In this document: in pieces, positions 1-64,000 of the stretch
How positions within the stretch are numbered: position 1 is the stretch's first letter
Layout of the letters: every line of letters starts with the position of its first letter
NCBI GenBank assembly: GCA_044229975.1
Contig: JBGARZ010000006.1
Location: 480,001 to 544,000, forward strand
DNA: 64,000 nt
Direction of reading: 5' to 3'
Source of the DNA: Polyangiales bacterium
GTDB taxonomy: Bacteria > Myxococcota_A > Polyangia > Polyangiales > Ga0077539
Position numbers and translations under genes: made by a program
Notes under the pieces: model-generated
What the model was told of the DNA's origin: nothing
Database searches by the model: none
The model's input: only the letters and a program-made list of their open reading frames with translations

Positions 1-1417
1 CTACACCCGACACGCCGCCCTCCCACTCGCGCGCCTCGCGCACCGTGCGAATCAGCGCCGTCGCGTCGCAGTCCCCGCGCCGCAGGTCGTTGTCATCGGC
101 GTCGCCCGCGAGGAAGAGCGGTCGCCCCACCGCGAGCGCCGACACCAGGTCGATGACGTCGTCGAGGCACGCTCCACCGCGCGCTTCGATCAACAACCGC
201 GCGAGCGGTGCGTCGAGTGGGAGCCCATAGAGCTCGCTGCCTCGCGGGGTGAGCGTGCCCGCCGCGTCGATGGCGCCGAGCAGCGTGAGCTCGTCGTGGG
301 CCGCCGCGAGCGCCGCTGGTTTCGGCGGATCGAAGAGTGGCAGCTCGTCGACCCGTCGCCCCCACGCCGCCGCGCCCATCACCAGCGGAACCAGCGACTC
401 CCGATGGATCTCCGGCGGCGTCACCCGCTCCAGCACTGCCCCTTTTCCCCAGAGCCGATAACAGACACCCGGCCCTGTTCGGCCCGCGCGCCCGGTGCGC
501 TGCGCCGCGCTGTCCTGCGCGATGGACGCCAGCGCGAGAAAGCCTCTCCCCGCGTGGTAGCGCGTGCGCCGCACGAGCCCGGTGTCGATCACCACCCCGA
601 CGCCCGGCAGCGTGATGGACGTCTCCGCCACGTTGGTCGCCAGGATCACCTTGCGTCGCGCGCTTCGCTCGAACCCGCGCCGCTGCTCGTCGAGCGACAA
701 CCCACCATGCAGCGGAACCACCTCCCATGACGACCCCCGCAGCGCCCTCGCGCACGCGTCGATCTCCCCCTTGCCCGGTAGAAACACCAGCACGTCGCCC
801 GCATCGCTCGCCGCTGCGTCGACGGCGCGCATCACCCGCGCAGCGAGGTCGTCGCCGTGGGGCGATGCGGTGCCCGCTTCGAGGTAGCGCACATCGACGG
901 GGAAGGCGCTGCCGCCCGCGCTCACATGGACGGCACCGAGGTGGCTCGCGACGCGGTCGCCATCGAGCGTGGCGGACATCACCACGAGCCGCGGTGACGA
1001 GCGCCCGGCGAAGAGCGCGAGCAGCAGGTCGACGTCGAGGCCGCGCTCGTGAAACTCGTCGAGCACCAGCACGGCGTAGCGGTCGACGAGCTCGCGCGCA
1101 TGGAGCACCACGCCCGGCGTGGCGAAGAGGATGCGCGTCGCTTCACTCGCGACGGACTCGTCGCGGACGGCGTAGCCGACGGTGGTTCCGAGAGGGGTGG
1201 CTTCGAGGTCGGCGACGCGGGCGGCGAGGCTGCGACAGGCGACGCGGCGCGGCTCGACGACGAGCACCCGACCGAGCGCGGTGGCCCAGCGCGGGACCTC
1301 GGTGGACTTGCCCGACCCGGTGGGCGACGACACCACCACGGGGCCCGCGGCGAGGGCCGCGTCGAAGGCACTTCGCACGGCGTGGATGGGCAGCTCGTCG
1401 GGCTTCACGACGGCCAT
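1..1417 (-). CDS. hrpB: ATP-dependent DEAH-box RNA helicase HrpB-like (3' part runs off the window)
   Basis: Manual minus-strand translation gives MAVVKPDELPIH..., Walker A SPTGSGKST, VLDEFHER, MSAT, LVFLPGKGEI, ATNVAETSIT and QRTGRAGR. Absent from the ORF track because no stop lies in the window. Confidence 0.88.
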   Translation of the reverse strand, partial: MAVVKPDELPIHAVRSAFDAALAAGPVVVSSPTGSGKSTEVPRWATALGRVLVVEPRRVACRSLAARVADLEATPLGTTVGYAVRDESVASEATRILFATPGVVLHARELVDRYAVLVLDEFHERGLDVDLLLALFAGRSSPRLVVMSATLDGDRVASHLGAVHVSAGGSAFPVDVRYLEAGTASPHGDDLAARVMRAVDAAASDAGDVLVFLPGKGEIDACARALRGSSWEVVPLHGGLSLDEQRRGFERSARRKVILATNVAETSITLPGVGVVIDTGLVRRTRYHAGRGFLALASIAQDSAAQRTGRAGRTGPGVCYRLWGKGAVLERVTPPEIHRESLVPLVMGAAAWGRRVDELPLFDPPKPAALAAAHDELTLLGAIDAAGTLTPRGSELYGLPLDAPLARLLIEARGGACLDDVIDLVSALAVGRPLFLAGDADDNDLRRGDCDATALIRTVREAREWEGGVSGV

Positions 1418-1466
1418 GATGGACCATCCCGCGGCCGCGACGGATGACGTAGAGTCCGCGGCTGCC

Positions 1467-1787
1467 ATGAAGGACATCCTCGTCGTCGCCATCGTGTTCG
1501 CGGTCCCGATCTCGGCGATCATCTCGTGGGCGAAGATCAAGCTCCGGCGCATCGAGCTGGAGGCCGGCGCCGTGGGCAACCGCCAGCTCGAAGACCGGCT
1601 GCAGCGCCTGGAGCGCGAGCGCGCCGACCTGGAGGAGCGCATCGGCGCGCTGGAGTCGATCGTGACCCTGGACGCCCCGGTGCAGGCGCGCACCCGCGTT
1701 CGCGTGGAGGCCGCGGCGGCGGCGAGCGCGGAGGACGACGAGGCGGCCCTCGCGCAGGTCGCCGCCCGGCGCGGTCAGCGCACGTAG
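1467..1787 (+). CDS. Small membrane protein with N-terminal TM helix and coiled coil (PspB-like architecture)
   Basis: MKDILVVAIVFAVPISAIISW hydrophobic helix followed by LEDRLQRLERERADLEERIGALESIVT heptads. Confidence 0.6.
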   Translation: MKDILVVAIVFAVPISAIISWAKIKLRRIELEAGAVGNRQLEDRLQRLERERADLEERIGALESIVTLDAPVQARTRVRVEAAAAASAEDDEAALAQVAARRGQRT

Positions 1788-3154
1788 ATCGTAAACCGCC
1801 GCACCGACGAGCAGGCGTTGGTGGAGATGTTGCCGTTCCAGGAGAGGTCGCTGGTGGGGCAGGTGTCGAAGCCGCCGTTGCCGAAGCGCGCGAAGAACGG
1901 CGCCGTCGTGTCCTGGATGCAGACGCGGCCGAAGTTGGAGCCGTCGTCCCAGGCGCCGCCGCAGTTGTCGGCGAAGCTGCGGTAGCCGTAGCGGAGCGAG
2001 CGCGAGACGGCCGCGGCGTTGTTGAGCGACACCATCACCGTGTCGTCGCGCCGGTCGATCGCGAGCGGCGAGGACGTGCGCCACGCCGTCGGGATGTTGA
2101 AGCGCGCCGTGGTCACGCCCGCGAGGGGCGCGAAGGACGCGTCACGGTGGACGAGCAGCGCCTCGGTCGCGGTGTTGGAGTTGACGAGCGCGAGCGCCAC
2201 GTCGGTGCGCGTCCAGTTCGCGTCGGTCTGGTTGATGTTGGTGTTGGCGGAGTCGAAGACGAGCGTCCAGCCGCCGCCGTCAGTCGCCATGTCGCAGTTG
2301 GCGAACACCGGAACGTTCGGCCCGTAGTGGTCGAGGTCGACGACGTAGGGACCGCTGGGGAGCGTGGGGCGGCGCGTGTGCAGCTCGGCGCACGAGCGTC
2401 CGGCGAGGCAGTTGCCGTCGTTGCACATCTGGTCCATCGGGCAGACCCGTCCGCAGCGGTTGCAGTTGTCGTTGTCGGTGTTGGTGTTGGTCTCGCACCC
2501 GTTGGCGACGTTGCCGTCGCAGTCGGCGGTGGTGCCGAGGCACGACGCCACCGCGCAGGCGCCCGACACGCAGGCCGCGGTGCCCGACGGGACGGAGCAC
2601 ACCACGCCGCAGCCGCCGCAGTGATTGACGTCCGTGATGGTGTTGACGCAGGTGGTGCCGCACAGGGTCTGCCCCGCCGGGCAGATGGGCGGCATGTCGA
2701 CAGGCACATCGGGGACGTCGACGCCCACATCAACAGGCACATCGGGGACGTCGACGCCCACGTCGACGGGCACATCGGGGACGTCGAAGCCCACATCGAC
2801 GGGCACATCGGGGACATCGAAACCCACGTCGCCGGGGACATCGGGGACGTCGAAGCCCACGTCGCCGGGGACATCGGGCACGTCGAAGCCCGCGTCGGGA
2901 ACATCCACCGAGACAACATCGGGCACATCGACGGACACATCGACGGGCACATCGACGGGCACATCGACGGCGGCGTCGGTCGGAACATCGACCGCCACGT
3001 CGCGGCCGGTGTCGGTGGAGCCGTCGCTCGGGTTGTTGACCCCGGTGTCAGAAGGGAAGACGAGCGAAGGGTTGCCGAGCGAGCACCCTGCAACCAGCGC
3101 GAGCAACGGCACGCCACACCAGAACGCCCGACGCACGCTTCGACCTTCCCTCAT
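1775..3154 (-). CDS. Surface lipoprotein: DVP repeats, Cys-rich repeat and fibrinogen-related C-terminal domain
   Basis: Lipobox LVAGC; (DVPDVPVDVG)n stalk; CVNTITDVNHCGGCG and DCDGNVANGCE; fibrinogen-like YVVDLD...VFANCDMATDGGGWTLV. Start trimmed to MREGRS. Confidence 0.8.
   Translation of the reverse strand: MREGRSVRRAFWCGVPLLALVAGCSLGNPSLVFPSDTGVNNPSDGSTDTGRDVAVDVPTDAAVDVPVDVPVDVSVDVPDVVSVDVPDAGFDVPDVPGDVGFDVPDVPGDVGFDVPDVPVDVGFDVPDVPVDVGVDVPDVPVDVGVDVPDVPVDMPPICPAGQTLCGTTCVNTITDVNHCGGCGVVCSVPSGTAACVSGACAVASCLGTTADCDGNVANGCETNTNTDNDNCNRCGRVCPMDQMCNDGNCLAGRSCAELHTRRPTLPSGPYVVDLDHYGPNVPVFANCDMATDGGGWTLVFDSANTNINQTDANWTRTDVALALVNSNTATEALLVHRDASFAPLAGVTTARFNIPTAWRTSSPLAIDRRDDTVMVSLNNAAAVSRSLRYGYRSFADNCGGAWDDGSNFGRVCIQDTTAPFFARFGNGGFDTCPTSDLSWNGNISTNACSSVRRFTIYVR
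2695..2970 (-). repeat. Coding tandem repeat (~33-bp units, DVPDVPVDVGF/V, plus 12-bp VDVP units)
   Basis: Repeated ggcacatcggggacgtcga and cgacgggcacat units, in frame within the lipoprotein. Confidence 0.85.
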
Positions 3155-3275
3155 GATCCGGCCACCGTAGGGAACCTTCCCACCGATGGCAACGGCCAAT
3201 CTCCCGCAGGGATGCGGCAAGCACCCCCCGAAGGCCGATCGGGTGACGCCAGGGACATCGGCTATGTTCGCGCGC

Positions 3276-5774
3276 ATGCGCTTCAAGCACCTGGGTTCCG
3301 TCGCGCTCCTCCTCGGGTGCGCCCCGGTCGCCGTCCCTGGTCCCGTGGGCCCCGATGGGGGCGCGGTCGACGTCACGACCGTCATCGACTCGGGCGCCAC
3401 AGACGACGTCACGACCACCATCGACTCGGGCCCCCCGGACACCGTCACGACCGTCGACGTTCCCGCCGCGACGGACCTCTCGACGACCGATGCGCCCGCG
3501 ACGGATGTGCCTCTCGCGGTCGATGTACCGGCCGCCGTCGATGCGCCCGCGGACGTTCCCGCCACGCCGTGTACGTCGTCGCGCATGTGCCCGGGTCAGG
3601 TCTGCGACGTCGTCGCCGGGCGCTGCGTCGACTGCCTCAGCACGGTCGACTGCACGGGGACGGACGTCTGCCGCGGCAACCGGTGTGTCCCGCCGCCGCG
3701 CGCGTGCCGATCGTCCCGCGAGTGCTCCGACCTCGACCAGGTCTGCCACCCCACGCGCAACGTCTGCGTCCAGTGCGCCGGGGACAACGACTGCCCCGGC
3801 GGTTTCTGCGCGCCCGACGACGCGTGCCAGCCGCGGGTGTGTACGCCCGACGAGCGCACCTGCGTCGACGCTGCGCGGGTGAGGGCCTGCGACGCGCGCG
3901 GATCGGCCGTCACCGAGACGGCGTGCGCGACGACCGAGACGTGCAGCGGCGGCCGGTGCCTCCCGCGGGTGTGTACGCCCGGCGCGGCGGACTGCGCCTC
4001 CGATGGCATGCGCCGCACCTGCAACGCCGACGGCCTCGCCTACACCACGGCGACGTGTCCCGGCGCGCAGGTGTGCGTCGGCGGCGCGTGCCAGGAGGGC
4101 TGCGCGGGCGGCCTCCTGCGCTGCGGAGCGACCTGCGTCGACCCGCGCGGCGACGCGGCGAACTGCGGCGGTTGTGGCGTGCGCTGCGGGTCCGGCGAGG
4201 TGTGCGCCGCGGGGCGGGAGGGCTGCATGGCGGCGTGCGTTCCGGCGACGACCACGACCGCGATCACGGGGACGACGCTGAGCGCGCGGCTGCCCGCGGG
4301 TCTCGCCGCACGAGCGACGGACACTTCGGGAACGGGCCGCGGCGTCGCGGGCGAGGACGCCACGACGGGGGTTGCGTGGCTCATCGGGCGCACCGGGCCG
4401 GTGACGAGCGCCGACCTCGCGGAGGCGGTGATTCGCATCGAGGGCCCCATCACGCAGCTCAGCACGGCGCGCTCCCTGCTGGCGGGGGAGCGCGTTCGGC
4501 TCGCCGATGGGGAGGAGGCCATGCACGAGCGCATCGTGACGACGTGCACCTCCGCGACGGCGCTGCGCGACCGCATCGCGACGTCCCTCGCGCTGCCCGC
4601 GCCGGGCGGCTCGGCGGTGGGCGCCGGGTCGGAGTGCGTGGTGGAGTTCGCCGTCACGCGCCGGGCGAGCGGCGAGGTCCTCGTCGCCCTCGCGGTCGCC
4701 CAGCGAACCGACTGGAACACCTCCGAAGCCACGGCGCGGCGCCTGCGCGACCTGACGGTGTTCGGTCTCCCACAGTCGACGGCGATGCCCGCGGCGGTGT
4801 GCGCGACGCTGCGCGCCGAAGCGACGGCTCCGGTCGACATCGTGTGGTTTCAGGACACGTCGGCCTCGCTCGCGACCTACCAGACGCGCGTGGCACGGGC
4901 GGCGCCGGCCTTCATCGACGGCCTGACCAGTGCGGGTGTCTTCGCCCGCGTGGCGGTGATGCAGGCGAGCTACGTCGCGCACAACCTCGACGCGCCGGGT
5001 CTCAGCTGGGTAGGCGCCTCGGTGACCAACGCGGCCTACTACCTCTGCGACCGGCTGACGGCGTCGGGCCAGGCGACCTGCCCGCTGATGACCGCGGGCT
5101 TCACGGACATCGCCAGCCCGTACCCCAACAGCGGCGCCGGGGTGACGACCAACGAGGAGCCCATCGCGGCGTCCATCGTCGACTTCACCACGCTCATCAA
5201 CCGCGCGACCGCGGGCGAGACCAACGTCGATCGCCGGGTGCGCGCGGGCGCCCGCCGCGTGGCCATCGGGCTCACCGACGAGCCCGGCTCCAACGACTAC
5301 ACGCGCTACTTCCAGTCGGGCGCGGCGCCCGATACGGGCTCCGCCTGGGGCAACCCCTGGAGCGCCGCGACGCTCGCCAACATCGCCGCGTGGTTTGCGC
5401 GCAACAACGTGCTGCCGTTCGGGTTGTACCCGCACACCACCACGCGCTGCGGCGCCAGCGTCGTCGACCTCCCGCGCTGCACCGCGAGCGCGGCCGGCGG
5501 CGCCTACGCCGACCTCGTCACCACGACCGACGCCGACATCGAGGCCGCCATGGCCGCCTTCGCCGCGACCATCGCCGCCGACGTCGCCACGCTGCGCCTC
5601 ACCTCCGTCCCCGTGGGCGGGCTCGCGCGCGTGACGCTGCGCGGGGTCGTGGTGCCCCGCTCGCGCGTCGACGGCTACGACATCGACCCGGCGCGCCGCG
5701 CGCTGGTGTTTCGTGGACCGACGTACCGCCCCGCCGCGGGCGACGCGGTGACCGTCACGTACCCCGCCTGGTGA
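3276..5774 (+). CDS. Cys-rich surface lipoprotein with C-terminal vWA-like domain
   Basis: Lipobox LLLGC; D/T/V/P stalk; many CxPG..C repeats; PVDIVWFQDTSAS (MIDAS DxSxS) and LTDE. Confidence 0.8.
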   Translation: MRFKHLGSVALLLGCAPVAVPGPVGPDGGAVDVTTVIDSGATDDVTTTIDSGPPDTVTTVDVPAATDLSTTDAPATDVPLAVDVPAAVDAPADVPATPCTSSRMCPGQVCDVVAGRCVDCLSTVDCTGTDVCRGNRCVPPPRACRSSRECSDLDQVCHPTRNVCVQCAGDNDCPGGFCAPDDACQPRVCTPDERTCVDAARVRACDARGSAVTETACATTETCSGGRCLPRVCTPGAADCASDGMRRTCNADGLAYTTATCPGAQVCVGGACQEGCAGGLLRCGATCVDPRGDAANCGGCGVRCGSGEVCAAGREGCMAACVPATTTTAITGTTLSARLPAGLAARATDTSGTGRGVAGEDATTGVAWLIGRTGPVTSADLAEAVIRIEGPITQLSTARSLLAGERVRLADGEEAMHERIVTTCTSATALRDRIATSLALPAPGGSAVGAGSECVVEFAVTRRASGEVLVALAVAQRTDWNTSEATARRLRDLTVFGLPQSTAMPAAVCATLRAEATAPVDIVWFQDTSASLATYQTRVARAAPAFIDGLTSAGVFARVAVMQASYVAHNLDAPGLSWVGASVTNAAYYLCDRLTASGQATCPLMTAGFTDIASPYPNSGAGVTTNEEPIAASIVDFTTLINRATAGETNVDRRVRAGARRVAIGLTDEPGSNDYTRYFQSGAAPDTGSAWGNPWSAATLANIAAWFARNNVLPFGLYPHTTTRCGASVVDLPRCTASAAGGAYADLVTTTDADIEAAMAAFAATIAADVATLRLTSVPVGGLARVTLRGVVVPRSRVDGYDIDPARRALVFRGPTYRPAAGDAVTVTYPAW

Positions 5775-6045
5775 CCCGCTCGACCTCCGCGCGACACCCA
5801 TCGAGCACCACGCCCAGCACCGCCGCCGCCATCCCCTCGGGCACGCCCGCCGTCGCCGCGCGCTCGGCCCAGCGCGCCCGCAGCGCATCTTCTCGCGTGC
5901 GATCCACGGCGCCCACGCCGTGCTGTCGCTTCCACTCGCCGATCGCCCGCACCGCCGCCAGCCGCCGCGCCATCGCGTCCATCAGCGCCGCGTCCGCTGC
6001 GTCGACCGCCGCGCGCAACCCGTCGAGCTCATCGTTCGTCGCCAT
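5755..6045 (-). CDS. Chorismate mutase (AroQ/type II, monofunctional)
   Basis: LDGLRAAVDAADAALMDAMARR...IGEWK...DRTRE matches the AroQ pattern LR..ID..D..L...L..R......IG..K......D..RE. Confidence 0.85.
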   Translation of the reverse strand: MATNDELDGLRAAVDAADAALMDAMARRLAAVRAIGEWKRQHGVGAVDRTREDALRARWAERAATAGVPEGMAAAVLGVVLDGCRAEVERVTRRGT

Positions 6046-6110
6046 GACCCCTACGCTACCGCTGCGAGCACCGGTGGCCACGCGCGTCCGCCCGGTGTAG
6101 TGGTCGGCCC

Positions 6111-8597
6111 ATGAACCGTACCGCGCGCCCGGAGGTGCTCAGCCCCGCGGGTGATCCCGACGCCCTGCGCGCCGCCATCCAGGCCGGCGCCGACGCCGTC
6201 TACTTCGGCCTCCAGGGCTTCAACGCCCGCGCCCGCGCCACCAACTTCGACGCCGCCTCGCTGCGCGACACCATCGAGCTGCTCCACAGCCACGGCGTCC
6301 GCGGGTACGTCACGCTCAACACCCTCGTGTTCGATGCCGAGCTCCCCGCCGTCGAAAACGCCCTCCGCGCCTGCGCCGCCGCTGGCGTCGATGCCGTCAT
6401 CGTCCAGGACCTCGCGGTCCTTCGCCTCGCTCAAGCCGTCGCCCCCGACCTCGCGGTGCACGCCTCCACCCAGATGACCTGCACCGACGCGGGCGCCGTC
6501 GACTTCGCCGCCTCCCTCGGCGCCTCGCGCGTCATCCTCGCCCGTGAGCTCTCCCTCGACGACATCGCGAAGATCCGCGCGGCCACCGACGTCCCCGTCG
6601 AGGTCTTCGTGCACGGCGCGCTCTGCGTCGCTTACTCGGGCCAGTGCCTCACCAGCGAGGCCATCGGCGGACGCAGCGCCAACCGCGGCGCCTGCGCGCA
6701 AGCCTGCCGGCTCCCCTACACCCTCGTCGTCGACGGCATCGTGAAGGACACCGGCGACCGCGCCTTCCTGCTCTCGCCCGAAGACCTCGAAGCCTCCGAC
6801 CTCATCCCGCAGCTCACGGCCCTCGGCGTCGCCTCCGTGAAGATCGAAGGCCGCCTCAAGGCCGACCGCTACGTCGCCGCCACCGCCGCGCTCTACCGCC
6901 AGGCCGTCGACGCCGCCGCGGGCGATTCCCCCGCGCCCGACGCGGCCACCCGCGAGCGCGCGCTCCAGATGTTCACCCGTGGATCGGGCCCCGGCTTCCT
7001 CGCGGGCGTCGATCACCAGCGCCTCGTCGACGGCTCGACGTGTGACCATCGCGGACTGCGCGTCGCCACGCTGCGCGCCGTCGATCGCATGGGCCCGCGC
7101 ACCTGGCTGCGCCTCTCCCTCGACGCCTCCATCGCCCGCGGCGACGGCCTGCTCGTGCAGGGCGGTCGCGCCAACGAGGGTGAGGTCGGCGGCCGCGTCT
7201 GGAACATCACCGTCGACGGTCGCGACGTCGAGCGCGCCGACGCTGGTGCTGATGCCCGCGTGTGGTTCGGCCCCGACCGCGACGTCTCTGCGGCACAGGT
7301 CGGTCACGCCGTCTGGCGCACCGACGCGCCCGCCGAAGAGCGCGCCGTCCGCGACGCCATGCAACACGCCAACGCAGGCGACGTCGTCGACCTCACGCTC
7401 CACGGTCGCGTCGGTGAGCCCGCCCGCCTCGAAGGAACCACCCGCAGCGGCCGACGCGCCACCGTCACGGGCGACGCTCCCCTCGAAGCGGGGCGCAACG
7501 GCCGAACGCCCGATGAGGTCGTTCGCGACAAGCTCGGTCGCCTCGGTGGGAGCACGCTGCGCGTCGGCGTCATCACCAACGCGCTCGCCGACGACGCGTC
7601 CATCGCTCCGTCCGCGCTCAACCGCCTGCGCCGCGCGCTCGTCGACGAGCTCGCCGCCCACATCGCCACCGCGCACGTCACCACCGACGCCAGCGCTGCT
7701 TCGTTGCTCGCGTCTGCTGTTCCGCCCGATCGATCGCCTGCACCCGCCGGGCTCTTCGTGTTGTGCCGCTCGCTCGCACAAGCTCACGCCGCCCTCGACG
7801 CGGGCGCCGACGGCGTCTGCCTCGACCTCCTCGAACTCACGGGAACGGGGCCCGCCGTGCGCGCCCTCCGCGAGCGCGGACCGGTGCACATCACCCTCAC
7901 GCCGCCCCGCATCCGCAAGCCCGGCGAGGAGAAGATCGACCGCTACCTCGCGTCGCTCTCGCCCGACGCCATCCTGGTGCGCGGCCTCGGCGCGCTGCGC
8001 GAGTCGTCCCTCGCGACGGATGGAATCACCCGCATCGGCGACGCCTCGCTCAACGTCACCAACCGGGTCAGCGCGGCGACGGTTCTCGCGCACGGGCTGT
8101 CGTCGTTGACGCCGTCCTTCGACCTCGACGCCGCGCAGGTGATGGCGCTGCTGGAGTCACCGTTCGGGCCGTGGTCGGAGCTGGTGGTGCACCACCCGAT
8201 GCCCCTCTTCCACATGGAGCACTGCGTGATCGCCGCCGAGCTCTCGACCGGCCACACGCACCTCGACTGCGGCCGCCCCTGCGAGCATCACCGCGTCTCC
8301 CTCCGCGACCGCGCCGGCATGGAACACCCCGTCGAAGCCGACGTCGGCTGCCGCAACACCGTCTTCCACGCCGCCGCCCAGAGCGCCGCCGGGCTCGTTG
8401 CTGGAGCTCGTCGCGCGGGCGTTCGGCGCTACCGGGTGGAGCTCGTTCGCGAGACGCCCGAGGACGTCGCCCGCATCGTCGACGCCTACCGCCGGCTGCT
8501 CTCCGACCGCGCCACCGCCGCCGAGGTCTGGAACACCCTCAAGACCGAAGCCCACTACGGCGTGGTGCGCGGCTCCCTGCGGGTGCTCGCCGACTGA
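6111..8597 (+). CDS. Peptidase U32 family protein, long RlhA-like form (Fe-S dependent RNA hydroxylase)
   Basis: PEVLSPAG, GADAVYFG, FNARARA, HASTQ, LARELS, EVFVHGALCVAYSGQC...SANRGACAQACR, KIEGR; long C-terminal extension with MEHCV...CGRPC...GCRNTVF. Confidence 0.9.
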   Translation: MNRTARPEVLSPAGDPDALRAAIQAGADAVYFGLQGFNARARATNFDAASLRDTIELLHSHGVRGYVTLNTLVFDAELPAVENALRACAAAGVDAVIVQDLAVLRLAQAVAPDLAVHASTQMTCTDAGAVDFAASLGASRVILARELSLDDIAKIRAATDVPVEVFVHGALCVAYSGQCLTSEAIGGRSANRGACAQACRLPYTLVVDGIVKDTGDRAFLLSPEDLEASDLIPQLTALGVASVKIEGRLKADRYVAATAALYRQAVDAAAGDSPAPDAATRERALQMFTRGSGPGFLAGVDHQRLVDGSTCDHRGLRVATLRAVDRMGPRTWLRLSLDASIARGDGLLVQGGRANEGEVGGRVWNITVDGRDVERADAGADARVWFGPDRDVSAAQVGHAVWRTDAPAEERAVRDAMQHANAGDVVDLTLHGRVGEPARLEGTTRSGRRATVTGDAPLEAGRNGRTPDEVVRDKLGRLGGSTLRVGVITNALADDASIAPSALNRLRRALVDELAAHIATAHVTTDASAASLLASAVPPDRSPAPAGLFVLCRSLAQAHAALDAGADGVCLDLLELTGTGPAVRALRERGPVHITLTPPRIRKPGEEKIDRYLASLSPDAILVRGLGALRESSLATDGITRIGDASLNVTNRVSAATVLAHGLSSLTPSFDLDAAQVMALLESPFGPWSELVVHHPMPLFHMEHCVIAAELSTGHTHLDCGRPCEHHRVSLRDRAGMEHPVEADVGCRNTVFHAAAQSAAGLVAGARRAGVRRYRVELVRETPEDVARIVDAYRRLLSDRATAAEVWNTLKTEAHYGVVRGSLRVLAD

Positions 8598-9010
8598 CCT
8601 GCAGGCGCGGTTGTCGCCACCCCACCATCGGGCGGGTTGACGTTGTTGCCCGCCGCCTCGTCGTACGGAACCAACGTCCGCTGCAGCAGCGCCCGGGTCT
8701 CCTCGTCGAGGGCCGAGGGCGATCGCTCGACGGCCTCACGCGCCAGTACCAACCAGTGCCGCGCCTCTTCGCGCTGACCGAGGCGCTCGCTGGTCATCCC
8801 CCGCACGTAGCGGTACCGCACCTGCTCGGCCGCATCGAGGTGACCGAAGTTCACCTCCAGGTCTTCGAGGTTGGTGAGCGCCGCTTCGTAGCGCGCCGCC
8901 CGGTAGTGACTGTCGGCCCGATCGAGCTGGTCGCGGTAGTTCGCGCAGCCCATCCCCAACGCCAGCAGCCCCGTGATGATCCAGAGAGGTCCCGTCCGCA
9001 CGGCGGGCAC
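8555..9010 (-). CDS. Putative lipoprotein with a TPR-like helical domain
   Basis: LLALGMGC lipobox; LDRADSHYRAARYEAAL...YRYVRGMTSERLGQREEARHWL. Confidence 0.7.
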   Translation of the reverse strand: MPAVRTGPLWIITGLLALGMGCANYRDQLDRADSHYRAARYEAALTNLEDLEVNFGHLDAAEQVRYRYVRGMTSERLGQREEARHWLVLAREAVERSPSALDEETRALLQRTLVPYDEAAGNNVNPPDGGVATTAPAGQSASTRREPRTTP

Positions 9011-9371
9011 CGTATCACGGTCCGCCCGACGGACCGCCGACCGTGCCGCCTGGCCAACCGGTCTCCCACCCTACGACATGGATGTCAGAGCCGACGGCCT
9101 CAACGCCCCACGCTCTTCCCACTGGGCCCCGTGAATTCCCCGCTCACCTAGTTATCCAGCCCGATGCACCCACCCTGGCACGTCGGCTGCACAAGCTCCC
9201 TGCGCTTCGTTCCTTAGTCCCCCTTCTTCAGCCTTCTTCCTTCGCCTCGGTCTCCCTCTTCCTTCGTCTCTGCCTCTTTCTTCGACTCTCTTCGCTTCAA
9301 CGGTACGACCCGACACCTTCTTCCTTCGTCCGTCACTTCTGCCTCGCTCCCCCAACACCTACCGACTCCTT

Positions 9372-9417
9372 GAGCCCGGGGGCGCCTCAACCGCGTCCCC
9401 GGGCTTCTTGTATTTTT
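9372..9417 (+). terminator. Intrinsic terminator-like hairpin
   Basis: 13-bp stem (9373-9385 with 9393-9405, one G-T pair), 7-nt loop, followed by TCTTGTATTTTT. Confidence 0.55.
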
Positions 9418-9480
9418 CGCACCTCGCTCAAACCCGGACGTCTCCATCGGTGTCTCAATCCCCCGCTGGAGGAAAACCCG

Positions 9481-10032
9481 ATGCGTCTGCCCATCGCCCT
9501 GCTCGTCCTCGCCCTCGTCCCCACCGCGGCCTCGGCCCAGGACGCCCTCTGTGTCCCGGGCTCGCCCTTCTACGAACGCGGTGACTACCGCTGTTTCCCG
9601 CGCCACCCGCAACCCACCCGGGCCCGCGCTTCGGTGCGCGCCGCGGTCGAAGGCGCCCGTCACCTCTCGGGCGGTGGCCTCGACGCCTCCACGCGCGACC
9701 ACCTCGAAGACCACTTCGACGCCCTCGGTGACACCTTCGCCGAGTCGCTCCCGTCGCTCGTCGACGGCCGCGGCGAGCTGCACACCCCCGACGTCCGGCT
9801 GAGCGTGGTGCTGCTCCCGAGCGGATCGGTCGGTCGCGTCCGGGTGCTCTCGCGCCTCAACGATCCCTTCGACCGCCGCATCGCCCAGGCCCTCGTGTCA
9901 TCGGTCTCCGAGCACGGCGGACTGTCCCTCGATGGCAGCGAGGTCGAGGTCATCGTGCGCTTGCACCCGCAGCTCCATTACACCCGCTGGCATCGTCCCC
10001 GTCAGCCGACCTGCTGCTATGAGGACGACTGA
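9481..10032 (+). CDS. Secreted hypothetical protein (possible TonB-C/AgmX-like fold)
   Basis: GGAGG RBS upstream; signal peptide MRLPIALLVLALVPTAASAQ; VVLLPSGSVGRVRV segment. Confidence 0.65.
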   Translation: MRLPIALLVLALVPTAASAQDALCVPGSPFYERGDYRCFPRHPQPTRARASVRAAVEGARHLSGGGLDASTRDHLEDHFDALGDTFAESLPSLVDGRGELHTPDVRLSVVLLPSGSVGRVRVLSRLNDPFDRRIAQALVSSVSEHGGLSLDGSEVEVIVRLHPQLHYTRWHRPRQPTCCYEDD

Positions 10033-10067
10033 CCGCGGCTGACCCTCTCCTCGACGGCGCCGGGTCC

Positions 10068-10811
10068 GTGCCACAATCGCGCCCCGTGGATCCTCCGCTG
10101 GTCGAGCTCCTCTGCCGTCGCGCTGCTTCGGTGACCGACGTCGCCACCCGCGTTCAGCTCTTCCGCGGCATCGTGGTGGTGACCGACCGCGACGAACTCC
10201 GCGCCACCCTCGACCGCCTCATCGAGCTCGCCGGATTGCGTGACTCGCCCGCCCAGGTCGCGCTGCTCACCACCGAGATCGCCCTCTGCTGGGAGCCCGA
10301 GCTCCAACGTGCCGTTCATGGCAGTCGCATGGATGTTCCCGCCGACGCCGTCGACCCCGAGGATGAGCGCCGCATCCCCGACTACGGCCGCGGCCGGGTG
10401 CTCACCCTCGGCGAGCGCAAGTCTCTCGCTCGCCGCCCCGACCGTCGCCTCATCGACCGCGTGCTGCGCGACCCCCACCCCGACGTCATCGAGCTGCTGC
10501 TCATGAACCCCCGGCTCACCGAGCCCGACATCGTCCGGCTCTGCGCGCGCCGACCCAACAACCCCGACATCCTCGTGCGGGTGTTCCGCTCGCCGCGATG
10601 GGCCGTCCAGCCGCGGGTGCGAACGGCGCTCGCGATGAACCCGAGCACGCCGCCCGCCATCGCCGAGGCCGTGGTTCCGATGCTGACGCCGGCTGATCTG
10701 ATCTCGCTCGCCCGCGACGAGCACGCGCCCGCCGCCGTGCGCCGCCGCTGCGTCGAGGTGCTCTCGCGCTTCGCCCCGCTCCACGACGACGACGCGCACG
10801 TCATCCACTGA
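10068..10811 (+). CDS. Hypothetical protein with helical (LRV/HEAT-like) repeats
   Basis: LTLGERKSLARR...DPHPDVIELLLMNPRLTE...VRTALAMNPSTP repeats; typical codon usage. Confidence 0.7.
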   Translation: MPQSRPVDPPLVELLCRRAASVTDVATRVQLFRGIVVVTDRDELRATLDRLIELAGLRDSPAQVALLTTEIALCWEPELQRAVHGSRMDVPADAVDPEDERRIPDYGRGRVLTLGERKSLARRPDRRLIDRVLRDPHPDVIELLLMNPRLTEPDIVRLCARRPNNPDILVRVFRSPRWAVQPRVRTALAMNPSTPPAIAEAVVPMLTPADLISLARDEHAPAAVRRRCVEVLSRFAPLHDDDAHVIH

Positions 10812-10851
10812 CGGGAAGGGCGCGATGCTCTCCTCCGACGATACGTTGGCC

Positions 10852-10913
10852 TCGGTCGCAGTGGTCGGGCCCCACGCCGCGGCGTGGGCCCCAGTGACCG
10901 CGGGGCCGACCGA
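10852..10913. repeat. REP-like palindromic element, family A copy 1
   Basis: Perfect 18-bp palindrome CCCACGCCGCGGCGTGGG (10871-10888) flanked by TCGGTCG/CGACCGA; 10874-10912 matches 56261-56299 at 35/39 positions. Confidence 0.75.
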
Positions 10914-10950
10914 CGTGCAATGCCTCCCAACACGACCGACCCGGGATGCT

Positions 10951-12999
10951 CTACCGCGGCGGCAGGTACCAGATCGGCGACGTCCAGGCGCGCTCCTGCA
11001 CCGTGTCCGGCAGCGACCCGTCGCAGCACGCCCGCAGCGCCGACCCCGCCGCCACCGTCGCGCAGTCCACCCGCAACCGATTGCACAACTGTCGGCTCCA
11101 TCGGCACGTCGGGTCCTCCAGCACCCGCGCGTACCAGAACGCCGCCGCGCTCGCGTTGAAGTCCGGGTCCTCCCACACGCCGCACCGCGCCGCCGCGCCC
11201 GGTGTCCCGCGCGTCGTGCACGTCGCCACGTCCACCGTCGCGCCCGTCGCGTCGCCGTCCACGCGAAACACCCGCTCGTGCGTCCCGGTCGCGTCGGCCC
11301 AGCCCTTCACGATCTCCAGTCGCTGCAACGGTGACCCCATCGCGTCACGCAGCGCGCTCACCACGAACCTCGGCGCCCCCGCCCCTGCCGGTCTCACCGG
11401 CAGATCCGAGCCCATCGGAACCCCCATCGCATAACCCTGTGCCGCCAGATCGCGCGCGTCACACAGCCCCGTCGGCAGCGACCACCCCGCGAAGAACCTC
11501 ACCACCGGGCGCGTCCCGCTCGTGGCGTACGACTCGCGCCGACGCATCGCCGCGAAGAGCGAGTCGCGCGAGTTCTCTTCAGCCCACAACACGGTCAACC
11601 CGCCAGGGCTGTTGACCCGCACGGTGATGGGGCGGCCCGTTCCTTCGGGCGTGAGCAACCCCTCGGGCGTGTCGTCGCCGCGGCCTGCGTGACCGGGGAA
11701 GTTGCTCTCGTCGACGTTGCCGGGCGTGGCGTTGTGGGTGTCGGTTCCGCCGACGAAGCCGAGATGAAAGGGGTCGGCCCCGGTGCGAAGGTACTCCGCG
11801 AGACCGCGGCGCATCGCCGGTCGGATGAAGTCGCCGGGCTCGACGCACGCGCCCGCGAGCCCGATGCCTCCCGCCACCGAACACAACGGCGTGCACCCCG
11901 GCGGAGCATTGGGCGCGCTGCACGGAACCGTCGTGAGCTGCTCGAAGCGACACGCCTCGTCCTCGCTCCCGAGAACGCTCGCCGACCCGGTGATGCACTC
12001 CGACGAGCCCTTGTGCTGATAGACCTCCACCAGCGGCTCGATGCGCGCACGACGCGCGGCGAAGGCAGCGTCGTAGGCGCGACCGTCCTCGGTCACGGCC
12101 GCGAACATCAGCCCCGCCGACTGGTTGCTGTTGTGGGGGATCGCGAGGACGTCGCACGGCGTTCCGGTGGAGAGGCAGTCACGTTCGAGGGCGGTCCAGA
12201 GCTGGTCGGGCGTCGGCGTCTCGATGTAGCTGACGGGCGTTCGGGGGACGCTGCGGTTACGGAAGATGACGTTGCGGTGGAGGTTGTTGGCGCCGGGCGA
12301 GCCGGTCCATTCGTAGCCGACGAAGGTGGTGAAGCGGCAGTCGTCGGTGCGGTCGTAGGCGTCCTCGGCGGCCTGCTGGATCTCCCCCCACACGGTCTGG
12401 AGCTGCGTCTCGCAGAGGCCCTCGTTGCCGCCGCGGCAGATGAGCGGGCGGACGGGCGTTCGGGATGAGAGCGGGACGGCGTAGTCGGTGGCGGCGACGA
12501 AGGTGGTCTCGCGCTGCTCGCGGCAGGTGCGCGAGTCGTAGATGGCCGAACCGCGCGTGGTGCAGAGGTTGGTCTCGGCGAGAAACTCGGAGTGGTCGGT
12601 GACGGCCGTGAAGTCGAGCGGGCGGGTGAGCTGCGCGCTGCGGGTGGCGCGCCCGGCGGCGTCGTACGGAGGGAGGTCGATGCGCTCGCCGCGGGCGAAG
12701 CGGTAGGCGTCGGCGGGGCGAGCGCGGGTGCCCCAGGTGGCGGCGTCGAAGGAGAGCGCGGTGTGAACGTGGAGGTCGCCGAAGAAGGGCTCGCGCAACG
12801 GGTTGCGACGGCGACACGCGACGTGATCGTCGGGGCGCACGATGACGCGGGGGAGGTCTTCGGGCGGCGCGTCGACGGCGGCATCGGTGACGACATCGAC
12901 GGCATCGACCGCGGCGTCAAGAACAGGCGTCGGCGTGGTGGACGACTCGCAGGCGGCGAGCGCGAGGGGGACGGCGAGCGCGAGCCACTTGTCGGCCAT
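10951..12999 (-). CDS. DUF3604 family lipoprotein (PHP-like metallohydrolase)
   Basis: Lipobox LALAAC; FFGDLHVHT.LSFDA, LDFTAVTDHSE, GYEWT, NLHRNVIFR, IPHNSN, GTDTH, QERAWTSPIWY. Confidence 0.88.
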   Translation of the reverse strand: MADKWLALAVPLALAACESSTTPTPVLDAAVDAVDVVTDAAVDAPPEDLPRVIVRPDDHVACRRRNPLREPFFGDLHVHTALSFDAATWGTRARPADAYRFARGERIDLPPYDAAGRATRSAQLTRPLDFTAVTDHSEFLAETNLCTTRGSAIYDSRTCREQRETTFVAATDYAVPLSSRTPVRPLICRGGNEGLCETQLQTVWGEIQQAAEDAYDRTDDCRFTTFVGYEWTGSPGANNLHRNVIFRNRSVPRTPVSYIETPTPDQLWTALERDCLSTGTPCDVLAIPHNSNQSAGLMFAAVTEDGRAYDAAFAARRARIEPLVEVYQHKGSSECITGSASVLGSEDEACRFEQLTTVPCSAPNAPPGCTPLCSVAGGIGLAGACVEPGDFIRPAMRRGLAEYLRTGADPFHLGFVGGTDTHNATPGNVDESNFPGHAGRGDDTPEGLLTPEGTGRPITVRVNSPGGLTVLWAEENSRDSLFAAMRRRESYATSGTRPVVRFFAGWSLPTGLCDARDLAAQGYAMGVPMGSDLPVRPAGAGAPRFVVSALRDAMGSPLQRLEIVKGWADATGTHERVFRVDGDATGATVDVATCTTRGTPGAAARCGVWEDPDFNASAAAFWYARVLEDPTCRWSRQLCNRLRVDCATVAAGSALRACCDGSLPDTVQERAWTSPIWYLPPR

Positions 13000-13026
13000 G
13001 GCGGGACACCTATAGCGTGCGGCGCC

Positions 13027-13863
13027 GTGAGCGAGCGAAGGGAAAGCGCGGCGCTCCGTGTGTGGCGCGCTCACCCGATGGTGCGCTTCGTCGTACTGGG
13101 AGCGGCGCTCTTCGCGCTCGATCGCTGGCGACACCCACCGGCGCGGGGCAACGACCGGAGCGACATCGTTCTGTCGCGGGACTTCGTCGCCAACCTGCGC
13201 GCGGGGCTCGGTCGCGAGCGGGGCAGGGCGGCGACGGACGCGGAGTTCGAGGCGCGGTTGCAGGAGTACGTCCACGACGAGGCGCTGTACCGCAGCGCGC
13301 TGGCGATGGGACTCGACCGCGGCGACGGGATCATCCGACGCCGATTGGTTCAGAAGGCGAACTATCTGCTGGAGTCGGAGGCGGAGCCGGGGACGCCCAC
13401 CGAGGCCGCGCTGCGCGGGTGGTACGACGCGCACCGAGAGCGCTACCAGACGGGCGCGCGGGTGGACTTCGAGCAGCGGTTCTTCTCGGGCGATCGTCGC
13501 GGATTGCGGGCTGCGGACGATGCTCGGAGCGCCCTGGCCGCGGGCGTTGGTGACGGGACGGGCGACCCGTTTCTGCGGGGCGAGCGCTTCGTGGACGTGG
13601 GCACGGCGGAGGTCGCGGGTGCCTTCGGCGATGCCTTCGCGACGGCGCTGGCGGGCGCACCGGTGGGGCAGTGGAGCGGACCGATCGCGAGCGCGCATGG
13701 TCAGCATCTGGTGCGGGTGACGGCGCGGCGTGAGGCGGCGACGGCGACCTTCGAGGGAGCGCGCGAAGCGGCGACGCGGGACTGGCGCGAGGCCGAGCGG
13801 GCACGACGAACAGAGGCAGCGACAAGAGCGCTGATCGCGGGCTATCGGGTGGTGCGCGAGTGA
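13027..13863 (+). CDS. PpiC-type (parvulin/rotamase) domain protein
   Basis: HPMVRFVVLGAALF, EALYRSALAMGLDRGDGIIRRRLVQK, FGDAFA, WSGPIASAHGQHLV. Alternative start ATG 13078. Confidence 0.82.
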   Translation: MSERRESAALRVWRAHPMVRFVVLGAALFALDRWRHPPARGNDRSDIVLSRDFVANLRAGLGRERGRAATDAEFEARLQEYVHDEALYRSALAMGLDRGDGIIRRRLVQKANYLLESEAEPGTPTEAALRGWYDAHRERYQTGARVDFEQRFFSGDRRGLRAADDARSALAAGVGDGTGDPFLRGERFVDVGTAEVAGAFGDAFATALAGAPVGQWSGPIASAHGQHLVRVTARREAATATFEGAREAATRDWREAERARRTEAATRALIAGYRVVRE

Positions 13864-14813
13864 GGGCGCGGTGGTGGTGTGCGGCGGCGGTGTTGGCTCC
13901 GGCGGTGGCGTGGGGGCACCCGCTGGCGCTGGGTCTCATCGAGCTGACGGAGCAGCGGGGCGGTCGCGTCGCGGTGACGATGCGCGTCTCGGGGACCGAG
14001 CAGCAGGGCAGCGCGGTCTCGATGGATCCGCCAGCGGGGTGTCGCGCGATGACACCGCTGGCGATGCGCGAAGCGGGCGACACGTGGGAGGGACGAACGA
14101 CATGGCAGTGCGCGCGGGGCCTGCGCGGCGCGGCGATGAGGGTGCGCGGGCTGGAGGGTTCGGAGGTGCAGCTCGTGGTTCGCGCGCGGCTCGCGGATGG
14201 CGCGGTGAGCGAGGCGCGACTCGACGACGAGCGGCGGAGGTTCGTGGTCGCGAGGGAGGCGCGGCGGTGGGCGGTGGCGTGGTCGTATCTGCGGATGGGC
14301 GTTCGGCACATCGCGGAGGGGGTCGATCACCTGGCCTTCGTGGCGTGCCTCGCGCTGTGGGTGGGCGCGACGCGCGGCATCTGGTGGGCGGTGACGGGCT
14401 TCACGTTGGGTCACAGCGTCACGCTGGCGCTGGCTGCGACGGGGAGGGTGAGCGTCCCGGCGCGACCGGTGGAGGCGTGCATCGCGCTGAGCGTGGTGAT
14501 GCTCGCGTGGGAGGTGGCGCGTGGGAGCGGAGCGCCGAGGAGGGCGTGGGTCATGGCGGCGGGCTTCGGGCTGCTGCATGGACTGGGCTTCGCGTCGGCG
14601 CTGCGGGAGGTCGGGCTGCCGCGCGAGGCGTTGGGGACGGCGCTGGTGGCGTTCAATGCGGGGGTGGAGGTCGGGCAGGTGGCCTTCGTGGCGCTGGCGA
14701 TGGGCGCGGCGTGGCTGGTGCGGCGCGCGGGCGTCGACGTGCAGCGGGCGCGCGGTTGGGCGGCGAACCTGGCGGGCGCGTGGGCCGTGATGCTGCTGTT
14801 GCAGCGGGTGTGA
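13860..14813 (+). CDS. HupE/UreJ family membrane protein
   Basis: Signal peptide ending AWGH; GVRHIAEGVDHLAF, TGFTLGHSVTL, VEACIALSV, FGLLHGLGFA, FNAGVEVGQ. Confidence 0.9.
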   Translation: MRARWWCAAAVLAPAVAWGHPLALGLIELTEQRGGRVAVTMRVSGTEQQGSAVSMDPPAGCRAMTPLAMREAGDTWEGRTTWQCARGLRGAAMRVRGLEGSEVQLVVRARLADGAVSEARLDDERRRFVVAREARRWAVAWSYLRMGVRHIAEGVDHLAFVACLALWVGATRGIWWAVTGFTLGHSVTLALAATGRVSVPARPVEACIALSVVMLAWEVARGSGAPRRAWVMAAGFGLLHGLGFASALREVGLPREALGTALVAFNAGVEVGQVAFVALAMGAAWLVRRAGVDVQRARGWAANLAGAWAVMLLLQRV

Positions 14814-14858
14814 GCGGGACACTGGACGGCCCGCGTGGGCATCGCCATAAGAGGCGCC

Positions 14859-15578
14859 ATGGCGGCATCAACGGGTGAGTGGAAGGTCTTGCGGCACGGG
14901 CCGATCGAGAAGCTCGCGGACAACCTCTGGCGGGTCACTGGAGCGCTGCCGGGGATGTCGCTGGAGCGCACCATGGTCATCGCGCGGCTGCGATCGGGGG
15001 AGCTGGTGATCCACAACGCCATCGCCATGGACGAAGCGTCCATGAAGGAGATCGAGGCGTGGGGGACGCCAGCGTTCATCGTGGTGCCCAATGGGGGGCA
15101 TCGGCTCGACGCGCCGGCCTTCAAGAAGCGCTACCCCACTGCGAAGGTGATGGCGCCGCGCGGCAGCCGCGAGAAGGTGGCGCAGGTGGTGGCCGTCGAC
15201 CTCGACTACGAGGGCTTCCCGACGGGCGACGACACGGTGCGCTTCGAGACGCTACGCGGCGTGGGAGAGAGCGAGGGCGCGATGATCGTTCGCTCGGCCG
15301 ACGGGGTGTCGGTGGTGCTCAACGACGTGATGTTCAACATGGACACCAAGAAGGATCCGTTGGGGTGGTTCTTCACGACGGTGATGGGGTCGGCGCCGGG
15401 TCCGCGGGTGTCGCGGCTGGCGAAGCTGGTGTTCGTGAAGGACAAGAAGGCGCTGCGCGGGGAGTTCGAGCGGCTCGCCGCGACGCCCGATCTGGTGCGT
15501 GTGATCGTGGCGCACGAGAAGGTCGCGAGCGGCGCGGAGGCGGCGGCGTCGCTGCGGCAGGCCGCGACGTATCTGTGA
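14859..15578 (+). CDS. Metallo-beta-lactamase-fold protein (DUF4336-like)
   Basis: RTMVIARLRSGELVIHNAI, IVVPNGGHRLD, NDVMFN, VIVAH. Confidence 0.7.
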   Translation: MAASTGEWKVLRHGPIEKLADNLWRVTGALPGMSLERTMVIARLRSGELVIHNAIAMDEASMKEIEAWGTPAFIVVPNGGHRLDAPAFKKRYPTAKVMAPRGSREKVAQVVAVDLDYEGFPTGDDTVRFETLRGVGESEGAMIVRSADGVSVVLNDVMFNMDTKKDPLGWFFTTVMGSAPGPRVSRLAKLVFVKDKKALRGEFERLAATPDLVRVIVAHEKVASGAEAAASLRQAATYL

Positions 15579-15583
15579 GCGGA

Positions 15584-16519
15584 TCAGCGCTTCGCTGAGC
15601 GTGACTTCGACGAGGGGGGGCGCACCACAGCGGCGGCGGTGGCGAGCGTCGCCGCGCGGCGGATCCACCGATCGAGCGTCGCGAGGTCGGTGCAGGCGAC
15701 CACCCGCGCGCGGACCTCCTCGGAGACCGGGATGCCGCGCGCCGCGAGCACATCGAGGATCGCCGCGGCCTTTCCTTCGGCCTTTCCTTCGGCCTTTCCC
15801 TTGGCCTCGCCCTTCGATTGGGCATCGTCGAGGCTCTCCTGCCACGGAGACGGGAGCTTGATGGCGGCGAACGAGGGGTGGAGCATGAGCTTCTCCAGAC
15901 GCTTGCGAAACGCGGGGGCGAGCGCCTCCAACAGCATCGCAAGGTACCCGGCGCGGTGCTTGACGTCGAGGGCGCCGAGAGCAACCGGCAGCACCGGGAG
16001 CAGCACCCCTCCTTCGGGACTCCGTCCGTGGGAGACCGCCGCCAGGAGGGTGAGCTCAGGGTGGCTTCGTGCGACGTCGGGTTCGGTGATGGGCGGAAGC
16101 TCTTCGGGACCGAGCACGGCGGGGATGAGGCTCGGCACCCCAGGAGTGAGCTCGATCGGCTGACGCGCCCACGCGGCCACCGCATCGGTCGGGGCGATGA
16201 CGAGCAGCCACACGGGTCGGCGCGTGCGGGCCCGCAGCGCGGAGACGTACACGGGCCACGTGAAGGGCTTGTCGGCGTCTACCCCGAGCTGCACCTCCAC
16301 GACGATGGAGCCGGTGAGCGCGTTGTCTCCGTCACGGAGCTCGACCACGAGGTCGGCGCGAAACTCCACCGACACGAGCTGATCGAGCGCGGTCTCGGTG
16401 GGAGTCGCCGTCGCGAAGGTCGGCAGCGCGGCGTGCGCGGCGCGGGCGATGAGCTCAACGGCCAGGGCAGGCCGCACGCGGAACAGCTCGATGAGCGCCT
16501 GGTGGGTCGTCGACGGCAT
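15584..16519 (-). CDS. Rpn/PD-(D/E)XK-like hypothetical protein
   Basis: HQALIELFR, EFRADLVV...IVVEVQL...K.FTWPVY; GKAEGKAEGKA repeats and a C-terminal LDRWIRRA tail. Confidence 0.7.
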   Translation of the reverse strand: MPSTTHQALIELFRVRPALAVELIARAAHAALPTFATATPTETALDQLVSVEFRADLVVELRDGDNALTGSIVVEVQLGVDADKPFTWPVYVSALRARTRRPVWLLVIAPTDAVAAWARQPIELTPGVPSLIPAVLGPEELPPITEPDVARSHPELTLLAAVSHGRSPEGGVLLPVLPVALGALDVKHRAGYLAMLLEALAPAFRKRLEKLMLHPSFAAIKLPSPWQESLDDAQSKGEAKGKAEGKAEGKAAAILDVLAARGIPVSEEVRARVVACTDLATLDRWIRRAATLATAAAVVRPPSSKSRSAKR

Positions 16520-16582
16520 CGCGGAGCCATCGTCGTCGCACGGGCGAACGGGCGACGGCAACTGTGGGCTCCCGAGTTCCGC

Positions 16583-18034
16583 TCACCCCCGCGTGACGGC
16601 CATCGGATACGCGCAGTACAGCGTCGAAAACGACCCCGCCGGCCTGTGATTCCCGCTCCGTCGCACCCCGCCAAACGGCAGCCGGCTCGACGCGCCCACG
16701 GTCGGCGCGTTCCAGCTCAGCGCGCCTACGTGGAGTCCGCGCGCGGCCCGCTCGAAGCGCTGCTCGCTCGCAGTCCACACGCCCGCGGTGAGCCCGTAGT
16801 CGGTGTCGTCCGCCACCGCGATGGCCTCCTCCAGATCGTCCACCACGTACACCGCCAGGTCCGGCCCGAACGCCTCTTCGCGCTGATACGCGCTGTGCTT
16901 CTCGCGCCTCGTCACCACCCGCACGCGCGGCGTCACGTAGCACCCGCGGTGCGCCCGTCCCTCCCACGTCACGCTCGCCTCGGTCGGCGCGATCACCGCC
17001 GTCGCGCCTTCCCCTTCCGCGAGCCGTTGCAGCGCCTCGAACTTCTCCACCGCCTTCGGCGACGCCAGCGGCCCGCAGAACGCCGTCGCATCCATCGGGT
17101 GCCCGATCAACAGACCCGCCGCCCGCGTCGCCACCGCGTCGATGAAGCGCTCGGAGATGGCCCGCGTGACCACCAGCCGCGACGCACACGAGCACCGCTG
17201 CCCGGTGGTGACAAACGCGCTCTGCACCACGTCCTCCACGGCCTTCTCGAAGGGCGCGTCGTCGAGCACCACGGCGGCGTTCTTCCCTCCCAGTTCGAGC
17301 GCGAGGATGCGCCCTGGCGTCGCCACGTTGGCCCGCCGCAGCTTCTCGCCCACGCCGTACGACCCGGTGAACAACACCCCGTCGACGCCCGCGTGGTTGC
17401 CCAGCGCCGCGCCCACCGAACCCTCTCCCTGCACCAGGTTGAACACCCCCGGCGGGAAGCCCACCGACTCGACGACCTTCGCGTAGACGATGGCGCAGCC
17501 CGGCGTGAGCTCGCTCGGCTTGAACACCACCGTGTTGCCCATGAGCAGCGCCGGGACGATGTGCCCGTGCGGCAGGTGCAGCGGGAAGTTGAAGGGCCCC
17601 AGCACCGCGAGCACACCGTGCGGCCGCCAGCGCCACGAGAAGCGCTCGTCGAGCGTCGTGTCGCGCACCAACGCCGCACCGTCGGCGAGGGTGATGTCCA
17701 CCTTGGCGATCATCGCCTTCACCTCGGCGCGCGCCTCGCGGAGCACCTTCCCCATCTCGCGGGTGATCGCGAGGGCGAGGGCGTTTTCATGCTGCGTGAG
17801 CGCGTCGCGGAGCTTCGTCAGCAGGGCCGCGCGGGCTTCGACACCCAGCGCGTCCCAGGCGGGTTGCGCCTCGCGGGCGGCGGCGACGGCGTCGTCGACG
17901 TGGGCGAGCGCGTAGGCCACGGGCGGCAGCGCGTCGTCGAGGTCGGCGGGCGCATGGCGGGTCAGCACACCATCGGGAGCGACCGCGGGCACCCAACGCC
18001 CACGGAGAAACGAACCGGCGTCATCGGGGATCAT
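16583..18034 (-). CDS. astD: Aldehyde dehydrogenase, succinylglutamate-semialdehyde dehydrogenase-like
   Basis: GPFNFPLHLPHGHIVPAL, KPSE, FTGS, ALELGGKN, catalytic GQRCSCA, EAFGP, GASSRLPFGGVRRSGNHRP. Confidence 0.75.
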   Translation of the reverse strand: MIPDDAGSFLRGRWVPAVAPDGVLTRHAPADLDDALPPVAYALAHVDDAVAAAREAQPAWDALGVEARAALLTKLRDALTQHENALALAITREMGKVLREARAEVKAMIAKVDITLADGAALVRDTTLDERFSWRWRPHGVLAVLGPFNFPLHLPHGHIVPALLMGNTVVFKPSELTPGCAIVYAKVVESVGFPPGVFNLVQGEGSVGAALGNHAGVDGVLFTGSYGVGEKLRRANVATPGRILALELGGKNAAVVLDDAPFEKAVEDVVQSAFVTTGQRCSCASRLVVTRAISERFIDAVATRAAGLLIGHPMDATAFCGPLASPKAVEKFEALQRLAEGEGATAVIAPTEASVTWEGRAHRGCYVTPRVRVVTRREKHSAYQREEAFGPDLAVYVVDDLEEAIAVADDTDYGLTAGVWTASEQRFERAARGLHVGALSWNAPTVGASSRLPFGGVRRSGNHRPAGSFSTLYCAYPMAVTRG

Positions 18035-18058
18035 CGCCGCGAGGATGCCACCGATCCG

Positions 18059-19663
18059 CTACACCCGGCTCGCCCCGCGCAGCCACGGCAGCGCCTTCAC
18101 CGGCTCCGCCGCGATGGCGCTCAACACACCACCCACGAAGGCGCCCATCACGCCGACGGAGGCCATGTCGCTGCCCGACAGGAAGAGGTCGCGCACGGGC
18201 GTTCGCGGGCGGAGGTACTGGTTGCGGTAGCGCTCAGGCGTCGGCTCGATGCCGTAGATCGCACCGGCCGGCGCGCGGGTGAAGTGCTCCGTCGAGATCG
18301 GCGTCGACAGCTCCGCGAAGGCCAGCATCGGCGCCAGCGCGGGCATGTGCTCAAGAAACTGCTTCCGAATGCGCTCGGTGAGGCTCTCCTTCAGCGCGTC
18401 GTAGTCCTCGCCGCGGCGCTTCCATCGCTTGTCGGCCCACTCGCGGAAGAACTCATACGGGACGAAGGTCACCACCTCACCCGTGTGCAGCTCGTCGGGT
18501 CCGGGGTCGTGCTGCGGGTCCTTCAGCGACGGAAACGATGTGTACAGACACGGCGCCCGCGCGCTCGGATCGGCCACGTCCCACTCGGGCTTCTCCGTCG
18601 ACCACGTCTCGTAGAACCACTTGTTGGCCGCGGTCGCGCCCGCCTTCCGGATGTCGCCCTTGAAGCCGAGGTACAGGCACACATGACACGGCGACGGCTT
18701 GAGCGACGCGATGGACCTCGCCCACGGCTTCTCCCGCTCGGCCAACGGCAGCAGCTTCGTCACCGTCGTCAAAGCACCCGCCGCGCTGATGACACGCCGC
18801 GCGCGAATCACCTCGCCGTCCTTCAAGCGCACCCCGACCGCGCGGTTGTCTTCAATCAAGATCTCTTCCACCGACGCGTTGATGCGCGTGAACCCGCCGC
18901 CCTCGGCGACCGTCGCGAGCAGCCCCTCGGCGATGCTGGCTGATCCGCCCTTCGGATAGAACCCGCCGTGCAGGAAGTGCCTCGCCACCAGCGCATGGAT
19001 GGCGAACGAGCTCCGGTCGGGAGTCACCCCGTAGTAGCCCCACTGCGCCGTCAACACGCTCTTGAGCTTCTCGTCGCGGGTGATGCCGTCGAGCACGTCG
19101 CGGGTGCGGGTGAGCAGGAGCTTCGTGGCGTCGGGCGCGATGACCCCATCGGTGACGCCCGACCACGACGGCGGCATCAGCCGAGAGAGGTAGTAGCGGC
19201 GCATGCCCGAGGAGACCTCGCGCGCCGTTTGGAGGTAGCGCGCGATGGCGTCGGCCTCCTTCGGAAACGCCTCGACCAGGTTGGCCTCGAACTGCTGCTT
19301 GCTGTCCGGGAAGTCGATGCGCAGGTCGGGGAAATAGAACTCGTCGTACACGCCGCCCAGCGACGTCCATTCGAGGCGGTTGCGGGTGAGGGCGCGCAGC
19401 ACGCGGCCGATGACCGAGCGCGAGTCCACCTCACCGACGGCGTGCACGCCGACGTCCCAGCTCCAGCGCTTGCGCTTGAAGGTGTGCGTGAACCCGCCCG
19501 GAACGTAGTGCTGTTCGAGCACCAGCACGCGGCGTCCGAGGCGCGAGAGCATCGCGGCGGTGGTCATGCCGCCCATGCCCGACCCGATGACCACTGCGTC
19601 CCACGGGCCGGGCGGAGACTTGGTGTCGTAGTGGCGTTGGCGGGACGGGCGGGCAGTGCTCAT
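18059..19663 (-). CDS. FAD-dependent oxidoreductase, phytoene desaturase / retinol saturase family
   Basis: VIGSGMGG Rossmann motif, LEQHYVPGGFTHTF, WDVGVH, YPKGG, STP...GAIYG, LFLSG. Confidence 0.85.
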   Translation of the reverse strand: MSTARPSRQRHYDTKSPPGPWDAVVIGSGMGGMTTAAMLSRLGRRVLVLEQHYVPGGFTHTFKRKRWSWDVGVHAVGEVDSRSVIGRVLRALTRNRLEWTSLGGVYDEFYFPDLRIDFPDSKQQFEANLVEAFPKEADAIARYLQTAREVSSGMRRYYLSRLMPPSWSGVTDGVIAPDATKLLLTRTRDVLDGITRDEKLKSVLTAQWGYYGVTPDRSSFAIHALVARHFLHGGFYPKGGSASIAEGLLATVAEGGGFTRINASVEEILIEDNRAVGVRLKDGEVIRARRVISAAGALTTVTKLLPLAEREKPWARSIASLKPSPCHVCLYLGFKGDIRKAGATAANKWFYETWSTEKPEWDVADPSARAPCLYTSFPSLKDPQHDPGPDELHTGEVVTFVPYEFFREWADKRWKRRGEDYDALKESLTERIRKQFLEHMPALAPMLAFAELSTPISTEHFTRAPAGAIYGIEPTPERYRNQYLRPRTPVRDLFLSGSDMASVGVMGAFVGGVLSAIAAEPVKALPWLRGASRV

Positions 19664-19701
19664 GGGGCGCGCAATGTATCAAAACCCGTCGCGCCGAAGG
19701 T

Positions 19702-20466
19702 TCACCCGTCCAGCGAGACCAGCGCCGCCGCCACGTCGCTCTTCCACGCCGCCGGATCGATGCCCGGCGGGCACAACGGCACCACCCCGAAGCCACCGGG
19801 CCGCGTGAGTCGCTGGTCGTAGCGCGCGCCGGGGCAGTGCTTTCGTAGCGTGGTCAGCACGGTCGTGAAGTTGGCCATGCTCGACGGCGCCAGGGACGCG
19901 CCGAGGAAGGCGTAGTTCATCGAGCGCTCGTAGATCGCGAGCACGGTGCCCACCGAGCGCTCTCGCACGTACACGAAGGACTCCCGCAGCTCGGTGGTCT
20001 TCGTCGTCGTCACGGTCTTCGTCGTCCGCATCGAAAGCCCACCGGTGAGCAGCGCCCGCCCCGCGCTGAACGACTTCACCGTCGACTCCTCCGTGCTCGT
20101 CGTCACGCCCGTGCGAACCCCATGGATCAACAGCTCCACCGCCTCGTAGGGCACCTCGCGCGTGCGCCCGTCGCGCATCGTCGCCACCACCGCGCCCGGC
20201 CCGAAGGCCAGCGACGCGGCCATGTCCCGCCGTCGATCGTTGGCCACGTCATCACCGTCGAGCACGGCCGCAGCGAGCCCATCGGCCCGCAGCCCCTTCG
20301 CCTGCTCGTCGGCCAGCGATCGGTCGGCGAGCACCGCGACGATCCTGGGATAGTCCCCCGCGAGCCGGGTGCGCGCCTCGTAGGCCGAGATGCCTTGCCG
20401 CGCGCCCAACGCCACAGCAGCGCGGTCGAGGGCAGCGGGCGCGCGGAGCAGCGTCACCATGTGCAT
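19702..20466 (-). CDS. Hypothetical protein
   Basis: Plausible ORF co-oriented with the downstream genes; FSAGRALLTGGL segment. Confidence 0.6.
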   Translation of the reverse strand: MHMVTLLRAPAALDRAAVALGARQGISAYEARTRLAGDYPRIVAVLADRSLADEQAKGLRADGLAAAVLDGDDVANDRRRDMAASLAFGPGAVVATMRDGRTREVPYEAVELLIHGVRTGVTTSTEESTVKSFSAGRALLTGGLSMRTTKTVTTTKTTELRESFVYVRERSVGTVLAIYERSMNYAFLGASLAPSSMANFTTVLTTLRKHCPGARYDQRLTRPGGFGVVPLCPPGIDPAAWKSDVAAALVSLDG

Positions 20467-20601
20467 CGCGCCAGTGTAGTCGCGCGACGACCTGACACGC
20501 GCGGCCGTTGCATCGTTGACGAAATGTCCCGATCGACGATCGTCAACGCACGAATTCCCGAGAGATTCACGCGGCACGACGGCTGCTGTCGCCTCTCTGC
20601 C

Positions 20602-21258
20602 ATGAGCGCATCAACCCCCGACGACGTGTCTCCGACGACCCCCTATCGCACCGCGCAGTACGTCTGCCCGGTGGCTCCAACGGCGCCCTGGCGCGTGCTC
20701 TCGCTCGTGAGCTTCGGGCTCTCCGCGTTGGCGGTGCTGGTGACGCTGACGTCGTTCCAGCTCACCAGCTCGCTGGTGGGGATGGTGCGTATGCAGTCGG
20801 TGCAGCGGTCGGTGGTGGACCTTCGACGGCGCGCTCCTCCGCCGCCTGCTCTGGTGCAGGGTGTTCCGCCGTTGCCGCTGCCGGTGGAGGTCGCGCGGCC
20901 CTTGATGGACGGGATACGCCCCGTCGGGCGCGACGTGTACGTCGTCTCGCGCGGCGCCATCGAGGCGGCCATCAACAGCCCCGCGGCGCTGATGCGGCGC
21001 ACGACGATCTCCCCCGAGACACGCGACGGGCGCGTGGTCGGCGTGCGGGTGTTCGGCATCCAACCGGGCGACATGCTCGACAGCCTGGGCTTCGAGAACG
21101 GCGACGTGCTGCGCGCGGTCAACGGCTTCGACGTCGCGTCGCCCGACCGCTGCCTCGAAGCGTACACGCGGCTCCGATCCACCGACCGCATCGAGCTGAG
21201 CTTCGAGCGGCGCGGGCGCCTGCGTTCGCACATCTACGCCATCGTCTCCGGGGTGTGA
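20602..21258 (+). CDS. Membrane-anchored protein with a GspC-like PDZ domain
   Basis: TM helix, then GVRVFGIQPGDMLDSLGFENGDVLRAVNG...ERRG. Confidence 0.75.
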   Translation: MSASTPDDVSPTTPYRTAQYVCPVAPTAPWRVLSLVSFGLSALAVLVTLTSFQLTSSLVGMVRMQSVQRSVVDLRRRAPPPPALVQGVPPLPLPVEVARPLMDGIRPVGRDVYVVSRGAIEAAINSPAALMRRTTISPETRDGRVVGVRVFGIQPGDMLDSLGFENGDVLRAVNGFDVASPDRCLEAYTRLRSTDRIELSFERRGRLRSHIYAIVSGV

Positions 21259-21273
21259 GCCGGGCGGTTGTAC

Positions 21274-21373
21274 GAGCCCACCGTGCGCCGGAGTTCGCGT
21301 GACCCCATCGCGAGTGCGTGCAGTCGCTCACTCCGGGCTATTTCAGGTGGTCACCTCGCTGGGCGAGGTTGCA
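21274..21373 (+). repeat. Left arm of a 100-bp inverted repeat (hairpin/MITE-like element, family C)
   Basis: Reverse complement of 22990-23089 with 4 mismatches. Confidence 0.92.
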
Positions 21374-21407
21374 GCAAATCTCGGCTGACGATGAGCGAGT
21401 CGATGGC

Positions 21408-22961
21408 GTAAGCGTTCAGGCCCCAACTCCATTGGACAAGAGTTCGGGCGGGATGAGCGACGGCGCCACCACGCCGCGCAGCTTCGCGGAGATGGCGTCG
21501 CACAGGAAGGCGAAGACGCTCCGGGCATGCTGACGGCAGGTCGCCACGACGGTGAGGATGCGACCCGCGAAGACGCGCCCGGCCTCGCTGTCGCTCCCGT
21601 AGCTCGTCTTGCGCCAGATCACGCCGTGACGGATCTGCTGCTCGGCGAAGTTGTTGGTCGGCGGCACGCCCTCGTGATCGACGAAGGTCCACATCCGCTC
21701 GAACGTCTCCAGCAACTCGCCGCACGTCCCGCGGGTCTTGGGCGACGCGGTCTCGGCGCCCTCTTCGAGCAGGCGACGGAACGTTCGCTTCAGCCGCTCC
21801 ACCGAGCGCCTCAGCCAGTCCCGATCGCGGCGGCCCTGTTTCACCCAATGCCACCACGTGAAGAGCCGGTCGGTCTCTTTCGCCAGGCGCTCCCCCAGCG
21901 CCGCGTCCACGCCCCCGCGCAGGATGAACTTGGCCCAGTCGCGATCCAGGTGCGCCCAGCAGTACTGGATCCACTTCACCCCCAGCACGTCGTACGCGCT
22001 CCAGCGGTCCACCACCAGGACGCCCCGGAAGTCGATCAGCAGCTTCTTGGCCGACTCGCCCCCGCGGTCGGGGTGCACCTCGAAGAAGGTCCCCACCACC
22101 GTCGCCATCACCCACAACCAGCTCTTGCGGCGACCCCGCCACCAGCTCGTCTCGTCGGCGTGGGCCACCGGTTGCTGTCGCGCCGCCGTCTTGGCCGCCT
22201 CGACCGGCGCCTCCACGGCCTCGGAGACCCGCCGCAGCATCCGCACGATGGTGCCGACCGACATCGTGATGCCCAGCACGGTCAGGAAGAACGTCACGAC
22301 GTCGCGGTGGCTCTGCTTGAACTGCCCCACCAACGCGCCCATCAGCGCTTGCGCCCGCGGGCCCAGCATGGTCGTCGGGACGCCCGCCGGCAGGGCACCC
22401 CGGGTGCGCGCCGCGCAGCACGGGCAGGTCAGCTCGTGCATCTGGTACTCGGTGACGTGGGTGAGCTTCTGGGGGAGCTCGATCACCTGATGGCGCGTCG
22501 GCGTCGGATCCTCCCCCCGCAGGCGCTCGCCGCACGCGGCGCACGCTTCGGGCTTGCACGCCACAACGTCGTCGACCTGCTCGATCGGCAGCATCTCGCG
22601 CCGGTGCCCCTTGTGTCCGCGTTGCCCGCCCTTGGGGCGCCCGCCGCTGGGCGGCCGGGCGGGAGGGCCGTCGCCGGGGCCGTCGCTGCTGGGCGGTTTG
22701 GACGAGTTGCGCGAGGTGGTGCCCAGCCGCTCTTCGAGTTGCGCCACGCGCGCTTCGAGCAACTGCCGGTGCTCGTTGAGGTCGGCGACGTGCGCGAGCG
22801 CGATGTCCAGCAGCGACTCCAATGCGGTGTAGCGGGCGTGAACCGACGGCGGCGTGACCGCCAGATCGGCCTCGCTCACCGGCGGCAGTCGGTCGCGCCA
22901 CGACGTCACACGGCGATCGCTAGACGAACCCGGAGCTCCCCGCAACCCCCTGAACGGTTAC
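21408..22961 (-). mobile_element. IS66-family insertion sequence (single-ORF, ISBst12-like organisation), 1554 bp
   Basis: TIRs GTAAGCGTTCAGG and GTAACCGTTCAGG; perfect 8-bp TSD TCGATGGC at 21400-21407 and 22962-22969. Confidence 0.95.
21416..22909 (-). CDS. IS66 family transposase (TnpC-like)
   Basis: NSSKPPSSD, GGQRGHKG, CAACG and CPCC zinc ligands, HADET, VDRWSAY, QYCWAHL, PTNNFAEQQIR. Start uncertain (22909 GTG or 22945). Confidence 0.93.
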   Translation of the reverse strand: MTSWRDRLPPVSEADLAVTPPSVHARYTALESLLDIALAHVADLNEHRQLLEARVAQLEERLGTTSRNSSKPPSSDGPGDGPPARPPSGGRPKGGQRGHKGHRREMLPIEQVDDVVACKPEACAACGERLRGEDPTPTRHQVIELPQKLTHVTEYQMHELTCPCCAARTRGALPAGVPTTMLGPRAQALMGALVGQFKQSHRDVVTFFLTVLGITMSVGTIVRMLRRVSEAVEAPVEAAKTAARQQPVAHADETSWWRGRRKSWLWVMATVVGTFFEVHPDRGGESAKKLLIDFRGVLVVDRWSAYDVLGVKWIQYCWAHLDRDWAKFILRGGVDAALGERLAKETDRLFTWWHWVKQGRRDRDWLRRSVERLKRTFRRLLEEGAETASPKTRGTCGELLETFERMWTFVDHEGVPPTNNFAEQQIRHGVIWRKTSYGSDSEAGRVFAGRILTVVATCRQHARSVFAFLCDAISAKLRGVVAPSLIPPELLSNGVGA

Positions 22962-22989
22962 TCGATGGCTTGTTCGTTGAAACCAGTGT

Positions 22990-23089
22990 TGCAACCTCGC
23001 GCAGCGAGGTGACTACCTGAAATAGCCCGGAGTGAGCGACTGCACGCACTCGCGATGGGGTCACGCGAACTCCGGCACACGGCGGGCTC
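22990..23089 (-). repeat. Right arm of the 100-bp inverted repeat (family C)
   Basis: Reverse complement of 21274-21373. Confidence 0.92.
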
Positions 23090-23104
23090 ATACGAGCCCC
23101 GCAG

Positions 23105-23635
23105 TCAGAAGTTCACGCCCGCGCCGAACATCACGTTGAAGAAGCCCGGCACCGCTCCCCCGAGACCCACCGGGTAGAACTCGACGTTCACCGGGTCGAA
23201 GGAGAGGTGGAAGTGGTTCTGGAAGACGTACCGGACGCCGACGCCGACGCGGACGCCGAGGGCGGGTGACGCGCTGTTGCCGACGCTGGTCGCGAGGCCC
23301 ATGCCGACGCCCGCCGAGGGTGTGATGTACAGCGGGATGTTGGCGCTCACCGGGATCTCGACGCGCACGCCCGGCAGCAGCGAGAAGAGCGTGTAGCCCG
23401 CGCCAAAGCCGATATCGAGCGGAGCTTCCAGCATGATGCGCGTGGTGGAGTTGCGGGCGACGTTGTAGGCGACGCGGGCGCTCACGCGGGTCTGGGTTCC
23501 GATGGCGTCGACGATGCCGATGGACGGGCCGATGCGGAGGTCGAGGCTGGTGTCACCGAGCGTCTGCGCGGAGGCCGAGGACGAGGCGACGAGGGGGAGG
23601 GCGAGAGCGAGGACGGCGGCGGCGAGGTGCTTCAT
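23105..23635 (-). CDS. Small outer-membrane beta-barrel protein
   Basis: Signal peptide MKHLAAAVLALALP...SASAQ; amphipathic strands; C-terminal FGAGVNF beta-signal. Confidence 0.75.
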   Translation of the reverse strand: MKHLAAAVLALALPLVASSSASAQTLGDTSLDLRIGPSIGIVDAIGTQTRVSARVAYNVARNSTTRIMLEAPLDIGFGAGYTLFSLLPGVRVEIPVSANIPLYITPSAGVGMGLATSVGNSASPALGVRVGVGVRYVFQNHFHLSFDPVNVEFYPVGLGGAVPGFFNVMFGAGVNF

Positions 23636-23801
23636 GGCGATGGACTCCGACTGGTGTTGAGCGCTCCCGTCAGCGGGGCGCGCAGACACCCATCGCAACC
23701 GATGTGCCGCGCGGATTGACCGGGAATTCAGCCGCGAGCGCGAGGTGGTCGCGCCGACGTCGCGCGGGTTGAGCAACGACGGCTCGATCTGTCGCGCCCG
23801 C

Positions 23802-25481
23802 TCACCGCCGTCGCCAGACGTGCACCGGGCCGAACGCCTCGGCCTCGACGTAGCCCGACGTCACCACCGCCGCGAGCTCCGGCGCGTGCCGTTGCAGGTC
23901 CGCCAGCGCCGTGGCCTCGGTCATCCACGGCGAGCGGTCGATGAGCACGCACGCCGCCGGGGGATCGCGCCGCAGCCGCGCGAGCGCGTCGCCGATGTTG
24001 CGCCGCTGCATCGCCTCCAGGCCCCGCACCCGCGCGGGCTCCAGCGTGTTGCGACCCGGCGGCAGCAACAACCCCGCGAGGTCGATGCTCACGCTGCTGA
24101 TGAGCGCCGTCGCCGGTCGCCTCCGCGCGTAGAGCAGCACCGGGACGTCGTGCCCGTACACGAACACCCGCGCGTCGTTGGGGGTGTTGGCCCGCAGCCA
24201 CGCGGCCCCGCGGCGCAGCTCCAGCGGGAAGTAGTCCGGGATGCCCAACGCCGGACCAGGCGGCTGCGTGTTGATCTCGCCGTCGGCCATGCGCTCGTAC
24301 GCGAGGCACGCCGGCCACAGCAGCGCGCTCGTCGGCTGCAAGCTCACCGACCACGCCGCCAGACCCGCGCCCACCAGGCCCACCGAGAGCGCGGGCAGCA
24401 CCTTGCGCGGCGCTCGCTCGACCGCGGTGATCAACACCTGCACCCAGAGCAGCAGCGTGGCCGCGACGGTGACGTGCATGTGGTAGCCGAAGCCCTTGTG
24501 CTGGATCAGCACGATGCACGCCGCCGCCGCGGGCGAGAGGATCACCGGGAGGTTGCTCGCGCGCAGGAAGCGCAACCCGACGAGGGCGAGGCCCACCACC
24601 GTCGACGCCGCCGCGCCGCGCATCCAGGGGAAGGGCTCGGTCGAGTCGTGGAAGATGTCGCGCAGCGGCCGGTCGTAGAGCCCTTTGTAGAAGAGCGGCC
24701 CGTGCACGAAGCCCTCGCGGAGGTAGTCCGAGACGCTGCCGAAGACGAGCATGAACAGCAGCGCCGGGAGCGTCCCGAGCACACCGCCCACCACGAGATG
24801 CAGCGCGCCCTTCAGGCGATGACCGCGCGGCAGACACGCGAGCGCACCCACCATCAACGGAACGCCCATCAGCCCGAAGTACGGCTTGAGCGTGGTGGCG
24901 AGGCCGACGAGCGCGCCCGCCCCGAGGAGGGCGTTGCGGCGCCACCGATCGGACACGCCGAGGCCGATCGCGCGGGCGCTGAGGGCGGCGGCGGGCAGGA
25001 CGAACCACACGGCGAAGGCGTCGCGCTGCGAGAGGTGCCAGGGGAAGGTGCGGAGGTACTCGGCGACCACCGCGGCGCCGACGCACAGCGCAGCGACGAG
25101 GCGCGTGGAGAGAGCAGGAGCGCGGCGCGGGAGGAGGTACCCGGCGGCGCCGACAGAGGCGAGGATGGTGAAGAGTTCGAGGCGGCGGAAGCGCCCTTCG
25201 TCGAGCCCGCCGAGGTGCATGAAGAGCCAGTGCACGGCGTGCGAAAGCGGGGCGTTCATGTCGTGGAGGTCGCGGTAGTCGACGGACCCGCGCGAGATGG
25301 CCCACGCCACGAACTGAAACTGCGCCGGGTCGCGGGCGAGGGGCGAGCGGAGGAAGTGCGATCCGAGCGCGCGGAGCGTCGACACGAGCAGCGCGAGCGC
25401 CGAGAGGCCCACCACGGCGAGCGCGAGACGCGCGGTGATGGCGTCGAGGAGCGAGCGCAGTCGTGGCGGGAGCGGCGGCAC
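23802..25481 (-). CDS. Polytopic membrane glycosyltransferase (GT-C / ArnT-PMT-like)
   Basis: RDPAQFQFVAW...G.VDYRDLHDMNAP first loop, LATTLKPYF, multiple TM helices, AAWLRANTPNDARVFVYG periplasmic domain. Confidence 0.7.
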   Translation of the reverse strand: MPPLPPRLRSLLDAITARLALAVVGLSALALLVSTLRALGSHFLRSPLARDPAQFQFVAWAISRGSVDYRDLHDMNAPLSHAVHWLFMHLGGLDEGRFRRLELFTILASVGAAGYLLPRRAPALSTRLVAALCVGAAVVAEYLRTFPWHLSQRDAFAVWFVLPAAALSARAIGLGVSDRWRRNALLGAGALVGLATTLKPYFGLMGVPLMVGALACLPRGHRLKGALHLVVGGVLGTLPALLFMLVFGSVSDYLREGFVHGPLFYKGLYDRPLRDIFHDSTEPFPWMRGAAASTVVGLALVGLRFLRASNLPVILSPAAAACIVLIQHKGFGYHMHVTVAATLLLWVQVLITAVERAPRKVLPALSVGLVGAGLAAWSVSLQPTSALLWPACLAYERMADGEINTQPPGPALGIPDYFPLELRRGAAWLRANTPNDARVFVYGHDVPVLLYARRRPATALISSVSIDLAGLLLPPGRNTLEPARVRGLEAMQRRNIGDALARLRRDPPAACVLIDRSPWMTEATALADLQRHAPELAAVVTSGYVEAEAFGPVHVWRRR

Positions 25482-25483
25482 CG

Positions 25484-27787
25484 TCAGTACGCGAAGAGCT
25501 GGAGGGTCTTGAGCAGGTCGAGGCGCAGGCCGAGGTTGACGTCGTGCGCGAGCGCCCAATCCGCGCCCTCGCGATGGCGCGCGAAGAGGTCATACGAGAT
25601 GGTGACCGCGAGCGGCGCGAAGATCGGAACACTCAAGCGCGCGTTGAGTCGCACCAGGGTCTCGGCGGTGTCGGCCCAGGGCTCGCGCCACGCGGCCTCG
25701 GTGAAGAGCTGACCCTCGACGTCGCGGTCCTGGATGTGGAAGAGCGTCGTGGCGGGGAGCTCGGCGCGCACCACGGCGACGGGCTGCGGATGCGCCGCGG
25801 GGTCGAGCGACTCCCAGTCCATGCCGACGCCCGCGTTGAGGTTGGCGCGCAGCGGAAGCTCCAGGCGAAGGCCCGCCGTCGGGCGCCACTGGAGGTGGTG
25901 GTAGTCGCGGACGATGCCGCTGCCCGCCGCGTCGGGGCGCGTAAACTCCGATTCGAGGTAGCTCTCGATGTACGGCAGCGGCGTGTACCAGCGGCGGTTG
26001 CGCCAGAGCCCGCGCCACGCGAGGTGGTCGCGCAGGGCGATGAGGTCGGCGACCTTGAGGAGGCCGGTGTCGTCGGTTCCTTCGATGGTCTGCTGGTAGC
26101 CGAGGCGCATGCGCAGGGTGTTTTCGAAGGTGTACCGGGGCTGCTCGGCGTCGGCGTGACCCTCGGCGTCGACCTGGATGGCGGTGCCCTGCGAGCGAAT
26201 GAGCTGCGGGTCTTGATAGGCCGGGTCGGGGTTGGCCGTGATGGTGGTGTTGGCCAGGCTCGCGTCGATGAAGAAGCGAAACGTCCACCGCGTGCGCTGC
26301 GCCGGGTCGATGGGCGCGCGGGTGATGTCGCCGCCGCGGGGCGTCGCGAGCCAGCGCAGGAAGGTCTCGCGCGGACTGCCGACGGCGTCCTCCTCCCACT
26401 CGACGGCGTCGTCGTCGCCCATTCCGCCGTCGCCGCCGTTGGCCACGAAGCCCGTCGCCACCACCCGGTAGTACTGCGCGGCGTCGATGGGCCGACCGTT
26501 GACCTGCAACGCGTCCACGTCACCGCTCACGCCGCGCACCCGGAAGCGCGCGATGTTGGCCGACCGCATGAACGCCTCCAGCGCCTCGCCCTTGATGCGC
26601 CCGACGCGCAGCACGTCGTCGAAGGGCATCGCGCCGAGCACGTCGAGCCGCGACACCCGCTCCGTCAACGGGAAGGTCGGGATGGGTCGCACCGCGCCGC
26701 GGTTGATGACGGCGATCTCGGCGCGGGCGTCTTCGCGGACGACGTCGAGCAGGAGGTTGGTGAAGCCGTCGCGGTCGAGCGGTCGGGTGAGCCGCGCGCC
26801 CGGCAGCGCCTCGGTGGCGATGGTGCAGAGCTGCGCCCCGACGGCCTCGCCCAGCGCCGTCACCGCCGCGGGGACATCGCCCGTGGGCTCGACGAGCGAC
26901 GGTGTGGTGGGCGACGGGAGCTGCGTCTCGACCACGCTGCCGGGCTCGGTGGCGAAGACCCGCAGGGCTGATCCGCGCTCGATTTCCATGGTGGTGATGT
27001 CGCGGTTGAGGTCCTGCGCGAAGACCACATCGGGGCGCTGGTCGCGCGGGAGAGCGCGCACCATCCGCACCGTATCCGCCAGCGTCGCCGGCCACTCGGG
27101 GTCATAGAACGCCACCACGAAGCGCGCCCCCGCCACCCGCGCCGCGAGCACCGCGCGCCCGAGCGCCTCTTCGGGCGGAGAGAGCGTGACGCCCTCGGCG
27201 CAGTCCTGGGCGATGGCGTGCAGCGCGCCGGGTGCGATGAGCGCCACGACGCCGACGCTGCCCGACGGCGTGGGGAGCACCACCGGGTCGTCTCCGCCAT
27301 CGACGACGGCGTCGCAGAGGTCTTGCGCGGAGGCTTCGCAGCGGAGGTTGCTGAGCACGGTGCGGATGCCGCGTTCGGAGAGGGCGCGGGCGCGGGCGAT
27401 GACGTCGGCGCGCGGCGCGGAGAGGTCGCGGTGGCCGACCGCGAGGGCGCGCAGCCCGGAGGCGACGACGGCGTCGACGAGGGCCGGGAGGTGGTCGCGC
27501 GTCGCGAGGTGGGCGATGGCCGAGGCGCCGAAGAGGTCGCCGCCGTCGAGGCGAAGAACATCGTCACCGGTGGGATGCTGGAGCGAGCGGGCGAGGTCGG
27601 AGAGGGCGCCGCCGCGCTGGCCGGTGGGGACGCAGGCGAGGCGCGCCGCATCGCCCTGGAGGCCCGACGACACCACGAGACGCAACGGCGCCGCGGGAGC
27701 GGCAGGAGGCGGCGGGGTCTGCGCGAGCGCGGTGGTCACCGGGAGGAGCGAGGCGACGACGAGGGCAAGGCGAGACGCGGGGCGCAT
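25484..27787 (-). CDS. Secreted 5'-nucleotidase-like domains fused to a C-terminal putative beta-barrel
   Basis: Signal peptide; LDGGDLFG, VLSNL, AEIAVINRGAVR, LGAMPFDD, VNGRPID...YRVVATGFVANGGDG (5'-nucleotidase C domain); beta-strand-rich C-terminal third. Confidence 0.7.
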   Translation of the reverse strand: MRPASRLALVVASLLPVTTALAQTPPPPAAPAAPLRLVVSSGLQGDAARLACVPTGQRGGALSDLARSLQHPTGDDVLRLDGGDLFGASAIAHLATRDHLPALVDAVVASGLRALAVGHRDLSAPRADVIARARALSERGIRTVLSNLRCEASAQDLCDAVVDGGDDPVVLPTPSGSVGVVALIAPGALHAIAQDCAEGVTLSPPEEALGRAVLAARVAGARFVVAFYDPEWPATLADTVRMVRALPRDQRPDVVFAQDLNRDITTMEIERGSALRVFATEPGSVVETQLPSPTTPSLVEPTGDVPAAVTALGEAVGAQLCTIATEALPGARLTRPLDRDGFTNLLLDVVREDARAEIAVINRGAVRPIPTFPLTERVSRLDVLGAMPFDDVLRVGRIKGEALEAFMRSANIARFRVRGVSGDVDALQVNGRPIDAAQYYRVVATGFVANGGDGGMGDDDAVEWEEDAVGSPRETFLRWLATPRGGDITRAPIDPAQRTRWTFRFFIDASLANTTITANPDPAYQDPQLIRSQGTAIQVDAEGHADAEQPRYTFENTLRMRLGYQQTIEGTDDTGLLKVADLIALRDHLAWRGLWRNRRWYTPLPYIESYLESEFTRPDAAGSGIVRDYHHLQWRPTAGLRLELPLRANLNAGVGMDWESLDPAAHPQPVAVVRAELPATTLFHIQDRDVEGQLFTEAAWREPWADTAETLVRLNARLSVPIFAPLAVTISYDLFARHREGADWALAHDVNLGLRLDLLKTLQLFAY

Positions 27788-27882
27788 GGGATGGGTGATC
27801 GCGGATAAGCGATGCGCGCGGGTGGTGGCAAGCGGGTCGGGCGAACACGGGACGCCGGAGCGCTGGTGTACCTTCCGGGGCG

Positions 27883-29823
27883 ATGAAGCTCTTCCTTCGC
27901 TCTTGCGTGGTGGTTGGGTGGTTGGCGGCGTGCAGTCCCACGGCGGTCGGTGGGTTGCCCCCCGCGCCCGACGCGGGCGTGGCCGACGTCCCTGCAACGG
28001 ACGCTGGCACGACGGACGTCGCCGCGATGGACGTTGCCGTCACGGACGTCCCAGCGATCGACGTCCCAGCGATCGACGTCCCAGCGATCGACGTCCCTGC
28101 GACCGACACCGGGACTCCCCGCGACGCCGTGACGCCGGTCGACGCCCCACGCGTCCCGTGCACCACATCGCGGACGTGCCCTGGGCAGGTGTGCTCGGCG
28201 GTTCTCGGCGTGTGCGTCGACTGCACGGTCGACGGCGACTGCCCGTCGACGCAGCGGTGCCGCGACTACGCCTGTATCGACCGCCCGCCCTCGTGCCGCA
28301 CCTCCCGCGAGTGCAGCGCGATGGGCCTCGTGTGCAACCTGACCCGCAGTGAATGCGTCGAGTGTGTCGGTGACGTCGACTGCGAGACCGGCCGCTACTG
28401 CCGAGACGACGGAACCTGCCAGGCCCGCATCTGCGACCCCGGCGCGACGCGCTGCGCCGACGTCGCTCGCCAGATCACCTGCGACACGCGCGGATCATCC
28501 GAGGCCACCACCGCGTGCCCCTCCGGGCAGACCTGCCGCGCCGGGAGCTGCCGCATCCAGGTGTGCGCGCCCGGCAGCGTGAGCTGCGACCCGACGACGA
28601 TGAACCCGCGCACCTGCGACGCCGACGGCGGCGGATACACCGCCTCGACCTGCCCCGCGATGCACTCGTGCCGCGAGGGCATTTGTACGGCGTGGACGTG
28701 CACGCCGGGCTCCGCCACCTGCGCGTCATCGGGCGCGCGGCGCACCTGCAACGCCGACGGGCTCACCACCACGACGACGGCGTGCGCGTCGGGCCAGAGC
28801 TGCAACGGCGGCGTCTGCGTGGCCCAGTCGTGCGTTCCGGGGAGCATCGTCTGCGCGGACGCCAACACCCGCTCGATCTGCAACGCCGACGGTCTCGGGT
28901 CGACGCCGTCACCGTGCTCGTCCTCGCAGCGTTGCAGCGGCGGAGTCTGTCGCGCGCTCGTGTGCACCCCAGGGACATCGACCTGCGTCGACGCGCGCAC
29001 GACCAGCACCTGCAACCCCGACGGGCTCGCCGCGACGACCGTCGCCTGCCCGAGCAGCTCCACCTGCGTCGACGGCGTGTGCAACTCCTGGGTGTGCACG
29101 CCCGGCGCCGCGATGTGCGCGAGTTCGACCTCGCGGTCGGTCTGCAACGCGGACGGACTCGGGACGACCGTCGGCGCGTGCCCTGCGCCCGCCAACGCCA
29201 GCTCGCCGAGCTGCTCCGGGGCGGGCGTCTGCGCGTTTTCGTGCAACGCGGGCTTCGACAACTGCAACGGCGTCGCCAGCGATGGCTGCGAGGCGTCGCT
29301 CGCGACGAGCGCGAACTGCGGCCGCTGCGGGACGACGTGCAGCGGGAGCTGCTCCACTGGCACCTGCGTCGCGGCGACGGGCGTGACCTACGGCCAGGCG
29401 ACGCAGCTCCCCACGTCCAACTCGTTCGGTGGCAACTACCTGCTCGGCCACCGGGTGACCGTGACGGCCGCGGGCACCATCGCGACCTTCGGGATCTTCA
29501 ACCAGTCGACGGTCGGGCGCGGCATGATGGCGCTCTACACCGACGCCTCGGGCCGACCGGGAACGCTCGTCGCGCGAACGGAAGCCTTCGCCATCACGGG
29601 CGGCCGCCAGGAGATCGCCGCGATGCCGACCGCCCCGATCGCCGCCGGCTCCTACTGGCTCATGGCCGTCTACGATCGGGACAACACCGGTTACTCCGAC
29701 CGGTCGAGCAGCAACTCGATCGCGTACATCGTGTTCACCTTCGGCACGACGCCACCGACGACCTTTCCCACGCCGATGACCTACACGAGCGGCACGTTCA
29801 ACTACTACATCCGGATGATGTGA
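27883..29823 (+). CDS. Cys-rich surface lipoprotein with DVP stalk and C-terminal beta-sandwich domain
   Basis: Lipobox WLAAC; (DVPAI)n; about six CTPG..C...R.TCNADG repeats; NCNGVASDGCE; C-terminal ALYTDASGRPGTL...AGSYWL domain. Confidence 0.82.
   Translation: MKLFLRSCVVVGWLAACSPTAVGGLPPAPDAGVADVPATDAGTTDVAAMDVAVTDVPAIDVPAIDVPAIDVPATDTGTPRDAVTPVDAPRVPCTTSRTCPGQVCSAVLGVCVDCTVDGDCPSTQRCRDYACIDRPPSCRTSRECSAMGLVCNLTRSECVECVGDVDCETGRYCRDDGTCQARICDPGATRCADVARQITCDTRGSSEATTACPSGQTCRAGSCRIQVCAPGSVSCDPTTMNPRTCDADGGGYTASTCPAMHSCREGICTAWTCTPGSATCASSGARRTCNADGLTTTTTACASGQSCNGGVCVAQSCVPGSIVCADANTRSICNADGLGSTPSPCSSSQRCSGGVCRALVCTPGTSTCVDARTTSTCNPDGLAATTVACPSSSTCVDGVCNSWVCTPGAAMCASSTSRSVCNADGLGTTVGACPAPANASSPSCSGAGVCAFSCNAGFDNCNGVASDGCEASLATSANCGRCGTTCSGSCSTGTCVAATGVTYGQATQLPTSNSFGGNYLLGHRVTVTAAGTIATFGIFNQSTVGRGMMALYTDASGRPGTLVARTEAFAITGGRQEIAAMPTAPIAAGSYWLMAVYDRDNTGYSDRSSSNSIAYIVFTFGTTPPTTFPTPMTYTSGTFNYYIRMM
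28045..28097 (+). repeat. Coding tandem repeat GACGTCCCAGCGATC x3.5 (DVPAI)
   Basis: Three identical 15-bp units plus a partial unit. Confidence 0.9.
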
Positions 29824-29830
29824 CGTCGCC

Positions 29831-32800
29831 GTGACCGAGCTCGCCGCCTTCCCCGACGCCCTGCGCGCGCGCTTCAACCCAGAGTTCGTCGCTGGCGTCG
29901 GCGGCATGTCCGTGGTCTTCGCCGTCGTCGAGCGATCCATCGGCGCCCGCCGTGCCATCAAGCTCCTCCACGTCGGCGCCGACCTCTCCCGCGCCCGCCG
30001 CGAGGTGATGCTGCTCACCACGCTCGCGCACCCGGGCCTCGTCGCCGTCGTCGACGCGGGCGACCTCCCCGACGGCCGCGCCTGGATCGCCATGGACTGG
30101 CTCGACGGCGAGACCCTCGCCGCCCGCCTGAAGCGCGCCCCGCTCTGCGTCGCCGACGCCGTCACCGTGGGCGAGGCCGTCGCCGCCGCGCTCGCGTACC
30201 TCCACGACATGGGCGTCGTGCACCGCGACGTGAAGCCCTCCAACGTGCTGCTCGTCGGCGGTGACCCGGCGCGCGCCACGCTGCTCGACCTCGGCATCGC
30301 CCGCGGCGGCGCCGACGTCCCCGGCCCCACCGCCACCGGCGCCCTCCTCGGAACCCCCGGCTACATGGCCCCCGAGCAGGTGCGCGACCCGCGACGCGCC
30401 GGCCCTGCCAGCGACGTGTTCTCGCTGGGGTGTTTGTTGTTCAACGCGCTCACCGGCCGCGAAGCCTTCACCGGAACCACCGCCCTCGAAATCGTCGCCC
30501 ACGCCCTCCACACGCGCGCCCCGAAGGTGCTCTCCGTCGAGCCGACGGTCCCTGCGTCGCTCGCCGCGCTGGTCGACGCCATGCTCGACGCCGAACCCTC
30601 GCAGCGCCCACGCGACGGCGCCGCAGTGGCCTCGGCGCTCGCCTCTCTCCGCGCCTCCCTCACCGGCTCCGAGGCGCGGCAGCAGCCCGCCACGGCGGTG
30701 CTCAGCTACGACGAAGCCCAGCTCACGGGCATGGAGGCCACGCTCGCGAGCACGATGATCGAACCCGTCGCCTTCGTCGCGCCGTCGACCTTCGTCGGCC
30801 GTCGCCGCGAGCTCGGGCTGCTCGACCTCGCGCACGGCGAGTGCCTCGAACGCCGTCGCCCCGCCGTCGCCCTCGTCACCGCCGCCGCGGGCATGGGCAA
30901 GTCCCGCCTCGCCGACGCATGGGTCCGCCGCCTCGACGGAGAGGCCACCGTGCTCCGCGGACGCGCCGACCCGACGGCCTTCGGTGTCATCGCCGCCGTG
31001 CTCCGCAACGCGGCCGGTGGCGACGGCCCGACCCTCTCCGACCGCTTGCGCGCCATGGCCCGCACCGACCTCGGTTCCAACGCTGATGACGATCACGTCG
31101 AGCTGCTCGCGCGCCTCGCCGGTCTCCCTTCGCAGGAGGTGTCGACGCTGGTGGCCGCCGAGCGCGACCGGTCGCTCATGGCCGCCCGGCTGCGCGCCGC
31201 GTGGCTGCGCTGGATCGACGCCCGCAGCGCCCGCGGCCCGACGGTGCTGGCGCTCGACGACCTGCACGACGCCGACCCGGGCTCCATCGAGCTCATCGCT
31301 CTCTCGACGCGTCGGGTGCGCGGATCGCTCTTCGTGCTGGGCCTGCGTCGCCCCGTCGAAGCAGGAGCCATCGACCCGCTGTCCGAGCTCGCGACGTTGC
31401 AGGTGACGCTGCCCGCGCTGTCGACGACGGAGTCCGAGCGGCTGGTGCGCACGCTGCTCGGTGACGACGCCGACGCGGCATTGGTGGACTCGTTGGTGGA
31501 GCGCGCGTCGGGTCACCCGATGGTGTTGGAGGAGCTCGCCCGCGTGTCGCGCGACGGAACCATCTCCGACGCCCCCGCGACGGTTCGCGCGCTGTTGCAT
31601 GCGAGGCTGGCGGCTCTCGACGGCGCGCAACGGCGGGCGCTGCGGGCGGCGAGCGTGTTCGGGGCGGCGTTCTGGCGGGGCGGTCTCGGGGCGCTGCTGG
31701 GCGGCGCGGACGACGCGCTCGACCGGGCGCTCGCGGGCCTCGAACGGGCCGACCTGGCAGAGCCGCGGGCGACGTCGCGCTTCGGCGAGGAGCCCGAGTG
31801 GTCGGTGCGCAGCGCGCTGCTGGGCGAGGTGGCCTACGAGACGCTGACGGCGGTCGATCGTGGTCGCGGGCACGCGCTGGCGGCGCGGTGGCTCATCGCG
31901 GCGGGCGAGTGGGACGCGCGCTCGGTGGCGACACACCTGCTGCGCGGCGGGCTGACGAGCGAGGCCGCGCCGTGGCTGGCGGCGGCGGCGCAGCGGTGCC
32001 TCGACGCGAGCGACTGGGCGGGCGTGTTGCGCGCCGTGGACGAAGGGACGAGCGCGACGGGCGAGGCGTACGGAGCGCTGCGCCACGCCGAGGCGGTGGC
32101 GCGCAAGTGGCGGGGCGAGCTCCCGGCGGCGCTGGAGGCGGCGCGCGCGGCGGTGGGCGTTCTGTCGCTGGAGAGCGGCCGCGGGTTGATGGCGTGCGCC
32201 GAGCTGACGACGCTCGCGGGCATGGTGGGCGACCGCGCGACGCTGCTGGCGTGGGGGCAACGGCTGCTGGCCGAGCCGGTGCGCGAGGCGACCCGATCGG
32301 AGCACGCGATCGCGGTGGGACGCGCGGCGATGCAGACGGTGATGGCGATGCCCGCCGAGGCGGCGCCGGCGATGGCGTGGCTCGACGCCAACGTGAGCGC
32401 CGAGCTGATGGCCGCCGACGCGCAGGTGGCGGCGTGGACGCTGGGCGCGCGCGGCTTCGCGGCGATGGTGGCGGGCGACGCGTACCGGTGCGCGGTGTGC
32501 CTGGAGCACGCGGCCGAGCAGCATGCGCGCATGGGGGACGTGAAGGGCGCGTGTTCGGCGCGCACCAACGCGGCCTTCGGGCGGACGACGGTGGGTCAGT
32601 ACGCGCTGGCCGAGGCGTCGCTGCGAGCGGCGCTACCCGAGGCCGAGGCGCTGGGGTTGAGCTCGCTCGCGGCGGACATCGGGCAGAACCTCGCCGACGC
32701 GCGCCTGGGGCTGGGCGACGCCGACGGAGCGTTGGTGTTGGCCGACGAGGCGCTGGCGGCGCACGTTCGCTTTGGCGCGACGCGGATGGAGGCCGCGACG

Positions 32801-33208
32801 CGCACGGTGCGAGCGAGGGCGCTGCTGGCGAAGGGCGCGTGGACAGAGGCCGCGGACGAGGCCGAGCGGGCGTACGCGCTGGGTGCCGCGGGGACGCCGC
32901 GTCGGGCGCTGGCGAGCGCAGCGTGGGCGAGGGCGCTGGCGGCGCAGGGGCGGAGCGACGAGGCGCTGGAGAGGGCGGCGGAGGCGCGCGCGGTGGAGGG
33001 CCTGGACGAGGGACAGGGGCAGGTGTGGATCGCGTGGGTGGAGGCGCTCGCGGCGGCGGGTCGCGCGGACGAAGCGCACGCGGCGGCGGCTGCGGGGCTC
33101 GCGTGGGTGGAGGAGATCGCCGCGCGGGTGGACGACGCCGAAGCGAGGGAGACGATGCGGACGGCGGTGCCGGAGCACGCGGCGCTACGGCGCTACGGTG
33201 GTCGGTAA
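29831..33208 (+). CDS. Ser/Thr protein kinase with AAA/STAND-like ATPase and TPR-like C-terminus
   Basis: HRDVKPSN, DLGIA, GTPGYMAPE; FVGRRREL, AGMGKSRL, LDDLHDAD, GHPMVLEEL; Ala-rich helical repeats. Confidence 0.9.
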   Translation: MTELAAFPDALRARFNPEFVAGVGGMSVVFAVVERSIGARRAIKLLHVGADLSRARREVMLLTTLAHPGLVAVVDAGDLPDGRAWIAMDWLDGETLAARLKRAPLCVADAVTVGEAVAAALAYLHDMGVVHRDVKPSNVLLVGGDPARATLLDLGIARGGADVPGPTATGALLGTPGYMAPEQVRDPRRAGPASDVFSLGCLLFNALTGREAFTGTTALEIVAHALHTRAPKVLSVEPTVPASLAALVDAMLDAEPSQRPRDGAAVASALASLRASLTGSEARQQPATAVLSYDEAQLTGMEATLASTMIEPVAFVAPSTFVGRRRELGLLDLAHGECLERRRPAVALVTAAAGMGKSRLADAWVRRLDGEATVLRGRADPTAFGVIAAVLRNAAGGDGPTLSDRLRAMARTDLGSNADDDHVELLARLAGLPSQEVSTLVAAERDRSLMAARLRAAWLRWIDARSARGPTVLALDDLHDADPGSIELIALSTRRVRGSLFVLGLRRPVEAGAIDPLSELATLQVTLPALSTTESERLVRTLLGDDADAALVDSLVERASGHPMVLEELARVSRDGTISDAPATVRALLHARLAALDGAQRRALRAASVFGAAFWRGGLGALLGGADDALDRALAGLERADLAEPRATSRFGEEPEWSVRSALLGEVAYETLTAVDRGRGHALAARWLIAAGEWDARSVATHLLRGGLTSEAAPWLAAAAQRCLDASDWAGVLRAVDEGTSATGEAYGALRHAEAVARKWRGELPAALEAARAAVGVLSLESGRGLMACAELTTLAGMVGDRATLLAWGQRLLAEPVREATRSEHAIAVGRAAMQTVMAMPAEAAPAMAWLDANVSAELMAADAQVAAWTLGARGFAAMVAGDAYRCAVCLEHAAEQHARMGDVKGACSARTNAAFGRTTVGQYALAEASLRAALPEAEALGLSSLAADIGQNLADARLGLGDADGALVLADEALAAHVRFGATRMEAATRTVRARALLAKGAWTEAADEAERAYALGAAGTPRRALASAAWARALAAQGRSDEALERAAEARAVEGLDEGQGQVWIAWVEALAAAGRADEAHAAAAAGLAWVEEIAARVDDAEARETMRTAVPEHAALRRYGGR

Positions 33209-33277
33209 GCACCCGTTCAGGCCGACCCAACGCCCCTCACCGTCGCGAAGCGACGGGGCTACGCGTGATCGGAAAAG

Positions 33278-33442
33278 GGCCGCAAGGACGCGAGGGTCGC
33301 AAGGGAAGAAGGTTTCGAGCCCAGATGCATCCCATCCCATCCCATCCCATCCCATCCCATCCCATCCCATCCCATCCCATCCCATCCCATCCCATCCCAT
33401 TCCGGCCCTTGCGACCCTTGCGACCCTCGCGTCCTTGCGGCC
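33278..33442. repeat. Inverted-repeat element, family B copy 1, enclosing a microsatellite
   Basis: Perfect 28-bp IR GGCCGCAAGGACGCGAGGGTCGCAAGGG (33278-33305 / 33415-33442). Confidence 0.9.
33328..33400 (+). repeat. Pentanucleotide microsatellite (CCCAT)14
   Basis: CAT followed by 14 perfect CCCAT units. Confidence 0.95.
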
Positions 33443-33447
33443 TCACC

Positions 33448-34437
33448 TCACGGTTCACCCCCTCGTCGCGCGGGCTTGCGCACCTTCGCCGCCCGCTCCC
33501 TCTCCTTCTCGTCGCACTTCGGCATCGGTCGCGACAGCTCGGGCGCGTCCTTCGCCCACTTCACCACCGCGTCGACGAAGGCCCGCACCGCCGGCGGAAC
33601 AAACTCCCTCTCCGCATACACCACCGCCACCTGCGACTCGCCGCCGAGGCGCTCGGGCAGCACCACGGCCAGCGCGCCCCGCACCACGTCGTCGTAGACC
33701 ATCGGCATCGGCAGCATCGCGATGCCCCGATCGCGCAGCGCGAGACTCTGCAGCAGTCTGATGTCGTTGCTGGCCACCTCCGCCTCGACGCGCACCTGTC
33801 CCCCGCGCAGCAGCGGCCAGTGCGTCGACGGGTGCTCACCCAGCGAGAAGCCCACCAGGCACGAGTGCGTCGCGAGCTCGGCCGCGCGCTTCGGCGTGCC
33901 CCGCTGCGCCAGATACTTCGGCGAGGCGACGGCCACGATGCGGGTGCGCGCCAGCTTGCGGGCGATGAGCCCCGGCGGGAGCTGCGACGCCGCGCGCACG
34001 GCGACGTCGTGGCCGCCGCTGACGAGGTCGACGTGGCGCGTGGTGGCGTCGAGCTCCAGCCGCACGTCGGGGTAGCGCGCGATGAACTCCGCGATCATCG
34101 CCCCGAAGCTGTCGGTGCCGAAGGGCGGAACGGACACCCGCAGCATGCCGCGCACGACGTCGTCGCTGCGTCGCACGGACGCCTCGGCGTCGCTCACGGC
34201 CGCGAGCACGGCGCGGGCGCGGGCGTAGAGGGCCTCGCCCGCGTCGGTGAGCACCATGGTGCGCGTGGTGCGTCGTAGCAGCCGGACGCCGAGCTTCTCC
34301 TCCAGCCGCGCGAGCCGTCGACCGACGGTGGGCCGCGGGACGCCCAGCTCGCGCGCCGCCTTGGAGATGGAGCGCGCCTCGACGGTGCGCGCGAAGGTCA
34401 GGAACTCAGCGGTCTCGGGTAGTTCGTCCATCTGCAT
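33448..34437 (-). CDS. LysR family transcriptional regulator (CrgA/DmlR-like)
   Basis: FARTVEARSISKAARELG...LEEKLGVRLLRRTTR; RHVDLVSGGHDVAVR; VASPKYL. Confidence 0.93.
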   Translation of the reverse strand: MQMDELPETAEFLTFARTVEARSISKAARELGVPRPTVGRRLARLEEKLGVRLLRRTTRTMVLTDAGEALYARARAVLAAVSDAEASVRRSDDVVRGMLRVSVPPFGTDSFGAMIAEFIARYPDVRLELDATTRHVDLVSGGHDVAVRAASQLPPGLIARKLARTRIVAVASPKYLAQRGTPKRAAELATHSCLVGFSLGEHPSTHWPLLRGGQVRVEAEVASNDIRLLQSLALRDRGIAMLPMPMVYDDVVRGALAVVLPERLGGESQVAVVYAEREFVPPAVRAFVDAVVKWAKDAPELSRPMPKCDEKERERAAKVRKPARRGGEP

Positions 34438-34545
34438 CACTGAGTAGCAGATGCTGATCACTCGTGCGTAATGGTGCCACGCGGATGGGCGACGGATGTT
34501 GGGCCCCGTCGAGGCGTTGCACGCCCGACAGGAGCTTTTGATCCC

Positions 34546-34962
34546 ATGAAGAACCGCAACCTCGCCTACTGGATCCCCACCGCCCTCTTCGCCGCCGGGC
34601 TCACGATGTCGGGCCTCGCGACCATCACCCACGCCCCACAGATGGCCGCGGGCTACGCGCACCTCGGGTACCCGCTCTACTTCATGACGATCCTCGGCGC
34701 GGCCAAGCTGCTGGGCGTCGTCGCGCTGCTCGTCCCCGGCCTCCCCCGTTTGAAGGAGTGGGCCTACGCGGGCTTCACCATCAACCTCGTGAGCGCCGCG
34801 CTGTCGCACCTCGCCATGGGCGACGCCGCGAGCCACGTCACCCCGCCGCTGGTGCTGCTCGGCGTGATGTTGGCGTCGTGGTGGTTCCGCCCCGCGAGCC
34901 GGACGCTCGGCACCCTCGACGCCCCTGCGAAGATCGGGCAGCCCGCGCTCGCGACGGCGTGA
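34546..34962 (+). CDS. DoxX-like family membrane protein
   Basis: YWIPT, HLGYPLYF...LGAAKLLG...LKEWAYAG; divergent from the LysR gene. Confidence 0.88.
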   Translation: MKNRNLAYWIPTALFAAGLTMSGLATITHAPQMAAGYAHLGYPLYFMTILGAAKLLGVVALLVPGLPRLKEWAYAGFTINLVSAALSHLAMGDAASHVTPPLVLLGVMLASWWFRPASRTLGTLDAPAKIGQPALATA

Positions 34963-34963
34963 G

Positions 34964-35548
34964 TCAATCGCCGGGCGTGAACGTCATCGGAATCTCCACG
35001 GTGACGTCGCCGCCTTCGGGCATCGGAAACACCAGCCCCCGCACCCGACCGATCACGCAGCCCGTCATCGACCGCTCTGCCTCGGCGCCACTCGATGTGA
35101 TCTCGGTCACTCGCCCCCGCCCATCCACGACAAAGCGCAGCACGAGGCGAACCGAGAGCGTCGGGTGACCCGCGAGCGCTCGCTCGTAGCAGGCGCGGAG
35201 CCCACCGGTGTGGCCGCGCACGATGCGCCCGACGGCGCCCACGTCGACGACTCCGGGACCGCCGCTCTGCTCGGCGCTGCCAAGGCTGGCGTATCCACGA
35301 AGCACGCGGCTCCTGAAGGTCGGCGCTACCGCCTCAGGAACGCGAACAGCGGGCTGGCGCGGCACCGGGAAGGGCGTCGGTTGCCACTCATCGGGGATGG
35401 TCTCCTGACGTGGGCGCTTTGCCTCGACTTCCTCCTTCGTGTTGAGACGTTCCTGGCGGCGAGAACAGGCGGAGAGCCCGAGCCCGAGAACCGCGAGCAC
35501 GGCGCAGACAACGATCTCCGACCAACGAACACGACTGGATTGCGACAT
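34964..35548 (-). CDS. Lipoprotein with AgmX/PglI C-terminal (TonB-C-like) domain
   Basis: Lipobox LSAC; IVRGHTGGLRACYERAL...FVVDGRGRV...C......FP.P.GG.V.VEIP. Confidence 0.8.
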   Translation of the reverse strand: MSQSSRVRWSEIVVCAVLAVLGLGLSACSRRQERLNTKEEVEAKRPRQETIPDEWQPTPFPVPRQPAVRVPEAVAPTFRSRVLRGYASLGSAEQSGGPGVVDVGAVGRIVRGHTGGLRACYERALAGHPTLSVRLVLRFVVDGRGRVTEITSSGAEAERSMTGCVIGRVRGLVFPMPEGGDVTVEIPMTFTPGD

Positions 35549-35946
35549 GTTGACCTCGTCGGTCGCGCCGGGTGAACGGCTGTCAGCGCGACCGGAGGCT
35601 GTGTCGTGGGAAGCGCGCCGATGGTTGCGCGGTCACTCGACCGTGACCTCGTCGCAGATGACCCGCCGTGAGGTGGTGGACGAGACACACCGCGCTCATG
35701 ATCGACCGGCACCGCGGCGGGGACGACCCGGAGCACGCGGAGCGACCATCATCACCAGACGGTGGACGACCCACCCGACGGCATGGACGACCCTCAGGAG
35801 GTGAGGGTCGTGAGGCCCATGCCAGACGGTGAAAGCTGGTCGATCGCACAATTCGTCGTGCCCCCGGCAACGGTCGCGGGGGTGCCTCCGACAAGGCCAC
35901 CGTCGCGTCGCCCAACCCTTCAACCGGGGCGCGCACGGAGGTCATC

Positions 35947-36093
35947 ATGTCGCGATCCATCTGCCGTTGTGTCCGTGGAGTCCTGGTGGCGGTGTTGCTG
36001 GTGCTCGCCGCGTTCGGGCAGTCCGGCTGTCATCGCGCGGACGATGACCCCGCCGCCCGCGAGGCGCGTGCCGAGCTTCTCGCAGTACATTGA
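35947..36093 (+). CDS. Putative 48-aa small lipoprotein (not in ORF track)
   Basis: GGAGG RBS 5 nt before ATG; MSRSICRCVRGVLVAVLLVLAAFGQSGCHRADDDPAAREARAELLAVH. Confidence 0.55.
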   Translation: MSRSICRCVRGVLVAVLLVLAAFGQSGCHRADDDPAAREARAELLAVH

Positions 36094-36102
36094 CGGCCAC
36101 TG

Positions 36103-36771
36103 ATGCCCTCCCCTTCGATCACCCTCCCGCCCCACCTCATCGACGACCCGCTCAAGCTGCTCTCGCAGCGCGCCACGCTCCCCGGCGCCTACGGCTACGA
36201 CCGCTCCGCCCACGCGCTCCGCGTCGCCGCCGCGAAGGGAGTCCCCCTCGCCGACCGCCTCGCCCTCGCGCTCCACGGGAGCTGGATGGTCAACAGCCGC
36301 GCCACGTCGCCGGTGTTTCGCCGGTGGCTGCAACCCGCCGTGCGCCCTGCGTGGGAAGTGCTCGACGAGGTACTGCGAGATGGCCCCGAGGCGTGGCTCT
36401 CGCTCGACGCCGAAGGACGCACCGTCGCCGCGCAGGCCGTCGCCGCGCTCGCGGGTGACGACGTCGGCGTCGCTGCGGTGAGCAAGGTGCTCGCGCTGCT
36501 GTACCCGCAGACCATGTGCCTGATGGACGACCATGCCATCGCGTTCCTGGGGTTGGCGTTGGAGGTGCCCGCGGGGGAGGAGAAGGGGACGGCGTCGGCG
36601 ACGTTCTTCGTTCCGATGCTCGATGCCTTTGCGACGGCGGTGGTGGCCAACCGCGACGCGCTCACCGCTCTCGCTGCACAACACACCGACGCGGTGCTCG
36701 ATGCGACGCAGGCGCTCGATCGGGTGATCTGGGTGGCGTCGTACGGGCAGCGCTTCTTCCGCGGGAAGTAG
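36103..36771 (+). CDS. Hypothetical protein, DUF6308 / helix-hairpin-helix-like
   Basis: DVGVAAVSKVLALLYP...LMDD and LDRVIW motifs. Confidence 0.55.
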   Translation: MPSPSITLPPHLIDDPLKLLSQRATLPGAYGYDRSAHALRVAAAKGVPLADRLALALHGSWMVNSRATSPVFRRWLQPAVRPAWEVLDEVLRDGPEAWLSLDAEGRTVAAQAVAALAGDDVGVAAVSKVLALLYPQTMCLMDDHAIAFLGLALEVPAGEEKGTASATFFVPMLDAFATAVVANRDALTALAAQHTDAVLDATQALDRVIWVASYGQRFFRGK

Positions 36772-36774
36772 AGG

Positions 36775-39700
36775 TCACTCCCCGCCCGCGGCGGCGCCTT
36801 CGTCGTCGGGCGGCTCGTCGTGTGCCTCCACCCGGCACAGCGATCGGTACTGGCAGAAGTGGCAGTCCCTCGGCCGCGGCTCGAACCTCCCCTCCCGCAG
36901 CGGAACCACCACCGCCCGCACCGCCTCCCCCAGCCGCCCGACACCCGCCGCGCCTTCGCGGATCAGCGCGTCGACGTCCCACGGCTCTTCATCCCGTCGT
37001 CGCGGCTTCGCCAGCGCGTCGCGCAGCCCGTGCTCGCTCAGGTCGCGGAAGCCCACGTACGTCCCATCCACGCTCCTCGTGTCGGCGTCGCCCACGAGGC
37101 CCACCGAGCGCGCCCGCTCCAGCGCCGCCGCGTACACCACCAACTGGAACTGCGTCTCCAACACCCCCTGCTGCAACCGCTTCCGATACCCGTCGCCGCG
37201 CCCGCTCTTGAACTCCACCGCGCGCAGCACACCGCCCATGCGCTCGACCCCGTCGATGCGTCCGCGAATCGCCACGGGCGGCCCGCCAGGCATCACGATC
37301 TCTACGGCAGGCCACCGGTGCTTCGGCCCGAAGCCCACCTCGGACTCCAGCATCGTCCAGCCCTCGGGTGACCCGAGGCGCCGCGCCAGCCACAGCTCTA
37401 CCTGTCGACGAATCGCTCGCGTGTCGGCGTCCAGCAGCGCCGCGTCGACCTGCCCCACCTCCAGCGAGAACCGTGCGCCCGCCTCGTCGAGCCCCGCCAT
37501 CACCGTCTCCCACCGCCCCGCCGGGTCGCTCGGGGCGGCGTCCTTCAGCGCGTCCTGGCCCGCCTCCAGCAGCGCGTGCAGCAGGTGACCGCGCTCCTTC
37601 TCGTCGAGCGTCTCCCGCACCTCCGGGCGCTCGTCGATGCGCAGCACCTTCAGCGCAAAGGCCTTGTACCCGCAGCGCGCCGCCCGCTCCAACGTGGTCG
37701 TGTCCAGCGGGTCGCGCGCGTCGGCCCAGCGCTCCAGCTCCAGGTGCCGCCGCAGCGCCACGTCGTGATCGACCCGACCGTTGTACGCATCGCCCGGCGC
37801 GTCGACCTTCGCGAAGAACGCCTCCCGCCGACCCTCCACCGCCGACCGCTCGCCCACCGACTTCAGCGCCGCCACGAGGCTCGCCGACACGCCCTCCGTC
37901 GCGCCTCGCGTCGCCGCCAGCGACCGCAACACCCGCTCCGCCCCGCGCGCCGGAACCCTCCGCGACCGCGCCAACGGGTCAGCCCCGACGCGCTCCACCA
38001 CCACGCCCGACGTCCGTTGCAGGTCGCCGAAGAAAGCCGCCGCCGCCCGCGCCCTCCCGCCCGCGTCGTGCCGCGCCGCGCTCGCCGCCACCGCCTTCGT
38101 GGCCGTCGCCAAGGCCGCCAACAGCACCCGCGACGACTCCTCGCGCCCACCCCCTCGCGCCAGCGGAACCTTCCGCGCCTTCGCCACCGCCACCCGCTCG
38201 CTCTCGCCCCACAGCGCCGCCTCGCCGCGGTGCCCGGCCGCACCCTCGTGCAACCCCGGCAGCACCACCGCCGCGAAGCTCCGCCCCGCCGCGTCGCGCG
38301 CGTCCATGAGCTGCACACCACCGTCGCCACCGGGCGCCTCCGCGGGCAGCAACCGTGACCGCGCCAGGTCGAGCAGCACCTCGCCAAACTCCCCCGCGCT
38401 CATCACCCCGTCGCGACCCGCCGTGCGCGCGATGGAGGGCAGCTCTGCCAACAACGCCGCCGCGCCCGCCACGCCCGCCTCGTCGCGCGCCAACGCCCGC
38501 AGAATCGCCTGCGCGCCAGGGTCGAGGTCGGCCGTCGCCATCACCGCGCGCGACTCCTCCACCAGGCGACCGTCACCGCCTGCGCGATCGATCCAGCGAC
38601 CCAGTCGGTCGCAGTGCTCGGCCACGGTCCCGTCTTGCGCGAGCGCCCAGAGGTCCCGCGCCAGCGCGTCGATGGACGCCACCACCGCGCCCGTCACCAC
38701 CGCCGGGTGATGCCGCCGACCGTGCTTGAAGCGCGCGCCCAGCTCCGTGTCGAAGAGGCTCTCGACACCGAGCGTTCGTAGCGCCTGCGACACCCGCCAC
38801 GGCGCGGGCTCTCCCGCGCGCGGCGCGTTGCCCTGGAGCACCGCCAGCGCCCGCAGCACCTCCTCGCGCTCGGCCCCGCGCGCCACCATGCGCGGCAACC
38901 CCAGCAGCGCCCGCGTCACCGGCGACGACAGCAGCCCCGCTCCCTGCGACGCGCTCCACGGGATGCGCGCGTCGTCCAGCGCCTGACCCACGCAGCGCCG
39001 CGTCTCCGGGTCGTCCCCCGCAAACACCACCGCGATCTCGTGCGGACCGACGCCCGCCGCGATCCACCGCGCGACGCGCGACGCCACCCAGCGGCCCTCG
39101 TCCTCCGGGCCCTGCGCCTCGGCCAGCGCCACGACGTCCTCCCCGAGCGCCGACTCCATCGTCGCCGACGGGTCGGTGAGCGACGCCAGCCAGCGCTGCA
39201 ACGCCTCCGCCGCAGCCTCGCCGCCCGGGTCGCGCAGCCCATAACGGAGCTCCAACCCCGACTCCTCGGCTTCGAGCGTTCGGAGCGCGCGGTCGAGCGC
39301 CGGGGGCATCTGCATGCGCCGCGGCTCGCAGATGACGTGCACGTCGAGCCGCCCGCCGTGGGCGCCGAGCCAGCGCGCCAGCGACACCGCGAGCGTCACC
39401 CGCGACGGGTCGACCTCCAGCGCGTGCCACCACCGAACCACCTCGGGCAACCCGTACGACGCGGGCGACCGTCGCTGGGTGCGGGCTTCGTCGACGGCCT
39501 GGGCGAGCAGCGTGCAGAGCGTGGCGGCGGGGTGCAGATCGGAGGCGGCGAGGCGACGGTCTTGATCGGCCATCAGCTCGGAGAGGGCGCGCAGGCGGGT
39601 GCGCGTGCCCTCGTCGGCGTCGTCGGTGAAGGCGCGCGACTCCTCGACGAGGTGGGCCGTCACCTCGTGGCGGCGCAGCAGGTCGAGGGTGTGGGCGAAG

Positions 39701-39864
39701 CCGTCGACGGTCTCGGCGCGCTCGATGAGCGCGGCGTCGTAGCGGGGCAGCACGGAGCGGGCGGCGGCCGAGAGGGTGAGCCGCTCGACCTCGGGCGGGC
39801 TCAGCGACTCGGCGCTGAGCGCGAGCATCCAGCGGGTGAGGAAGGTCTCCCACGTCACGGTCAT
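36775..39864 (-). CDS. AddB/RexB-like protein: degenerate UvrD-like region plus PD-(D/E)XK nuclease with Fe-S cysteines
   Basis: EGRWVASRV...IAVV, GRSFAAVVLPGLHEG; RCGYKAF, ERGHLLHALLE, IRGRIDGVE, VEFKSG, QLVVYA, CHFCQYRSLC. Start may be 39900. Confidence 0.82.
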   Translation of the reverse strand: MTVTWETFLTRWMLALSAESLSPPEVERLTLSAAARSVLPRYDAALIERAETVDGFAHTLDLLRRHEVTAHLVEESRAFTDDADEGTRTRLRALSELMADQDRRLAASDLHPAATLCTLLAQAVDEARTQRRSPASYGLPEVVRWWHALEVDPSRVTLAVSLARWLGAHGGRLDVHVICEPRRMQMPPALDRALRTLEAEESGLELRYGLRDPGGEAAAEALQRWLASLTDPSATMESALGEDVVALAEAQGPEDEGRWVASRVARWIAAGVGPHEIAVVFAGDDPETRRCVGQALDDARIPWSASQGAGLLSSPVTRALLGLPRMVARGAEREEVLRALAVLQGNAPRAGEPAPWRVSQALRTLGVESLFDTELGARFKHGRRHHPAVVTGAVVASIDALARDLWALAQDGTVAEHCDRLGRWIDRAGGDGRLVEESRAVMATADLDPGAQAILRALARDEAGVAGAAALLAELPSIARTAGRDGVMSAGEFGEVLLDLARSRLLPAEAPGGDGGVQLMDARDAAGRSFAAVVLPGLHEGAAGHRGEAALWGESERVAVAKARKVPLARGGGREESSRVLLAALATATKAVAASAARHDAGGRARAAAAFFGDLQRTSGVVVERVGADPLARSRRVPARGAERVLRSLAATRGATEGVSASLVAALKSVGERSAVEGRREAFFAKVDAPGDAYNGRVDHDVALRRHLELERWADARDPLDTTTLERAARCGYKAFALKVLRIDERPEVRETLDEKERGHLLHALLEAGQDALKDAAPSDPAGRWETVMAGLDEAGARFSLEVGQVDAALLDADTRAIRRQVELWLARRLGSPEGWTMLESEVGFGPKHRWPAVEIVMPGGPPVAIRGRIDGVERMGGVLRAVEFKSGRGDGYRKRLQQGVLETQFQLVVYAAALERARSVGLVGDADTRSVDGTYVGFRDLSEHGLRDALAKPRRRDEEPWDVDALIREGAAGVGRLGEAVRAVVVPLREGRFEPRPRDCHFCQYRSLCRVEAHDEPPDDEGAAAGGE

Positions 39865-39968
39865 GGGCGCGACGGCGCTCGCCCGGTGGGACTCCCGCAT
39901 CGCCCGTCGCAGCCTCTCGTCGAGGTGCCCGCGCGTTCCGACCACGTCGAGGAGGGACACCCCCGACA

Positions 39969-40562
39969 CTACTCGTCGACGGTGACCTGCGCCGCTTGCG
40001 AGGACTGGAAGGTTCCGAGCGAGCCGGGCGCGCGGAAGATGCTGCCGCACACCGCGAGGCCCGACTCGGGGTGCGGACGACACGTGAACTCCGCCGGACA
40101 CGGGACGCTCGTCGCCTGCGCGCACACCAGCGCGAGGCGCACCGGAACCGCGTAGGTGGTCCCGTCGACGAACGACGTCTCGGCCGCGGTGGTGAACACC
40201 TGGCTGTCCGAGGTGCGCGCCGTCAGCTCGATGCGGACGTGATCGTCGCTGCGTCGGCTGTCGACGATGCCGAGGCGAAACTCGCCGAGCCCCGCCGCTT
40301 CGCCCGGCATCGTGAGCCGCAGCGGAATCACCGGGGGCGGCGAGATGCCCACGGCGGGACAGTCGGCCCGCAGGAAGGTCTGATCGAAGGTGGGGATGGG
40401 GTCGGTGCCCCGGGTGATGCGAATCTGCACCCGGTCGAAGATGTTGCAGTCCGTGTCGGTGCTGACGACGAGCATCACCTGACGGCGGGAGAGCACGCAG
40501 CCCCCCGACGAGGCTACGGATACAGCCAACCCCAAGCCCAGAAGCACGGCGCGCGGTCCCAT
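39969..40562 (-). CDS. Putative lipoprotein
   Basis: Hydrophobic N-terminus ending SGGC; QVMLVVSTD; C-terminal Cys cluster. Confidence 0.7.
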   Translation of the reverse strand: MGPRAVLLGLGLAVSVASSGGCVLSRRQVMLVVSTDTDCNIFDRVQIRITRGTDPIPTFDQTFLRADCPAVGISPPPVIPLRLTMPGEAAGLGEFRLGIVDSRRSDDHVRIELTARTSDSQVFTTAAETSFVDGTTYAVPVRLALVCAQATSVPCPAEFTCRPHPESGLAVCGSIFRAPGSLGTFQSSQAAQVTVDE

Positions 40563-40684
40563 CACGGGGCGGGACCGTAACCCCCAAAGGGATCGCAGGG
40601 CCAGGGGGTTGTCTGATGAAGCCAATGGACGATCGCTTGTCCGCTCTCCCCCGACGGGATACGGTGGCCACCGGGTCACACGCT

Positions 40685-43330
40685 ATGTCTGAGGCACGCT
40701 ACGAGATCATCCGACAGCTCGCTTGTGGCGGCATGGCGGAGGTGTTGCTCGCCCGTCAAAACGCCGACGACGGGTCAGCCCGCCTCGTCGTGCTCAAGCG
40801 GGTGCTCGCGCACCTGTCGCAAAACGACGGCTTCCTGAAGATGTTCGCCCACGAGGCGCGCATCGCCTCGCAGCTCCGCCACCAGAACATCGTTCAGGTG
40901 CTGGAGGTGGGCGAGGTCGAGGGCCTGCCCGTCATCGTCATGGAGCGCCTCGAAGGCGCCGACCTGCTGCGCCTGCTGCAACAGTGCGTGACGCGCCGCC
41001 AGAGCCTCGGCACCGCCGTGAGCATGGCCATCCTCGCGGGCGCCGCGCGGGGCCTCGGGTATGCCCACCGGGCGCGTTCCAGTGATGGGCGCGCGCTGCG
41101 TCTCGTGCACCGGGACATCTCCCCCCACAACGTCTTCATCACCCGCGACGGCGGCGTGAAGCTCCTCGATTTCGGCATCGCCAAGAGCGCCGCGCACGTC
41201 GGCCTCACCAGCACCGGCCAGGTCAAGGGCAAGATCTCGTACATGTCCCCGGAGCAGATCCGCTCGATGCCCATCGACGCGCGCTCCGACCTCTGGTCGC
41301 TCGGCGTGGTGCTCTGGGAGACCCTCGCGGGCGAGAAGCTCTTCACCCGCGACAACGACGCGGCCACCCTCCACGCCATCCTCCACGACCCGATTCCGCC
41401 GCTCAATCGCCGCGAAGCACCCGGGCTCGACGACCTCATCGCCCGCATCCTCCAGCGCGACCCGGCCGCCCGCGTCGGCACCGCCGAGGAGATCGCCGCC
41501 GCCCTCGAAGGCATGCTCGAATCGATGCGCGCCGGGCCCGCCGCGAAGATCGTCGCCCAGCGCGTCGCGTCGCTCGTTCCCGCGCTCAGCCCGGAGTTCG
41601 ACCTCGCGCGCCCCTCCGCCGTCCCGTCCCACGAGGTGGTCACGCTCGCGGTGGGCCCCGCCGGGGCGCCGTCCGCGCCGAAACGTGCGCCGGGCATCTC
41701 GCCCTTCGCCGTCCCCGCCGCTGCACCGCCTCCGCCGCTGCCCGCCACCAACCGCTACGCCCAGGGCAACAACCCTCCGCCTGCTCGCGCCTACGACGAC
41801 GACGTGGCCGTCGACGACGAGCCCACGCAGATGGACATGCCGACGACGTCGTCGATGCCACCGCCCGACGAGGAGACCACCCGCGCGGTGTCGCTCCCCA
41901 CGGACGAGCAGACCGTCGAGCGGCCCTCCGTCGTGCCGCCGGGCCGCATGGCGCCGCCGGCGTCTCCGCCGCGCTCGTCGCAGACGCCGCGCCCGCCGGT
42001 GCTGCCGGGGCCCGCGCGCCCGCCCATCAATCCCCGCTCGCGCACGTCGACGGTCATGGGCACCGGGTCGCTCCCGCTGCCGTCCGCACACGGCGAGCTG
42101 GGGGATGACCCCGAGCCGTTGACCGCGCAGGTTCCGCGCCCGGCGACCATCGCGCCGCCGCGCAACGCCACGCCGATGATGATGGCGCCGATGCAGCCCA
42201 TGGGCGCCATCCCCGCGCCGCTGTCCCCGTCGCTGCCGCCGGACGATCTGTTCGGGTCGATGCCCGGGCCCGACCAGGCTTCGCCCTCGCTCGCTCCGCC
42301 GTCGCTCACCCCGTCGTCGCCCAACGGGCTCCGGCCCGGCGTGTCATCGCCCTTCAACCACAACCCGCTCGCGGGCTTCGCGGCGCGATCGCCCGACACC
42401 TTCGTCGCCGCCGAAATCGCCCGCCCCGCCCCGCCTCCGCCCCCGTCGCGCACGGGCCGCTGGATCGTCGCCACCGGCGCCCTCATGGTCGCCGTCTTCG
42501 CGGGCGTCGTGGTCAGCCAGCGCATGCGCGCCCCCGTCGCGCCGGTCGCCGCGACCGCCGCCCCGAGCGAGCCCATGCAGGTGGTGCACGTGCCCGAGAC
42601 GGCGCCGTCGCCGGTTCCGGCGCCCGCCCCCGCCCCCGAGCCACCGCCCGCCCCCGCCGTCGCCGCGGCCGAACCGCCTCCCGCGGCCGTCCCTGCGGAA
42701 CCGGTTCCTGCGGCTGCGGCTGAGCCTGCCGCGGCGCCTGCGGAAGCCACCGCGCCTGCGCCGGTCGCCGTGGCGGCGCCCGCGGTCGCGCCTGCGCCCG
42801 TTGCTGCGCCCGCTCCCGTCGCTGCTCCTGCGCCGGTCGCTGTGGCTGCGCCGGTCGCTGCACCTGCGCCGGTCGCTGCACCTGCACCTGCGCCTGCGCC
42901 GGTCGCTGCGCCTGCTCCTGCTCCTGCTCCTGCTCCCGTCGCCGTGGCGGCGCGCGCCCCGACGCCCGCGCCCGCCGCCCGTCCTCGCGTGGTGCCGACG
43001 CCTGCTCCCGCGCGCCCCGTCGCGGCGTCCGCTCCCGCGCGCGTGGCCGCTGCCCCGGCGGCCGCCGCTCGTCCGGCGCCGCTCATGGACCCCTTCGACA
43101 CGACCACCGCTGCGCCCGCCAGGCCGCGTGCTCCGACGCCCGTCGCCGCGCCCGCTGCTCCGACTCGCGTCGCAGCCGCGCCCGTCACCCGCGCGCCCGC
43201 CACGCCGGTGCGCCGACCCAACGACCCCTTCGACAACGTCTACCGCGACCCCACCCAGCGGCGGCCCGCCCGCCCGGCGGCGCAGGCCCCGCCCTCCGCC
43301 CGAACGGGCGCCATCGCCACCGAGTTCTGA
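40685..43330 (+). CDS. Membrane Ser/Thr protein kinase with Pro/Ala-rich linkers
   Basis: GGMAEV, VVLKR, HRDISPHN, DFGIAK, GKISYMSPE; TM WIVATGALMVAVFAGVVV; (AP)n tail. Confidence 0.93.
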   Translation: MSEARYEIIRQLACGGMAEVLLARQNADDGSARLVVLKRVLAHLSQNDGFLKMFAHEARIASQLRHQNIVQVLEVGEVEGLPVIVMERLEGADLLRLLQQCVTRRQSLGTAVSMAILAGAARGLGYAHRARSSDGRALRLVHRDISPHNVFITRDGGVKLLDFGIAKSAAHVGLTSTGQVKGKISYMSPEQIRSMPIDARSDLWSLGVVLWETLAGEKLFTRDNDAATLHAILHDPIPPLNRREAPGLDDLIARILQRDPAARVGTAEEIAAALEGMLESMRAGPAAKIVAQRVASLVPALSPEFDLARPSAVPSHEVVTLAVGPAGAPSAPKRAPGISPFAVPAAAPPPPLPATNRYAQGNNPPPARAYDDDVAVDDEPTQMDMPTTSSMPPPDEETTRAVSLPTDEQTVERPSVVPPGRMAPPASPPRSSQTPRPPVLPGPARPPINPRSRTSTVMGTGSLPLPSAHGELGDDPEPLTAQVPRPATIAPPRNATPMMMAPMQPMGAIPAPLSPSLPPDDLFGSMPGPDQASPSLAPPSLTPSSPNGLRPGVSSPFNHNPLAGFAARSPDTFVAAEIARPAPPPPPSRTGRWIVATGALMVAVFAGVVVSQRMRAPVAPVAATAAPSEPMQVVHVPETAPSPVPAPAPAPEPPPAPAVAAAEPPPAAVPAEPVPAAAAEPAAAPAEATAPAPVAVAAPAVAPAPVAAPAPVAAPAPVAVAAPVAAPAPVAAPAPAPAPVAAPAPAPAPAPVAVAARAPTPAPAARPRVVPTPAPARPVAASAPARVAAAPAAAARPAPLMDPFDTTTAAPARPRAPTPVAAPAAPTRVAAAPVTRAPATPVRRPNDPFDNVYRDPTQRRPARPAAQAPPSARTGAIATEF
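42600..43210 (+). repeat. Low-complexity coding repeat (APAPVA)n
   Basis: Repeated gcgcctgcgccggtcgc and cctgct units. Confidence 0.8.
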
Positions 43331-43394
43331 CCCGCGCCGCGCGCGGTCCTTCCCTTCCCTTTCGGGGCGGAGCCTGCGTTAGCATCCGCGCACC

Positions 43395-44396
43395 ATGGGA
43401 CCTCACCCACGACACGCCCTCGCGCTGGCGTTGCTGCTCGCCGCTCCGCTCGCGACCGCCCAGCCCCGCCGAACGCCGCAACCGCCGCCGCAAGAACAGA
43501 CCTCCGACGAGCCGCCGGTGGACTCGTCCAACCCCACCGCCGCGTTTCAGCAGGCCGAGGCGCGCACCCACTTCCGCACCGGCGTCGAGCACTACCAGGC
43601 CCGGCGCTACACCGAAGCCATCGCGGAATTCCAGACGGCCCACCGGCTCTTCGCGTCGCCGACCATCTTGTTCAACCTCGCGCAGGCGTACCGCTCCGAC
43701 GGGCAGCTCTCGCTCTCCATCACCACGTTCCGTCGCTACCTCGACGAAAACCAGCGCCTCACGCCCACGCAGCGCGAAGACGTCGAAGGCGTCATCCGCG
43801 AGATCGAGACCTCCCGCGCCGTGCTCTCCTTCGAGGTCGAGCCGTCGGGCGTGTCCGTCACCCTCGATGGTCGCCCGCTCGGCACCACGCCGCTCCCGCG
43901 CGGCGTCGAGGTGCTCCCCGGCCCGCACGAGGTCGCCCTCTCGCTCGACCTCCACGAGCCGCTCACGCAGACCATCAACGTCCACGCCCACGAGCGGCGG
44001 CTCTACCAGGCCAACCTCCACCCCGTGGAGCGCAACTCCCGCATCCAGGTCACCGTCGTCCCCGCCGAGACGGAGATCACCCTCGACGGCGCGCCCGCCG
44101 GCCGCGGCTCCCTCGACGAGCGCGTGCGACCGGGCGATCACCAGCTCACGTTCTCCTTGCCGGGCTACCTGCCGCGCAGCGAGCGCATGCACGTCGCGCC
44201 GCTCTCCGAGGAGACCCTGCGCGTCACCCTCGACGCCCGGCCGCGCAGCATCGTCACGCGTTGGTGGTTCTGGGCCGCCATCGGCGGAGCCATCGCGGTG
44301 GGCGCGACGCTCGCCGTGGTGCTCAACCCCATCGACCCGACGCCCATCCCCGGCAACGGCAACCCCCAGTACGTGCAGAGCGTCGTGAGCTGGTAG
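43395..44396 (+). CDS. TPR + PEGA domain protein
   Basis: Signal peptide; ARTHFRTGVEHY...LFNLAQAY; two PEGA repeats; RWWFWAAIG TM. Confidence 0.88.
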   Translation: MGPHPRHALALALLLAAPLATAQPRRTPQPPPQEQTSDEPPVDSSNPTAAFQQAEARTHFRTGVEHYQARRYTEAIAEFQTAHRLFASPTILFNLAQAYRSDGQLSLSITTFRRYLDENQRLTPTQREDVEGVIREIETSRAVLSFEVEPSGVSVTLDGRPLGTTPLPRGVEVLPGPHEVALSLDLHEPLTQTINVHAHERRLYQANLHPVERNSRIQVTVVPAETEITLDGAPAGRGSLDERVRPGDHQLTFSLPGYLPRSERMHVAPLSEETLRVTLDARPRSIVTRWWFWAAIGGAIAVGATLAVVLNPIDPTPIPGNGNPQYVQSVVSW

Positions 44397-44410
44397 GAGA
44401 GGGACCCTTC

Positions 44411-45886
44411 GTGTCCCTCGCCAACATGACCCAGGCGGAGATCCGCGCCCTCGGCGGTCTCGCTCTCGCGTGCGCCGGCGCCGACGAGTCCGCCCTCGGG
44501 ATGCGCGCCCTCGCCTGGTACAACTCGCTGCTCTCGCTGGGCATCAATGTGCCGCTCCACGTGGTGCTCGACCTCGGCGCCGCGCTGCTCGGTGAGCGCG
44601 AGACCTTCACCGCCCCGCGTGAGATGCCCCGCATCCCGGAGGGCGTGCTGCCCACCGACCTCGCGATCATGATGCGCGACTACGCGGCGCTGCTCACCGA
44701 GGTCGCCCACACCGACATCGCCGAGAAGCTGAAGAAGTCCCGCATCGACGACGGCGTGCTCAGCACGTTGCTCACCCGCGCGCTCGGCCCCGTGGTCGAC
44801 CGCTGGCGCGGCGGCAACCAGTTCGAGCCCGTTCCGGTCAACGCCGACGCGGTCACGCGCGCGATGCTCAACCTCCCGCAGGCGTGGGCCGCCGTCGATC
44901 GACGCCCCGAGCTGGAGTTCATCCGGCACATCCTCCAGCACCGGCTCAACCTCCTGCTGGGCATCGAGCAGATCGACCTCGACACCGTCGAACTCCTCGG
45001 CCTCATGGGCCAGGAAGGCTCCATGCCCGAGACCGAGCTCGTCGATCTGCTGTCGGTGTTCAACAGCCCCGAGGCCAACGACGTCGTCAACTTCTCCCTC
45101 GACATCCTTCCGAGCGTCCTCGAGACGAAGCGCGGTGGAGGTCAGCAGGTGTTCGCCGTCGACGGCTACTCCGGCGTCGTCTCCAGCGGCTCGCTCGACT
45201 CGCTCTTCCTCAGCGAGCTCGCCTACGACGACGAGCTCTTCGAGCAGCGGTTTCTCGACAACCAGATGCTCTACTACGCCCACGAGGCGCAAGACCGACC
45301 GCCTCCGCGGAGCTACCAGATCCTCGTCGATGCGAGCGCGTCGATGCGCGGCGCGCGGGCGGTGTTCGCGCGGGGCCTGGCCATCGCGCTCGCCAAGCGC
45401 ATGACCCTGCTGGGCTTCGAGGCGACGGTGCGCTTCTTCGACTCGCGGCTGTACGAGCCCATGCGACTGCGCCGCGGGCGCTCCGGGCTCCACGGGACGG
45501 GCTCGCTGCACGTCGCGGGCATCCTGGCGTTCAAGGGCGAGCGCGGGCGCAACTACGCGCGGGTGTTTTCGCAGCTCGCGGCGGAGATGGAGCGCCTGCG
45601 CGAGCGCTCGAGCGTCACCGTCTACATGATCACCCACGCCGAGTGCCACGTGCCCGTCGAGCTCATCCGCCGTGTGCGCGAGAGCGCCGAGCTGTGCGGC
45701 GTGTTCATGCTCCCCTCACGCGGAACGCTCGACCTCGAATACCTCCCCGCGCTCACGCTGCACGAGGTGGTGACCGACGCCGCGCTGCGCGACCGCTCCG
45801 AGCGCGCCAACCGGGCGCTGTCCATCGTCGAGCAGGCGTCGACGAAGACCCGCGAGCACGCGACCGCAAAGGACGACGAGAACTGA
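44411..45886 (+). CDS. vWA domain protein (MoxR-partner type)
   Basis: GSLDSLFLSELA...F..RF.DNQMLYY followed by MIDAS ILVDASASMRG. Confidence 0.72.
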   Translation: MSLANMTQAEIRALGGLALACAGADESALGMRALAWYNSLLSLGINVPLHVVLDLGAALLGERETFTAPREMPRIPEGVLPTDLAIMMRDYAALLTEVAHTDIAEKLKKSRIDDGVLSTLLTRALGPVVDRWRGGNQFEPVPVNADAVTRAMLNLPQAWAAVDRRPELEFIRHILQHRLNLLLGIEQIDLDTVELLGLMGQEGSMPETELVDLLSVFNSPEANDVVNFSLDILPSVLETKRGGGQQVFAVDGYSGVVSSGSLDSLFLSELAYDDELFEQRFLDNQMLYYAHEAQDRPPPRSYQILVDASASMRGARAVFARGLAIALAKRMTLLGFEATVRFFDSRLYEPMRLRRGRSGLHGTGSLHVAGILAFKGERGRNYARVFSQLAAEMERLRERSSVTVYMITHAECHVPVELIRRVRESAELCGVFMLPSRGTLDLEYLPALTLHEVVTDAALRDRSERANRALSIVEQASTKTREHATAKDDEN

Positions 45887-45889
45887 ACT

Positions 45890-45924
45890 TCGAGTTGCGA
45901 CCTCGATATCGAGTTGCGACCTCG
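45890..45924 (+). repeat. Intergenic tandem direct repeat TCGAGTTGCGACCTCG x2
   Basis: Identical 16-mers at 45890-45905 and 45909-45924. Confidence 0.8.
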
Positions 45925-45935
45925 GGACGATCGTC

Positions 45936-46985
45936 GTGAGTCGAGGCGCCGCTCTCGCCTGTCTCGTCGGCACGCTGCTCGTCGCTACCAACGCAGCCGC
46001 GCAGACCCCCACCCCCACCGCGGTGCTGCGCTACGAGCGCAGCGACGATGCCGCCCAGTGCCCCGACGCCCAGGGCCTGCGCGACACCGTGGCCGCCCGA
46101 CTCGGCTACGACCCGTTTCGCGACGCGGCGCCCACCACGGTGCACGCCACCATCACCCGCAACCGCCGACGACTGCGCGGCCGCGTCGAGGTCACCAACG
46201 CCGCGGGCGCCACCGTCGGAACCCGCGAGATCGAGTCCTCCCGTCGCGACTGCGCCGAGATCGCTTCGGCCATGGCCCTCGCCATCAGCATCGTCATCGA
46301 CCCGCTCAGCCTCACCCGCCCGCCGCCACCACCCGCGCCGGTCGTGCCACCATCGCCACCACCGCCGCCACCACCACCGCCCGTCGTCGTGGTCGAGCCC
46401 ATCGCATCACCACCGCCACCGCCACCGCCGCCGATCGTCCGTCGCGCACCGCCGCCGCCGTCGCGTCGCCCCGCCGTCGAGGTCGCCCTCGGTGGTGGCG
46501 TCACGCTCGGTCACACGCCCGCTGCCACCGCCTCCGTCGCCGCCTCCGTCGCCCTCCGCTGGAACCTCGTCAGCCTCGCCCTCGAAGGCTCCCACGCCTT
46601 TCTGTCGTCGGCCGAGCTCGCGGGCGTCGGCGAGGTGCAGGCGTCGCTCGCCTCGGGGCGCATCGTTCCGTGCCTCAACCATCGATTCAGTCCGCGCTTC
46701 GAGGCTTCGGTCTGCGGTGTCCTCGCGTTGGGTGCGCTCAGCGCGACCGCCACCAGCGTCGACCTCGCCCGTCCCGCCGCGGCCTTCTACGCGGCGGTGG
46801 GCGCACGGCTCGCGGGCCGCTTCGCGCTGTCGCCCCTCCTCGGGCTGCGCGCCCGCGTCGACCTGCTCGGAAACGTCACGCCCGTCAGCCTCCAGATTCG
46901 CGACGGCGGGCGTGAGCGCGTGGTCTGGTCGACCTCCACGGCGTCGCTCACGGCGGGCCTCGACCTGGTCGCGACGTTTCCGTGA
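45936..46985 (+). CDS. Secreted protein with Pro-rich linker and probable C-terminal beta-barrel
   Basis: Signal peptide; CP...ARLGYDPF...C.E...A.ALAISI N-domain; poly-Pro linker; terminal LTAGLDLVATFP. Confidence 0.75.
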   Translation: MSRGAALACLVGTLLVATNAAAQTPTPTAVLRYERSDDAAQCPDAQGLRDTVAARLGYDPFRDAAPTTVHATITRNRRRLRGRVEVTNAAGATVGTREIESSRRDCAEIASAMALAISIVIDPLSLTRPPPPPAPVVPPSPPPPPPPPPVVVVEPIASPPPPPPPPIVRRAPPPPSRRPAVEVALGGGVTLGHTPAATASVAASVALRWNLVSLALEGSHAFLSSAELAGVGEVQASLASGRIVPCLNHRFSPRFEASVCGVLALGALSATATSVDLARPAAAFYAAVGARLAGRFALSPLLGLRARVDLLGNVTPVSLQIRDGGRERVVWSTSTASLTAGLDLVATFP

Positions 46986-47008
46986 CGGACCCAGCCACCT
47001 CGCGACAA
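46978..47008 (+). promoter_or_regulatory. Candidate ECF sigma promoter, copy 1
   Basis: TTCCGTGACGGA-N8-CCTCGCGACAA, shared with 48284-48313. Confidence 0.55.
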
Positions 47009-47575
47009 ACGCCCCCTGTGAGCGCGGCCATCGCCCACTCCCCGACGACCCAGCCAGGCCCCGTGGGGCTCGATTTCCGCACGATCTTCGAGACCGAGTT
47101 CGAGTACGTGTGGCACTCGCTGCGCCGCCTCGGCGTGCGCGAACGCGACGTCGACGACGTCACCCACGACACCTTCATCGTCGTGTACCGCACCCTCGAT
47201 CAGTACGACCCGGGCCGCCCGCTCCGACCGTGGCTCTTCGGCATCGCCACCCGCCACGCGGCCAACTACCGGCGTCGCGCCCACCACCGCGGCGACGTCA
47301 TGGAACCCACCACCGAGGTCGCCGACCAGTCCCGCGGCGCCGACGAGGCCCTCGCGTCGCGACAGGCCACCGACCTCGTGCAGGCCGCGCTCGACACGCT
47401 CGACGACGACCGCCGCAACGTCTTCGTCCTCCACGAGCTCGACGGAACCTCCGTCCCCGACATCGCCGCCGCCCTGTCGATCCCATTGAACACGGCCTAC
47501 TCCCGGCTCCGCCTCGCGCGCGAACACTTCAGCGCCGCCGTCCGGAGACTCCGCGCCGCGCGAGGTGAGCGATGA
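46982..47575 (+). CDS. ECF RNA polymerase sigma-70 factor
   Basis: YVWHSLRRLGV...DDVTHDTF, RPWLFGIA, VFVLHELDG...IA..L.IPLNTAYSRLRLAR. True start may be downstream (GTG 47018). Confidence 0.93.
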   Translation: MTDPATSRQTPPVSAAIAHSPTTQPGPVGLDFRTIFETEFEYVWHSLRRLGVRERDVDDVTHDTFIVVYRTLDQYDPGRPLRPWLFGIATRHAANYRRRAHHRGDVMEPTTEVADQSRGADEALASRQATDLVQAALDTLDDDRRNVFVLHELDGTSVPDIAAALSIPLNTAYSRLRLAREHFSAAVRRLRAARGER

Positions 47576-48291
47576 GCCACGACCACGATCACCTCTCCCC
47601 CGATGTGCAGGCGCTGGTCGACGAGGCCCGCGCGCTGCCCCGCGTCCCGGTCTCCTCGCGCGACGCCGTCCGTCAGCGGCTCGCCGCCTCGCTGGCCGTC
47701 CCGCTCGTGGCGCCGCCCGCACCCGCACCCGCACCGTCTTCCCTCGCGGCGCTCCGCTCGCCCTTCACGCTCGCCACCTTCGTCGTCGGCGCGCTCTCTG
47801 GCGCCGCGGCGTACCGCGCCCTCGCACCGCGGCCCGCGCCCGTCACCGTCGTTCGCGTGGTGCAGGCCGCGCCTCCGGTCGTCGCGCCGCCCGTCATCGA
47901 GACGCCGGTGGTCGCCCAGGTTGCGCCGACGGTCGATGTGCCTGCGGCTGTTGCGCCGGCGGTGGTCGCGGCGGATGTTCCTACGCACTCGCGCGGCGGC
48001 GCCCACGAGTCCGACGAGGAGTCGCTCGGCAACGAGCGCGCGGTGCTGGAGCTCGCCCGCACCAACCTCGCGCACGGACGGTCGTCGGCCGCCATCGAAG
48101 CGCTCGAACGCCACGCCCGTCGCTTTCCCCACGGTCGGCTCGGTCCCGAGCGTGAGAGCACCTGGGTGCAGGCGTTGGTGTCGGCGGGTCGCTACGACTC
48201 GGCGCGCGAACACGCCGCGCGTTTTCGGCGGGCGTATCCGGGGAGCATGTTCCAATCGGTGGTCGACGCGGCGCTGCGTGAGATTCCGTGA
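47572..48291 (+). CDS. Putative anti-sigma membrane protein with C-terminal TPR-like domain
   Basis: ATGA overlap with the sigma gene; single TM; ERAVLELAR...ALERHARRFPHGRL..ER. Confidence 0.75.
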   Translation: MSHDHDHLSPDVQALVDEARALPRVPVSSRDAVRQRLAASLAVPLVAPPAPAPAPSSLAALRSPFTLATFVVGALSGAAAYRALAPRPAPVTVVRVVQAAPPVVAPPVIETPVVAQVAPTVDVPAAVAPAVVAADVPTHSRGGAHESDEESLGNERAVLELARTNLAHGRSSAAIEALERHARRFPHGRLGPERESTWVQALVSAGRYDSAREHAARFRRAYPGSMFQSVVDAALREIP

Positions 48292-48313
48292 CGGAACCCC
48301 CTCCTCGCGACAA
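48284..48313 (+). promoter_or_regulatory. Candidate ECF sigma promoter, copy 2
   Basis: TTCCGTGACGGA-N7-CCTCGCGACAA, about 60 bp upstream of ATG 48376. Confidence 0.55.
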
Positions 48314-48375
48314 TCGATAGTCAGCGGGTCGACGCCCACCGCATCACGCGGCGGGCGCCCGAAGGGAACAACATC

Positions 48376-50439
48376 ATGAACCGAGTTCGATGGATCGCCG
48401 TGGCGTGCGCCATGGTCGCGACGGCTTGCTCTGGCGAGACCCTCACGGTCGGTGAAAACGACGCGTCGACGGCGAGCGACGTCGGGACGGGAGACGTCGC
48501 CACAAAGGACGCAGGCTCGACCGACACGGGTGTTGCCGACGTGGGCTCCACCGACAGTGGCACCGCGGACACGGGCCCAACGGACACAGGCTCGACCGAC
48601 GCGGGATCAACGGACACCGGCAGCACCGATGTCAGCACCATCGATGTCGGCATCGCGGACGCCGAGACCGATGCGGACGTCGGCTCAACCGACGCCGGAA
48701 CGACCGACAGCGGCGTGAGTGACGTGCCGACGGACGTCCGCGTGCCGCCGACCTCCGGCACCCTCCAGGTCAACATGGTGGGCAACCCCACCAACGCGCG
48801 CGTGACCGTCGTGGGCCTGGCACCGGTCACCTTCTCCCAGTCGCTCGAAGCGAGCACCACGCTCACCGGCGTGGTGTTCGGCACCTACCGGCTGACGGCG
48901 CCCACCGCCATCTTCGGCGGCCAGTCCTACGTCGCGATGCCCGCGACCGTCGACGCGCAGGTCACGGCGGAGGAGTCGCCGAGCGTCACGTTCGCCTACA
49001 CGGCCATGAACAATCCGCCGACCATCAACATCGTCGCCGACCAGACCCTCTACGTGAACGCGCAGACGCCGACCCTCGTCCCCTTCACGGTCAACGACGT
49101 CGAGGACGGCCCCGCCGGCCTCGTGCCCGCGGCCGTGTCGAGCGACACCAATATGGTCACCGTCGGCGTCACCTCCTCCAGCTCCGGGTGGGTCCTCTCG
49201 CTCCTCCCCGGCCGCACCGCGGGGGCCGCCACGGTCACCATCTCCGTCACGGACTCGCTCGGCCGACCTACCACCCTCGTGGTGCGCGTCATCGTCTCGG
49301 CAGAGGCCGTCGTCACCACCAACGCCGACACGGGCGTGGGCTCGCTGCGCGCGGTCATCGGCGCGGTTCGCCCCGGGGCGACGGTGACCTTCGCGCCGTC
49401 GGTGGTCTCGCCCATCCGCCTCAACTCCACCATCCGCGTCACGAACCCGATCATCATCCAGGGCCCCGGCGCCGACGTCCTCACCATCGACGGCCACGAC
49501 GACGTCCAGATGCTCCAGGTCACGGTCCCCCTCACCGTCTCCGGCCTGACCTTCTCACACGGGTACTCGGGCTCCTTCGGCGCGGCGATCCAGGCGCCCA
49601 ACATGGGCACCCCCCTCACGGTGCGCGACTGCACCTTCGACGCCAACGTCTCGGGCATGCTGGGCGGCGCGATCTACGCCAACAGCAACCTCTCCCTGTC
49701 CCGCAGCCTCTTCACCGCCAACCGCTCGAACAGCGGCGGCGCAGTGCAGGCCCAGGGCCCGGTCAACACCATCACCGGCTGCACCTTCCGCTCGAACGTC
49801 GCCAACCTCTTCGCCGGCGCGGTGCAGGCGTACGCGGCCACGCAGCACACCATCTCCGACTGCGCGTTCGTCTCGAACTCCGCCACCGCGGGCGGGGCGA
49901 TCTCGGTCAACGGCAACAACTGCATCGTGGCCATCAACAACTGCACCCTGGCGACCAACACGGCGTCCTTCGCGGGCGGCGCCATCGTCATCAACGGCAC
50001 CGGGGCCCTGGTGTCGATGTCCTTCAGCACCGTGACCGGGTCGTCGGGCAGCTCCGCGCTCAACGCCACGACGGGCGGCTATCGGATCAAGAACAGCATC
50101 GTCGCGGGCAACGCCAACGGCGACCTCTCGGCCGTCGGCGAGTTCATCTCCGGCGGCCGCAACATCATCGGCGTCACGAGGGGCACGTCGTACTCCGGCC
50201 CCGACGTGGGCGTCGGCGACGACCAGACCGGCGTCACCATCGCGCTCGACCCGGTGAGCAGCTACGGCGGCCTCACGCCCACGGTGCGCCTGCCCGCCGG
50301 GAGCATCGCGCTCGACGTCATCCCCGCCGCCGAGTGCACCACCTACGCGGGTCCGCTCGCCACCGACCAGCGCGGCCGGGCCCGCCCCGCCAACACCCGC
50401 TGCGACGTCGGCGCCTTCGAGCGCCAGTCCACCGACTGA
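48376..50439 (+). CDS. Lipoprotein with DxG stalk, Ig-like domains, right-handed beta-helix (Pmp-like GGAI/FxxN) and choice-of-anchor-Q-like end
   Basis: Lipobox VATAC; VTTNADTGVGSLR; GGAI/FxxN repeats; YGGLTPT...S.ALD...DQRG..R...CDVGAFE. Confidence 0.85.
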   Translation: MNRVRWIAVACAMVATACSGETLTVGENDASTASDVGTGDVATKDAGSTDTGVADVGSTDSGTADTGPTDTGSTDAGSTDTGSTDVSTIDVGIADAETDADVGSTDAGTTDSGVSDVPTDVRVPPTSGTLQVNMVGNPTNARVTVVGLAPVTFSQSLEASTTLTGVVFGTYRLTAPTAIFGGQSYVAMPATVDAQVTAEESPSVTFAYTAMNNPPTINIVADQTLYVNAQTPTLVPFTVNDVEDGPAGLVPAAVSSDTNMVTVGVTSSSSGWVLSLLPGRTAGAATVTISVTDSLGRPTTLVVRVIVSAEAVVTTNADTGVGSLRAVIGAVRPGATVTFAPSVVSPIRLNSTIRVTNPIIIQGPGADVLTIDGHDDVQMLQVTVPLTVSGLTFSHGYSGSFGAAIQAPNMGTPLTVRDCTFDANVSGMLGGAIYANSNLSLSRSLFTANRSNSGGAVQAQGPVNTITGCTFRSNVANLFAGAVQAYAATQHTISDCAFVSNSATAGGAISVNGNNCIVAINNCTLATNTASFAGGAIVINGTGALVSMSFSTVTGSSGSSALNATTGGYRIKNSIVAGNANGDLSAVGEFISGGRNIIGVTRGTSYSGPDVGVGDDQTGVTIALDPVSSYGGLTPTVRLPAGSIALDVIPAAECTTYAGPLATDQRGRARPANTRCDVGAFERQSTD

Positions 50440-50442
50440 CCC

Positions 50443-52053
50443 TCAGTACACGTTGTCGCGATAGCCGGTCGGGGTCTGCGCGCCCGTGTTGGTGCGCGGC
50501 CCCACCGCCCGCGGCGGCCTCCGCGGCCCCCTCGTCGGCCCCGCCACGACACTCCCCGCATCGACCTCCGCCGGATTCACCACCGGCATCGGCGGAACCT
50601 CCGTCGCCCTCGGCCGCAGCCGCGCGACGTGGGCGATGCGCGCCCCCGACAGCGTCACCTGCTCGTCCTCGAAGCCCTCGCGACGAAACACCAGCGTGTG
50701 CGAAGCGCTGGGGTTGCCGCGCGCGCCCGTCCAGGTGTTGCGGAGGGGCGTGCGCCCGATGGACACGCCGTCTTCGAGCACCTCGGCGCCCACCGGGTCG
50801 CTGTCGAGCGCGAGCTGCACCGACGGCATCGCGGCGGCCACCGGCGGTGCGACGGACGGCGCGGCGACCATGCGGATGAGCACGCCGAGGCCGACCGCGA
50901 GCACGAAGAGCCCGGCGACCATGAGCACCGGCGAGGTGCGGCGCTCGCGCGAGAGCGGCGGAACGGTGGCATCGGCAGGAGCGGCGATGACCAGCGGCTC
51001 GGACGGCGTGAAGGGGCGCGAGACCGGCGGCAGCGGCGGAGGCAGCGACGAGGCGATGGGCGCGAGGCCGCCCTCGTTGGGCGTGATGCCTCTGGCCGCC
51101 GCGACGCTCATGAACTCACCCGACATCGACCCGAGCGGTCGGCCGAGCGAGGCGCCCGCCTGCTTGATGGCGGCGATGAGGTCGTCGGTGGTGGCGTAGC
51201 GTTCGTCGGAGCGCTTCGCGAGGCAGCGGTAGACGATCTCCTCCACCGCGGCCGGAACCTGCACCAGGGGGTTGGCCTCGATGAGCGCCGGCACCGGGTC
51301 GCTCACGTGCGCCATGAGCAGGTTGACCGAGCTCGCGCGCTCGAAGGGGACCTTCCCCGTGAGCATCTCGTACAGGATCACCCCGAGCGAGTAGATGTCC
51401 GTCGCGGGCGAGACCCGCTCACCGCGAATCTGCTCCGGGGCCATGTACTTGGGCGAACCCATGAAGAGCCCGGTCTGGGTGAGGGCCTCTTCGGGGGTCT
51501 CGTCGGTGCGCTTGAGCAGCCCGAAATCCAGCACCTTCACGAAGTCCGGGTCTTCGTCGTGGCGGATCAGGAAGAGGTTGGCCGGCTTCAGGTCGCGGTG
51601 GATGACCCCGTGCTTGTGCGCCTCACGCAACGCACGACACGCCTGGATGAGGATGTGCAGCGCGCGGCCTACTTCGAGCGGCGACTCTTCGCGCAGGAGC
51701 CGGTGGAGGGTGCGACCCTCCAGGTACTCCATCGCCATGAAGTACACGTTGTCCGACGACTGTCCGTAGTCGTAGAGCGTGACCGTGTTGGGGTGCGTGA
51801 GCTTCGAGACGATCGACGCTTCGAGGAAGAAGCGCTTGTGGAACTCGGGGTCGTTTTCGCCGTTGTAGTTGGGCTGAAGCACCTTGAGCGCGACGATGCG
51901 CCCGAGCGGCGCCTGCTCGGCGCGGTAGACCTTGCCCATGCCCCCGCGGGCGATGACCGAGAGCACCTTGAAGCGGTCGTTGATGATCCGCCCGAGGAGC
52001 GGATCTCCCCCGGCGGTCGACGTCCCTGTGGTGGTGCTGACGGGCTCGGCCAT
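50443..52053 (-). CDS. Membrane Ser/Thr protein kinase with PEGA-like domain
   Basis: ARGGMGKVY, VALKVL, HRDLKPAN, DFGL, GSPKYMAPE; TM; SDPVGAEV...IGRTP. Confidence 0.93.
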   Translation of the reverse strand: MAEPVSTTTGTSTAGGDPLLGRIINDRFKVLSVIARGGMGKVYRAEQAPLGRIVALKVLQPNYNGENDPEFHKRFFLEASIVSKLTHPNTVTLYDYGQSSDNVYFMAMEYLEGRTLHRLLREESPLEVGRALHILIQACRALREAHKHGVIHRDLKPANLFLIRHDEDPDFVKVLDFGLLKRTDETPEEALTQTGLFMGSPKYMAPEQIRGERVSPATDIYSLGVILYEMLTGKVPFERASSVNLLMAHVSDPVPALIEANPLVQVPAAVEEIVYRCLAKRSDERYATTDDLIAAIKQAGASLGRPLGSMSGEFMSVAAARGITPNEGGLAPIASSLPPPLPPVSRPFTPSEPLVIAAPADATVPPLSRERRTSPVLMVAGLFVLAVGLGVLIRMVAAPSVAPPVAAAMPSVQLALDSDPVGAEVLEDGVSIGRTPLRNTWTGARGNPSASHTLVFRREGFEDEQVTLSGARIAHVARLRPRATEVPPMPVVNPAEVDAGSVVAGPTRGPRRPPRAVGPRTNTGAQTPTGYRDNVY

Positions 52054-52187
52054 GCGCTCCGATGAACGGTCTGTCGACGTCTGAAAACCCCCGACGACCG
52101 GTCTCGGGAGATTGTTCCACCCGTGGCGGAGGGCGTCAACGATCGGGATGGGTTGCGAGCGGGGAGCGCTCGTGCTGCCCTTCGCGC

Positions 52188-53870
52188 ATGAACGCACGCA
52201 AGCGACGGTGGGGAGCGGGGCTTCTGGGCATGGCGCTGTTGGCGGTTCCGACCGCGGCGCTCGCGGTCGACGAGACGACCCTCGCGGTCGACCTCGACGA
52301 TGGCGTCTCCGATGCTGATGTCCGCGCCCTCGCCGCGCGCCATCACATCACGCTCACGGCCAACAGCCCGATGGCCGTGAGCGACCGCCTCTACCTCGCG
52401 ACGGTCCCCACGGAAGACGCGACCCGTGTGCTGAGCGAGCTCGCCGCGGACTCCGACGTCGACGCCGCCGAGCCCAACATGGAGATGCGCGCGCTCTTCG
52501 TTCCCAACGACCCGATGTACGAGCGGCAGTGGGGCATGACCCGCGTCGGGCTCCCTCGCTCGTCCGAAGTCACCTGCGGCCAGGGCGTGACCGTCGCGGT
52601 CATCGACACCGGCGTCGCGTGTGAAAACCACGGCGAGTTCACCCGCATCCCCGACCTCGCCGGCACCCGCTGCCTCCCCGGCTGGAACTTCGTCAACGAC
52701 ACCGCCCACGCCAACGACGACCAGGGTCACGGCACCCACGTCGCGGGCACCATCGCGCAGACCACCAACAACCGCTTCGGCACCGCGGGCGTGGCCTTCT
52801 GCGCGGCGATCCTGCCGGTGAAGGTGCTGAGCGCGAGCGGCAGCGGCTCGCTCGCCGACGTCGCCGACGGCATCCGCTGGGCGGCCGACCACGGCGCCGA
52901 CGTCATCAACCTCTCCCTCGGCGGCGACGGCCGCTCGAAGATCATGGACGAGGCCGTCGCCTACGCGCACCGCCGCGGCACCACCGTCGTCTGCGCCGCG
53001 GGCAACAACGGCCGCGCGGTGGGATCGCCCGCCAACGCGCCGCACTCCATCGCCGTGAGCGCCATCGACTCTGGCGACCAGATCGCGTTCTTCAGCTCGC
53101 GCGGCCAGGAGATCGCCATCGCCGCCCCCGGCGTGAACATCCTCCAGCAGACGATCTGCGAGCGCGGCCGCAACCGCTGCGAGCAGTTCGCGTCGTGGTC
53201 GGGCACCTCCATGGCCGCGCCGCACGTCGCGGGTGTCGCCGCGCTCATCCACTCGCTCGGCGTCACCGACCCCGACGCCGTGCGCGACATCCTCCAGCGC
53301 CACGCCACCCCGACAGCCCACGGCGGCGCCGAGCGCACCCTCTACGGCGCTGGCGTCGTCAGCGGGTCGGTGGCCAGCGATGCGACGCTCCAGTCGTCGG
53401 GCATCGCCCGCGCGGTGATGCTCGCGCTCCTCGCCATCGGGCTCGCGCTCTACATCCGCAGCAAGAAGGGCCAGCTCACCGTCGGCTGGTTGCTCCCTGC
53501 CATCGTCACGGGTGTCGGCCTCTTCGTCCTGCCGAACTTCGTCGGTCACTATGTTCCCGGCGTCGACTTCGCGATGCGTCCGGCCGCCACCTGGGACGTG
53601 CTGCTCTTCGGCGCGCACCTGCACCGCTGGCTGCCCTTCGCCAACATCGGCGTCGTGCTCGCGCTGGTGGCGCTCGGCTTCTCGCGCCCGCTGCTGCGCT
53701 CGGCCATCGGCGGCGTGGCGCTGGGGACGGCGTCGTTCCTGCTGACGGAGCTGTACCTGGGCACCGGGTTCGCGCCGCTCGGCTCGCTGCTCTACTTCGG
53801 CTGGATCGGCTTCAACGTCGCCGTCTGCCTCTGGATCGCCCGCATCGGCATCGACCACAAGACCCGTTAG
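52188..53870 (+). CDS. S8 (subtilisin-like) serine peptidase with C-terminal membrane domain
   Basis: VAVIDTG, HGTHVAG, AAGN, GTSMAAPHVAG; about five C-terminal TM helices. Confidence 0.93.
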   Translation: MNARKRRWGAGLLGMALLAVPTAALAVDETTLAVDLDDGVSDADVRALAARHHITLTANSPMAVSDRLYLATVPTEDATRVLSELAADSDVDAAEPNMEMRALFVPNDPMYERQWGMTRVGLPRSSEVTCGQGVTVAVIDTGVACENHGEFTRIPDLAGTRCLPGWNFVNDTAHANDDQGHGTHVAGTIAQTTNNRFGTAGVAFCAAILPVKVLSASGSGSLADVADGIRWAADHGADVINLSLGGDGRSKIMDEAVAYAHRRGTTVVCAAGNNGRAVGSPANAPHSIAVSAIDSGDQIAFFSSRGQEIAIAAPGVNILQQTICERGRNRCEQFASWSGTSMAAPHVAGVAALIHSLGVTDPDAVRDILQRHATPTAHGGAERTLYGAGVVSGSVASDATLQSSGIARAVMLALLAIGLALYIRSKKGQLTVGWLLPAIVTGVGLFVLPNFVGHYVPGVDFAMRPAATWDVLLFGAHLHRWLPFANIGVVLALVALGFSRPLLRSAIGGVALGTASFLLTELYLGTGFAPLGSLLYFGWIGFNVAVCLWIARIGIDHKTR

Positions 53871-53967
53871 ACCGTCTCCCCTCCTCTCGCACCCCATCCG
53901 ACAAACCAGACGCCGCCTGTCACGCGGGCGTTGTGATCGCGCTCCCTCTTGAACGACACTCGTCGCG

Positions 53968-55392
53968 ATGAGGTCGGGGGCGTGGTTCGCAATCGTGGTC
54001 GATGGGTTGCTCTTCGGCGCGTCCGTGTCCGCCGACCCGGTGCCCGTGCTCACGGTCTCGGTGCGCGACCGCGGGCCCTCCGCCGAGCAGGTCGCCGCGG
54101 TGGTGACCTCCGTCGGCGCCGACGCCCGATCGGGCGATGAGCTCCGTCGCGATCTCCTCGACCACTTCGGTCGTTACGCCCCGCAGGAGGACGTCCTGCG
54201 TCCGCAGCGCGAGGCCATCACCGCGGGCGAAAACGCCTACTTCGCGCAAGGGCGCGCGGCCGGTCGTCGTCGCATCCAGCCCGCGCTCACCGCGATGGAG
54301 GCCGCCCCCGAGGCGCTCGAACTCCAGGAGAACAACCGCGCCGCGTACCTGAAGGGGTTGTTCTTGCTGGCGCGCATGGCGCACGAGGAGAGACATCCCG
54401 ACGAGGCCGAGACGTGGCTGCGCCGGGCCTTCGCGTTCGACCCGTGGTGGATGCCCTCCAACTACGACTGCCCGGAGCGCTTCCGCCCCATCGTCGCGCG
54501 CCTCCGCCCCGCCGCGGCCACCAGCTCCGCCCCGACCGCCACCGGAACACTCTCCGTCCGCGCCCCGCGCGAAGGCTGCACCCTCTCGGTCGACGACACC
54601 CGCTCCGCCTCCACCGCACAGACCGTGTCGCAGTCCGTCCCCGCTCGCTCGCACCGCGTGTCGCTGCGCTGCGCCGAGGCGTCCCGCGTCCGCTCGGTGA
54701 CCGTCGCCGCGGGCGCCACCACGTCCCTCGTGATGGACCCGCGCCTCGACGCGCTCCTCCGCGTGGCCGAGCTCCCGGGGCTCAACTACCAGACCGCTCC
54801 GGAGTCTCCCGCCGTGGTCGTCGGCGACGCCGCCGCGGTGGGCGCCTCGCTCGGCGTCGAGCGCGTGGTGCTCCTCACTGGCGACCGACCGCTCGTGGTC
54901 GACGTGCGCCGCGGCGAGGTCGTCCACGACGCGATGTCCGCGCAGGTCGAGCGCGCGCTCGGGTTGGGCGCGGCTTTACCTGCTCCGGTAAGCGTGGCGC
55001 CTCCCATCGACCCGCGCATCGACGTCACCCCGCGTCCGACGCGCGGACCGGGCGCAGGACCGTGGGTGCTCGTGGGCGTCGGCGCAGGCGCGTTGGTGGC
55101 GGGCGGAGTGTTCTTCTACCTGCGCGGCGCACCGCTCGAATCGTTCGAGAGTCTCTGTCCCGCTGGCACCTGCCCCGATGACGCCACGGGAGAACGGGCG
55201 ACGCCCTTCCGGGACGAAGCCTCGCTCTACACCACGCTGACCTTCGTCTCGGCTGGCGTCGGGCTCGCGGCCGTGGCCGGTGGGCTCATCTGGTACGCCG
55301 TCGCGCCTCGCCGTCCCGCTCCGGTCGCCTTCCGCGCGAGCCCGTGGGCCTCGCCGGGAGCGCTCGGCTTCACCCTCGACGCCCGCTTCTGA
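53968..55392 (+). CDS. Secreted/membrane hypothetical protein (TPR-like, PEGA-like, myxobacterial C-terminal hairpin)
   Basis: Signal-like N-terminus; GPWVLVGVGAGALVAGGVF...C....C...GGLIWY; terminal ARF. Confidence 0.7.
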   Translation: MRSGAWFAIVVDGLLFGASVSADPVPVLTVSVRDRGPSAEQVAAVVTSVGADARSGDELRRDLLDHFGRYAPQEDVLRPQREAITAGENAYFAQGRAAGRRRIQPALTAMEAAPEALELQENNRAAYLKGLFLLARMAHEERHPDEAETWLRRAFAFDPWWMPSNYDCPERFRPIVARLRPAAATSSAPTATGTLSVRAPREGCTLSVDDTRSASTAQTVSQSVPARSHRVSLRCAEASRVRSVTVAAGATTSLVMDPRLDALLRVAELPGLNYQTAPESPAVVVGDAAAVGASLGVERVVLLTGDRPLVVDVRRGEVVHDAMSAQVERALGLGAALPAPVSVAPPIDPRIDVTPRPTRGPGAGPWVLVGVGAGALVAGGVFFYLRGAPLESFESLCPAGTCPDDATGERATPFRDEASLYTTLTFVSAGVGLAAVAGGLIWYAVAPRRPAPVAFRASPWASPGALGFTLDARF

Positions 55393-55504
55393 TCGCCTTC
55401 CGGCTCTCTTGATGCCGCGCTTGACGCGGTGCTAGCTTGGCGAACGTTTTCCGACGGCGGGGCAACCAGTCTCACCACCGGGAAGTTTCTCGTACGGAGG
55501 TTTC

Positions 55505-56227
55505 ATGCGCACGGCCGTGGTTCTCGTCTCGCTCGCAGGTGTGTTTGGTGCTGTCTCCCTCGGGTCGCCCCGCGAGGCGCAGGCGCAGACGGTCAACGAG
55601 ATCTCACCGACGGGCAAGGGCATCGCCGGCTGCGCGCTGCTGGGCGCTGACACCGTGATGCTCATCGAAGCCGCCGCGGGCGCGCGGCCGACGTGGGCGT
55701 ACATCCTGGGCGGCGGTCTCGGCGCCGTCGCGGGCGGCGTGGGCGGCTACTTCCTGGAGCAGGCCGCCGTCGGCGACAGCACCCTCACCGGCATCACCGT
55801 GGGCACGCTCGTGGTGGGCCTCGGGCTCGCCATCCCGGCCACCATCGCGACGCTCAGCGCCACCGCGTACAACCCCGAAAACGATCAGCCCGCCGAGGAC
55901 AACGCGCCCGCCAGCGGCCCGCTCGACGAAGGCTCCGCCACCACGGCGCCGGCCGCTCCTGCCGCCGCGCCCGCCGCCGCGCCCGCCACGGGTGGTGCGA
56001 CGTCACCGACCTCGGACATCCTCCCGGTCACCCCGCGTCGCTCGCGCGCGCTCGTGGCCCGCACCGTCATCCGCCCGACGGGCCTGCTCGACATCAACCA
56101 GACGGGGCTGTCGCTCGCGGTCCCCGCCATCAACGTGGGCAGCAACGTGAGCCTCCAGGAAGTCCGCCAGTACGGCGTGACGCCCGTGTCCGAGCTGCGC
56201 GTCCCGCTGCTCTCCGGCACCTTCTAG
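55505..56227 (+). CDS. Secreted Gly-zipper-like hypothetical protein
   Basis: GGAGG RBS; signal peptide; GGGLGAVAGGVGGY; terminal PLLSGTF. Confidence 0.72.
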   Translation: MRTAVVLVSLAGVFGAVSLGSPREAQAQTVNEISPTGKGIAGCALLGADTVMLIEAAAGARPTWAYILGGGLGAVAGGVGGYFLEQAAVGDSTLTGITVGTLVVGLGLAIPATIATLSATAYNPENDQPAEDNAPASGPLDEGSATTAPAAPAAAPAAAPATGGATSPTSDILPVTPRRSRALVARTVIRPTGLLDINQTGLSLAVPAINVGSNVSLQEVRQYGVTPVSELRVPLLSGTF

Positions 56228-56236
56228 AGCGACGGT

Positions 56237-56307
56237 TGCGGGCCTGACCGTTGCGCGCTGACGCCGCGGCGTGGGCCCCGGTGACTGCGGGCCTGACCGT
56301 TGCGCGC
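56237..56307. repeat. REP-like element, family A copy 2
   Basis: Core 56261-56299 matches 10874-10912; 22-bp direct repeat at 56237-56258 and 56286-56307. Confidence 0.75.
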
Positions 56308-56348
56308 CGCTCCGAGACCCGCGAGGGCGCTGCCCTCTCCCAGCGCCG

Positions 56349-58895
56349 TCAGCGGTTGAGCAGGTGCCAGCCTGCGAACGACATCAACGCAAACAACACC
56401 AGCGCGATGGCCACCCGCGCGAAGAGCGGCAGCCCCTGCGGCGGCTCGACGAACACCTGCGGCCGCACGCGGTGCTTCTCCAGCTCTTCTTCCGCCGCCT
56501 CGGTCGGCGGCGCGCTGACCGTCGGCAGCGTGAGCGGAAGGTTGGCGCGCCCCTGCGCCGGCGTCGGCGCACGGAGGTTGGAGATGGGACCGTCCTGCAT
56601 CGGGCGACCGCCCGCGGGCGTCGGCGCACGCAACGCCGACATCGCGCTCCCCTCGGTGCGCACCGACTCCGACGGAGGCGACGGAACGGGCCGCGACTCG
56701 ATCTCCAGCCCGTCGAACTCCTTCTCCGGCCCGCGACGGAGCAGCGTGGCCTTGTTGTCTCGCGACTGCGGGATGTCGAGCGCCGCCTCGTGGTCGTCGT
56801 CGAGCTCTGCGGGCGCGGTGGAGAGCAGCGCCTCCATCTGGTCGAAGTTCTGCGGCACGGCCGAGCGCATGCCGGGAGGCGTCGGCGCGCGCAGCCCGAT
56901 GGGGGCACCACGCGTCGTCCCGGCCGGCGTCTGGGCGCGCATCGCGCTCGACGGCGCCGGGTCTTCCAACGACCGCTGAAACTCCTTCGGAACCCGCAAC
57001 CCCGCCAGCGTCTGCGGCCGCGCCCGGGTGACCCGCTCGACCTCGAGCGCCATCGGCTCGGCCGTCGACCGCGTCTGGAGCTGCGCCTGCACCTCGGCCT
57101 GCTGTGCCTTCGCTTGCGCCAATGCCTGGGCCTGCGCTTGTTGCGCCTGGGTCTGCGGCTGCGGTCGCGCGCGCGACACCGACGAGTCCTCCGTCGCGGC
57201 GATGCGCGACGGCGCTGCGAACTGCGGCGCCGCGTTGCCCGAAGCGGGCGTCGGAGCGCGCGTATGGGGCAATCCCCCGCCGGCCATGGTCGAGAAGCGG
57301 GTGCCCTTGCGCGGCGCCTCGGAGCGCGGCTCGGCGCGTGATTCCGCGCGCGACTCGGTGGCCGAGACGGCCGGCTTCTGGATGGCCTTGTGCTTCGCGA
57401 CGGAGGTCGCCGCCTCCAGGTCGGGCAGGTCGGGCAGGCGCAGCATCGAGTCCGACCGCGGCAGCTCGGGGACGTCGGCGAACTCCGCGGTCGAGGCCGT
57501 GGCCGCCGCCGTCGCGCGCACCGGGCCGCCCGCGTGCGGCACCTGCTTCACCATCGTGGGCTGATCGCTCAGCTCATGGTCGGACGATCGCCCCTGCGCT
57601 CCGCGACCCTTCGGCGCCGGGGTGGGCGCGCGCATCGGGTTGGGCGGGCGCGACGGGCGGCTGTTGGGCGCGATGAGCGGATTGAACCCCGAGGCCGCCT
57701 GGAGTTCGAGGCTGGGCGGCGGCGTCGGGGCGCGCAGCTCCAAGGCGCCGATGGAGTCCTTGCGGTGCCGGGTGGAGCCCGTCGCCGTGGTGGCCGCGGA
57801 GAGCAGCGGCTTCACCGACGAGTCGACGCGACCGAGCACCGAGTTGGGGTCGGGCGTGGAGGTGCGCGCTCGGCCGAGGTCGACCTCGGAGTTGCGCGAC
57901 GAGGCCTGGCGCACGGCGTCGCGCTCGCGGCCGATCTTCTCGGACACCACCGCCGACATGAACTGCCCCACCTGCCGCTGCGTGGCGATGTCCGCGCGGA
58001 AGTTGGCCTCGATGGCGTCGGCGAACTCCCCGGCGCTGGCGTAGCGATCGGCCGGGTCGTACGCGAGCGCCTTCTCGCAGAGCCCGTCGAGCTGCTCGGG
58101 GATCTGGTCGGTGAACATCAGCAGCGACCGGTACGGCGCCTTGAGCGACTCGTGGATGAGGTCGGGCCGCGCGCGCGCCGGGAAGCACCGCCGCAGCGCG
58201 AGCGTCTCCCAGAGCGTCACGCCCATCGAGAACACGTCCGCGCGCCGGTCGACCACGCCGCCTTCGAGCTGCTCGGGGGCCATGAACGGCGCCTTGCCCT
58301 TGAGCATGCCCACAGAGGTCAACGACAACCGCCGCTCGGCGCGCGCGATGCCGAAGTCCACGAGGCGGGCGGCGCCGTCGGAGCCGACGAGGATGTTCTG
58401 CGGGGAGACGTCGCGGTGGATGAGCTGCAGCCACTCGCCGTCGGGGCCGCGGAGGTTGTGCGCGGCGTCGAGTCCGATGAGCGCGTCGAGCACGATGCGC
58501 AGCGAGATGCCCAGCGGGATGGTGCGCTGGAGCCCGATGGCCGTGCGCTGGATGGCCGCGAGGGTGTCGCCCTCGATGTAGTCCATCACCATGTACAGCT
58601 GGTCGCTGTCGTTGCCGAGGTCGAGAATGGAGACGACGTTGGGGTGGTGGATGCGCGCCGCGAGCCTCGCCTCGTCGAGGAACATCTGCACGAACTCCTC
58701 GTCCGCCGCGATGTTGCGGTGCATGACCTTCACGGCCACGAGGCGCTCGAAGCCGCCGCTGCCCATCTTCCGCGCGAGGTAGACGTAGGCCATCCCCCCC
58801 TTGCCGAGGGCGGTGAGCAGCTCGTACTGCCCGACCCGCGTCGTCGCCCCCGACGGCAGGAAGCTGTCCCGCGAGGCGCTGGTAGGGTCGTTCAT
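56349..58895 (-). CDS. Ser/Thr protein kinase, tail-anchored, with repeated RAPTP motifs
   Basis: GKGGMAYVY, VAVK, HRDVSPQN, DFGIA, GKAPFMAPE; C-terminal TM helix. Confidence 0.93.
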   Translation of the reverse strand: MNDPTSASRDSFLPSGATTRVGQYELLTALGKGGMAYVYLARKMGSGGFERLVAVKVMHRNIAADEEFVQMFLDEARLAARIHHPNVVSILDLGNDSDQLYMVMDYIEGDTLAAIQRTAIGLQRTIPLGISLRIVLDALIGLDAAHNLRGPDGEWLQLIHRDVSPQNILVGSDGAARLVDFGIARAERRLSLTSVGMLKGKAPFMAPEQLEGGVVDRRADVFSMGVTLWETLALRRCFPARARPDLIHESLKAPYRSLLMFTDQIPEQLDGLCEKALAYDPADRYASAGEFADAIEANFRADIATQRQVGQFMSAVVSEKIGRERDAVRQASSRNSEVDLGRARTSTPDPNSVLGRVDSSVKPLLSAATTATGSTRHRKDSIGALELRAPTPPPSLELQAASGFNPLIAPNSRPSRPPNPMRAPTPAPKGRGAQGRSSDHELSDQPTMVKQVPHAGGPVRATAAATASTAEFADVPELPRSDSMLRLPDLPDLEAATSVAKHKAIQKPAVSATESRAESRAEPRSEAPRKGTRFSTMAGGGLPHTRAPTPASGNAAPQFAAPSRIAATEDSSVSRARPQPQTQAQQAQAQALAQAKAQQAEVQAQLQTRSTAEPMALEVERVTRARPQTLAGLRVPKEFQRSLEDPAPSSAMRAQTPAGTTRGAPIGLRAPTPPGMRSAVPQNFDQMEALLSTAPAELDDDHEAALDIPQSRDNKATLLRRGPEKEFDGLEIESRPVPSPPSESVRTEGSAMSALRAPTPAGGRPMQDGPISNLRAPTPAQGRANLPLTLPTVSAPPTEAAEEELEKHRVRPQVFVEPPQGLPLFARVAIALVLFALMSFAGWHLLNR

Positions 58896-58998
58896 GGAGT
58901 TACCCTGTGGTCTCTCCGACGCCGACCTTCGTACACGCGGACCCGGCCTTCCATTGCCCGTGAAAAATGTCCCACCGCGCCGGAAAACTCAATCCCCT

Positions 58999-59490
58999 TC
59001 ACGGCGCGTCGAGCACCCGCACCGTCAGCACCGGAACCCTCGACTGCCGCAGCACCCGCTCGGCCACGCTCCCCATCACCAGGTGCGCCAGCCCCGAGCG
59101 CCCGTGCGTCCCCATCACGATCACGTCGGCCCCGTGCTCGGTCGTCGCCGCGAGAATCGTCGCCACCACCGGCCCCAGCTTGAACACCAGCTCGACCGCG
59201 ACATCCCGCGCGTGGGCCAGCGCCCGGTCTTGCTCCATCCACGCGAGCGTCTGCTCTCGGTGGAAATCCTCCAACCGCATCGGGGCGCCGCCACCCTCGG
59301 CGTGCACCCTCGTGTCCGGCGTGAGGCCCGGCAGCAGCTCGGCGACGTGCAGCACCACCACCCGCGCGTCGTGAACCTTCGCGAGGTCAGCCGCCAGGGC
59401 CAGCGCCGCCCGCGACCCCGCGGAAAAGTCCGTCGGCACCAGCATGGTCTTCCACGGAACGCGATGGGCAGGGACGGTGGCTTCGGTCAT
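58999..59490 (-). CDS. Universal stress protein
   Basis: LVPTDFS..S..AL; ADVIVMGTHGRSGLAHLVMGSVAERVLR..PVL. Confidence 0.93.
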   Translation of the reverse strand: MTEATVPAHRVPWKTMLVPTDFSAGSRAALALAADLAKVHDARVVVLHVAELLPGLTPDTRVHAEGGGAPMRLEDFHREQTLAWMEQDRALAHARDVAVELVFKLGPVVATILAATTEHGADVIVMGTHGRSGLAHLVMGSVAERVLRQSRVPVLTVRVLDAP

Positions 59491-59584
59491 TGTCGGCTCC
59501 TCCAGACAAGCGGTACAGCCGAGTACTCTGCCCGTTGCGCGAGCGGACGTCACGTTATGAGGGCGGTTGTGTAGAGTCTCCGCC

Positions 59585-60478
59585 GTGATCGACTACGAAC
59601 CCCACCGCTGGCGCGACCATTTCTTCGACGCCCGGGGCTCCATGGCCCGGGCCATCGGCTTCCGCGCGCTGGTGTGCGCCGGCTCCGCCGCCTTCGTCAC
59701 GCTCGTGCACTACCGCTGGCACGAGTTCGAGTCGACGGAGAAGGTGCACGCCCTCATCGGCACCTCCCTCAGCCTCCTGCTGGTGTTTCGCACCAACGCC
59801 TCGTACGACCGCTTCTGGGAGGCCCGCAAGCTCTGGGGCTCCATCGTCAACGAGTCGCGCAACCTCGCCCGCTCGTCGTCGGTGCTCTTCGCCGCCGACC
59901 CCGCCCTCGTCGCCCGCATCATCCGCCTGGGCATCGCGTTTCCGTACGCCTGCATGAGCGCCCTGCGCGGCAAGCGCGGCCTCGGCCCCATCGCCGCCGA
60001 GCTCGACCCCGCCGACGCCGCGCTCTGCGACGCCCAGCACGCGCCGCTCGCCATCGCCACGGCCATCTCGCGCAACATCGCCGAGGGCCAGCGTCGCGGG
60101 CTCATCACCGACGTCCAGCAGAACATCATCGACCAGAACTCCCAGATCCTCATCGACTGCATCGGCGCCTGCGAGCGCATCAAGCGCACGCCGCTGCCCT
60201 TCGCGTACGTCGTCCACCTGCGCCGCGCGCTCTCGGTCTACTGCGGCACCCTGCCGATGGCCCTCGTCGAGAGCTTCGGCTGGCTCACGGTTCCGGTGAC
60301 CTTCCTCGTGGCGTACATCCTCCTCGGCATCGAAGAGATCGGCGTGGAGATCGAGGAGCCCTTCGGCACCGACGACAACGACCTCCCCCTCGACCGCTTC
60401 TGCACCACCATCGAACAAAACCTTCGCGCGATGATCCCCGGCGCGCCGACGTGCGACGCCCCTGAGGTGACCCCATGA
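59585..60478 (+). CDS. Bestrophin family ion channel (YneE-like)
   Basis: FRTNASYDRFWEARKLWG, CERIKRTPLPFAY, IEEIGVEIEEPFG.D.NDLP. Confidence 0.92.
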   Translation: MIDYEPHRWRDHFFDARGSMARAIGFRALVCAGSAAFVTLVHYRWHEFESTEKVHALIGTSLSLLLVFRTNASYDRFWEARKLWGSIVNESRNLARSSSVLFAADPALVARIIRLGIAFPYACMSALRGKRGLGPIAAELDPADAALCDAQHAPLAIATAISRNIAEGQRRGLITDVQQNIIDQNSQILIDCIGACERIKRTPLPFAYVVHLRRALSVYCGTLPMALVESFGWLTVPVTFLVAYILLGIEEIGVEIEEPFGTDDNDLPLDRFCTTIEQNLRAMIPGAPTCDAPEVTP

Positions 60479-61110
60479 CCGACTCCCTCCTCGACGGCCA
60501 CGGCCTCTTCCAGAAGCGCTACTTCCACGAGCGCGAGTACCTCCGCAAGCTGGCCCGCGACGGCCAGCGCCCGAGCGCCCTCTTCATCGGCTGCTCGGAC
60601 TCCCGCGTGGTGCCCGAGTACCTCACCAACGCGGGCTTCGGTGAGTTGTTCGTGCTGCGCAACATCGCCAACTTCGTCCCGACGCTCGACCACACCGACG
60701 CCAGCGTCGGCGCCGCCGTGGACTACGCGCTCGGCCACCTCGAAGTGCCCGACATCATCGTGTGCGGGCACTACGGCTGCGGCGGCGTGAAGGCCGCGCT
60801 CGGCGACCTCTCGCCGCTCAAGGCGAAGGAGCCATCGCTCCACGAGTGGCTGGAAGGCGTCGCTCCGGCCGCGCGCCGCGGCCTCGTGGAGGGCGCCGAC
60901 GAGGAGGCCGTCTGGCGCCGCGGCGTCGACGAAAACGTCATCCAGGCGCTGGAGAACCTCATCACCTACGACGTGGTACGCGAGAAGCTGGAGGCCGGCA
61001 CGGTGCACCTCCACGGGTGGATCTACGACCTCTACCAGACGCGCATCCAGGTGCTCGACGCCGAGTCGGGGCGCTTCGTCGACGCCAACGAAATCCAGCG
61101 CGGTGGCTGA
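60475..61110 (+). CDS. Beta-class carbonic anhydrase
   Basis: GQRP..LFIGCSDSRV, GELFVLRNIAN, CGHYGCGG, HGWIYD. Confidence 0.95.
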   Translation: MTDSLLDGHGLFQKRYFHEREYLRKLARDGQRPSALFIGCSDSRVVPEYLTNAGFGELFVLRNIANFVPTLDHTDASVGAAVDYALGHLEVPDIIVCGHYGCGGVKAALGDLSPLKAKEPSLHEWLEGVAPAARRGLVEGADEEAVWRRGVDENVIQALENLITYDVVREKLEAGTVHLHGWIYDLYQTRIQVLDAESGRFVDANEIQRGG

Positions 61111-61624
61111 ACCCTTCGACACCTTCGCGCCGGGCGACGGCGGTCGCTACCGCGAGCTCGCGCGACGCTGGGCGGCCAGCGTCACCGTGGTCACCGTGCG
61201 CCCGGACGACCCCGCGCGGCCCGATGACGGCTTCACGGCGACGGCGTTTCTGACCGTGTCCATGGAGCCGCCCATCGTGCTGGTGTCGGCGTCCAACGCG
61301 TCGAGCGCCGCCTCGATGCTGCGCGGCGCCCGGGCCTTCGCGGTCAACCTCCTGGCCTTCGATCAGCGCCCGCTCGCCGACGCCTTCGCGCTCCCCCACG
61401 AGCACCGCGTCTTCGCCTGGAACGACCTCCCCCTCGCGCGCGACCACGCCGGCGTGGCGCTGCTCGCCGGCTCGCTCGGGGCGTTTTCCGCGACGGTGCG
61501 ATCGCTCGTCGACGCGGGCGACCACACGCTGGTTCTGGGTGACGTGACGGCGCTGCACCTCGGCGCCGACGGCGAACCGCTCGTCTACCACGACCGCGCC
61601 TACGGCTCCGTCGAGTCGGGCTGA
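61103..61624 (+). CDS. Flavin reductase family protein
   Basis: VTVVT...GFTATAF..VSMEPP, FAVNLL, AGDHTLVLG.V, PLVY. Confidence 0.9.
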   Translation: MAEPFDTFAPGDGGRYRELARRWAASVTVVTVRPDDPARPDDGFTATAFLTVSMEPPIVLVSASNASSAASMLRGARAFAVNLLAFDQRPLADAFALPHEHRVFAWNDLPLARDHAGVALLAGSLGAFSATVRSLVDAGDHTLVLGDVTALHLGADGEPLVYHDRAYGSVESG

Positions 61625-61645
61625 AGGCCCGCGACTACCTCATCG

Positions 61646-61796
61646 CAGGAGTTCTGACGGGTTGAAAGCCGCAAGGGCGCAAGGGTCGCAAGGACGAGAT
61701 GAGATGAGGTGTTGGTGAGGTGTTGGTGAGGCGCTCTGTTCGTTCCTCCCTTGCGACCCTGGCGCCCTTGCGGCTTTCAATCCGTCAGAATTCCTG
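61646..61796. repeat. Inverted-repeat element, family B copy 2
   Basis: 48-bp arms 61646-61693 / 61749-61796 with 3 mismatches; core GCCGCAAGGxCGCxAGGGTCGCAAGG shared with the 33278 element. Confidence 0.9.
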
Positions 61797-61806
61797 TGGA
61801 GAGGCG

Positions 61807-63285
61807 CTACGAGCGCTTCACCCCTCGCAGCCACCCATCTACCCGCTCGGCCGCGCGTCGCCCCTCGGCGATGGCCCACACCACCAGCGACGCCCCGCGC
61901 CGCATGTCGCCCGCCACGAACACCCCCGGCACCGTCGTCGCGTGGTCGTCCGCCAGCACGTTGCCGCGCGCGTCCATCGCCACGTCCAACTGACCCAGCA
62001 GCCCTTCGCGCGCCGATCCCACGAAGCCCATCGCCAGCAGCAGCAGGTCGCACGCAATCTCGTGCTCGCTGCCCGGGATCTCTCGCAACGACCCGTTCGT
62101 CACCTCGACCCGCACCACCTCCAGCGCCTCGACCCGCCCGTGCGCGTCACCACGCACCCGCTTCGTCATCACGCCGAAGTCCCGTTGCCCGCCCTCTTCG
62201 TGCGAGCTCGATGTGCGAAACACCATCGGCCACGCGGGCCACGCGTTGCCCGCCGCCCGCTCGTCCGGCGCGCGCGGCATCAGCTCCAATGACGTGACGC
62301 TCTTCGCACCCTGGCGCACCGACGTCCCGACGCAGTCCGACCCGGTGTCGCCGCCGCCCAGCACCACCACCCGCCGCCCCGTCGCCAGCACCGCCTCGCG
62401 GTCCGGAACCATGTCCCCCGCCACGCGCCGGTTCTGCTGCGTGAGAAACACCATCGCCGGCACCACGCCCTCCAGCCCGGCGCCCTCCACCGTGAGCCCG
62501 CGCGCCACCATCGCGCCGCCGCACAGCACCACTGCGTCGTGCGTCGCCCGTAGCGTCTCACCCGCCACGTCCTCACCCACCCTCACGCCCGTGCGAAACA
62601 CCACGCCCTCTTCGCGCATCTGCCGCACCCGCTCGTCCAGGCCCGCCTTCTCCAGCTTGAAGTCGGGGATCCCGTAGCGAAGCAATCCGCCCACCCGATC
62701 GTCGCGCTCGAAGACCGTCACCTCGTGACCGCGACGCGCCAGCTGCTGCGCGCACGCCAGGCCCGCCGGCCCCGAACCCACCACCGCCACGCGCCGCCCG
62801 CTGCGCACCGCCGACACCCGCGGCTCCAGCGCGCTGCCGTCCGCCATCGCGCGGTCGGCCACCTCGCGCTCCACCGACTTGATGGTCACCGCGCCCGGCT
62901 CGACGCGTCCGCCGTTGGCGTTCGGGATGCTCCCCAAGGCCAGAACGCAGCTCCCCTCGCACGGCGCCGGGCACACCCGCCCGGTCACTTCAGGGAAGTT
63001 GTTGGTCGAATGAAGCTCCGCCGACGCCTCCTCCCAGCGCCCGCGCATCACCAGATCATTGAAGTCGGGAATGAGATTGCCCAATGGACAACCGGTCTTC
63101 ACCTCCGGCGCCACACCCCCCATGCAAAACGGAACGCCACAATCCATGCACCGCGCCGCCTGCTCGCGCAGCCCCGCCTCGGGCGGTGCGAGTTCGAGCT
63201 CGCGCCAGTCGTGCACCCGCTCCGCCACCGGCCGCGACTCACCCTTGGCGCGACGAATCTCCAGAAACCCTCTCGGCTTTCCCAC
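61807..63285 (-). CDS. gltD: Glutamate synthase small subunit
   Basis: MGKPRGF, RCMDCGVPFC, GCPLGN, NNFPEVTGRVCPAPCE, GSGPAG, GGGDTGSDC, RRGASLVVWAIAEGR. Confidence 0.96.
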   Translation of the reverse strand: MGKPRGFLEIRRAKGESRPVAERVHDWRELELAPPEAGLREQAARCMDCGVPFCMGGVAPEVKTGCPLGNLIPDFNDLVMRGRWEEASAELHSTNNFPEVTGRVCPAPCEGSCVLALGSIPNANGGRVEPGAVTIKSVEREVADRAMADGSALEPRVSAVRSGRRVAVVGSGPAGLACAQQLARRGHEVTVFERDDRVGGLLRYGIPDFKLEKAGLDERVRQMREEGVVFRTGVRVGEDVAGETLRATHDAVVLCGGAMVARGLTVEGAGLEGVVPAMVFLTQQNRRVAGDMVPDREAVLATGRRVVVLGGGDTGSDCVGTSVRQGAKSVTSLELMPRAPDERAAGNAWPAWPMVFRTSSSHEEGGQRDFGVMTKRVRGDAHGRVEALEVVRVEVTNGSLREIPGSEHEIACDLLLLAMGFVGSAREGLLGQLDVAMDARGNVLADDHATTVPGVFVAGDMRRGASLVVWAIAEGRRAAERVDGWLRGVKRS

Positions 63286-64000
63286 TACGCCCTCGCCTCG
63301 ACCGCCGCCGCGCCTTCGGTCCGTGCCCGCTGCGCCGCCAGCGCCTTGCGCAGCTCTTCAGGCATCACCTTCACGAACAACGTCATCGACTCCGTCCAGC
63401 GTGCGAGCAGCGCCTTCGCCTTCGGGCTCCCGGTGCGCCGCGCGTGCTCCTCCACCAGTGCGTGCAGCGCCAGCGCGTCGTCAGCATCCGGCGCCTCGAT
63501 GGTCACCGTGTCCGTGTTGCACCGCGCCGCGAACACGCCCTCTTCATTGAACACGTACGCCACGCCGCCGCTCATCCCCGCGCCGAAGTTGCGGCCCGTC
63601 GAGCCGAGGACCACGACGGTTCCGCCCGTCATGTACTCGCAGCCGTGGTCGCCGACGCCCTCCACCACCGCCGCCGCGCCGCTGTTGCGAACCGCGAAGC
63701 GCTCGCCCGCACGACCGTTGAAAAACGCCTTCCCCTTCGTCGCGCCGTACAACACGGTGTTGCCGACGATGACCTGTTCCTCTGGAGGAAAGGTGCTCAC
63801 TTCGGGAGGGCGTATCGCCAGCACCGCGCCCGACAGTCCCTTGCCGACATAGTCGTTGGCGTCTCCCTTGAGCAGCAGCGTCAGCCCCGGCGCGCCAAAC
63901 GCACCAAACGACTGCCCCGCGCTCCCGTGCGCGCCGATGGTCAGCGTGTCGTCGGCGAGACCCGCCTCGCCGTGGCGCCGCGCGATCTCTCCCGACAACA
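63285..64000 (-). CDS. gltB: Glutamate synthase large subunit, C-terminal GXGXG domain (partial)
   Basis: [48 protein letters not shown]. Confidence 0.96.

Follow-up and report, generated by a model that had tools for sequence, protein, structure and literature searches.

The window, i.e. the whole stretch of 64,000 nucleotides that was analysed, carries between two convergent genes a long inverted repeat with an IS66-family element nested at its centre. The locus raises two questions: what the inverted repeat is and how it came to be there, and whether the insertion sequence was guided to it by a hairpin structure.

An IS66 element at the centre of a foldback

The inverted arms (21274-21373 and 22990-23089) differ at exactly four positions, in agreement with the original prediction, and the repeat search returned 114 nt at 92%. 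With the IS removed, the element measures 254 bp between its outer arm ends, and the predicted hairpin of about 256 bp held in this respect; the part conserved in the family is however only 224 bp, laid out as an 85-bp arm, a 54-bp spacer and a second 85-bp arm. The left arm core (21289-21373, minus strand), delimited by sequence, family alignment and the fold of the right arm, comprises in minus-strand order a short hairpin (21354-21368), a 13-nt linker, ATAG (21338-21341) and a long bulged hairpin. The right arm core (22990-23074, plus strand), delimited by sequence and fold, is composed of a short hairpin (22995-23009), a linker, ATAG (23022-23025) and a long bulged hairpin closing near 23075. 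The outer extensions of the arms (21274-21288, mirrored at 23075-23089) vary among copies. A 9-bp direct repeat, TACGAGCCC, is present on the plus strand at 21271-21279, where it overlaps the left arm's outer end, and at 23091-23099, and is not a family-wide target-site duplication (TSD); this repeat and the convergence of the flanking genes had both been recognised correctly. The left gene (20602-21258, plus strand) is an ORF for a GspC-like C-terminal domain protein (NF041515, 129 bits, below the cut-off of 150), and the right gene (23105-23635, minus strand) gave no Pfam or NCBIfam match.

The IS (21408-22961, minus strand; 1,554 bp) contains a single ORF of 509 aa, counted from the first TTG (21416-22945, minus strand), which encodes an IS66 DDE transposase with matches to PF03050 (121 bits), NF033517 (301 bits, cut-off 180) and DUF6444. 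Elements of the IS66 family are characterised by short terminal inverted repeats starting with GTAA and by an 8-bp target duplication. Both were found in the window IS, with GTAA-type ends of 14 bp having two differences and the TSD TCGATGGC on both sides; at one of the four genomic sites of this IS the duplication matches at 7/8 positions. TSD copy 1 (21400-21407) ends the left part of the spacer (21374-21407) and copy 2 (22962-22969) begins the right part (22962-22989). In the empty element the 8-bp target occupies spacer positions 27-34 of 54, i.e. the symmetry axis lies inside the target, as had been proposed. The proposed pairing of the spacer centre through G-T pairs is also present, but not above chance (z of -1.7 for RNA and +0.8 for DNA, against mononucleotide shuffles).

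The foldback family and its probable Y1 partner gene

A BLAST search of the genome (G000; 10 Mb, 71% GC, 39 contigs) with the IS-free element retrieved 43 loci. Of these, 38 are complete copies without an insertion, two are the halves of the window element, two are arms on contig C34, and one is a weak match to another family. The 38 further copies bear out the predicted multi-copy, non-autonomous REPIN-like element. The spacer is 53-55 bp long in 34 of the 39 copies, and the two arms of one copy differ at no more than three sites in 34/39 (one copy, C19:86568, was mis-parsed in this comparison and appears as an outlier of 24 differences). Between copies, arms differ by 12% and spacers by 37%, and the strictly nearest relative of an arm was its own partner in 31/39 copies. 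The near-identity of arms within each copy indicates that they have been homogenised copy by copy. Conservation peaks in the arm and fades within a few bases beyond the core. Exact inverted matches of at least 15 bp between the two flanks were found in 8/39 copies (0.5% in cross-copy controls), and flanking direct repeats of at least 9 bp in 7/39 (3% in controls), the latter constant neither in length nor in position. IS200-type insertion is not known to make direct repeats such as these.

The TA borders of the original prediction are present at the window copy, but this is the only copy of the 39 with TA on both sides, and both TA and a 9-bp duplication were rejected as family features. The spacer as a conserved hairpin was also rejected: with RNA parameters, z was below -2 in only 3/39 spacers, either strand, and no conserved spacer fold was found. 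When the spacer was compared, as a candidate remnant of the Y1 gene described below, with the two ends of that gene, some local alignments seemed suggestive, but the similarity is weak, with mean z values of 0.6 and 0.4, exceeding 2 in 5 and 1 of the 39. As to genomic context, 29/39 copies are located between convergent genes and none between divergent ones, against a genome background of 20% convergent pairs (P ~7e-13, gene orientation being taken from a heuristic gene caller and codon score).

The full-length family was found only in G000 among the 41 genomes searched, and additionally in one near relative. A search for an empty orthologous site gave none, the five congener loci of the left gene (43-58% identical) not being syntenic with the right gene. 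One contig of sequencing run X1 lacks the IS, position 21399 being followed by 22962 (shorter side 81 letters, depth 6); it may represent an IS-free allele or a sibling copy. None of the sequencing runs contained half of the query words, and no RNA run was listed. Altogether, G000 contains 174 loci of long, closely spaced inverted repeats in approximately ten families. For some of these arm types, the matching Y1 genes were found in congeners alone, and additional conserved ends lie on the outside of several subfamilies; for further foldback families, no Y1 gene was found in the G000 assembly.

The two arms on C34 frame a single-copy IS200-like Y1 gene encoding 146 aa, and are of the same type as, and 87% identical to, the window arm. 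The protein contains the motifs DHVH, WQ and YVREQPLHH, and scored over the cut-off of the IS200/IS605 model NF033573 and under that of the RAYT model NF047646 (30 bits, cut-off 80). The nearest solved structures were PDB 2xm3 and 2xma, annotated as transposase (E ~0.0009). A search for an autonomous partner among IS630 or RAYT elements had been suggested; a partner sharing the arms does exist, but it is this Y1 (HUH) gene and not an IS630. Four matches to PF01797 were obtained in the genome as a whole; arms of 94-135 nt frame each of the three strong ones, and the three Y1 arm types retrieve 14, 31 and 49 head-to-head doublets, counts in which gene-bearing units are included and the last two queries overlap. 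A weak PF01797 match (L027, G000:C26:69582-72776) lies within a large inverted tandem-repeat array of 128 inverted pairs. At L021:1277-2788, the C34 Y1 unit is preceded immediately upstream by the gene of a YifB-family AAA ATPase, which scored above the TIGR00368 cut-off, and the same neighbours are apparent in run X2. An unrelated ORF of ca. 250 aa, possible cargo, takes the place of the Y1 gene at G000:C2:174726-175925, between diverged arms of the C23:67k Y1 family.

Of 506 loci in GTDB genomes with homologues of the C34 protein, the best 80 were studied; 76 of these were scorable (at least 250 nt of flank on both sides). An inverted repeat of at least 30 nt surrounds the gene at 68 of the 76 loci, as compared with 0/71 upstream control pairs. 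The records include Planctomycetota, Verrucomicrobiota, Cyanobacteria and others, the closest among the best 80 being of myxobacterial type, and the motif Y---Q--HH was present in 78/80 and WQ in 80/80. The stem is preceded by TAG in 21, CAG in 16 and AAG in 12 of 69 arms (about one each in shuffled sequence); this xAG is directed toward the gene in 37 arms, away from it in seven and both ways in seven, with none found in 18, and in the window family the xAG foot points away. Within the taxonomic family, a Y1 homologue was identified in 28/31 genomes, with arms at 23 of 26 scorable loci.

Dispersed arm copies were present in three of the four genomes probed with their own arm: two close kin, not independent of the window lineage, gave at least 40 and at least 50 matches, and a planctomycete gave 21; the fourth genome had three, local only. 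The arm of L030 had no match in the genomes of L089 and L041, as is expected when arms are lineage-specific. In run X2, the Y1 contig of a relative has a depth of 52, its neighbour genes 43 and 48, and the arm bins 3,700-4,500; the contigs break at the arms, and thus the adjacency of Y1 and arms is implied and not directly seen. In G002, the closest Y1 is frameshifted after WQ, complementarity between its two arms is down to 76%, and a single match to the window arm was obtained in the genome. Three relatives contain two or three near-identical gene-plus-arm units at different loci (L233, L235 and L238 in G002; L151 and L152; C815 and C565 in G048), a behaviour more IS-like than that of classical RAYTs. 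At L235, the flanking 9-bp direct repeat partly overlaps the end sequence of the element.

Sister copies of the IS66 and rival explanations

There are four genomic sites of the window IS: two were assembled in full, and the other two are broken by contig ends and were paired through their duplications. Arms were found at one of the four; the other three lie in unrelated sequence without arms, two of them in DNA of 48-60% GC (window spacer region 56-62%, genome 100-bp median 72%). The copies split between C37 start and C26 end, and between C31 end and C11 end, interrupt genes which we take from their motif labels to belong to the pentapeptide-repeat and uracil-DNA-glycosylase families. A second, distant IS66 (G000:C12:6276-7869; 25-29% identity) is presumably located in an IS5-type transposase gene. 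In relatives, the IS66 copies L123, L135 and L142 (G002) and L124 (G008) have no flanking arms, and three of the four full copies in G002 lie outside foldbacks. Close metagenome copies of the IS with both ends (L241, L244-L248) had arms at none, the left flank of L241 being only 13 nt. Two insertions in relatives do involve foldbacks: L144 (G002:C35), an IS66-type element at the arm/spacer junction within a foldback of the same design (113-nt arms), and one of 18 IS66-type ends in G022, placed in the spacer of a Y1-linked foldback at distances of about 24 and 93 nt from the two arms. Both are off-axis. Structure-directed insertion at a cruciform tip, the central idea of the original prediction, is not supported: the sequence around the three sister copies is unrelated, the spacer centre pairs no better than shuffled letters do, and only the window copy has TA borders. 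The observation that had been named beforehand as refuting it was largely made, 3 of the 4 sites of this IS being unrelated and armless. The window IS66 is likely a later, opportunistic landing in a foldback spacer, and the single nested element that led to this study is the least remarkable part of the finding.

A looser relation, in which IS66 elements of this lineage would favour foldback spacers, e.g. as extruded cruciforms or as AT-richer DNA easier to attack, is rather doubtful. In its favour, three cases are known in three genomes, namely the window, L144 and the end in G022, and with the index case excluded two of ca. 22-30 sites fall in foldbacks, giving P of 0.004-0.006 at a foldback share of 0.4%, a share measured in G000 only (174 loci). 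When the null is limited to non-coding DNA (2%), however, P rises to 0.07-0.12; three of four sites in G000, three of four full copies in G002, 17 of 18 ends in G022 and all both-ended close metagenome copies lie outside foldbacks, and the three insertions occupy three different spacer positions. Other foldbacks also hold an IS4-like transposase gene and an unrelated ORF, as would be expected if the spacer were a neutral landing site. A modest bias of IS66-type elements toward foldback spacers is possible. Genomes G079 and G098 contain many IS66-type ends (20 examined in each) and provide no test of spacer targeting, since no subclass-1.2-like Y1 was found there with the C34-type query. Matches to the IS66 end motif numbered 185 in G079, 65 in G069 and 57 in G098. 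Three of the 20 ends in G079 (L297, L299, L302) are in an unrelated, imperfectly palindromic repeat of ca. 190 bp with at least 40 copies, and L352 and L355 of G022, 186 bp long and with an IS66-type end at either side, are ordinary IS66 MITEs.

The G002 foldback family in which L144 is inserted differs in its ends. It gave 84 arm matches, and its outer ends read GTAACAGTTCAG, the same 12-mer as the ends of the second IS66 in G000 (C12). Of 37 loci examined, nine with one arm off-pattern were dropped and 28 scored; IS66-type ends were present on both sides in 15/28 and a perfect 8-bp duplication in 5/28, as against 0 of 210 cross pairs, and L198, one of the dropped loci, also has an 8-bp duplication. 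Similar ends occur on the same arm family in G004 and G007, and several of the G002 ends are degenerate or tandemly repeated. In several copies (among L191-L228 and L144) the terminal ca. 50 bp are repeated in tandem, mirrored on both sides, and L221 (G002:C96:7680-9750) holds what is, to judge by a motif label, presumably an IS4-like transposase gene. The simplest reading is that the G002 sister family likely represents a hybrid MITE moved by IS66; judging by its ends and its 8-bp duplications, doublets of this kind can apparently be mobilised by a DDE enzyme.

This family also speaks for a rival view, in which the window hairpin is a classical MITE mobilised by a transposase of DDE type (IS630 at TA, or IS66) and the Y1 gene only has ancestral arms in common with it, and the extra conserved outer ends of several G000 subfamilies point the same way. 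For the window family itself such an origin is unlikely: there are no IS66-type outer ends, no constant duplication length and, save in the window, no TA on both sides as an IS630-type MITE would have, and conservation peaks within the Y1-type arm and is lost a few bases beyond it, the reverse of a DDE MITE, in which the termini are best conserved. Constant duplication and conserved termini are partly found in the G002 sister family. The strong bias toward convergent gene ends, together with arms that pair almost perfectly in either transcript, would suit a host-selected structured RNA or a bidirectional terminator spread by recombination, and a structured-RNA element had been suggested earlier. 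This we regard as very improbable, given that no Rfam match was obtained at E ≤ 1 (20900-23500, with the IS in place and the halves so separated), that no conserved spacer fold exists, and that the element is full length only in G000 of 41 genomes and one near relative, with arms framing a transposase-like gene; transcripts may plausibly be affected in a secondary way. Finally, the assembly is in 39 contigs, four IS ends coincide with contig ends, and no read or contig spanning the locus was found, which could mean that the nested structure was an artefact of joining two repeats. The same 8-mer at both junctions, the uniqueness of both flanks, and the restoration on IS removal of a spacer of family length, nearly identical to that of the C26 copy, leave this explanation a negligible likelihood.

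Proposed mechanism and comparison with known systems

The hairpin is a doublet of 85-bp arms without a gene, for which the C34 Y1 is the likely source and the likely agent of spread, with the IS66 as a likely later, opportunistic insertion in its spacer: a family of doublets together with a Y1 gene framed by the same arms marks it as REPIN-like and likely spread by that enzyme. As a caveat, the C34 arms are a sister subfamily (87%), with no exact match to the main subfamily. Also counting against it are the weak similarity of the spacers to the Y1 gene ends, the foldback families for which the G000 assembly gave no Y1, the homologue whose arm matches were local, the IS66-type ends of the G002 sister family, and the direct repeats beside some copies. 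In the proposed mechanism, the Y1 enzyme would bind the folded single-stranded arm and read the xAG tetranucleotide at the foot of the stem, as TnpA-REP of E. coli uses GTAG; the xAG foot and the WQ motif suggest by analogy a GTAG-like recognition. A nick nearby, predicted by the same analogy at CT, would then seed new copies, and template switching in fold-back synthesis, or conversion, might renew one arm on the pattern of the other; identical arms within a copy, and inverted extensions into the host flanks that differ from copy to copy, would both follow from this. That the spacer is dispensable and relatively rich in AT is the likely reason why the IS66 persisted. A wider reading, that subclass-1.2 HUH enzymes run a widespread REPIN-type system of their own with long two-hairpin arms, that IS66 lands in its spacers above chance, and that IS66 ends have capped a congener family in a hand-over from HUH to DDE enzyme, is conceivable and offered tentatively.

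Canonical IS200/IS605 ends consist of two different short subterminal hairpins, not of long inverted arms. The present system resembles IS200/IS605 TnpA (2xm3, 2xma) in the HUH motif with one tyrosine and in hairpins near the element ends, and differs in its long inverted arms, between which no tnpB was seen. From the Y---Q--HH signature the C34 enzyme would belong to TnpA-Y1 subclass 1.2 as defined by Quentin et al. 2018 (PMC6006769), with which it agrees in DH[IV]H, WQ, a length of 146 aa (ca. 148 aa in the subclass), low copy number and diverged paralogues; the same work places W94 and Q95 in the GTAG-contacting region. Table 1 of that paper gives "no" REP for subclass 1.2, whereas inverted arms were found here at 68/76 homologous loci. 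[quoted passage not shown] 2017 (PMC5581495), which presumably corresponds to subclass 1.2, has abundant flanking 16-mers and no duplicates, and the repeats themselves are not described in the available text of the paper; near-identical gene-plus-arm duplicates were, in contrast, present in three relatives. TIRtrons/TIRYT (Di Nocera et al. 2013, PMC3733652) similarly combine a tyrosine-transposase gene, long inverted repeats and dispersed dimers, but 26 TIRYTs are placed by Quentin et al. in subclasses 2.1, 2.2 and 2.5, not in 1.2. The architecture thus has precedent in the comparable cases of Bertels et al. 2017 and Di Nocera et al. 2013. A later preprint (bioRxiv 10.1101/2021.07.10.451892) still associates REPINs only with Group 2 and 3 RAYTs. 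Insertion of an IS at the symmetry axis of a palindrome is known from REP-targeting elements, cf. ISPsy8 (Tobes and Pareja 2006, PMC1525189), but these belong to IS3, IS110, IS4, IS256 and IS5, with IS66 absent from the main text, and an IS of this kind would be expected to have most of its copies in the repeat at one position, whereas here one of four copies is in the repeat and positions differ in relatives. No description of these myxobacterial foldbacks, of IS66 targeting of REPs or of an IS66-ended REPIN was found in a literature search that left most subscription journals outside its coverage, and the supplements of PMC6006769, PMC3733652 and PMC5581495 may list some of the repeats.

Neither the movement of REPINs nor their origin from IS200-like ancestors is settled in the field, and these elements are relevant to both as they look intermediate: an IS200-class enzyme, xAG-footed hairpins, gene-less doublets, and gene-plus-arm duplicates in some relatives. 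One genome offers three enzyme/arm pairs suited to in vitro specificity swaps, and the IS66-ended sister family, if confirmed, would be a route by which a new MITE arises from an unrelated repeat. The closest parallel is with REPIN/RAYT systems, i.e. TnpA-REP and BIMEs of E. coli and Groups 2 and 3 of Pseudomonas, which share a repeat-framed low-copy HUH-Y1 gene and many dispersed intergenic inverted doublets with conserved arms and variable spacer, as well as one repeat family per enzyme and an AG-ending tetranucleotide at the hairpin foot (PMC3116915, PMC8266576, bioRxiv 10.1101/2021.07.10.451892). TnpA-REP of E. coli and Stenotrophomonas cleaves single-stranded DNA at CT, with the third and the fourth base of GTAG both indispensable in Stenotrophomonas (PMC8266576). 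The arms here are 85 bp long with two hairpins, as opposed to 20-40 bp; the foot is ATAG, facing inward and preceding a long bulged stem, in place of GT[AG]G at a short hairpin; and the enzyme is of class 1 (Y---Q--HH) and not of class 2 (Y---NP), the latter motif occurring in 0/80 homologues. The system accordingly works like REPIN/RAYT, but departs from it in two features, the class of the enzyme and the GTAG foot.
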